Part shown: positions 1 to 22,975 of the stretch, one piece after another | Layout: the number at the start of each line of letters is the position of its first letter | Position numbering within the stretch: the first letter of the stretch is position 1 | Program-made: the position numbers and the translations under genes | The notes under the pieces: model-generated | Database searches by the model: none | The model's input: only the letters and a program-made list of their open reading frames with translations | What the model was told of the DNA's origin: nothing | Virus record (IMG/VR): IMGVR_UViG_2690315742_000006 | Location: 1-22,975 of that record | Reading direction: 5' to 3' (one strand) | DNA length: 22,975 nt | From: a virus | Taxonomy: Duplodnaviria > Heunggongvirae > Uroviricota > Caudoviricetes

Positions 1-132
1 AGAGCCGTTGAAGCCAGAACTGTGGACCACATCATTCCGAAAGCTCATGGTGGCACGGATGCAGACAGTAACCTGCAGAGTCTGTGCTGGCCCTGTCATA
101 AAGCAAAAACAGCGCGCGAACGCATCAATTGA
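1..132 (+). CDS. HNH endonuclease, C-terminal fragment (5' end outside window)
   Basis: Frame 1 reads ...VDHIIPKAHGGTDADSNLQSLCWPCHKAKTARERIN*, i.e. an HNH motif with His, Asn and a CxxC-like C-x2-H pair; stop TGA at 130-132; sits directly upstream of the terminase genes. Confidence 0.7.
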   Translation, partial: RAVEARTVDHIIPKAHGGTDADSNLQSLCWPCHKAKTARERIN

Positions 133-279
133 TAACAGTTCCCATCTGTAGGGGAGGGGCGGGTCAAATCTCTGCAACCCTGGCTGCTCAGTACCGCCGC
201 CTGACCCTTCCTCACATCGCCGCAGGTTCGAAAACTTTTTTTGGAAATGTGAACAAACGATTGATAGGTAAGACCGATT

Positions 280-762
280 ATGTCAGGACCTCCGAAAACC
301 CCGCCACGCCTGCATTTGATACGAGGCAACCCCTCAAAGCGCCCCGTTAAAGACTCAAAAAAAACCGCTAAAAAGGATGAAAAAGGTCTCCCTAAAATTC
401 CGCAGCATTTAGGGGCACAGGGGAAGTACTGGTTCAGGCGAATGGCGGAAGAGCTGAATGCGGAAGGGATCATTTCTCAGCTTGATGCGCGTGCACTCGA
501 GTTGCTGGTGGAAGCCTATACCGAATATCGGCATCACTGCGAAACACTCGATGTTGAGGGGTATACCTACCGCACGGAAACGCAGAGCGGTGATGTACTG
601 ATTAAGGCGCACCCCGCGGCGGCAATGAAAGCGGATGCCTGGAAGCGGATCCGGGCAATGCTTGCAGAGTTTGGTATGTCACCGGCAAGCCGGGCTAAAG
701 TAAATATTGCCGGACCGGATGATGTTGATCCGCTGGCGGAGCTTTTAAAAGCGAGAGACTGA
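280..762 (+). CDS. Terminase small subunit (P27-like)
   Basis: 160-aa basic N-terminus (KRPVKDSKKTAKKDEKG); immediately precedes large terminase with ATGA stop/start overlap at 760-764. Confidence 0.7.
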   Translation: MSGPPKTPPRLHLIRGNPSKRPVKDSKKTAKKDEKGLPKIPQHLGAQGKYWFRRMAEELNAEGIISQLDARALELLVEAYTEYRHHCETLDVEGYTYRTETQSGDVLIKAHPAAAMKADAWKRIRAMLAEFGMSPASRAKVNIAGPDDVDPLAELLKARD

Positions 763-2519
763 TGGCAAAAGTGGCTGACGGGATCCGCTACGCCGAACGT
801 GTTGTTGCAGGAGAAATTGTTGCTGGCGAATTTGTCCGCCTGGCCTGCCAGCGTTTTCTTGATGATCTAAAGTACGGCGAAGAGCGGGGGATTTATTTCA
901 GTGAACCACGTGCGCAGCACATCCTGAATTTCTACAAATTTGTGCCTCATGTAAAAGGGGCGCTGGCAGGCCAGCCTATTGAGTTGATGGACTGGCATGT
1001 ATTTATCCTCATTAATATTTTTGGTTTTGTCATTCCGCTGGTCAATGAAGAGACCGGGGAAGTTGTCATGCGCAGCGATGGCAGCGGGCGCCCGGTGATG
1101 GTGCGCCGGTTCCGGACAGCATACAACGAAGTTGCCCGTAAAAACGCAAAATCAACCCTGTCATCGGGTATCGGTCTGTATATGACGGGGGCAGATGGTG
1201 AAGGCGGTGCTGAGGTGTATTCAGCCGCAACCACGCGTGACCAGGCCAGAATCGTGTTTGAAGACGCCAAAAATATGGTCAGAAAAGCCCGGTCGACACT
1301 CGGGCGGTTGTTTGATTTCAACAAGCTGGCGATTTACCAGGAGCAGAGCGCATCAAAATTTGAACCGCTTTCTTCGGATGCAAACAACCTGGATGGTCTG
1401 AACATCCACTGCGCCATTATTGATGAGCTGCATGCACATAAAACCCGTGACGTGTGGGACGTTCTGGAAACGGCAACCGGTGCCCGTCTGCAGTCCCTTT
1501 TATTTGGTATCACCACGGCAGGGTTTAACAAGGAAGGGATTTGTTACGAGCAGCGTGATTATGCCATCAAGGTATTGCGTGGCTATAACAGCGACGTGGA
1601 GGGCGCTGTAAAAGACGACTCCTACTTTGCGATTATTTACACCCTCGATGAGGGAGATGATCCGTTTGATGAAACGGTCTGGCAGAAAGCGAATCCTGGC
1701 CTGGGCATCTGTAAACGCTGGGATGATCTGCGTCGTCTGGCGAAAAAAGCGAAAGAACAGGTCTCTGCGCGGGTGAATTTTTTTACCAAACACATGAATG
1801 TGTGGGTAACAGCAGAGTCTGCCTGGATGGACATGATTAAGTGGGAGAAGTGCGAATACATTGCCCCGCGACATGAGCTGAAAACGTATCCCATGTGGGT
1901 CGGCGTTGACCTTGCTCATAAGATTGATATCTGTGCGGCGGCAAAACTCTGGCGAACGGATAACGGGCATGTTCATGCCGATTTTAAATTCTGGCTCCCG
2001 GAAGGACGGCTGGAACGATGCTCGCGGCAGCAGGCAGAACTTTACCGGAAGTGGGCGGAGATGGATAAGCTGATTCTGACGGATGGTGATGTTATCGATC
2101 ATGCTCAGATAAAAAGTGACTTACTGGAATGGATTGGTGGTGAAAACCTCAGGGAACTGGGATTTGACCCGTGGAGCGCGATGCAGTTCAGCCTAGCACT
2201 GGCTGAAGAAGGGATACCGCTGGTGGAGGTTCCGCAGACGGTTCGCAATCTGTCAGAGGCCATGAAGGAAACGGAATCACTGGTCTATGCCGGACGTTTC
2301 CATCACAGCAATCATCCGGTCATGAACTGGATGATGTCTAACGTTACGGTAAAACCGGACAAAAACGACAATATCTTCCCGAATAAATCCACGCTGGAAG
2401 CCAAAATCGACGGCCCTGTTGCGATGTTTACAGCAATGAGCCGGATGCTGGTCAATGGTGGTGAACCGGAGCCGGATCTGTCTGAACATCTGGTCAGCGT
2501 GGGCATCCGCTCGCTTTAA
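762..2519 (+). CDS. Terminase large subunit
   Basis: 585-aa ORF between small terminase and portal; size and position typical of TerL. Confidence 0.85.
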
Positions 2520-2530
2520 CCGAGGTCATT

Positions 2531-2713
2531 ATGTTTCTGATAATTCTCGCGCCACTGGTGGGCGTGCTGGGTGCGCTTTTGCTGGCGTATGGTGCCTGGC
2601 TGATTTATCCCCCGGCGGGTTTTGTTGTTGCCGGGGCGCTGTGCCTGTTCTGGTCGTGGCTGGTGGCGCGATATCTCGACCGTACACAGCCGTCTGTCGG
2701 CGGAGGTAAATAG
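2531..2713 (+). CDS. Small hydrophobic protein, two predicted transmembrane helices, function unknown
   Basis: 60 aa, [49 protein letters not shown]; GAGG 5 nt upstream of ATG; stop TAG 2711-2713 overlaps the portal GTG start by 1 nt. Confidence 0.5.
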
Positions 2714-3954
2714 TGTTCTTTTCGGGATTATTTCAACGAAAAAGTGACGCGCCGGTGACCACGCCAGCAGAGCTGGCGGATGCTATCGGGCTGTCATACG
2801 ACACCTATACCGGAAAGCAGATCAGCAGCCAGCGGGCCATGCGACTGACGGCGGTTTTTTCCTGCGTCAGGGTGCTGGCAGAGTCGGTCGGGATGTTGCC
2901 CTGCAATCTGTATCACCTGAACGGCAGCCTGAAACAGAGAGCCACCGGCGAACGTCTGCATAAGCTGATCTCCACGCATCCCAATGGATATATGACGCCG
3001 CAGGAGTTCTGGGAGCTGGTGGTCACCTGTCTGTGCCTGAGGGGAAACTTTTACGCCTACAAAGTGAAAGCATTTGGCGAAGTGGCTGAACTGCTGCCCG
3101 TCGATCCTGGCTGTGTGGTACCGAAGCTTAACAGTAGCTGGGAGCCGGTCTATCAGGTCACATTCCCGGACGGCTCCACGGATGTACTGAGCCAGGAGGA
3201 TATCTGGCATGTGCGCACGCTGACGCTGGACGGACTGGTGGGGCTGAATCCCATCGCCTATGCCCGCGAGGCAATATCGCTGGCGGCAGCGACCGAAGAG
3301 CACGGGGCCAGACTGTTCAGCAATGGTGCGGTGACGTCCGGTGTGTTGCGTACAGAGCAGACGCTGTCAGATCAGGCTTACGAGCGCCTGAAGAAAGATT
3401 TTGAGGAGCGTCACACCGGGCTTGGCAATGCTCACCGCCCGATGATCCTTGAGATGGGGCTGGACTGGAAGTCGATGGCGCTGAACGCCGAGGACAGCCA
3501 GTTCCTGGAAACCCGCAAGTTTCAGCTTGAAGAAATCTGTCGTCTGTTTCGGGTGCCGTTGCACATGGTGCAGAACACCGATCGCGCCACCTTCAACAAT
3601 ATCGAAGAGCTGGGGCTGGGATTTATCAACTATTCACTGGTGCCGTATCTGACCCGCATTGAGCAGCGGATCAACACCGGACTGGTACGAAAAAGTAAGC
3701 AGGGCGTTTATTACGCCAAATTTAACGCCGGGGCGTTACTGCGCGGGGATATGAAGTCCCGTTTTGAAGCCTACGCCACCGGGATCAACTGGGGAATTTA
3801 CTCTCCTAATGACTGCCGCGACCTGGAAGATATGAATCCGCGTCCCGGTGGTGATGTCTATCTCACCCCGATGAACATGACCACGAAACCCTCCGATGGC
3901 AGTAAAGCCGGTAAGCAGAAGGATAACGCCAATGCAGACGAAACAACGTCTTGA
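2713..3954 (+). CDS. Portal protein (HK97-type)
   Basis: 413-aa ORF in canonical position after TerL; GTG start at 2713 with GGAGG at 2702-2706. Confidence 0.85.
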   Translation: MFFSGLFQRKSDAPVTTPAELADAIGLSYDTYTGKQISSQRAMRLTAVFSCVRVLAESVGMLPCNLYHLNGSLKQRATGERLHKLISTHPNGYMTPQEFWELVVTCLCLRGNFYAYKVKAFGEVAELLPVDPGCVVPKLNSSWEPVYQVTFPDGSTDVLSQEDIWHVRTLTLDGLVGLNPIAYAREAISLAAATEEHGARLFSNGAVTSGVLRTEQTLSDQAYERLKKDFEERHTGLGNAHRPMILEMGLDWKSMALNAEDSQFLETRKFQLEEICRLFRVPLHMVQNTDRATFNNIEELGLGFINYSLVPYLTRIEQRINTGLVRKSKQGVYYAKFNAGALLRGDMKSRFEAYATGINWGIYSPNDCRDLEDMNPRPGGDVYLTPMNMTTKPSDGSKAGKQKDNANADETTS

Positions 3955-4582
3955 TGTACCGCTGAGTCTGAAATCTGTCAGTGACTCCGGTGAGTTTGAA
4001 GGGTATGGCTCCGTCTTTGGTGTAAAGGACAGCCACGATGATGTGGTGATGTCCGGGGCATTTGCTGCTTCCCTGCGGGCGTGGAGTGACAGAAAAGCGT
4101 TACCTGCGCTGCTCTGGCAGCACCGCATGGATGAACCCATCGGTGTTTACACCGAAATGAAGGAAGACGATGTCGGGCTTTACGTCAGGGGACGGTTGCT
4201 TATTGATGATGATCCCCTCGCAAAACGCGCACATGCACACATGAAGGCCGGTTCGTTAACCGGCCTTTCTATTGGGTACGTCCTGAAAGACTGGGAATAC
4301 GACCGGAGCAAAGAAGCCTTTCTGCTGAAAGAAATCGACCTCTGGGAAGTCAGCCTGGTGACGTTCCCGTCTAACGACGAGGCGCGGATCAGCGACGTCA
4401 AGAACGCACTGGCCCGCGGGGAAATCCCCGAACAGAAAAAAATCGAAAGAGTCCTGCGTGATGTCGGACTCTCCCGTACCCAGGCCAAAGCATTCATGGC
4501 CGGGGGCTATGGCGCACTGTCCCTGCGCGACGCTGAGGATGTGGGCTCTGCACTGAATGCACTGAAAAATCTGAACTTCTAA
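3932..4582 (+). CDS. Prohead maturation protease (HK97 family)
   Basis: Motifs GYGSVFGVKDSHDDVVMSGAF and WQHRMDEPIGV typical of HK97 prohead proteases; ATG 3932 has AAGGA upstream; the in-frame ATG at 3896 is an alternative start. Confidence 0.8.
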   Translation: MQTKQRLDVPLSLKSVSDSGEFEGYGSVFGVKDSHDDVVMSGAFAASLRAWSDRKALPALLWQHRMDEPIGVYTEMKEDDVGLYVRGRLLIDDDPLAKRAHAHMKAGSLTGLSIGYVLKDWEYDRSKEAFLLKEIDLWEVSLVTFPSNDEARISDVKNALARGEIPEQKKIERVLRDVGLSRTQAKAFMAGGYGALSLRDAEDVGSALNALKNLNF

Positions 4583-4596
4583 TCAGGAGAAATACG

Positions 4597-5802
4597 ATGG
4601 CGGTTGATATTAAAGATGTCGAACAGGTCGCGCAGGAGCTGCAGCAGAAGTTTGACGACTTCAAAGCAAAGAACGACAAGCGCGTTGAGGCGATTGAGCA
4701 GGAAAAAGGCAAACTTGCCGGGCAGGTGGAAACCCTGAACGGAAAACTCAGCGAGCTGGAAAATCTCAAAAGCGATCTTGAAAAAGAGCTGCTTGAGCTG
4801 AAACGTCCGGCAGGTGGTGCGCAAAATAAACTGGCCACCGAGCATAAAGAAGCGTTTGTGGGCTTCCTGCGTAAAGGCCGTGAAGATGGTCTGCGCGATC
4901 TGGAGCGTAAGGCATTACAGGTGGGCACCGATGAAGACGGCGGCTATGCCGTGCCGGAAGAACTGGATCGCAACATTCTCAATCTGCTGAAAGATGAAGT
5001 GGTGATGCGCCAGGAAGCCACGGTGATCACCGTTGGCGGTTCCGACTACAAAAAACTGGTGAATCTGGGCGGCACGGCTTCCGGATGGGTTGGCGAGACT
5101 GACGCGCGCTCCCAGACTGCCACCTCAAAACTGGGACTGATTGAACCTTTCATGGGGGAAATCTACGGTAACCCGCAGGCCACCCAGAAAATGCTGGATG
5201 ATGCTTTCTTCAACGTGGAGGCCTGGATCAACAGCGAGCTGGCAACCGAATTTGCCGAACAGGAAGAAATTGCCTTTACCACCGGCGATGGTACCAAGAA
5301 GCCGAAAGGGTTCCTGGCGTATGAGTCCACTGATGAAACCGACAAGGTCCGGGCGTTCGGCAAACTTCAGCATATTGTATCCGGCGAAGCGACGGCAGTG
5401 ACCGCAGATGCCATTATCAAACTGATTTACACGCTGCGTAAGGCACACCGCACTGGCGCGAAGTTCATGATGAACAACAACAGCCTGTTTGCCATCCGTC
5501 TGCTTAAAGACAGCGAGGGTAACTATCTGTGGCGTCCGGGGCTGGAACTGGGGCAGCCGTCCTCTCTGGCGGGTTACGGTATCGCTGAAAACGAACAGAT
5601 GCCGGATATCGCCGCTGATGCGAAAGCCATTGCATTTGGTAACTTCAAACGGGGTTACACCATCGTTGACCGTATCGGCACCCGCATTCTGCGTGACCCG
5701 TACACCAATAAACCGTTTGTCGGTTTTTATACCACCAAGCGCACCGGCGGGATGCTGGTCGATTCGCAGGCCATCAAACTGCTGAAGATTGCAGCAGCGT
5801 AA
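4597..5802 (+). CDS. Major capsid protein (HK97 fold) with N-terminal coiled-coil scaffold (delta) domain
   Basis: 401 aa; first ~100 residues are a heptad-rich charged coiled coil (QELQQKFDDFKAKNDKRVEAIEQEKGKLAGQVETLNGKLSELENLKSDLEKELLELK) and no separate scaffold gene is present; GGAGA RBS. Confidence 0.85.
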   Translation: MAVDIKDVEQVAQELQQKFDDFKAKNDKRVEAIEQEKGKLAGQVETLNGKLSELENLKSDLEKELLELKRPAGGAQNKLATEHKEAFVGFLRKGREDGLRDLERKALQVGTDEDGGYAVPEELDRNILNLLKDEVVMRQEATVITVGGSDYKKLVNLGGTASGWVGETDARSQTATSKLGLIEPFMGEIYGNPQATQKMLDDAFFNVEAWINSELATEFAEQEEIAFTTGDGTKKPKGFLAYESTDETDKVRAFGKLQHIVSGEATAVTADAIIKLIYTLRKAHRTGAKFMMNNNSLFAIRLLKDSEGNYLWRPGLELGQPSSLAGYGIAENEQMPDIAADAKAIAFGNFKRGYTIVDRIGTRILRDPYTNKPFVGFYTTKRTGGMLVDSQAIKLLKIAAA

Positions 5803-5810
5803 TCATTCAG

Positions 5811-5836
5811 GGGGCGCAGAAGTGCGCCCCTGTTCT
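5811..5836 (+). terminator. Stem-loop downstream of capsid gene (partial terminator or mRNA stabiliser)
   Basis: GGGGCGCA gaag TGCGCCCC, 8-bp GC-rich stem with 4-nt loop at 5811-5830, followed by a weak T-tract (tgttct). Confidence 0.5.
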
Positions 5837-5852
5837 GACAGGTGAAAGAATC

Positions 5853-6041
5853 ATGATCCTGAAACAAGATCTGAAATGGTCACCGGACGGTATGCGTGTT
5901 GAGATTATTCGGGCCGGTGAGTATGAAGATAAAGAATTACCCGAACGGGTACGCGAAATTGCCACTGCAGCTGGGATTGTCTCTGATAAGAGAACACCTG
6001 TTGCGCGGGGGGCTGATAAGTCTAAAAAACAGCATTCATAG
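5853..6041 (+). CDS. Hypothetical small protein (62 aa)
   Basis: ATG at 5853 with AGGTG 8 nt upstream; charged hydrophilic sequence MILKQDLKWSPDGMRVEIIRAGEYEDKELPERVREIATAAGIVSDKRTPVARGADKSKKQHS; no family recognised. Confidence 0.4.
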   Translation: MILKQDLKWSPDGMRVEIIRAGEYEDKELPERVREIATAAGIVSDKRTPVARGADKSKKQHS

Positions 6042-6052
6042 AGGTTGCCCAA

Positions 6053-6358
6053 ATGATGCCCACTCTGGAAGAGCTTCGTGTTCAGTGCCGGATTGATGAT
6101 GACAATGAACAGGAGAATTCTCTTCTTATGATGTATCTGGCTGCTGCCAGGGAAGAGGCTGAAAAGTTTTTAAACCGGACGCTTTACGATGAAACTGTTT
6201 CTGAGCAGGATACGACCGGGCTTGTAATAACACCTCTGATAAAACTGCGTCTTATGCAACTGGTTGGCTACTGGTACGAGAACAGGGAAATGCAGGATGC
6301 AGTGCCTGATTTTTTCTATACCGGACTGCGGATGTATCGATTTCATCCCGGAACATAG
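6053..6358 (+). CDS. Head-tail connector protein (gp6-like)
   Basis: 101 aa, first gene after the capsid gene; LEELRVQCRIDDD...YLAAAREEAEKFL resembles gp6-type connectors. Confidence 0.6.
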   Translation: MMPTLEELRVQCRIDDDNEQENSLLMMYLAAAREEAEKFLNRTLYDETVSEQDTTGLVITPLIKLRLMQLVGYWYENREMQDAVPDFFYTGLRMYRFHPGT

Positions 6359-6366
6359 GAGGATTC

Positions 6367-6705
6367 ATGCAGGCAGGAAGATTACGTGATCGTGTGGTTA
6401 TTCTGAATGCCACCACCGTTCGGTCTCCGTCAGGGCACCCTGTGGAAACAATGACGGAGGGGGCAACCATATGGGCAGAAGTTAAGGGGATCAGTGGCAG
6501 GGAGAGAATATCCGGAGGCGCAGAAACTGCTCAGGCTACAGTGAGGGTCTGGATGAGATTCCGGCGAGATGTAACAGCAACTTCATGTCTGAAAGTGCTG
6601 ACTGGTGCATTCAAAGGCGCGATTCTGAGTATAGACGGTCCGCCGATACCGGATGCTCGTGCCACACGGCTTGAGATACTCTGTTCTCAGAAGGGGAATG
6701 TGTGA
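6367..6705 (+). CDS. Head closure / head-tail adaptor protein
   Basis: 112 aa; N-terminal MQAGRLRDRVVIL is the typical head-closure signature; AGGAGG RBS. Confidence 0.6.
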   Translation: MQAGRLRDRVVILNATTVRSPSGHPVETMTEGATIWAEVKGISGRERISGGAETAQATVRVWMRFRRDVTATSCLKVLTGAFKGAILSIDGPPIPDARATRLEILCSQKGNV

Positions 6706-7151
6706 TGGATTTCAGTCTTGATTTTTCAGGTCTGGCGGATATTGCACGGGATCTGGAGACGCTCAGCAGGGCAGAAAACAATAAGGTACTGCGCGATGCC
6801 ACCCGTGCCGGTGCTGAAGTTATGCGGGATGCAGTTGTTGAACGTGCGCCGGAGCGAACCGGGAAACTGAAGAAAAATGTGGTTGTTCTCACTCAGCGTT
6901 CAAAGCGTCGGGGGGAAATTATCTCGGGTGTCCACATTCGTGGACGGAACCTGCGGACCGGAAACAGTGATAACAGCATGAAAGCCAGTGATCCCCGAAA
7001 TGCGTTTTACTGGCGCTTTGTGGAGCTGGGAACGATAAACATGCCCGCGCATCCGTTCATTCGCCCGGCTTTCGATACGACAGAGGAACTGGCAGCACAG
7101 ATTGCCATACAGCGAATGAATCAGGCTATTGATGAGGTCTTAAGTAAATGA
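6705..7151 (+). CDS. HK97 gp10-family neck / tail-completion protein
   Basis: AFYWRFVELGTINMPAHPFIRPAFD motif; ATG 6705 overlaps previous stop (GTGATG); GTG 6702 is an alternative start. Confidence 0.65.
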   Translation: MDFSLDFSGLADIARDLETLSRAENNKVLRDATRAGAEVMRDAVVERAPERTGKLKKNVVVLTQRSKRRGEIISGVHIRGRNLRTGNSDNSMKASDPRNAFYWRFVELGTINMPAHPFIRPAFDTTEELAAQIAIQRMNQAIDEVLSK

Positions 7152-7492
7152 GAGAGACCACACTGTATTCCCTGCTGTCTCAACTGGCCGGAGGACAGGT
7201 TTATCCTTATGTGGTCCCGCTGACGGAGGGAAAGCCTGCGGTATCTCCGCCATGGCTGGTATTTTCTGTGGTGTCTGACACTGCGTCTGATGTGCTTGAT
7301 GGTCAGGCTGAATCCAGAATTACCGTGCAGATCGATGTCTGGGCAACAGTACCTGATGACGCAGATGATATCCGTGAGCAGGCGCTTGATGCGGTAAGGC
7401 AACTTGCACCCTCCGTTATTTCTAAAACTCAGGGTTATGATCCTGATTCCCGTCTGAGCAGAGCCACGCTTGAATTTCAGGTAATAGCCTGA
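7148..7492 (+). CDS. Tail terminator-like protein
   Basis: 114 aa; ATGA overlap with upstream gene; position immediately before the major tail gene. Confidence 0.5.
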   Translation: MRETTLYSLLSQLAGGQVYPYVVPLTEGKPAVSPPWLVFSVVSDTASDVLDGQAESRITVQIDVWATVPDDADDIREQALDAVRQLAPSVISKTQGYDPDSRLSRATLEFQVIA

Positions 7493-7512
7493 GGTCGTTA
7501 ATGATTTTACCC

Positions 7513-7535
7513 ACCCGCCGCTGGCGGGTTTTTTA
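7513..7535 (+). terminator. Intrinsic-terminator-like hairpin upstream of major tail gene
   Basis: aCCCGCC gct GGCGGGt followed by TTTTTT (7529-7534) then ATTTTC. Confidence 0.45.
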
Positions 7536-7551
7536 TTTTCAGGAGACGAGT

Positions 7552-8256
7552 ATGTCCTCTAATTTTGAGCGTTCGCAACTGACGAAAATTATGATTTCGT
7601 CTGCACCGGTAACAGCAGAAACCCTGGATTCTGCCAGCTATCTTGGTCTGAGCTGTACAATCAAAGAGGTGCAGTTTACCGCAGGACAAAAGCAGGATAT
7701 TGATGTCACCACGCTGTGTTCTGTTGAGCAGGAAAATATTAACGGTCTTGGTGCCGCGTCAGAGATTTCCATGTCAGGCAACTTTTACCTCAATGCTGCC
7801 CAGAACGCGTTGCGCAGTGCCTATGACAATGACACCACGTATGGCTTTAAAGTTATTTTTCCGTCAGGAAACGGATTTACCTTTATGGCAGAGGTGCGTC
7901 AGCATACCTGGTCTGCAGGAACCAATGGTGTTGTGGCTGCAACGTTTTCCCTGCGCCTGAAAGGTAAACCTGTGCTGACGACAGAGCCGCTGAAAGTGAA
8001 GGTCGATTTAAACAGCACGCTGCAGGTTTCTGCCGGAGCGAAACTCGAAATGGTGGTTGAGGCTGCCGGTGGTGTGCCGCCTTATTCTTATGTCTGGAAG
8101 AAAGGTAGTTCTCCTGTTTCCGGACAGACGGCGGCAACATTCAGTAAGGCATCAGCAGCATCAGGTGATGCCGGTGCGTATACCTGCGAGATTTCTGATT
8201 CAGCAAGCCCTGTTAACAAGGTGACCTCCACTTCCTGCACTGTTACCGTCAGTTAA
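7552..8256 (+). CDS. Major tail protein with C-terminal Ig-like domain
   Basis: ATG 7552 with AGGAG 6 nt upstream; C-terminal ~90 aa are beta-rich Ig-like (LQVSAGAKLEMVVEAAGGVPPYSYVWKKGSSPVSGQ...YTCEISD...CTVTVS), the same architecture as lambda gpV. Confidence 0.7.
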   Translation: MSSNFERSQLTKIMISSAPVTAETLDSASYLGLSCTIKEVQFTAGQKQDIDVTTLCSVEQENINGLGAASEISMSGNFYLNAAQNALRSAYDNDTTYGFKVIFPSGNGFTFMAEVRQHTWSAGTNGVVAATFSLRLKGKPVLTTEPLKVKVDLNSTLQVSAGAKLEMVVEAAGGVPPYSYVWKKGSSPVSGQTAATFSKASAASGDAGAYTCEISDSASPVNKVTSTSCTVTVS

Positions 8257-8270
8257 TGAGGATAGATGTG

Positions 8271-8642
8271 ATGACTAAAAATATCCGCAATCTGGCACTG
8301 GCAACGATGTCGGGGTTTCGCCATAAAACTGTTGATGTGCCTGAATGGGAAGGGGCAACGGTTGTATTACGGGAACCTTCTGCAGAAGCCTGGTTGCGCT
8401 GGCAGGAGATCGTTAAAGCAAAAGATGATGAGACACCGTTATCCGTTGCGGAGCGCGCCCGCCGAAATCTGGAGGCAGATGTTGAACTGTTCATTGATGT
8501 TCTGTGTGATACCGGACTGCAACCTGTATTTTCAGAGGATGATCGTGAACAGGTGATTGCCGTGTATGGCCCGGTGCATGCGCGGCTTCTTCGGCAGTCT
8601 CTGGAACTGATCAGTGATGCCGGTGAGGTTAAAAAAAAGTAG
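8271..8642 (+). CDS. Tail assembly chaperone (G-like)
   Basis: ATG 8271 with GAGGA 8 nt upstream; ends ...EVKKK* across a slippery run; position before the tape-measure gene. Confidence 0.7.
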   Translation: MTKNIRNLALATMSGFRHKTVDVPEWEGATVVLREPSAEAWLRWQEIVKAKDDETPLSVAERARRNLEADVELFIDVLCDTGLQPVFSEDDREQVIAVYGPVHARLLRQSLELISDAGEVKKK

Positions 8643-8944
8643 CGCTTCCGGGGATGCGTTTTCTGATGATGCTGGCGCTCAGGATGGGGCGCACATTGTC
8701 AGAGTTACGCCGGGAAATGTCTGCATCAGAAATCATGATGTGGGCAGAATTTGACAGGTTCAGCCCGCTGGGTGACGAGCGGGCTGATATCCGGGCTGCC
8801 CAGATAGTTTCAGCTGTTTACGGTGCGCAGGGGGTCAAAGTGCCACTGAATGATGCGCTTCTTCAGTGGGAGAAGGAGCAGACAGAAGGCACCTCAGATC
8901 CATTTGCTGAGATTGAGAAGGCATTATTTGTTGCAGCTCGATGA
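8271..8944 (+). CDS. Tail assembly chaperone G-T fusion made by -1 frameshift at 8633-8639
   Basis: The T-like ORF (8654-8944) is in the -1 frame relative to G and is open back to the slippery site; no convincing independent RBS for the downstream ORF. Confidence 0.6.
8633..8639 (+). other. Programmed -1 ribosomal frameshift slippery heptamer A_AAA_AAG
   Basis: In the G frame the codons are gtt aaa aaa aag tag; the -1 frame is open from 8639 (VALPGMRFLMM...) to the stop at 8942-8944. Confidence 0.6.
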
Positions 8945-8953
8945 TCTTTTCAC

Positions 8954-8982
8954 TTGACTGGATTATTATTCCCATTTTATTG
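8954..8982 (+). promoter_or_regulatory. Putative sigma70-like promoter for the moron
   Basis: TTGACT at 8954-8959, then a 16-18 nt AT-rich spacer and weak -10-like hexamers (TTTATT / TATTGA) at 8976-8983; not a strong match. Confidence 0.25.
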
Positions 8983-9001
8983 AGAAAGTAAGGAAACATT
9001 G

Positions 9002-9343
9002 ATGGAATTTTTACTTATTTCAATAGTTTTGGGACTAATTCCAGCTATTATTGCGAAAAGCAAAGGTCGCTCATTTTTAGGATGGTGGGTATATGGTGCG
9101 ATGATCTTTATTGTTGCTCTGGTTCATTCGCTAGTAATCCAAAGAGATGAGAAGGCACATGAACAACAAATGGTAAGCAATGGCATGAAGAAATGCCCTT
9201 ACTGTGCGGAGTTGATCAAAGAAGAGGCTATTAAATGTAAGCATTGCGGTAGTGATTTAATTTGCAATGCAGATAGTTCCGTTTCACAAAAAACGGATGA
9301 TGAATATCTTCAGGAAGCAAGGCGTAAGGCCGGACTTCTTTAA
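9002..9343 (+). CDS. Moron-encoded membrane protein with C-terminal zinc ribbon (candidate superinfection-exclusion / defence factor)
   Basis: ATG 9002 with AGGA 7 nt upstream; two hydrophobic helices ([16 protein letters not shown] and [22 protein letters not shown]) followed by CPYC-x12-CKHC; about 30% G+C in hand-counted 60-nt blocks versus about 50% or more in flanking genes. Confidence 0.6.
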
Positions 9344-9350
9344 AGAATAC

Positions 9351-9376
9351 AAAAACCGCTTCGGCGGTTTTTTTTC
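9351..9376 (+). terminator. Rho-independent terminator after the moron
   Basis: aaaACCGC ttcg GCGGTttttttt. Confidence 0.7.
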
Positions 9377-9385
9377 GTCCGGAGA

Positions 9386-12300
9386 ATGAGTGTGGCGACA
9401 TTACGTGAACTGATTATTAAAATCTCGGCAAATTCCCGGTCATTCCAGTCAGAGATCTCCCGGGCTTCGCGTATGGGGCAGGATTACTACCGTACCATGC
9501 AGAACGGAGGCCGGCAGTCCGCTGCTGCATCCCGTGAAATGCGGCGTGCACTGGCAGAAGTGACGGATCAGATAAATACAGCTAAATCTTCGGCACTGAA
9601 TATGGCGGGGGCATTTGCCGGAGCTTTTGCTACCGGTCATCTTATTTCTCTCGCCGATGAGTGGAATTCAGTAAATGCCCGTCTGAAGCAGGCTTCACAG
9701 TCCAGTGATGATTTTCAGGTATCACAACGTGAATTAATGGCAATCAGCCAGAGAACGGGAACGGCGTTTTCTGATAACGCCAGCCTTTTTGCCCGCTCTG
9801 CAGCTTCCATGCGGGAGTATGGCTACAGTTCTGAGGAGGTACTGAAAGTCACCGAGGCGATCTCCACGGGCCTGAAATTATCCGGTGCCAGTACAGCAGA
9901 AGCCAGTTCGGTGATCACGCAGTTCAGTCAGGCACTGGCGCAGGGAGTGCTGCGCGGTGAAGAATTTAACTCTGTGAATGAGAACGGCGATCGTGTTATT
10001 CGTGCGCTGGCTGCGGGAATGGGTGTTGCCCGTAAGGATCTGAAGGCCATGGCGGATAACGGAAAACTGACCGCCGATAAGGTTGTTCCTGCACTGATTA
10101 GTCAGCTTGGGGCGTTGCGTGATGAATATGCAGCAATGCCTGATACTGTTTCATCCTCTGCAACCAAAGTTGAAAACGCCTTTATGGCCTGGGTTGGTGG
10201 TGCGAACGAGGCAAGCGGAGTGACAAAGACACTCACCGGGGTGTTGAATGGTGTTGCAGACAATATTGATACCGTGGCTGCTGCAGCTGGCGCACTGGTT
10301 GCCGTCGGGGTAGCCCGATATTTTGGCAATATGGCGTCGTCTGCTGGATCTGCAACTGCCGGATTAATTACTGCAGCCAGAAACGAAGTGGCTCTTGCTG
10401 AAGCGCAACTTCGGGGGACACAGATAGCAACCGCCAGGGCGCGTGCGGCGGTTTATCGTGCGCAACAGGCGGTTGTTGCTGCTCGCGGTACCGAAAGGCA
10501 GGCCGCAGCAGAAGCGAAGCTGACAGCTGCCCAGGCGTCACTTACCCGTAATATTGCGGCCAGAACAGCTGCACAGACAACGCTGAATACTGTCACGTCA
10601 GTGGGGAGTCGTCTGTTAAGTGGTGCGCTGGGGTTGGTTGGTGGTGTGCCGGGACTCGTCATGCTGGGGGCGACGGCCTGGTACACGATGTATCAGAATC
10701 AGGAGCAGGCCAGAGAATCTGCACGCCAGTATGCCGCAACAATCGACGAAATTCGCCAGAAAACGTCGGCAATGTCGCTTCCTGAAGCGTCAGATAATGA
10801 GGAAAAGACGCGGCAGGCACTTGATGAGCAAAACAGGTTAATTGACGAGCAGAAAAGTAAGATTAAATCCTTACAGGAAAAAATTGCTGGCTATCAGTAT
10901 GTGCTGGCAAACCCGGGCTGGACAACCGATAACGGTTTTATGATTAACCACATGACGTCGGTAAAAACTGTCACAGAAGGGCTTGCAGAAGCAACAAATC
11001 AACTGGCAGTTGAACAGTCCCGTCTCACACAAATGCAGGGCAAAGCGCAATCCATTCAGGATGTGCTTGCCGGGCTGGAGGAGCGACGGGTGGCATTGAT
11101 CCGTCAACAGGCCGCGGAACAAAACAAAGCGTATCAGTCCCTGTTGATCATGAATGGGCAGCATACCGAGTTTAATCGCCTTCTCGGGCTCGGTAATGAA
11201 TTACTTCTGCAGCGACAGGGGCTGGTGAATGTACCGTTACGGCTACCACAGGCAACCCTGGATGATAAACAGCAGACCGCACTGAATAACAGCGAGCGCG
11301 AACTGGCTCTGTCCCGCCTGAAGGGGGAAGCCCGTGAGCGTGCCCGACTGGGTTATGCTGCGGATGATCTCGGCTTTGTGGGAGAGGCGTATCAGACAGC
11401 CAGACAGAATTATATCAATAACTCACTGGATGCCTGGCGAAATAACCAGGCAAATAAACCCAAAGCGCATAAAAAGACCGAAGCGGAAAAAACAGAAGAT
11501 ATTTATAAACGGCTGATTAAACAGCAAAAAGAACAAATAGCACTGGCAGGGCAGAATACTGAACTGGCTAAGATGAAATATCAGGTCAGTCAGGGCGAAT
11601 TATCAACCCTGTCAGAAGCGCAGAAAAAAACGCTTTTACAGAATGCGGCACTCATCGACCAGAAAAAGATTCGTGAGCAGCTTGCCGCGTATGAAAGCAG
11701 TCTGGCGGACAGTAATGCCAGCGCCCGGGCATCTGACGACGCGCAGTTGCTGGGATATGGTGAAGGCTCACGGATGCGTGAACGACTCCAGGAAATGTGG
11801 AGTATCCGGCAGGCGTTTGAGCAGAAAAATAACGAGCTGCTGAGACAGTATCAGGCCGGAGAAATTGAAGAAGCCCTGTGGAAACAGGAGAAAGAACTGA
11901 ATAAAAAATATCTGGAAGAGCGTCTCAGCGATCAGCAGGATTATTATGCAAAGGCTGATGCTTTACGCAGTAACTGGAATGCCGGACTCCAGGAGGGGCT
12001 GACGAACTGGGCAGACAGTGCCACTGATTATGCTTCGCAGGCGGCAGATGCTGTCGTTTCCACTATGGACGGGCTGGTATCAAATATTTCCGATGCACTG
12101 GCCGGAAATGTTGTGGACTGGAGAAACTGGGGGAGTTCAATTCTCCAGGAAGTTTCAAAAATTCTGATGAACGCTGCCATCGTTAACGGGCTGAAGTCAC
12201 TTTCCAAAAGCATGTCCGGTGCCGGAGGATGGCTTGGTACAGTCGGCGACTGGCTGTCCGGTGCAGTGGCAAACGCAAAAGGTGGTGTTTATACATCGGC

Positions 12301-12631
12301 AAATCTGAGTGCTTACAGTAACACTATTGTGGATACACCGACGTATTTTGCTTTTGCGAAAGGTGCCGGGTTGATGGGCGAGGCCGGGCCTGAAGCAATC
12401 ATGCCACTGACACGGGCAGCGGACGGCTCTCTTGGGGTCAGGGCCATTGGAAATGTGAATGGTGGCGGTGGATTTGTTTATTCTCCCGTGTATCACATCA
12501 GCATTCAGAATCAAGGGAGCAATGGCGAGATAGATGCGCGCTCAGCCAGGGGACTGGTGGATCTGATCGACAGCAGGGTTGTGTCAATTATGCAGTCATC
12601 ACGTCGGGACGGAGGATTATGCAGTGCCTGA
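9386..12631 (+). CDS. Tail tape measure protein
   Basis: 1081 aa, Ala/Gln-rich helical protein with a Gly-rich C-terminus, canonical position between G-T and M; GTG 9392 (6 nt after GGAGA) may be the true start rather than ATG 9386. Confidence 0.85.
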   Translation: MSVATLRELIIKISANSRSFQSEISRASRMGQDYYRTMQNGGRQSAAASREMRRALAEVTDQINTAKSSALNMAGAFAGAFATGHLISLADEWNSVNARLKQASQSSDDFQVSQRELMAISQRTGTAFSDNASLFARSAASMREYGYSSEEVLKVTEAISTGLKLSGASTAEASSVITQFSQALAQGVLRGEEFNSVNENGDRVIRALAAGMGVARKDLKAMADNGKLTADKVVPALISQLGALRDEYAAMPDTVSSSATKVENAFMAWVGGANEASGVTKTLTGVLNGVADNIDTVAAAAGALVAVGVARYFGNMASSAGSATAGLITAARNEVALAEAQLRGTQIATARARAAVYRAQQAVVAARGTERQAAAEAKLTAAQASLTRNIAARTAAQTTLNTVTSVGSRLLSGALGLVGGVPGLVMLGATAWYTMYQNQEQARESARQYAATIDEIRQKTSAMSLPEASDNEEKTRQALDEQNRLIDEQKSKIKSLQEKIAGYQYVLANPGWTTDNGFMINHMTSVKTVTEGLAEATNQLAVEQSRLTQMQGKAQSIQDVLAGLEERRVALIRQQAAEQNKAYQSLLIMNGQHTEFNRLLGLGNELLLQRQGLVNVPLRLPQATLDDKQQTALNNSERELALSRLKGEARERARLGYAADDLGFVGEAYQTARQNYINNSLDAWRNNQANKPKAHKKTEAEKTEDIYKRLIKQQKEQIALAGQNTELAKMKYQVSQGELSTLSEAQKKTLLQNAALIDQKKIREQLAAYESSLADSNASARASDDAQLLGYGEGSRMRERLQEMWSIRQAFEQKNNELLRQYQAGEIEEALWKQEKELNKKYLEERLSDQQDYYAKADALRSNWNAGLQEGLTNWADSATDYASQAADAVVSTMDGLVSNISDALAGNVVDWRNWGSSILQEVSKILMNAAIVNGLKSLSKSMSGAGGWLGTVGDWLSGAVANAKGGVYTSANLSAYSNTIVDTPTYFAFAKGAGLMGEAGPEAIMPLTRAADGSLGVRAIGNVNGGGGFVYSPVYHISIQNQGSNGEIDARSARGLVDLIDSRVVSIMQSSRRDGGLCSA

Positions 12632-12965
12632 GTCTGAAGTTTTTAACTGGATCCCCCGCGAGGGGATGGAGACGACACGAAAGCCATCTGTTATTACGGT
12701 AAAGTTCGGTGACGGATATGAACAGCGACGGGCTGGTGGTCTGAATGCAGATCTGAAAACGTTTAAACCGGTATTTCGTGTCACGGATGAATATTCCCGT
12801 GCCGCGCTGGACAGTTTTTTATCCCGTCATGCCGGGGTTCGTGCTTTTTTGTGGCGTCCGCCAAAACACAACAGGACTGTCCGGGTTGTCTGCAGGGAGT
12901 GGAGCATTTCGGATAATGCCATGTATACCGATTTTAACTGTACCTTTGAAGAGGTCACTCACTGA
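12624..12965 (+). CDS. M: Minor tail protein M
   Basis: KFGDGYEQRRAGGLNADLKT...FLWRPP motifs resemble lambda gpM; GTG 12624 with GGAGGA 7 nt upstream; ATGA-type overlap with L. Confidence 0.8.
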   Translation: MPESEVFNWIPREGMETTRKPSVITVKFGDGYEQRRAGGLNADLKTFKPVFRVTDEYSRAALDSFLSRHAGVRAFLWRPPKHNRTVRVVCREWSISDNAMYTDFNCTFEEVTH

Positions 12966-13663
12966 TGCAGGATATACAGCAGGAAACACTCAATGAGTGC
13001 ACTAAAACGGAGCAATCCGCGCTGGTCGTGCTCTGGGAAATTGATCTGACAGAGGTCGGCGGAGATCGTTATTTCTTCTGTAATGAGCAGAACGAAAAAG
13101 GTGAACCAGTCACCTGGCAGGGGCGGCAGTATCAGGCCTATCCCATTCAGGGAAGTGGATTTGAGATGAACGGCAAAGGAGCCAGTGCAAGGCCAACGCT
13201 GAAAGTCTCTAATCTGCACGGCATGGTCACCGGGATGGCGGAAGACCTGCAGAGTCTGGTCGGCGGAACGGTGGTCAGGCGTAAGGTTTACGCCCGTTTT
13301 CTGGATGTGGTGAACTTCGTCAACGGAAACAGCGAAGCCGATCCGGAGCAGGAGGTGATCAGCCGCTGGCGCATCGAGCAGTGCAGCGAACTGAGCGCGG
13401 TGAGTGCCTCTTTTGTACTGTCCACGCCGACGGAAACGGATGGCGCTGTTTTTCCGGGGCGCATCATGCTGGCCAACACCTGCACCTGGACCTATCGCGG
13501 TGACGAGTGCGGTTATAGCGGTCCGGCTGTCGCGGATGAATATGACCAGCCGACGTCCGATATCACGAAGGATAAATGCAGCAAATGCCTGAGTGGCTGT
13601 AAGTTTCGCAATAACGTCGGCAACTTTGGCGGCTTCCTTTCCATTAACAAACTTTCGCAGTAA
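12965..13663 (+). CDS. L: Minor tail protein L
   Basis: 232 aa, recognisable as a lambda gpL homologue, with a C-terminal cysteine cluster (CTWTYRGDECGY...KCSKCLSGC). Confidence 0.85.
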   Translation: MQDIQQETLNECTKTEQSALVVLWEIDLTEVGGDRYFFCNEQNEKGEPVTWQGRQYQAYPIQGSGFEMNGKGASARPTLKVSNLHGMVTGMAEDLQSLVGGTVVRRKVYARFLDVVNFVNGNSEADPEQEVISRWRIEQCSELSAVSASFVLSTPTETDGAVFPGRIMLANTCTWTYRGDECGYSGPAVADEYDQPTSDITKDKCSKCLSGCKFRNNVGNFGGFLSINKLSQ

Positions 13664-13668
13664 ATCCC

Positions 13669-14412
13669 ATGACAGAGACAGAATCAGCGATTCTGGCGCA
13701 CGCCCGGCGATGTGCGCCAGCGGAGTCGTGCGGCTTCGTGGTGAGAACGCCGGAAGGGGAAAGATATTTTCCCTGCGTGAATATCTCCGGTGAGCCGGAG
13801 GATTATTTCCGGATGTCGCCTGAGGACTGGCTGCAGGCAGAGATGCAGGGTGAGATTGTGGCGCTGGTCCACAGCCACCCCGGTGGTCTGCCCTGGCTGA
13901 GTGAGGCTGACCGGCGGCTGCAGGTGCAGAGTGATTTGCCGTGGTGGCTGGTCTGCCGGGGTGAGATTCATAAATTCCGCTGTGTGCCGCATCTCACCGG
14001 GCGGCGCTTTGAGCACGGGGTGACGGACTGTTACACGCTGTTCCGGGATGCTTACCATCTGGCGGGGATTGAGATGCCGGATTTTCATCGTGAGGATGAC
14101 TGGTGGCGTCACGGTCAGAATCTCTATCTGGATAATCTGGAGGCAACTGGGCTATATCAGGTGCCGTTGTCAGCGGCGCAGCCGGGCGATGTGCTGCTGT
14201 GCTGTTTTGGTTCATCGGTGCCGAATCATGCCGCTATTTACTGCGGCGACGGCGAGCTGCTGCACCATATTCCTGAACAACTGAGCAAACGAGAGAGGTA
14301 TACCGACAAATGGCAGCGACGCACACACTCCCTCTGGCGTCACCGGGCATGGCACGCATCTGCCTTTACGGGGATTTGCAACGATTTGGCCGCCGCATCG
14401 ACCTTCGTGTGA
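13669..14412 (+). CDS. K: Tail assembly protein K (JAMM/MPN plus NlpC/P60 domains)
   Basis: JAMM motif HSHPGGLPWLSEAD in the N-terminal half; NlpC/P60-like Cys (VTDCYTLF) and His (VPNHAAIYC) in the C-terminal half. Confidence 0.85.
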   Translation: MTETESAILAHARRCAPAESCGFVVRTPEGERYFPCVNISGEPEDYFRMSPEDWLQAEMQGEIVALVHSHPGGLPWLSEADRRLQVQSDLPWWLVCRGEIHKFRCVPHLTGRRFEHGVTDCYTLFRDAYHLAGIEMPDFHREDDWWRHGQNLYLDNLEATGLYQVPLSAAQPGDVLLCCFGSSVPNHAAIYCGDGELLHHIPEQLSKRERYTDKWQRRTHSLWRHRAWHASAFTGICNDLAAASTFV

Positions 14413-14957
14413 AAACGGGGGCCGAAGCCATCCGGGCGCTGGCCACACAGCTCCCGGCGTTTCGTCAGAAACTGAATGAGGGCTGGTATCAGGTGCGCAT
14501 TGCCGGGCGTGATGCAGGCGAAAATGAATTATCTGCCCGTCTTAATGAGCCGCTGGCAAATGGTGCCGTGATCCACATCGTGCCGCGTCTGGCGGGAGCT
14601 AAAAGTGGCGGTGTGTTTCAGGTGGTGCTTGGGGCGGCGCTGATTGCGGTGGCATGGTGGAATCCTGTGAGTTGGCTGGGTGCCGCGGCTGTATCGGGCA
14701 TGTATGCGGCAGGGGCCAGTATGATCCTGGGCGGAGTGGCGCAGATGCTGGCACCGAAAGCCAGGACGCCCACGGCAGCCAGTACAGATAACGGCAAACA
14801 GAACACGTATTTCTCCTCACTGGATAACATGGTTGCCCAGGGCAATGTTCTGCCGGTTCTGTACGGGGAAATGCGCGTGGGGTCACGCGTGGTTTCTCAG
14901 GAGATCAGCACGGCAGACGAAGGGGACGGTGGTCAGGTTGTGGTGATTGGTCGCTGA
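14310..14957 (+). CDS. I: Tail assembly protein I
   Basis: N-terminus MAATHTLPLASPGMARICLYGDLQRFGRR and C-terminus NVLPVLYGEMRVGSRVVSQEISTADEGDGGQVVVIGR recognisable as gpI; overlaps K by 103 nt in a different frame. Confidence 0.8.
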   Translation: MAATHTLPLASPGMARICLYGDLQRFGRRIDLRVKTGAEAIRALATQLPAFRQKLNEGWYQVRIAGRDAGENELSARLNEPLANGAVIHIVPRLAGAKSGGVFQVVLGAALIAVAWWNPVSWLGAAAVSGMYAAGASMILGGVAQMLAPKARTPTAASTDNGKQNTYFSSLDNMVAQGNVLPVLYGEMRVGSRVVSQEISTADEGDGGQVVVIGR

Positions 14958-14975
14958 TGCAAAACGTTTTATGTG

Positions 14976-14999
14976 AAACCGCCTGCGGGCGGTTTTGTC
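14976..14999 (+). terminator. Hairpin between I and J (possible attenuator)
   Basis: aaACCGCC tgcg GGCGGTtt followed by TGTCG; the T-run is short and partly inside the stem. Confidence 0.35.
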
Positions 15000-15017
15000 G
15001 TATATGGAGCATGACGA

Positions 15018-18000
15018 ATGGGTAAAGGCAGCAGTAAGGGGCATACCCCGCGCGAAGCGAAGGACAACCTGAAGTCCACGCAGTTGCTGAGTGTGATCGA
15101 TGCCATCAGCGAAGGGCCGATTGAAGGTCCGGTGGATGGATTAAAAAGCGTGCTGCTGAACAGTACGCCAGTGCTGGACAGTGAGGGGAATACCAACATC
15201 TCTGGCGTCACGGTGGTGTTCCGGGCAGGTGAGCAGGAGCAGACACCGCCTGAGGGGTTTGAATCCTCCGGCTCCGAGACGGTGCTGGGTACGGAAGTGA
15301 AATACGACACGCCGATCACCCGGACCATCACGTCTGCAAACATCGACCGTCTGCGTTTTACCTTCGGTGTGCAGGCTCTGGTGGAAACCACCTCAAAAGG
15401 GGACCGGAATCCATCGGAAGTCCGCCTGCTGGTTCAGATACAACGTAACGGTGGCTGGGTGACGGAAAAAGACATCACCATTAAGGGCAAAACCACCTCG
15501 CAGTATCTGGCATCGGTAGTGGTGGATAACCTGCCGCCGCGCCCGTTCAATATCCGGATGCGCAGGATGACACCGGACAGCACCACAGACCAGTTGCAGA
15601 ACAAAACGCTCTGGTCGTCATACACCGAAATCATCGATGTGAAACAGTGCTACCCGAACACAGCACTGGTCGGCGTACAGGTGGACTCGGAGCAGTTCGG
15701 CAGTCAGCAGGTGAGCCGTAATTATCATCTTCGCGGGCGCATTCTGCAGGTGCCGTCGAACTATAACCCGCAGACGCGGCAATACAGCGGTATCTGGGAC
15801 GGAACGTTTAAGCCAGCATACAGCAACAACATGGCCTGGTGTCTGTGGGATATGCTGACCCATCCGCGCTACGGCATGGGGAAACGTCTTGGTGCAGCCG
15901 ATGTGGATAAATGGGCGCTGTATGTCATCGGCCAGAATTGCGACCAGTCGGTGCCGGACGGCTTTGGCGGCACGGAGCCGCGCATCACCTGTAATGCCTA
16001 CCTGACCACACAGCGTAAGGCGTGGGATGTTCTCAGTGATTTCTGCTCGGCGATGCGCTGTATGCCGGTATGGAACGGGCAGACGCTGACGTTCGTGCAG
16101 GACCGACCGTCGGATAAGGTGTGGACCTATAACCGCAGTAATGTGGTGATGCCGGATGATGGCGCGCCGTTCCGCTACAGCTTCAGCGCCCTGAAGGACC
16201 GCCATAATGCCGTTGAGGTGAACTGGATTGACCCGAATAACGGCTGGGAGACGGCGACAGAGCTTGTTGAAGATACGCAGGCCATTGCCCGTTACGGTCG
16301 TAATGTCACGAAGATGGACGCCTTTGGCTGTACCAGCCGGGGGCAGGCACACCGAGCCGGGCTGTGGCTGATTAAAACGGAGCTGCTGGAAACGCAGACC
16401 GTGGATTTCAGCGTGGGCGCAGAAGGGCTTCGCCATGTCCCGGGCGATGTCATTGAAATCTGTGATGATGACTATGCGGGGATCAGCATCGGCGGGCGTG
16501 TGCTGGCGGTGAACAGCCAGACCCGGACACTGACGCTCGACCGTGAAATCACGCTGCCATCTTCCGGCACCACGCTGATAAGCCTGGTTGACGGACAGGG
16601 GAATCCGGTCAGCGTGGAGGTCCAGTCCGTCACCGACGGCGTGAAGGTGAAAGTGAGCCGGGTTCCTGACGGCGTTGCCGAGTACAGCGTGTGGGGGCTG
16701 AAGCTGCCGACGCTGCGCCAGCGCCTGTTCCGCTGTGTGAGTATCCGTGAGAATGACGACGGCACGTATGCCATCACCGCCGTGCAGCATGTACCGGCAA
16801 AAGAGGCCATCGTGGATAACGGGGCGCACTTTGACGGTGACCAGAGCGGCACGGTGAATGGTGTCACGCCGCCAGCGGTGCAGCACCTGACCGCCGAAGT
16901 CACCGCAGACAGCGGGGAATATCAGGTGCTGGCGCGCTGGGACACGCCGAAGGTGGTGAAGGGCGTGAACTTCCTGCTTCGCCTGACCGTGGCTGCGGAT
17001 GATGGCAGTGAACGGCTGGTCAGCACGGCCCGGACGACGGAAACCACATACCGCTTCAGGCAACTGGCGCTGGGAAATTACAGGCTGACAGTCCGGGCGG
17101 CAAATGCCTGGGGGCAGCAGGGCGATCCGGCATCGGTATCGTTCCGGATTGCCGCACCGGCAGCGCCGTCGCGGATTGAGCTGACGCCGGGCTATTTTCA
17201 GATAACCGCCACGCCGCATCTTGCCGTTTATGACCCGACGGTACAGTTTGAATTCTGGTTCTCGGAAAAGCGGATTGCGGATATCAGGCAGGTTGAAACC
17301 ACAGCCCGCTATCTTGGCACGGCGCTGTACTGGATAGCTGCCAGTATCAATATCAAACCGGGCCATGATTATTATTTTTATATCCGCAGTGTGAACACCG
17401 TTGGCAAATCGGCATTTGTGGAGGCTGTTGGTCAGCCGAGTGATGATGCGTCCGGCTATCTGAATTTTTTCAAAGGAGAGATAGGGAAAACCCATCTGGC
17501 TCAGGAGCTGTGGACGCAGATTGATAACGGTCAGCTTGCGCCTGACCTGACTGAAATCAGGACGTCCATAACGGATGTCAGCAATGAAATAACACAGACC
17601 GTCAATAAGAAACTGGAAGACCAGAGTGCAGCGATCCAGCAGATACAGAAGGTTCAGGTTGATACAAATAATAACCTGAACAGCATGTGGGCAGTGAAGC
17701 TGCAGCAGATGCAGGACGGACGCCTTTATATTGCGGGTATCGGTGCCGGTATTGAGAACACCCCCGACGGCATGCAGAGTCAGGTGCTGCTGGCTGCAGA
17801 CCGGGTGGCATTTATTAACCCGGCGAATGGTAACACCACTCCTGCACTGGTCACACAGGGCGGACAGACGTTTATTAATGAGGCGCTGATCAAGTTCCTT
17901 ATTGCTCCCACGATTACCAGTGGTGGCAATCCTCCGGCATTCTCCCTGACACCTGACGGAAAGCTGACTGCTAAAAATGCGGATATCAGTGGCAGTGTGA

Positions 18001-18497
18001 ATGCGAACTCCGGGACGCTCAACAACGTCACGATTAATGAGAACTGTCAGATTAAGGGGAAACTGTCAGCCAATCAGATTGAAGGCGATATTGTCAAAAC
18101 AGTGGGCAAAGCTTTCCCCCGGGACTCCCGTGCACCGGAACGGTGGCCATCAGGGACCATTACCGTCAGGGTTTATGACGATCAGCCGTTTGACCGGCAG
18201 ATTGTTATTCCGGCGGTGGCATTCAGCGGCGCTAAACATGAGAGAGAGCATACTGATATTTACTCCTCATGCCGTCTGATAGTGCGGAAAAACGGTGCTG
18301 AAATTTATAACCGTACCGCGCTGGATAATACGCTGATTTACAGTGGCGTTATTGATATGCCTGCCGGTCACGGTCACATGACGCTGGAGTTTTCGGTGTC
18401 AGCATGGCTGGTAAATGACTGGTATCCCACAGCAAGTATCAGCGATTTGCTGGTTGTGGTGATGAAGAAAGCCACCGCAGGCATCAGTATCAGCTGA
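15018..18497 (+). CDS. J: Host specificity / central tail fibre protein J
   Basis: 1159 aa; N-terminus [54 protein letters not shown] recognisable as lambda gpJ; GGAG RBS. Confidence 0.9.
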
Positions 18498-18515
18498 ATT
18501 TTATAACCCATATAC

Positions 18516-18541
18516 GGGCGCCAGAAATGGCGCCTTTTTTA
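18516..18541 (+). terminator. Rho-independent terminator after J
   Basis: GGGCGCC agaaat GGCGCC then TTTTTT. Confidence 0.7.
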
Positions 18542-18564
18542 TTGCAGAAAAGCGAGAGGTAATT

Positions 18565-19164
18565 ATGCGTAAAGTTTGTGCAGCCATTTTGTCCGCAGCC
18601 ATCTGTCTGGCCGTATCCGGTGCGCCTGCATGGGCGTCTGAGCAGCAGGCCACACTGAGCGCAGGGTATCTTCATGCCCGTACGAACGCTCCCGGCAGCG
18701 ATAATCTGAACGGGATTAACGTGAAATACCGTTATGAGTTTACGGACACGCTGGGGCTGATTACGTCATTCAGCTATGCAGGAGACAAGAATCGCCAGCT
18801 TACCCGTTACAGCGATACCCGCTGGCATGAAGATTCCGTTCGTAACCGCTGGTTCAGCGTAATGGCGGGGCCGTCTGTGCGCGTGAATGAATGGTTCAGC
18901 GCGTATGCGATGGCGGGTGTGGCTTACAGCCGTGTGTCGACTTTCTCCGGGGATTATCTCCGCGTAACTGACAACAAGGGGAAAAAGCACGATGTGCTGA
19001 CCGGAAGTGATGACGGTCGCCACAGCAACACGTCTCTGGCGTGGGGAGCTGGCGTGCAGTTTAACCCGACCGAATCCGTGGCCATTGATGTCGCTTATGA
19101 AGGCTCCGGCAGTGGTGACTGGCGCACTGACGGGTTCATCGTGGGTGTTGGTTATAAATTCTGA
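18565..19164 (+). CDS. lom: Lom-family (Ail/Lom) outer membrane beta-barrel protein
   Basis: Signal peptide [24 protein letters not shown]; C-terminus ...[25 protein letters not shown] ends in the aromatic residue typical of outer-membrane beta-barrels and resembles lambda Lom; GAGAGG RBS. Confidence 0.85.
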
Positions 19165-19190
19165 TTAGCCAGGTAACACAGTGTTATGAC

Positions 19191-19218
19191 AGCCCGCCGG
19201 TTCAGGCGGGCTTTTTTG
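19191..19218 (+). terminator. Rho-independent terminator after lom
   Basis: AGCCCGCC ggttca GGCGGGCT then TTTTTT. Confidence 0.75.
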
Positions 19219-19228
19219 TGGGGTGAAT

Positions 19229-22200
19229 ATGGCAGTAAAAATTTCAGGTGTACTGAAAGACGGCACAGGAAAACCGGTACAGAACTGCACAATCCAGCTG
19301 AAAGCAAAACGTAACAGTACCACGGTGGTGGTGAACACGCTGGCATCTGAAAATCCGGATGAAGCCGGGCGTTACAGTATGGACGTTGAGTACGGTCAGT
19401 ACAGCGTTATTCTGTTGGTGGAAGGATTCCCGCCGTCACATGCCGGGACCATCACAGTGTATGAAGATTCCCGACCCGGTACGCTGAATGATTTTCTCGG
19501 TGCCATGACGGAGGATGATGCCCGTCCGGAGGCACTGCGCCGTTTTGAGCTGATGGTGGAAGAGGTGGCGCGTAACGCGTCCGCGGTGGCACAGAACACG
19601 GCAGCCGCGAAGAAGTCAGCCAGCGATGCCAGCACATCAGCCCGTGAGGCGGCAACCCATGCGACTGATGCTGCAGGCTCAGCACGCGCAGCCAGCACGT
19701 CAGCCGGACAGGCCGCGTCGTCGGCTCAGTCAGCATCTTCCAGCGCAGGAACGGCATCAACAAAGGCCAGTGAAGCATCGAAAAGTGCTGCTGCTGCAGA
19801 GTCCTTAAAAAGCGCGGCAGCTACCAGTGCCAGTGCCGCGAAAACGTCAGAAACGAATGCTGCAGCGTCACAAAAATCTGCAGCCACTTCTGCATCCACC
19901 GCGACCACGAAAGCGTCAGAAGCTGCCACCTCAGCCCGGGATGCGTCGGCTTCAAAAGTGGCGGCAAAATCATCAGAAACGAGCGCAGCCTCGAGCGCCG
20001 GCATTGCAGCTTCCTCGGCAACGGCAGCAGGAAATTCCGCGAAGGCCGCAAAAACGTCTGAGACGAATGCGGATAACAGCGCACAGGCGGCAGCAGACTC
20101 ACAAACTGCATCGGCAAACTCCGCGACAGCAGCCAAAAAATCAGAAACCAACGCGAAAAATAGTGAGGCAGCAGCAAAGGTCAGCGAAACCAACGCTAAA
20201 GCGTCAGAGAACAAGGCGAAAGAATATCTCGACAAGGTCGGGGGACTCGTCAGCCCGATGACGCAATACGATTGGCCCGTTGTTACTGGTAATGAGTCTT
20301 TTTACATAAAGATCGCGAAACTTTCCGATCCCGGAAGCGGCAATTGCCATGTAACGCTAATGGTTACTAACGCTGGTAACTACGGCTCCCCTTACGGAAA
20401 CATTGACTTTATCGAGATCTCGGCGCGCGGTCTGCCTTCTTTGCTTAGTGCGGATAATGTTTCTCGTCATCTGAGTATACGCCGCTTAGGGTCAACCGGG
20501 CTGACCGATAACAACCAGATGCGTTACGGCCTGGTTAAAGGTGACGGCTTTATTGAGGTTTGGGCCTTCCAGCGCGCATTTATCAACGGCGCAAAGGTTG
20601 CGGTACTGGCGCAGACGGCACGCACGGAATTATACATTCCAGACGGATTTGTTAAGCAAACCGCCGCGCCTTCTGGATATGTTGAAAGCCCCGTTGTAAG
20701 GATTTACGACCAGTTAAACAAGCCGACTAAAGCAGATTTGGGTCTTTCTAATGCTATGCTTACAGGCGCTTTCGGTCTTGGCGGTAGCGGGATATCAACA
20801 AACGGCAAGATGAGCGATGTAGAGATCTTAAAAGCTCTGCGTGACGAAGGTGGTCATTTCTGGCGCGGTGATAGGCCGACCGGAAGCACGGCGACCATTT
20901 ATAGCCACGGTTCTGGTATATTCTCGCGGTGCGGCGATACGTGGTCAGCGATCAATATCGACTACTCAACCGCGAAGATTAAGATCTATGCCGGCAACGA
21001 TGCCCGGCTTAACAACGGGACTTTTAGCGTCAATGAGCTATACGGCTCGGCAAACAAGCCGTCGAAATCGGATGTTGGACTTGGCAACGTAACGAACGAT
21101 GCGCAGGTAAAAAAAACCGGCGATACAATGACCGGTGACTTGACAATCAAAAAAGGTACACCGTCAGTCTTCCTGCGGGCAGACAGTGGAGTCACCGCTT
21201 TGCGGTTTTATACTGGCGATAACACAGAGCGCGGCATAATCTATGCTGGTCCTAACACTGATTCGCTTGGCGAAGTTCGCATTAGGGCTAAAAACGCAAA
21301 AGGTGAAACAAACGGTGATCTTATTGTTCGCCACGACGGGGTGGTTGAGGTTCAGAATCTCACAGCGGCTAAAAAAGTCAAAAGCGTAACCGCAGAATTT
21401 GCAAACACAAGCACTAGCTCCGATGATACCACGGTAAATATCAAAGGATCACAGCATACGCCTTTGGTTTTAACGCGCAATAACACAATTAAAAATTTAT
21501 CCATTGGATTTAAGGTTGATGGCGTTGACCAAAAATATCTCGGCATATACGGTGACGGTGATTTGTATTTTGGTAGTTATTCTGACCACACAAAAAACAG
21601 TAGAGTAATTACACAAGCAAAACTAGATAGCGGGTTAACGGTAGGCGGTAAAACAACCTTTTCTGACCTTGCTACATTCAACGCAGGTATATCTGGAGCA
21701 ATTGAACCTGAAAGCATTTCTGCAGTGACTGTTGATCTTAATAATCTGACCATAAAAGGCACAGATAAAGGATCAGTTAAATACTATCAATGCAGAACTG
21801 CCGGAGGTGGTGCAAATATTACCAATAAGCCTGACGGCGTAGGCGGCAACTTTTTGCTTCGTGTAGAGTCAATTCGTAAGGTTAGTGATTCAGATTATAT
21901 AAACATGCAAACGCTGATTAGCGGCGACAAAGGACGCGTGCATGTTCGTTTTGTTACTAATGGTAATTGGACAGCATGGCGTGAGGTAGTTGTTTCAGGA
22001 TGGAATCAGGATGTAACCGTCAGGTCGTTAACCTCGACGACTCCATCAAAATTAGGTGGCGGGCGGATTGATGTGCTTGGAAGTACGTCAGATTATGGCA
22101 GCATGAATTGTACCGTGCGCGGTGTTGATAGCAGCGGAACTAATTCTGCGTGGTCAGTAGGCACATCAGTAGACACTGGCAAAACGTTGTATCTGAAAAA

Positions 22201-22975
22201 CCACAGAACCAGTTCACAAGTGCTGATAAGTGGCGATACTGGATCTATTAAGCTACAAAATGGTAATGCAAACAAGGAGTTAGCGCTAACCGAAGATTCA
22301 GTTACCTCAAACGCTGACATTATCCTAAAAAATAGTGATGATGGCCCCCGTCTTATTATAAAAAACTCAAACAATTCGGCGCAGTCGTGGAGTGTTACGG
22401 TGTGGGGTAAAAGCGGAAGGGAAAGCATTTTTGAGGTTGGTAACAGCAACGGTTACATGTTTTACGCACAAGAAACGGCATCGGGTGGCAGAAATTTTGA
22501 CTTTAACGGTGATGTTACATGTAAGACACTATACCAAACTTCTGATCAAAGCCTTAAAGACAACATTAAGGTTATAGGTGACGCTACCGAATCCATCCGT
22601 AAAATGAATGGGTACACATACACGTTTAAGGACGACGGCCTGCCTTATGCTGGCGTTATTGCACAAGAAGTAATGGATGCGCTGCCTGAAGCGATAGCGT
22701 TTACCACTCTTTACGGTAAAGAGCTACAGGGGCCAACAACTGACGGAAACGTGTTACGCGAAGAGATGAAGTGCCTTAGCGTTGACTATGCGGCGGTGAC
22801 TGGTTTACTTGTTCAGGTCGCCCGTGAAACAGATGATCGCGTTACCGCGCTGGAAGAGGAAAACACAACGCTACGTGAAAATCTGGCAACAGCAGACACC
22901 CGGATCAGCACTCTGGAAAATCAGGTAAGCGAACTGGTTGCACTTGTCCGGCAGTTAACAGGAAGCGAACATTGA
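19229..22975 (+). CDS. stf: Side tail fibre protein with C-terminal intramolecular chaperone (peptidase S74-like) domain
   Basis: N-terminus MAVKISGVLKDGTGKPVQNCTIQLKA... recognisable as lambda Stf; Ala/Ser/Thr-rich repeat region; GDTMTGDLTIKKG fibre motif; C-terminal ...TSDQSLKDNI...NGYTYTFKDDGLPYAGVIAQEV plus terminal coiled coil; stop coincides with the window end. Confidence 0.8.
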   Translation: MAVKISGVLKDGTGKPVQNCTIQLKAKRNSTTVVVNTLASENPDEAGRYSMDVEYGQYSVILLVEGFPPSHAGTITVYEDSRPGTLNDFLGAMTEDDARPEALRRFELMVEEVARNASAVAQNTAAAKKSASDASTSAREAATHATDAAGSARAASTSAGQAASSAQSASSSAGTASTKASEASKSAAAAESLKSAAATSASAAKTSETNAAASQKSAATSASTATTKASEAATSARDASASKVAAKSSETSAASSAGIAASSATAAGNSAKAAKTSETNADNSAQAAADSQTASANSATAAKKSETNAKNSEAAAKVSETNAKASENKAKEYLDKVGGLVSPMTQYDWPVVTGNESFYIKIAKLSDPGSGNCHVTLMVTNAGNYGSPYGNIDFIEISARGLPSLLSADNVSRHLSIRRLGSTGLTDNNQMRYGLVKGDGFIEVWAFQRAFINGAKVAVLAQTARTELYIPDGFVKQTAAPSGYVESPVVRIYDQLNKPTKADLGLSNAMLTGAFGLGGSGISTNGKMSDVEILKALRDEGGHFWRGDRPTGSTATIYSHGSGIFSRCGDTWSAINIDYSTAKIKIYAGNDARLNNGTFSVNELYGSANKPSKSDVGLGNVTNDAQVKKTGDTMTGDLTIKKGTPSVFLRADSGVTALRFYTGDNTERGIIYAGPNTDSLGEVRIRAKNAKGETNGDLIVRHDGVVEVQNLTAAKKVKSVTAEFANTSTSSDDTTVNIKGSQHTPLVLTRNNTIKNLSIGFKVDGVDQKYLGIYGDGDLYFGSYSDHTKNSRVITQAKLDSGLTVGGKTTFSDLATFNAGISGAIEPESISAVTVDLNNLTIKGTDKGSVKYYQCRTAGGGANITNKPDGVGGNFLLRVESIRKVSDSDYINMQTLISGDKGRVHVRFVTNGNWTAWREVVVSGWNQDVTVRSLTSTTPSKLGGGRIDVLGSTSDYGSMNCTVRGVDSSGTNSAWSVGTSVDTGKTLYLKNHRTSSQVLISGDTGSIKLQNGNANKELALTEDSVTSNADIILKNSDDGPRLIIKNSNNSAQSWSVTVWGKSGRESIFEVGNSNGYMFYAQETASGGRNFDFNGDVTCKTLYQTSDQSLKDNIKVIGDATESIRKMNGYTYTFKDDGLPYAGVIAQEVMDALPEAIAFTTLYGKELQGPTTDGNVLREEMKCLSVDYAAVTGLLVQVARETDDRVTALEEENTTLRENLATADTRISTLENQVSELVALVRQLTGSEH
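19590..20230 (+). repeat. Ala/Ser/Thr-rich low-complexity region with recurring K-x-S-E-T-N-A motif inside the tail fibre gene
   Basis: Motif copies encoded near 19838-19861, 19961-19987, 20045-20071, 20131-20157 and 20169-20198 (AKTSETNA, AKSSETSA, AKTSETNA, KKSETNA, KVSETNA); about 57% G+C in a hand-counted 60-nt block. Confidence 0.6.
22541..22972 (+). other. Predicted self-cleaving intramolecular chaperone domain of the tail fibre
   Basis: Ser (22541-22543) and Lys (22556-22558) in an S-D-x-S-L-K-D context, followed by ~140 aa ending in a heptad coiled coil (LEEENTTLRENLATADTRISTLENQVSELVALV). Confidence 0.55.

Follow-up and report, generated by a model that had tools for sequence, protein, structure and literature searches.

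The DNA analyzed here, referred to below as the window, is a 22,975-nucleotide stretch of a tailed phage (Caudoviricetes; IMG/VR record IMGVR_UViG_2690315742_000006). On its plus strand, a 60-codon ORF, hereafter X, occupies positions 2531-2713 (ATG 2531-2533, TAG 2711-2713) and encodes a predicted two-helix membrane protein. X belongs to a head module with the order HNH-TerS-TerL-X-portal-S78 protease-HK97-fold capsid. All features described below lie on the same strand. The large terminase gene TerL (762-2519, TAA at 2517-2519), identified by matches to Pfam TerL_ATPase (1.9e-27) and TerL_nuclease (4e-52), stops 11 nt before X and is the first member of a coupled chain TerL-X-portal. The portal gene (2713-3954, GTG 2713-2715; Pfam Phage_portal PF04860, 4.4e-108), the constant downstream partner of X, begins on the last base of the X stop codon, a spacing of -1 nt. 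A GAGG Shine-Dalgarno sequence, read from the sequence at 2522-2525, is positioned 5 nt upstream of the X ATG, and in the TAGTG stop/start overlap at 2711-2715 the TAG of X and the GTG of the portal gene have G2713 in common. The initial annotation had described both signals, and both are present. The portal gene has its own Shine-Dalgarno sequence, GGAGG at 2702-2706, which lies within codons 58-59 of X.

The X protein is strongly hydrophobic, with a GRAVY value of 1.22. Among 1143 stop-free 60-residue windows taken from the six frames of the whole window this value ranks in the top 0.7%, and among 5000 nucleotide shuffles in the top 0.8%. Two segments carry this hydrophobicity, residues ~1-25 and 29-47, and the last 13 residues are polar; Kyte-Doolittle means over 19 residues reach 2.7 in the first helix. 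AlphaFold2, run with a 37-sequence alignment, returned a helical hairpin (residues 2-25 and 27-52, mean pLDDT 77.5), in agreement with the hydropathy profile and with the two membrane helices first proposed for this ORF. Helix 1 (residues 2-25, 2534-2605), placed by Kyte-Doolittle analysis and AlphaFold2, has a face formed by G11, G14, and G21. It runs into the best-conserved motif of the protein, W23-L-I-Y-P-P-A-G30 (2597-2620), a predicted tight periplasmic turn. Helix 2 (residues 29-47, 2615-2671) has a small-residue face made of G30, G35, C38, and S42, with R47 at its end, and is followed by a short, variable, net-basic tail (residues 48-60, 2672-2710) that is predicted to be cytoplasmic and ends in Gly-Gly-Lys.

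Conservation is concentrated in the membrane-embedded part of this hairpin. G11, G14, and G21 vary little or not at all in the alignments, in the broad alignment G35 never changes and S42 hardly ever does, and the columns of the WLIYPPAG turn are invariant or near-invariant, the motif being recognizable in members down to 33% identity. The best-conserved residues are therefore those within the membrane and in the periplasmic turn, and the columns of the C-terminal tail are variable. The charges that follow helix 2 (R47, R51, and K60 against D50) are net basic, the turn is uncharged, and the N-terminal extensions carried by some relatives are strongly basic, for example RQRRALRRKARALRLQR. The basic tail and extensions, together with the uncharged turn, predict an N-in/C-in topology that would place both ends of X in the cytoplasm and the YPPAG motif at the periplasmic interface.

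Five cluster representatives were tandem fusions of two hairpins with four helices in all, and one of these was confirmed to lie upstream of a portal gene. AlphaFold2 modeled a tandem-fused member as four helices (pLDDT 70, pTM 0.43), a result that supports the secondary structure and not the packing. Such fusions imply that the hairpins work side by side. Together, the conserved glycine faces, the YPPAG turn, and the tandem-fused variants suggest that X self-associates in the membrane. A PDB sequence search found no relative of X, and a fold search of BFVD matched only other uncharacterized small phage proteins, none at E ≤ 0.001.

Substitution patterns indicate that the X frame is maintained as a coding sequence. 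Against relatives with dS of ~0.9-1.5, its dN/dS ranged from 0.14 to 0.27, and the two shifted plus-strand frames of the same alignments gave values of 0.8-3.8. Among 33 distinct 183-nt alleles, variability was highest at codon position 3, followed by positions 1 and 2 (pi 0.231, 0.146, and 0.099, respectively), and protein length is held at 55-65 aa across the family. GC3 of X (0.64) lies between that of TerL (0.56) and that of the portal gene (0.68). The higher total GC of X, which comes from the first two codon positions, reflects its Ala/Gly/Leu/Val content and not a foreign origin. The initial annotation had allowed that the hydrophobicity might be a by-product of composition bias; the dN/dS of 0.14-0.27 and the neighbor-like GC3 exclude this, and with codon periodicity they also rule out a chance ORF or composition artifact. 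Two overlapping ORFs were considered as true genes in place of X. The first (2455-2709, plus strand) was rejected because the shifted plus-strand frames had dN/dS of at least 0.8, and the second (2529-2687, minus strand) because the periodicity fits the X frame, the dN/dS comparison having covered the plus-strand frames. An Rfam search of the X region gave zero matches at E up to 1, which rules out an RNA element of that kind. On these alignments, X is a genuine phage gene under purifying selection.

Profile comparison placed X in phrog_502, annotated 'membrane protein' (E 2.1e-27; residues 1-55 aligned to profile positions 3-57 of 58) and assigned by PHROGs to the category 'moron, auxiliary metabolic gene and host takeover'. 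Besides the profile match, X shares with this family its length, two helices, and PPAG-type turn, and its slot between TerL and portal. Members include Sb3 of ST64B, the 'putative integral membrane protein' of phiP27, and gp3 of phiKO2. We found no difference between X and the phrog_502/Sb3/phiKO2 gp3 proteins in length, helix number, slot, or portal overlap. Orthologues are also present in SfI, SfII, and SfIV (nucleotide match and tblastn), tblastn added phiKO2 (gp3), PY54, Yersinia YeP phages, and Marinobacter phage AS1, and identical or near-identical copies are annotated in vB_EcoM-606R7 and in the Stx phage phi467. A 651-bp megablast query, whose 3' two-thirds consists of X and the start of the portal gene, matched over these two-thirds ST64B, phiP27, SfI/SfII/SfIV, and 1946 of 5426 complete E. 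coli genomes.

Homologues of X numbered 164 at 90% clustering. A profile search of 1.8 billion representatives recovered 386 clusters at 50% identity (E ≤ 0.001), mostly of 50-70 aa, with the shared pattern G-x2-G...YGAW(L/M)I(Y/F)PPAG(F/Y)I..G..C(L)..(W)S...(R/K). All named hosts are Proteobacteria (Enterobacterales, Marinobacter, Neptuniibacter, and Alcaligenaceae), and X-type contexts were seen in marine metagenomes as well. No Pfam or NCBIfam model matches X. A literature search found no study that tests or discusses its function, the original phiKO2 and ST64B genome papers being outside its reach. X is thus already catalogued in databases as a hypothetical or membrane protein and belongs to an uncharacterized family of small phage proteins.

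The genomic position of the family is constant. We read the contexts of 15 genome loci, of nine distant proteins on their contigs, and of phiKO2, and the order TerL-X-portal was found in every readable context, from 93% down to ~33% identity. Longer flanks read HNH-TerS-TerL-X-portal-protease-capsid, with a protease of S78 type, as in the window, or of S49 type, and in every distant context examined a PF04860 portal gene followed X. Conservation at the same position had been proposed as a check on the gene, and related phages and prophages do indeed keep X between TerL and portal. The accompanying remark that such a protein is unexpected among packaging genes did not hold, an X-type gene being common at this position in head modules of this kind.

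In the inspected contexts, X overlaps the portal start or ends within a few bases of it. All 28 distinct X/portal junctions overlap, 26 by a single base (TAATG, TGATG, or TAGTG) and two by four bases, and 26 of the 28 carry an SD-like tetramer within the final codons of X. The GTG start assigned to the portal gene is backed by relatives with TAATG or TGATG at the same place. In most relatives the protein ends in ...GG(E/D/K), and the codons responsible, GGAGGT or GGGGGT, stand immediately ahead of the portal start that overlaps X; the C-terminal Gly-Gly is conserved because GGNGGAGGT is the portal ribosome-binding site. On the 5' side, X begins either ~11 nt past TerL, with the Shine-Dalgarno sequence in the gap, or with a 7-nt TerL overlap, and the GAGG of X is kept in most enterobacterial relatives (ccgagg or ctgagg; agagg in one of them). 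The proposed translational coupling thus agrees with an overlap architecture that is kept in every relative examined. As a practical consequence, any deletion of X must spare the portal ribosome-binding site inside its last codons.

X is nevertheless not universal in modules of this type. Eighty viral contigs encoding related portals (43-100% identity) were collected and condensed to 38 distinct modules. In 25 of these, a TerL-portal interval of 134-299 nt (mostly 185-208 nt) holds X or an X-like two-helix gene, including a divergent subfamily ('PDLVGVLG...RGLW...RGGR') with a hydrophilic N-terminal extension; two-helix architecture is kept even in the most distant subfamily. In the remaining 13, whose portals are 47-70% identical to that of the window, X is missing and TerL ends ≤15 nt from the portal start. 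HK97 likewise has no gene at the site, the gp2 stop overlapping the gp3 start. None of the 38 modules carried an unrelated gene between TerL and portal. X is therefore an optional cassette: many HK97-type phages have it, others do not, and where it occurs it takes up exactly the junction between TerL and portal. It was present at 71-100% portal identity, mixed at 55-70% and at 43-49%, and present again in modules with portals ~33-39% identical, a patchy pattern that old residence with repeated loss fits better than recent acquisition. Its absence from HK97 and from 13 of 38 modules means that X cannot be essential for portal function.

Comparison of neighboring genes linked X to the portal side of the module. 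With the window copy as reference (n=38), X identity was closely correlated with portal identity (Spearman rho 0.88) and less so with TerL identity (0.40), although the former value may reflect merely the physical linkage of 180 nt. A mosaic breakpoint falls in the conserved 3' end of TerL (2500-2519, encoding ...GIRSL and the stop codon), where megablast matches begin at 2500/2501. From ~2501 onward, the window matches ST64B, SfI/II/IV, and phiP27-type phages, whose TerL is of another type; these phages are 35-37% identical to the window in TerL, 92-93% in X, and 98-100% in the portal. The same X-portal-protease-capsid block thus occurs behind two TerL types with only ~36% identity between them. 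It is also joined to different tails, since the window encodes a lambda-like, non-contractile tail (HK97/lambda tape measure, gpL, and gpJ) and ST64B, with the same X-head block, has Mu-like tail proteins. The occurrence of the block with different TerL types and tails indicates that X belongs to the head/portal side.

We also asked how X fits the description of a moron, defined as a gene of deviant GC that has a promoter and a terminator to itself and is expressed in the prophage (PMC3594210). Between positions 1 and 6200, four promoter-like sites (4.2 expected from shuffles) and eight terminator-like sites (6.9 expected from shuffles) were found, and none of either kind flanks X. At 2516-2544, across the start of X, lies one weak promoter-like match (9/12), which could not transcribe the whole ORF. 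Given the lack of a promoter or terminator of its own, X should be made from the late transcript; in phi467 its gene is part of a late region of the order Q-stx-tRNA-S-R-Rz-HNH-TerS-TerL-X-portal. The absent signals, with a GC3 between those of the neighbors, rule out a classical moron, although X shares one moron property, its presence in some but not all related phages (25 versus 13 modules; HK97 without it). Judged by its anatomy, X is most probably a late gene in a coupled chain and not a moron in the defined sense.

Taken together, these data lead us to favor, tentatively and with substantial doubt, a role for X as a dispensable, membrane-embedded helper of the head assembly and packaging module. 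Ribosomes would pass from TerL to X to portal by termination-reinitiation, so that X would appear together with the portal in time and in similar low amounts. The hairpins would then pack on each other in the inner membrane via their conserved Gly/Ser faces, and X could serve as a membrane platform on which either the initiation complex of portal and procapsid or the packaging complex is localized or nucleated. We propose this role because one family is held at one site over deep divergence, because it is coupled to the portal gene, and because phage T4 offers a precedent in its gene 40. T4 gene 40 is required only conditionally, much as X is dispensable in evolutionary terms, and it is not located next to gene 20. 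The T4 portal initiator gp20 is membrane-bound, depends on gp40, and contacts YidC, so that gp40, like X in the proposed role, is a phage-encoded membrane factor, in its case a chaperone, tied to portal or prohead initiation (PMC9958956); the resemblance is functional only. No relation between the two proteins is implied, and gp40 also exposes a contrast, in that X offers the cytoplasm almost nothing that is conserved. Conservation within the membrane and turn, coupled with a variable C-terminal tail, leaves little conserved X surface for a cytoplasmic portal and counts against a helper role, as does the dispensability of X, with HK97 among the phages that lack it. The portal N-terminal motif MFxxGLFxRKS was considered as a docking site for X and rejected, since related forms (LFSRKS, MFGRKS, and LGFKS) occur in portals of phages that lack X.

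A more specific and distinctly improbable version of this helper role would have X form a ring through its glycine faces that templates or anchors the portal dodecamer. Initiation of the procapsid, and perhaps DNA packaging, would in that case take place on the membrane across a large Proteobacteria clade of HK97-type phages. Loss of X in lineages including HK97 would then represent a switch to cytoplasmic nucleation. We know of no HK97-type prohead that assembles on a membrane, and to our knowledge a membrane-bound assembly step has so far been documented for T4-like phages only.

Other roles for a small late membrane protein were weighed against the helper role. X could be a holin-, antiholin-, or viroporin-like hairpin that oligomerizes and tunes membrane potential and the timing of lysis, which we consider unlikely. 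It resembles class II holins and pinholins (for example S21, which phi467 carries as 'Lysis protein S') in size, in its two transmembrane helices with a predicted N-in/C-in arrangement, in its glycine and small-residue faces, and in late expression, its gene lying ~2.7 kb downstream of the lysis cassette in phi467; the tandem fusions imply oligomers, the conserved parts are intramembrane, and dispensability with patchy occurrence is usual for modifiers of lysis timing. Against this, X has no homology to pinholin S21, never adjoins an endolysin gene, and has a short, weakly charged C-terminal tail. A pinholin of S21 type is already encoded by phi467, which is 98.8% identical here, together with a lysozyme and Rz; hhalign gave a probability of 0.9% for X versus that pinholin, and no Pfam holin family was found for X or for the 37 aligned members. 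Membership in a known holin family can therefore be rejected, the more so as phi467 carries a separate lysis cassette upstream of HNH-TerS. Coupling to TerL and portal further predicts a low copy number of X, and X stays with the portal when TerL, and with it presumably the lysis region, is exchanged. The intramembrane conservation of a small hairpin would also suit an inhibitor that contacts a host inner-membrane protein helix to helix and acts in exclusion or counter-defense, much like small membrane-protein regulators and exclusion proteins such as HK97 gp15 and T4 Imm; the optional presence of X among related phages and the PHROGs category of the family are consistent with this. We regard this as unlikely, too. 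HK97 gp15 is a membrane superinfection exclusion (Sie) protein encoded inside the structural operon, and like X it is small, lies between structural genes, and occurs in some relatives only (PMC3594210). However, gp15 comes with a promoter and a terminator of its own, and the prophage expresses it (PMC3594210), whereas X is chained to TerL and portal at one site and, having neither such signals nor deviant GC, should be silent in the lysogen, where exclusion pays. X also stays at that site across portal divergence to ~31-35% identity, unlike a roaming moron, and the association of its block with lambda-like or Mu-like tails makes a target tied to one DNA-injection route unlikely. No PADLOC family matched X at E up to 1, which rules out a known defense protein.

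Two further explanations concern the neighborhood of X more than the membrane. X occupies the slot of lambda W, between A and B, several GenBank records label it 'head-tail joining protein W', and its linkage and coupling to the portal gene are tight, so that X might be a virion protein, either a pilot or ejection protein loaded at the portal that inserts into the recipient membrane or a positional analogue of gpW. Lambda gpW (68 aa, versus 60 aa for X) is a soluble virion protein, whereas X is a predicted membrane hairpin with no sequence or profile similarity to it (hhalign probability 0.8%, one aligned column), and we reject the identity given in those records. A broader virion role is very unlikely, since a hydrophobic hairpin should insert co-translationally into the membrane of the producing cell, gp6-like connector and head-completion proteins are already encoded in the window, related phages do without X, and no solved virion structure matches it. 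Finally, the peptide itself could be irrelevant and the ORF only a translational coupler, or a spacer, through which portal expression is set, or else a chance ORF. The portal Shine-Dalgarno sequence does lie inside the ORF, stop and start overlap in all junctions, and related phages couple TerL directly to portal without X. We give this explanation almost no credence, as the amino acid sequence is under purifying selection, members as distant as 33% identity retain the specific motif and particular Gly and Ser residues, two helices are kept in the most distant subfamily, and the region has no Rfam match.

The analysis adds to the existing database entries the evidence for purifying selection, for presence or absence at one site, for portal linkage, for an embedded portal Shine-Dalgarno sequence, and, from tandem fusions, for oligomerization, and it rejects the gpW, holin-family, and moron labels. 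We are highly confident of the identity of X, of the selection acting on it, and of its position and coupling. No anomalous mechanism is in evidence. The family is carried by Stx-converting phages (phiP27 and phi467), by Shigella serotype-converting phages, and by the telomere phages phiKO2 and PY54, and X is matched in about one-third of complete E. coli genomes, within a much-studied phage module. If X links head assembly or packaging to the membrane, the textbook account of HK97-type assembly as purely cytoplasmic would change; if it is instead a modulator of lysis or of the host membrane, it would represent a new family of small proteins acting there.

A sharp mosaic junction lies at the 3' end of the large terminase gene TerL (window positions 2500-2519). 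Upstream of this junction, TerL of the window prophage shares ~36% identity with TerL of ST64B-, SfI/II/IV-, and phiP27-type phages; from position ~2501 on, the gene for the two-helix membrane protein (2531-2713), the portal, the protease, and the capsid are 92-100% identical to those of the same phages. Among 1946 matching E. coli genomes, the TerL type of the window was present as well in only 289 (at least 80% query coverage).

Natural tandem duplications of the two-helix hairpin, giving four helices in 102-122 aa, were identified in five proteins (P0152, P0162, P0175, P0243, and P0267), and the gene for P0152 (contig L026, positions 127-495) is immediately 5' of a PF04860 portal gene. A divergent subfamily, encoded at eight related loci (L079, L084, L086, L088, L091, L094, L102, and L109) by a small ORF terminating at the portal start, has a hydrophilic N-terminal extension and the motif PD(L/I)VG(V/M)xG...RGLW, and most members end in RGG(R/G). 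These proteins were detected weakly (E 1e-3 to 1e-7) or not at all with the profile of the window protein family. Frameshifted copies of the two-helix protein gene occur in Shigella flexneri CP182557 (locus L011, positions 4001-4179) and as proteins P0089, P0096, and P0106, each retaining one half (N- or C-terminal) in the normal frame with the remainder out of frame. The portal is cut off after 139 aa at loci L002 and L004, and each of the two kinds of lesion is consistent with decaying prophages.

Four GenBank records that match positions 2531-2713 (ON470580, ON470584, ON470603, and PQ793804) annotate the gene as 'head-tail joining protein W', a name that appears to have been carried over from lambda by position. 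No relationship to lambda gpW was found by profile comparison (probability 0.8%). E. coli-type sequences spanning TerL, the two-helix protein, and the portal, with 93-96% identity to the window, were also observed in JAEWTL010000102 (L003), a metagenome-assembled genome labeled 'Bacillota bacterium', and in the 1764-bp OR844959 ('Enterococcus phage Efm 3-10'). Both probably stem from contamination or mis-binning and not from Gram-positive hosts.

The remainder of the window contains an Ail/Lom outer-membrane protein gene (18565-19164; PF06316, E 9e-121), flanked by gpJ-like tip protein and tail-fiber genes. This interval is the classical position of the lambda lom moron. A 625-aa antisense ORF (15618-17495, minus strand), wholly within the gpJ-like gene (15018-18497), is probably a stop-poor shadow frame.

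The Stx phage phi467 (L110, LN997803) is the closest sequenced free phage with the head module of the window (98.8% identity over positions 2300-2950). Between the capsid and gp6-like connector genes, the window encodes a 62-aa ORF (5853-6041) for which no Pfam match was found, and its phi467 counterpart (7306-7494) is annotated as hypothetical. The longest ORF for the S78 protease (3896-4582) shares its first 59 nt (3896-3954) with the 3' end of the portal gene, and the phi467 annotation (651 nt) is 11 codons shorter; the true start is thus in doubt and could lie at an internal ATG. Since phi467 carries stxA and stxB (15718-16953, just 5' of the lysis cassette) together with the same head module, the head module of the window is shared with Stx-converting phages.

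Follow-up and report, generated by a model that had tools for sequence, protein, structure and literature searches.

A zinc-ribbon membrane-protein moron between the tail chaperone and tape measure genes of an Escherichia coli prophage, and its possible role in blocking phage genome entry

The short AT-rich gene that separates the G-T tail assembly chaperone from the tape measure gene in this E. coli prophage, an element whose head is of the HK97 type and whose tail is of the lambda type, is well supported by genome comparison as a moron, dispensable and horizontally exchanged. Its 113-aa product is predicted to be an inner-membrane protein in which a two-helix hairpin is followed by a four-cysteine ribbon and a short helix at the C terminus, and profile comparisons suggest that it is a distant relative of Imm, the superinfection-immunity protein of phage T4. 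The protein probably protects the lysogen from other phages, and we give a probability of about 0.5 to a block of genome entry that acts at the tape-measure channel. Morons located at this junction are a textbook case. The features discussed here are collected in Table 1, with positions counted in the window, i.e. the whole stretch of 22,975 nt that was analysed.

Table 1. Features of the chaperone/tape-measure junction and its neighbours in the window
Feature	Position	Strand	Basis or match
Tail assembly chaperone G	8256..8642	+	phrog_344, E=2.8e-45
T part of the G-T chaperone	8654..8944	+	phrog_14766, phrog_337, E about 1e-39
Mosaic segment, cassette-bearing vs cassette-free prophages	8910..9353	.	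pairwise alignment with empty site L003
Candidate sigma-70 promoter	8941..8969	+	comparison of related loci
TTGACT hexamer	8954..8959	+	read in the sequence
RBS AAGGA	8990..8994	+	read in the sequence; 7 nt before ATG 9002
ORF, 113 aa, 'zinc ribbon domain-containing protein'	9002..9343	+	WP_000394908.1, phrog_8436
Two-helix membrane domain	9005..9136	+	hydropathy; AlphaFold helices
Predicted zinc ribbon CPYC-x10-CKHC	9185..9259 (residues 62-86)	+	PF13248, E=1.1e-8
C-terminal helix	9296..9328 (residues 99-109)	+	conserved in the 113-aa subfamily; AlphaFold model
Intrinsic terminator hairpin and T8 run	9351..9375	+	folding, covariation
Tape measure protein	9392..12631	+	phrog_339, E=0; PGAP coordinates

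The T/tape-measure junction was found in 902 of 5426 complete E. coli genomes, and the gene is carried by only 44-51 of these, i.e. about 850 junction-bearing genomes are without it. At the gene-free junctions the site is about 400 nt shorter while the flanks are near-identical, and two genomes hold a decayed copy of the gene. The sequence-only reading had already called the gene a moron, and this is borne out by its presence and absence among near-identical prophages and its low G+C in every lineage, as well as by conserved promoter-like and terminator elements and by relatives at other classic moron positions (detailed below).

Base composition sets the segment apart from its surroundings. 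Specifically, positions 8945-9353 have 36.9% G+C, whereas the adjoining 2 kb reach 50.7% on the upstream side and 53.5% on the downstream side. They are the lowest stretch in the 23-kb window, with only 0.04% of all 409-nt windows being equally poor in G+C. An earlier hand count of about 30% for 8941-9060, with higher values in the neighbours, agrees with the values of 28.3% for 8941-9000 and 30.0% for 9001-9060. Low G+C of the ORF is common to all 49 distinct lineage variants (0.36-0.43, compared with 0.47-0.58 in the flanks).

Alignment with the empty site L003, which shows 96.8% identity in the left flank as far as 8909 and 100% identity in the right flank (9354-9700), places the breakpoints at 8909/8910 and 9353/9354. 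The exchanged segment, which is 444 nt long in the window and 43 nt at the empty site, starts inside T and takes in the last 11 T codons. The AT-rich insert had been recognized from the start, but the limits first given to it (8945-9380) have to be replaced by those of the alignment. Neither direct nor inverted repeats were found flanking the cassette, and a transposon-like insertion is therefore ruled out.

The signals around the gene call for a more differentiated description. The TTGACT previously noted as a -35-like hexamer is indeed present, but it is probably not a working -35: a consensus promoter scan called no promoter there, the best -10 at hand (TTTATT, at 16 nt spacing) is without an A at position 2, and both L010 and the 86% lineage have TTTACT in its place. 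Comparison points elsewhere, as 67 of 82 related loci share the pattern [GT]TGA[CT]N-17-TA[GA]GAT at 56-63 nt before the ATG, and the 86% lineage has ATGATC-17-TATGAT at the equivalent place. We infer that the promoter supported by comparison is ATGATC-17-TATTAT, rather than TTGACT, with a -35 (ATGATC, 8941-8946) that overlaps the T stop codon, a 17-nt spacer and a -10 (TATTAT, 8964-8969). This candidate is weak in the lineage of the window, where its -35 matches 3 of 6 positions. The ribosome binding site noted earlier is present as AAGGA, 7 nt before the ATG.

At the other end, the terminator is formed by AAAAACCGC-TTCG-GCGGTTTTT and a T-run (dG -12.2 kcal/mol, z -3.1). Across lineages 98.5% of cells are paired, with compensatory changes in 4 of 9 pairs, a score reached by none of 500 shuffles, and a hairpin with a T-run follows the ORF on its 3′ side in every lineage. 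An identical hairpin exists in the cassette-free L003, and copies of the gene at other junctions carry their own terminator. As it is kept at empty sites, the terminator is part of the junction and not specific to the insert. Therefore, of the 'self-contained' cassette with a clean terminator (9351-9376) that had been proposed, the RBS and ORF of its own and the hairpin with its T-run stand, whereas the terminator is held in common with empty sites and TTGACT is probably not its -35; the term is only partly right. An Rfam scan gave nothing near gathering scores, and its weak matches stem from the terminator.

The neighbouring genes were re-examined as well. The A8 run at 8633-8640 in G is a likely -1 frameshift site into T, judging by the sequence GTTAAAAAAAAGTAG and by the frame relation between G (frame 0) and T (frame 2). 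The T reading frame ends with a stop codon at 8942-8944, in agreement with the G-T stop first read at 8944. The start of the tape measure gene had been placed at ATG 9386 and is to be corrected: GTG 9392 is probably the start, because GGAG (9381-9384) is 7 nt away from it and because PGAP annotates 9392 and the homologues begin MATLREL. Hydrophobic segments of the tape measure protein encoded in the window lie at residues 294-312 and 408-426, and such segments are thought to insert in the membrane.

The gene product itself can be described in some detail. A dN/dS of 0.08 at a dS of 0.82 (ORF against its 86% variant) indicates that the gene is under purifying selection. In the AlphaFold model, helix 1 spans residues 2-20 and helix 2 residues 25-45, connected by the basic loop KSKGRS, and Kyte-Doolittle hydropathy identifies hydrophobic residues 1-19 (2.1) and 28-46 (2.0). 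The 113-aa ORF of the sequence-only reading is confirmed, and its two transmembrane helices are borne out as hydrophobic segments modelled as helices; its predicted zinc ribbon is also matched by Pfam (Zn_ribbon_3, PF13248, 34.7 bits with a cut-off of 27), but with a spacing of x10 and not x12 between CPYC and CKHC. All four cysteines (C65, C68, C79, C82) are retained without exception in sets of 51 and 83 homologues, the model has a beta hairpin in the ribbon, and the motifs GxIPAxIAxSKGRSF and WWxYG are invariant across homologues. The charge bias (acidic N-tail, basic loop, mixed post-helix segment) makes the topology, and hence the side of the membrane on which the ribbon lies, ambiguous; family members with a third helix lean weakly to a cytoplasmic ribbon.

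A confident match to a structural or assembly protein had been named in advance as evidence against a moron with a defence role, and profile searches (Pfam, PHROG) gave none for the 113-aa protein, the only PHROGs matched being of unknown function (phrog_8436 among them). PADLOC yielded no convincing defence model, only weak and spurious ribbon matches (HEase, LmuB; E>1e-3), and NCBIfam only weak ribbon-level matches (TcaA, rad18). A Foldseek search of viral structures with the AlphaFold model returned only other uncharacterized zinc-ribbon phage proteins, and a sequence search of the PDB only ribosomal bL32 ribbons (E about 0.1).

Relatives had to be sought at the protein level, because a megablast search with the cassette in 50,697 phage records gave no match. 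The first protein search produced 1623 related protein clusters, with members in E. coli, Salmonella, Klebsiella, Enterobacter, Cronobacter and Pseudomonas prophages and in mobile elements from many phyla. In all 80 closest viral contigs the site is the T/tape-measure junction, as it is for a relative in Salmonella FSL SP-016, and a shorter-loop homologue in Pseudomonas phage vB_PaeS-D14C adjoins the tape measure gene. Relatives also occur at the L/K and K/I junctions, at a prophage end after the tail spike and beside an S24 repressor, and many copies lie outside recognizable prophages, in integrase, toxin-antitoxin and mercury-resistance islands. Given this spread of relatives over other junctions, prophage ends, immunity regions and non-phage DNA, an obligatory functional pairing with the tape measure gene is rejected as a rule. 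A conserved uncharacterized partner of ~105 aa (in some pairs a second small membrane protein), which the window does not have, accompanies the gene at 13 of 80 genomic loci, and lipoprotein genes adjoin several homologues. Core identity amounts to 40-60% even among very distant phyla (Proteobacteria, Acidobacteriota, Chloroflexota, Planctomycetota, Bacillota and others). Literature searches found no papers on this zinc-ribbon moron family.

The link to T4 Imm runs through a protein that carries both domains. More specifically, gp065 of Pseudomonas phage YMC11/02/R656, encoded at a T/tape-measure junction, combines a match to PF14373 (E=1.6e-18) with the ribbon. Full-length family-to-family alignment with hhalign reached 99.6% probability (E=6.7e-25) and is collinear through both helices and the ribbon, a score mostly carried by the ribbon; N-terminal domains only gave 19% (P=0.0012). 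An HMM built from Imm-type membrane domains scored p=2.8e-6 on the N-terminus of the window protein (4.7e-16 on T4 Imm) and fell below 1e-3 for 83 of 120 family members vs 3 of 120 reversed controls, and reciprocally the family's own HMM did not detect T4 Imm (p=0.036). PF14373 matched neither the window protein (E<=1) nor 50 scanned homologues of its type, so that among the 51 scanned family members only the Pseudomonas protein has it. The invariant K21 and W28 of the window protein align with R33 and W50 of T4 Imm, mutations of which weaken exclusion, and Imm binds the T4 tape measure protein (bioRxiv 10.64898/2026.03.06.709160). Taken on profile evidence, the 113-aa protein is probably a short-loop, divergent member of an Imm_superinfect plus ribbon superfamily, with a similarity of the membrane domain alone to Imm_superinfect that is weak but above controls.

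In what is the most likely mode of action, an entry block, low-level transcription of the gene would start in the lysogen from its own weak promoter, and read-through would transcribe it late in infection. The product would reside in the inner membrane and keep incoming siphophages from delivering their genomes, through interference with the channel formed by the tape measure protein, much as T4 Imm does by binding its tape measure protein. Genome entry is also where the only two characterized relatives act, T4 Imm being related by domain and HK97 gp15 by position, and the distant kinship with Imm lends indirect support. Several observations weigh on the other side, namely the failure of PF14373 to detect the window protein, the 19% obtained for the membrane domain, the partner in 13 of 80 loci, and the weak promoter, ambiguous topology and PADLOC result described above.

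A core conserved to this degree across phyla is unexpected for a protein that has to track fast-evolving tape measure proteins, and suggests rather a conserved cellular partner or an intrinsic activity. The product could accordingly be a membrane protein of lysogenic conversion whose benefit is unrelated to phage genome entry, for instance protection against a pore-forming toxin, bacteriocin or tailocin, or an influence on an envelope, metal or stress pathway exerted via a conserved host membrane partner. Such a role is unlikely on balance: the conserved core does suggest a conserved target and not variable phage proteins, many copies sit in islands, often with the partner, and no defence-system model matches, but the 80 closest viral copies and the homologues in YMC11/02/R656 and vB_PaeS-D14C all adjoin the tape measure gene, and the only characterized relatives act on genome entry.

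Position inside the late operon, in the same orientation, raises the question of whether the gene is transcribed mainly with the late tail operon and serves the phage's own cycle (shielding the membrane of the producing cell from its own tape measure protein, stopping injection into a dying cell, or tuning lysis). Co-inheritance with the tail genes over 40-90% divergence in 80 of 80 viral loci fits that proposal, as does the weakness of the lineage-specific promoter in the window. It is nevertheless improbable, as about 850 near-identical E. coli prophages do without the gene, most lineages conserve a promoter-like element directly ahead of it, and copies exist in early and immunity regions and outside phages. 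Quite improbable, too, is an abortive-infection sensor or effector, in which the hairpin would permeabilize or depolarize the membrane upon phage perturbation and kill the cell. Small two-helix membrane proteins on mobile elements, some paired with a second small membrane protein and near toxin-antitoxin modules, would suit it; the window gene, however, stands alone, bears no likeness to the known abortive-infection membrane effectors in PADLOC, and the protein's similarity to Imm speaks for a block at entry. A structural or assembly role in the tail, suggested by nothing but the position inside the tail gene cluster, has a negligible chance given a membrane hairpin, no structural family match (phrog_8436 being of unknown function), absence from most close relatives, and relatives at unrelated positions and in non-phage DNA.

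On a wider scale, the two-helix plus zinc-ribbon proteins, the short-loop form missed by Pfam among them, might form one pan-bacterial superfamily of membrane 'entry-immunity' proteins of T4 Imm stock, spread over prophages, integrative islands and cassette arrays of many phyla and including many two-protein modules with the ~105-aa partner; we regard this as possible but doubtful. If it were true, an unrecognized and very widespread class of defence would act on the tape-measure channel. To our knowledge, HK97 gp15 is the only chaperone/tape-measure moron with a known function, and the gene in the window represents a much larger, uncharacterized family. Should the entry block be true, (i) the mechanism linking T4 Imm to the tape measure protein would extend to temperate siphophages of clinical Enterobacteria, (ii) a simple sequence marker would predict prophage-mediated resistance to therapeutic phages and (iii) the contribution of the zinc ribbon to an Imm-like hairpin would be directly testable. 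Should it be false, conservation across phyla points to a conserved membrane target worth finding.

Among known systems, P22 SieA and the lipoproteins Llp, Cor and Ltp are also envelope proteins made by prophages, preventing genome entry or use of the receptor, but they have no sequence or architectural similarity to the window protein, and the lipoproteins act at the outer membrane or the cell surface. Pseudomonas phage JBD26 has a moron, Tab, that targets the tape measure protein, but both the protein and its site differ from those described here. HK97 gp15, the first moron to be described, is a superinfection-exclusion protein that blocks genome entry in a tail-dependent manner (Cumby et al. 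2012; PMC3594210). Its gene occupies the same slot between G-T and the tape measure gene, with a hairpin terminator after it, just ahead of the tape-measure RBS, and both genes are AT-rich additions to phages with an HK97-type head module that encode small inner-membrane proteins (predicted for the window). At the protein level the two differ, gp15 being a YebO-like protein (PF13974, E=1.2e-8) of 62 aa with one hydrophobic helix and no cysteines, and the window protein having 113 aa, two helices and a zinc ribbon. PF13974 does not match the window protein, which is unlike gp15 in sequence, length, helix number and motifs; the original caution that the two may belong to different families was justified. 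The function of gp15 has been demonstrated, whereas that of the window protein is proposed.

T4 Imm, an early gene product of a virulent myovirus, is without a zinc ribbon, and the inter-helix loop of the window protein is 10 residues shorter than the Imm type and lacks its HxN...LNL segment. The two nevertheless have in common a two-helix membrane core, a proline-containing helix 1 ([LI]PxxIA), a basic loop residue and a G-W motif that opens helix 2. For gp065 of YMC11/02/R656, the name 'superinfection immunity protein' is a domain annotation only, and no experiment on it was found in the literature. At 195 aa it has a longer loop with a true PF14373 match and a different C-terminal domain, and it is 32-37% identical to the window protein. 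It shares with the latter the hairpin, a ~25-residue linker and the ribbon CPYCAExIKxxAIKC(K/R)xCG, and its gene likewise separates the tail chaperone gene from the tape measure gene and has a terminator after it.

Nowhere in the window is G+C lower than in the AT-rich insert that separates the T part of the G-T chaperone from the tape measure gene: 36.9% over 8945-9353, with 50.7% on its upstream and 53.5% on its downstream side. The sequence-only reading, which had put two 60-nt blocks at about 30% (28.3% and 30.0% by exact count), was right about the low G+C. The ribosome-binding site and 113-aa frame that it described are also present (AAGGA lies 7 nt 5′ of the ATG at 9002 and the ORF ends at 9343), and the ORF is a real, constrained gene, with dS 0.82, dN 0.07 and dN/dS 0.08 against an intact variant of 84% DNA identity. 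A search of the cassette for RNA families found none. As had been proposed, two hydrophobic segments occur in the protein (Kyte-Doolittle 2.1 and 2.0). An AlphaFold model (83-sequence alignment, mean pLDDT 75) places them in helices 2-20 and 25-45; behind these it shows a linker helix (50-59) and a ribbon folded as a beta hairpin (62-85), and then, after a disordered stretch, a helix at the C-terminus (99-109). The match to Pfam Zn_ribbon_3 exceeds the cut-off, so that the zinc ribbon itself holds, but with a knuckle spacing of x10 and not x12; the charge bias of the protein does not settle on which side of the membrane this ribbon lies.

An E. coli CREC-2 prophage is 100% identical to the window across the 1.1 kb compared (8600-9700), and it joins an HK97-type head module (P27-family small terminase, portal, HK97 protease and major capsid protein) to a lambda-type tail module (V, G, G-T, H, M, L, K, I, J and Lom). 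G ends in an A8 run (8633-8640) followed by its stop codon, and this run is expected to be the G-T frameshift site, where a -1 slip would lead into the T frame (KVALPGMRFLMM...), and the frame relation of G and T fits such a shift. Within the T coding region there is also a perfect 10-bp inverted repeat (8760-8787; TCAGCCCGCT / AGCGGGCTGA, 8-nt loop) with no T-run behind it. For the tape measure gene, a start at ATG 9386 had been read; although this is possible, GTG 9392 is more probably the start, since the GGAG at 9381-9384 lies 1 nt from the former and 7 nt from the latter, PGAP annotates 9392 and homologues begin MATLREL. The sole other low-GC part of the window is its 3′ end (21201-22975, 42-46%), within or beyond the tail-fibre gene that follows Lom, and may be a further mosaic or cargo region.

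Coordinates of the genes, signals and related loci discussed in the text
Feature	Locus	Coordinates	Basis or remark
Major tail protein	Window	7501-8256	PHROG match
Chaperone G	Window	8256-8642	PHROG match
T part of G-T	Window	8654-8944	PHROG match
Tape measure protein	Window	3′ of cassette	PHROG match
Weak candidate promoter (likely)	Window	8941-8969	
Terminator	Window	9351-9375	Hairpin and T-run
Terminator	L003, E. coli empty site	654-675	
Terminator	L002, comparison locus	399-423	
Homologue, L/K junction	L094, Edwardsiella	6001-6330	
Homologue, K/I junction	L091, Atlantibacter	6001-6555	
Partner ORF	L110, L118, L119, L123, L128, L131-L135, L138, L145, L147	~4650-5000 in most	
Partner ORF, further locus	L188	6001-6592	

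The window gene is dispensable, AT-rich and carried by prophages at moron sites, in agreement with its original classification as a moron. Specifically, the G-T/tape-measure junction occurs in 902 of 5426 complete E. coli genomes, just 44 of which contain the full 1.1-kb query, while in the remainder the site is ~400 nt shorter; the cassette itself is present in 51 E. coli genomes. In an alignment with an empty site, the left breakpoint (8909/8910) falls within T, 11 codons short of the stop, and the right one is at 9353/9354. Filled and empty sites do not differ at all in the right flank (100% identity), to which the whole terminator hairpin belongs, and therefore the exchanged unit consists of the T 3′ end, the promoter region and the ORF, while the terminator is part of the junction. 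The self-contained cassette of the sequence-only reading is thus only partly borne out. No flanking repeats were found around it. Two genomes, E. coli 2014C-3075 (locus L004, ~700-1040) and JNEC-KY180, hold a decayed copy (87-91% identity) that RefSeq leaves without annotation; it is frameshifted by a 1-nt deletion and has lost the first CxxC to a deletion of 6 nt.

The signals around the gene were compared across viral contigs, in the 80 loci closest to the window's (protein identity 62-100%), throughout which the order V-G-T-gene-tape measure is constant and the ORF is AT-rich (G+C 0.36-0.43 vs 0.47-0.58). The gene, encoding two hydrophobic helices and a four-cysteine ribbon, is bracketed by conserved promoter-like and terminator elements. 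At the 5′ side, 67 of 82 loci share [GT]TGA[CT]N, an unconserved spacer of exactly 17 nt and TA[GA]GAT, an arrangement that begins 56-63 nt 5′ of the ATG and whose -35 overlaps the T stop codon. The same position reads ATGATC-17-TATTAT in the window and ATGATC-17-TATGAT in an 86% sister lineage. The TTGACT proposed as a -35 does exist, but it has no -10 that would serve, close relatives read TTTACT there, and the promoter scan does not call it; together with the conserved position of ATGATC-17-TATTAT, this places the likely promoter, a weak candidate, at 8941-8969.

The terminator of the sequence-only reading is confirmed as AAAAACCGC/TTCG/GCGGTTTTT with a T-run (-12.2 kcal/mol, z = -3.1). A hairpin and T-run stand 5′ of the tape measure RBS in every lineage, with stems whose sequences vary (CCGC/GCGG, CCCCGC/GCGGGG, CCTCAC/GTGAGG) by compensatory changes; pairing holds in 98.5% of cells, double changes affect 4 of 9 pairs and none of 500 shuffles attains the covariation score. 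This terminator is retained base for base in ~850 E. coli prophages without a gene there, and HK97 gp15 is likewise trailed by an analogous one. Being kept with or without the gene, it is a covarying terminator within the late tail operon irrespective of the moron, and it may adjust the amount of V/G/T relative to that of downstream tail proteins, or may serve as right-hand homology for cassette exchange.

Relatives lie elsewhere too. The Edwardsiella and Atlantibacter homologues occupy the L/K and K/I junctions of lambda-type tail operons, are AT-rich and carry their own hairpin terminators (to which at least the K/I copy adds a plausible promoter), and thus several intergenic slots of the tail operon are used by one cargo gene. 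Distant members are found at a prophage end behind the tail spike, beside an S24 repressor of a Pseudomonas prophage, at a Sphingomonas prophage edge and in a non-phage islet of Pantoea. The family is therefore behaving as a mobile cargo gene and not as a tail component. In the Pseudomonas phage vB_PaeS-D14C (BK061477), the chaperone/tape-measure gap (3012-3776) holds two unannotated genes, for a BamE-like lipoprotein (lipobox LSGC, PF04355 E=1.5e-4) and a zinc-ribbon membrane protein (3465-3776), and the one CDS annotated in the gap (3373-3549, opposite strand) is likely to be spurious. Homologues in Yersinia, Xenorhabdus (two loci), Serratia and Sphingomonas likewise have lipoprotein ORFs beside them.

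The window protein belongs to phrog_8436, a PHROG of unknown function, and the 1623 related clusters in the protein collection are all named merely 'zinc ribbon domain-containing protein'. Residues 1-86 form the conserved core, followed by C-terminal tails ranging from none to ~100 residues. Homologues from phage records (32-37% identity) come from temperate Pseudomonas phages, and those of YMC11/02/R656 and vB_PaeS-D14C also sit between tail chaperone and tape measure genes. The YMC11/02/R656 protein has an Imm_superinfect domain (PF14373, E=1.6e-18) followed by the same ribbon type, a common architecture annotated as 'superinfection immunity protein'. Comparison of the two families gives 99.6% probability (E=6.7e-25), collinear over both helices and ribbon with a single 10-residue gap in the inter-helix loop; with the ribbon removed, a weak signal is left (hhalign P=0.0012, probability 19%). 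When an HMM was built from Imm-type membrane domains, T4 Imm scored 4.7e-16 and the window N-terminus 2.8e-6, with values <1e-3 for 83 of 120 family members vs 3 of 120 controls of reversed sequence; conversely, an HMM of the window family does not detect T4 Imm. Judged from these profiles, the window protein appears to be a divergent, short-loop relative of the Imm-plus-ribbon superfamily. It was not assigned to PF14373, as the Pfam model does not match the E. coli-type proteins. The invariant K21 and W28 align with R33 and W50 of T4 Imm. According to a 2026 preprint, these are the two Imm residues at which mutation weakens exclusion, and Imm binds the T4 tape measure protein (bioRxiv 10.64898/2026.03.06.709160).

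By analogy both with its distant domain relative T4 Imm and with HK97 gp15, which occupies the same slot, the window protein would be made in the lysogen, reside in the inner membrane and block genome entry by disturbing the channel formed by the tape measure protein of the incoming phage; residues 294-312 and 408-426 of the window's own tape measure protein are hydrophobic segments. This whole explanation is given a probability of about 0.5, while its moron and membrane-protein part alone is very probable; the original finding is real and was mostly read correctly. Entry blocking is weakened by the faint match of the membrane domain to Imm and by unexpectedly high conservation across phyla, the core being found at 40-68% identity in many of them (scan of one genome per species). 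A further point against it is the partner gene of relatives elsewhere, an uncharacterised ORF of ~105 aa that lies directly against the zinc-ribbon gene, or overlaps it, in 13 of 80 genomes of distant phyla, the neighbourhood of these 80 loci being otherwise not conserved. The partner has an N-terminal helix, then PIGAxPEGKTLxIxRLNKTxFIDSADAMC...LLCRG...LPYS...ST.GK.Y, finds no match in Pfam or PADLOC, forms a family of 701 clusters and occurs in integrase, toxin-antitoxin and mercury-resistance islands. The pair looks like a mobile two-gene membrane module; the window copy is without the partner.

The layout of HK97 is that of the window, namely T, gp15, terminator and tape measure, but gp15 is a 62-aa, YebO-like (PF13974) protein with one helix, whereas the window protein has 113 aa, two hydrophobic helices and a ribbon. 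Thus the two morons have the slot in common and not ancestry, and the kinship once considered possible falls away. The window gene adds an occupant to a known moron hot spot and comes from a large uncharacterised family whose link to superinfection immunity is credible but unproven.

Follow-up and report, generated by a model that had tools for sequence, protein, structure and literature searches.

The side tail fiber of bacteriophage lambda (Ur-lambda), Stf, is encoded after J and lom, comprises an N-terminal attachment domain, a heptad shaft and a distal part encoded by orf-314, and requires a separate 194-aa protein, Tfa. S74 intramolecular chaperones use a Ser/Lys dyad at positions i and i+5 together with a Thr-Ser scissile bond (PMC3742443; PMC4690869). 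The characterized members, among them T5 pb1, in which the corresponding residues are Thr1263-Ser1264 and Lys1269, are ~130–150 aa long and contain a trimeric coiled-coil helix (PMC4690869). The two systems have been joined artificially in an engineered lambda Stf-K1F endosialidase chimera, where the lambda Stf N-terminus is fused at residue 528 to an S74-bearing receptor-binding protein and yields functional particles (Brodel et al. 2024, PMC11338833). Literature searches returned no paper dedicated to lambdoid Stf proteins with S74 chaperones, and the “S74” that appears in PMC12502783 is a primer name rather than the peptidase.

The locus described here occupies the 3′ end of a 22,975-nt stretch of viral DNA (hereafter the window; IMG/VR record IMGVR_UViG_2690315742_000006). 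There is very good reason to regard it as a side tail fiber gene (stf) that encodes a mosaic homotrimer ending in an S74 chaperone; the phage itself would be lambda-like, temperate and a virus of E. coli, combining a head of the HK97 type with a tail of the lambda type. This reading draws on gene order, from matches to PF08400 and PF13884 that exceed the curated cut-offs, and from alignment with PDB 9e7m. J (15018–18497) and lom (18565–19164) precede stf as they do in lambda, and a complete terminase-to-J structural gene set lies upstream within the window. The terminator-like element between lom and stf (Table 1) has a counterpart annotated at the corresponding place in the Ayreon and mEp460 records. 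In a scan of the window for open reading frames, the stf frame is uninterrupted from either an ATG at 19229 or a GTG at 19223, of which the ATG is the start that agrees with lambda Stf and 9e7m, and the stop codon forms the final three bases of the window. A 169-aa antisense ORF at 19726–20235 most likely arises incidentally from the Ala-rich coding frame.

Table 1. Features of the stf locus; positions are those of the window.
Feature	Position	Strand	Basis or remark
Terminator-like GC hairpin and T run between lom and stf	19191..19212	+	Sequence
stf ORF	19229..22975	+	1248 aa, 130.9 kDa precursor
N-terminal tail-attachment domain, lambda Stf type, aa 1–134	19229..19630	+	PF08400 (phage_tail_N)
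Ala/Ser/Thr-rich heptad-periodic shaft, aa ~120–335	19586..20233	+	Composition, periodicity, lambda Stf alignment (to aa 284)
Recombination junction 1, end of shared N-terminal module	20190..20215	+	HSP ends at nt 20202, codon 324
Distal modules D1 (aa ~345–503) and D2 (aa ~504–654)	20201..21178	+	GC3 0.55, phage-typical
Recombination junction 2	21100..21260	+	Change of best-matching relative; GC3 change-point at 21242
Low-GC3 block (0.34): T4 gp34-type shaft repeats (aa ~645–694) and module D4	21179..22003	+	GC3, 9f4a match
Module D4, aa 800–925	21626..22003	+	Most widespread distal module
Tip region D5, aa 926–1104, directly N-terminal of chaperone	22004..22540	+	Sequence comparison
Predicted scissile Thr1104-Ser1105 bond and putative catalytic Lys1110 (T-S-D-Q-S-L-K)	22538..22558	+	Alignment
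Peptidase_S74 intramolecular chaperone domain, aa 1105–1248, 144 aa, 15.8 kDa	22541..22972	+	PF13884; recombination module 5
C-terminal long helix, aa ~1187–1244, predicted trimeric coiled coil	22787..22960	+	AF2, heptad pattern

At its N-terminus the protein is closely akin to lambda Stf. The PF08400 match scores 238.8 bits (cut-off 26.6; E 1.8e-71), PDB 9e7m is matched at E 1.5e-51, and the first 94 residues show few substitutions relative to the 94-residue lambda tail fiber protein chain in that structure. The initial annotation had recognized lambda Stf over the first ~110 residues; the lambda-like N-terminus is correct, but its extent was underestimated, as colinear homology at 85% identity reaches aa 284. 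The Ala/Ser/Thr shaft itself falls inside this region of homology. The Ala/Ser/Thr-rich character ascribed to the shaft is reflected in a fraction of 0.63–0.77 for these residues over aa ~130–300, and its 7-residue period is strong, with an autocorrelation of 0.42 at lags 7, 14 and 28 compared with a background of ~0.16. The resemblance to lambda does not extend to the distal part, which has no similarity to lambda orf-314, or to the mode of assembly: a built-in S74 chaperone is present where lambda requires Tfa, and the relatives of this locus carry only a relic of tfa downstream.

The C-terminal domain is the likely counterpart of the chaperones described above. The PF13884 (Peptidase_S74) match on aa 1105–1155 scores 46.6 bits (cut-off 22; E 4e-12) and covers model positions 1–56 of 58 at the C-terminus of the fiber. 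The S-D-x-S-L-K-D motif from which an endosialidase-type chaperone had been proposed is found exactly where it was placed, as SDQSLKD with Ser1105 at nt 22541 and Lys1110 at nt 22556, giving the i, i+5 spacing (S-D-x-x-x-K) and the same T-S...K arrangement as in T5 pb1. Neither the 25 close relatives nor the 20 diverse ones that were aligned show any substitution at Ser1105, Asp1106 or Lys1110, and the protein has all eight of the residues that do not vary among diverse S74 chaperones. A profile built from the 20 diverse relatives matches PDB 6f45, 7dc3, 8jov and 3gud, with E-values of 1.5e-25 for S16 gp37, 1e-11 for the MYRF ICA domain and 5e-9 for 8jov. In 3gud, the residue aligned with Ser1105 is the Ser with which the chain of the released GA-1 chaperone opens, and both Ser1105 and Lys1110 also align with the MYRF and S16 motifs. 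The Pfam match, the invariant Ser/Asp/Lys residues and the profile matches to solved chaperones together uphold the original proposal.

By sequence, the closest solved chaperone is that of Salmonella phage S16 gp37 (6f45), in which SSDRRIKKDIK aligns with TSDQSLKDNIK here; however, gp37 belongs to the fiber of a T4-like myovirus that also uses the gp38 adhesin, and the regions preceding the two chaperones are unrelated. T5 pb1 and a second characterized member are too dissimilar for direct phmmer matches (the T5-like fiber 8hqz alone scored, at E 0.024), their terminal helix comprises ~24 residues compared with ~58 here, and the preceding tip is unrelated by sequence. The terminal coiled coil of the initial annotation is likewise predicted: the helix at aa ~1187–1244 displays a heptad a/d hydrophobic pattern and weakly matches the coiled coil of P22 gp26. 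In an AlphaFold2 monomer of aa 1000–1248 (25-sequence alignment), this helix is the only part with a pLDDT of 71–92, the mean being 49; the order of elements in this low-confidence model, namely helices, a hairpin (aa ~1156–1185) and the long helix, fits the chaperone fold. In S74 chaperones, the folding sensor is an upstream Arg of the neighboring subunit that stabilizes the oxyanion. Among the upstream arginines in relatives of this fiber, Arg1064 is invariant and Arg1088, the nearest to the domain, is not conserved.

The gene structure, the sequence-based domain assignments, the junctions, the composition and the tfa relic of relatives are observed directly. These features suggest how the fiber might be built and matured, and we infer trimer formation, self-cleavage and receptor binding by analogy with the mechanism of characterized S74 members. 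The fiber would be a homotrimer of exchangeable modules, in which a lambda-type N-terminus docked on the tail tip is followed by a ~200-residue heptad shaft, by a distal region of ~780 residues (shaft, knob and tip modules) that would bind the host surface, and by the S74 chaperone. Three chaperone domains would trimerize via the terminal coiled coil and template the folding of the distal tip, and in a correctly folded trimer Lys1110 would activate Ser1105, such that the Thr1104-Ser1105 bond is cut. Self-cleavage of the C-terminus through Ser1105 and Lys1110 is most likely, to judge from the conserved motif, and is predicted to release a 144-residue fragment of 15,786 Da, leaving a mature fiber of ~115 kDa. 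With its chaperone built in, the fiber would therefore have no need for a separate Tfa.

It is improbable, though somewhat less so than the other alternatives weighed below, that the S74 domain is instead a non-catalytic remnant and that the fiber goes uncleaved or needs a second protein as chaperone, from a gene shortly past the end of the window. Cleavage is deduced from sequence, and the window stops at the stf stop codon, so that the earlier remark that no separate assembly gene lies inside it is uninformative. When a tail fiber assembly gene was sought downstream of stf in relatives, only a relic was encountered and no intact tfa. In 41 related loci (mEp460 and 40 others in which the final 36 nt of the ORF are identical), which include Ayreon, mEp460 and PhiR70_1 and of which three are isolated phages, there is just a 33–48-codon tfa relic after the stop. 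It represents Tfa codons 147–194 at most and begins 37 nt past the stop codon. Of 49 loci examined, 44 gave a tblastn match, and in none of these is a full-length lambda-type Tfa encoded in the 3 kb that follow; nor does any Tfa-like Pfam family occur in the annotated downstream ORFs that were scanned (three in Ayreon, one in mEp460).

What could speak for a separate chaperone is that this Tfa-derived stretch, 42–48 codons long in relatives, has kept an open frame, in phase with the TGA stop, in all 40 of the 40 loci, at a pN/pS of 0.32. However, the relic lacks Tfa residues 1–146 and, in the L053 locus, which was read at the base level, any canonical in-frame start codon, and isolated plaque-forming phages have the identical arrangement. 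Loss of catalysis, for its part, is hard to reconcile with a domain that is full length, has its terminal helix and keeps all eight invariant residues. A self-cleaving, self-sufficient chaperone is the preferred reading.

Slightly less probable again is that the ORF belongs to a defunct prophage and that its product is neither made nor built into particles any more. Among complete genomes, E. coli TA8571 and A65EC hold the two closest copies, and the annotation lists both as disrupted (split or partial) pseudogenes; therefore not all copies of this family are functional. In the present case, however, the 1248-codon frame is unbroken and sits behind the full structural gene set, and intact orthologs exist in isolated phages, all of which favors a working fiber gene.

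Sequence comparison supports the view that this gene is a recombinational mosaic, in which a conserved anchor and shaft are joined to swapped receptor-binding modules. Its first 974 nt (to nt 20202) are common to mEp460, PhiR70_1 and many IMG/VR prophages at 93–96% identity; all similarity to them is then lost until nt 22527–22552, and homology resumes exactly at the start of the S74 domain, which places recombination junctions at nt 20202 and at 22527–22552. The first of these natural junctions, at residue ~324, differs in position from the fusion point of the Stf-K1F chimera. Painting the gene in 120-nt tiles reveals at least five donor blocks, with identity to different relatives switching blockwise between 100% and 55–80%. 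Every module has a database protein that is at least 96% identical, and no single relative exceeds 94% nucleotide identity overall (94.2% for the best prophage relative). IMG/VR prophages contain a 51-mer of the gene and its final 36 nt, but none of them matches the whole gene; a lookup of the exact protein in three start variants found nothing, and an exact 51-mer scan of the genome contig collection gave no match.

Base composition contributes to this picture at a different place from the one first proposed. The hand-counted G+C values were exact on recomputation (0.567 in 19921–19980 and 0.283 in 21481–21540), and from them the initial annotation had concluded that a composition break near 20230 implies recombination. 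There is indeed a junction, but it is established by homology and not by base composition: the fall in G+C at ~20200–20230 is carried by codon position 2 (GC2 0.78 to 0.42), whereas GC3 is 0.50–0.57 across this interval and 0.42–0.63 as far as aa ~650. The step is an amino-acid effect, occurring where the Ala/Ser/Thr heptad run stops, and the high total G+C of the shaft is due to its GC2 of 0.78. Computed by codon position, composition is nevertheless not uniform. A likelihood change-point falls at codon 671 (nt 21242), with GC3 of 0.53 before and 0.39 after (LLR 12.7; the highest value among 300 permutations was 8.7). Segment 21179–22003 has a GC3 of 0.34, whereas the 5th percentile for 60-codon windows from the window's other genes is 0.42. 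The junction near 21100–21250 is thus truly compositional. The wholly GC2-borne step at the end of the Ala/Ser/Thr codon run might suggest a non-mosaic stf passed on by vertical descent, with composition differences that are purely amino-acid effects. This reading is refuted by the significant GC3 change-point, by the blockwise switching of homology and by the restriction of similarity with mEp460 and PhiR70_1 to the two ends of the gene, and we accord it next to no weight.

The fibers of Ayreon, mEp460, PhiR70_1 and vB_EcoS-640R1, together with prophage proteins named “pyocin knob domain-containing S74 family peptidase”, are built on this plan, with a lambda-type N-terminus followed by a variable middle and a C-terminal S74 domain, and likewise have no intact tfa, but their combinations of modules differ and none matches throughout. 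Ayreon stf, for example, is 86.7% identical over its full length by blastn and 89.6% over 92% of the gene by megablast. Phage vB_EcoS-640R1 is ~99–100% identical at the nucleotide level from ~20130 to ~21030, and E. coli TA8571 and L053 are 100% identical over 21269–21988. Within D2, aa ~507–590 are similar to a section of the long tail fiber gp12 of SU10 (7z47, E 6e-4); that section is absent from the built map and so yields no structural information. The T4 gp34-type repeats match 9f4a at E 1e-7. Module D4 gives 90 domain matches among 150 representatives, and its close homologs bear the NCBI label “pyocin knob domain-containing”; searches of NCBIfam, Pfam and the PDB with aa 800–925, including a profile of 27 sequences, gave nothing but antibody light chains, which are spurious profile matches. 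An NCBIfam scan of the protein likewise gave no meaningful match, an AlphaFold2 monomer of aa 325–1010 (25-sequence alignment) has a mean pLDDT of 37, and an alignment-profile match to lambda J most likely stems from a single fusion sequence, P0103, that bears a GpJ-type N-terminal domain.

The modules spanning aa ~325–1104 probably set the host range of the phage. For D5, the best nucleotide match is 84.8% at near-full coverage among 5,426 complete E. coli genomes, its tiles reach 75–88% at most, and its best protein match is 96.5%. The most divergent part of D5, aa ~961–1045, is the likeliest site of receptor specificity as judged from sequence comparison.

This patchwork most likely arose by homologous recombination among co-circulating prophages, with three conserved stretches as homology arms: the first 974 nt, the sequence for the S74 domain and the 3′ tfa relic seen in relatives. 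It is a long shot that the stf-tfa region of these relatives constitutes a standing cassette-exchange locus, with the 974 nt, the S74 domain and the relic as fixed arms; if it does, chaperone-independent receptor-binding modules would be swappable between prophages of either assembly system. More speculatively still, the relic may be retained because it is expressed, for example through read-through of the TGA. The composition profile serves as a general reminder that an intragenic G+C step may be an amino-acid effect and that placing a recombination junction requires position-specific GC together with homology breakpoints. Folding without a helper gene, as predicted for this fiber, would be useful for grafting receptor-binding parts onto lambda-based delivery particles. 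Overall, the gene is an ordinary mosaic side tail fiber of a type common in E. coli prophages, with hundreds of near-full-length homologs already named “S74 family peptidase”, and it is the combination of modules that is new. Its value is mainly one of annotation, in that it shows which part of such a fiber, aa ~325–1104 and above all the tip at aa ~961–1045, is likely to determine host range.

The side tail fibre gene (stf) closes a complete lambda-like set of structural genes (terminase, portal, HK97-type head genes, tail genes, then J and lom; table) and forms a single long frame reaching the last base of the window, with a product of 1248 aa (130.9 kDa). The frame offers two start codons, GTG 19223, taken by the default ORF call, and ATG 19229, and both types are represented among the annotated lengths of database homologues (1250 and 1248). 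Translated from the ATG, the protein begins MAVKISG..., as do lambda Stf and the PDB 9e7m Stf chain, and these sequences support ATG 19229 over the GTG; residues are numbered from it here.

The phage_tail_N family (PF08400) matches aa 1-134 (E 1.8e-71, Pfam scan). The initial annotation had recognized lambda Stf in the first ~110 residues; the likeness is real but extends further, as the two proteins are colinear up to residue 284 (85% identity), and the Ala/Ser/Thr shaft is therefore included in the similarity. This shaft had been described as a repeat region, which is borne out by an Ala/Ser/Thr fraction of 0.63-0.77 across aa ~130-300 and by a protein-level heptad repeat (autocorrelation 0.42 at lags 7, 14 and 28); no tandem repeat was detected in the DNA of this stretch. 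Antisense ORFs of 169, 108 and 100 aa overlap the shaft (19726-20235 (-), also 19396-19778 (-)), comparable to the antisense "orf206b" annotated within stf in lambda's record, and most likely arise from the GCN/NGC-rich repeat rather than being genes. The distal part (aa ~325-1104) shows no similarity to lambda distal Stf, orf-314. Lambda Stf thus has the N-terminus, shaft and locus in common with the protein studied here, whereas the distal part and the chaperone system differ.

Features of the stf locus and its surroundings
Feature	Position	Remark
J	15018-18497	upstream of lom and stf
lom	18565-19164	between J and stf
Terminator-like hairpin	19191-19212	between lom and stf
Distal modules of the stf product	aa ~345-503, 504-654, 655-799, 800-925, 926-1104	separate stretches matched by 231 relatives
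tfa relic	37-180 nt after the stf stop in related loci L001, L002 and L005-L053 (e.g. L053:8790-8936)	outside the window

Homology to other phages breaks off at defined points. Escherichia phages mEp460 and PhiR70_1 are 94-96% identical to the window over nt 19229-20202; similarity is then absent until 22552 and 22527, where it resumes at 84-85% identity. Among 45 IMG/VR prophage loci, chosen by the common last 36 nt of the stf ORF, match boundaries recur at query positions 974 (nt 20202) and 3324 (nt 22552), and additionally at nt 22237 and 22711. The first junction, some ten residues ahead of the end of the heptad shaft, lies at most 30 nt from 20230, near which recombination had been proposed, and the boundary common to mEp460, PhiR70_1 and the prophages confirms that proposal. 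The C-terminal junction falls on the Ser1105 motif, which makes the chaperone a separate module.

Sliding identity displays a succession of close relatives. Identity to Ayreon reaches 100% at roughly 19800-20100. Between ~20130 and ~21030, identity to vB_EcoS-640R1 and E. coli A65EC is ~99-100% (A65EC 92-93% near 20430-20500), and both drop to 53-69% at 21179; E. coli TA8571 is 100% identical across roughly 21330-21930. When 120-nt tiles were compared with all fetched loci, nearly every tile had a 98-100% match somewhere, and the donor changed at least five times. The sole stretch without a close DNA match is ~22109-22408 (75-88%); for 22080-22420, the best near-full-length match in 5,426 complete E. 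coli genomes is 84.8%. At the protein level, each module, tip included, shares at least 96% identity with some relative in the database. The best full-length match (94.2%) is the TA8571 copy, which carries the annotation of a disrupted pseudogene; Ayreon reaches 86.7% full-length by blastn, and 89.6% in a megablast alignment spanning 92% of the gene. The mosaic character initially proposed is upheld by the homology junctions, the donor switches and a GC3 change-point, and the gene combines known pieces in a new way.

Base composition locates a further break. Hand counts of ~57% and ~28% G+C proved exact on computation (0.567 at 19921-19980, 0.283 at 21481-21540). Near 20200-20230, the end of the Ala/Ser/Thr codons lowers second-position GC from 0.78 to 0.42, but GC3 is 0.50-0.57 across this step and 0.42-0.63 up to aa ~650; codon usage does not break at this point. 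At the codon level, the true break comes at codon 671 (nt 21242), where GC3 passes from 0.53 to 0.39 (LLR 12.7, versus at most 8.7 in 300 permutations). Segment 21179-22003 has a GC3 of 0.34; 247 sixty-codon windows from the other genes of the window have a mean of 0.59 and a 5th percentile of 0.42. The two counted windows therefore span two distinct phenomena. The GC and codon-usage check suggested at the outset thus finds a non-uniform composition, with the break placed near 20230 holding for G+C and not for codons.

An exhaustive search of 1.84 billion representatives returned only 231 relatives at E <= 0.001, and modules can be outlined because these match separate stretches. The most widespread module, aa 800-925 (90 domain matches among 150 representatives, sometimes two per protein), is presumably the "pyocin knob" of NCBI homologue names, a label for which Pfam, NCBIfam and PDB profiles gave no confirming match. 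Short shaft motifs have a match in gp34, the T4 long tail fibre (9f4a, E 1e-7), and aa ~507-590 match a segment of SU10 gp12 that is not resolved in the structure; AF2 on aa 325-1010 gave a mean pLDDT of 37. From its position and variability, we infer that the distal part sets host range. Two database proteins join the same distal part and S74 end to other N-termini, Lom (PF06316) in P0006 and a GpJ FNIII domain (PF24801) in P0103; artefacts of gene calling or assembly, or deletions, probably account for them. A lambda-J match in one profile search was spurious, most likely originating from P0103 in the alignment.

The C-terminal domain matches Peptidase_S74 ("chaperone of endosialidase", PF13884) at aa 1105-1155 (46.6 bits; cut-off 22). 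It opens with the motif SDQSLKD, whose Ser1105 (nt 22541) and Lys1110 (nt 22556) lie exactly where first reported. Ser1105, Asp1106 and Lys1110 are invariant in 25 close relatives and, together with Tyr1131, Gly1142, Ala1145, Gln1146 and Pro1153, in an alignment of the C-terminal domains of 19 diverse fibre proteins from the exhaustive representative search, 21-75% identical to this one. The profile of this alignment matches four solved chains: S16 gp37 (6f45, E 1.5e-25), the MYRF autocleavage domain (7dc3, E 1.1e-11), phage tail fibre 8jov (E 5e-9) and the released GA-1 neck-appendage chaperone (3gud, E 1.4e-4), whose start, SDERHK, aligns exactly with Ser1105. The family is defined by a Ser/Lys dyad five residues apart, S578/K583 in MYRF (PMC3742443). 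T5 pb1 is cleaved between Thr1263 and Ser1264, a reaction assisted by Lys1269, and its domain terminates in a trimeric coiled coil (PMC4690869); the counterpart here is Thr1104-Ser1105/Lys1110. The last ~58 residues are a confident AF2 helix with a heptad a/d pattern, in a model of aa 1000-1248 with a mean pLDDT of 49. Of the self-cleaving chaperone with terminal coiled coil initially envisaged, S74 membership, as judged by these sequence tests, and the heptad-patterned helix are supported. The predicted released fragment (144 aa, 15,786 Da) is close to the ~16 kDa anticipated, and the fibre would be expected to work like T5 pb1 and K1F-type self-chaperoning fibres.

As the stf stop codon is the window end, the window is silent on any assembly gene beyond it; the earlier argument from the window against one fails, although its conclusion is right for the family, in which relatives carry only a relic of tfa, the gene for lambda's separate assembly protein. 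In all 40 loci with the common stf 3′ end and at least 200 nt of downstream sequence, a stretch homologous to Tfa residues 147-194 begins 36-37 nt past the TGA stop, lacking the first 146 codons; mEp460 carries the same relic. In L053, read at base level, the relic has no in-frame ATG, GTG or TTG. Of 49 loci examined, 44 gave a tblastn match, and in these no full-length lambda-type Tfa was found up to 3 kb downstream; some of the loci searched have second partial copies. The annotated downstream ORFs scanned in Ayreon (three) and mEp460 (one) match no Pfam family. Behind P0001, the closest relative by protein sequence (92% over the distal part), come a 42-aa "Caudo_TAP" fragment and then unrelated genes. 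In an ancestral replacement, the stf distal part and the first 146 tfa codons were lost and an S74-type fibre end was inserted instead.

The relic is always in frame with the TGA stop, behind a 12-codon linker, and has no internal stop (pN/pS 0.32, codons 147-179). Its last few residues vary and seem to be endings from different tfa alleles. The interval between stf and relic has no terminator-like site, and AAGGAGG occurs within the linker. The relic may survive as a recombination arm only, by gene conversion from intact tfa copies, or through expression. Related prophages adjoin ssrA (L001, TA8571) and smpB (L001, L053), and the cargo past the relic varies (a GIY-YIG protein, Dcm methylase and EcoRII in L053; an AAA ATPase in A65EC), which suggests that this end of the prophage is a hotspot for defence genes or morons.

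The same architecture is found in the isolated phages Ayreon, mEp460 and PhiR70_1, and a match covering at least 80% of stf is present in 402 of the 5,426 complete E. coli genomes. The closest of these copies are annotated as split or partial pseudogenes (L001 4001-7753; L007, A65EC, 3001-6765), and in strain EC2 the match extends ~1 kb beyond the gene length, overlapping an annotated IS903B-family transposase; inactivation of this fibre gene is common in resident prophages. The distal part is matched by 2,115 database proteins, many already named "peptidase S74", and a functional engineered lambda Stf-K1F fusion (PMC11338833) is an artificial equivalent of the architecture. The initial reading is thus correct in substance but ordinary: stf is a mosaic member of an already known fibre type.
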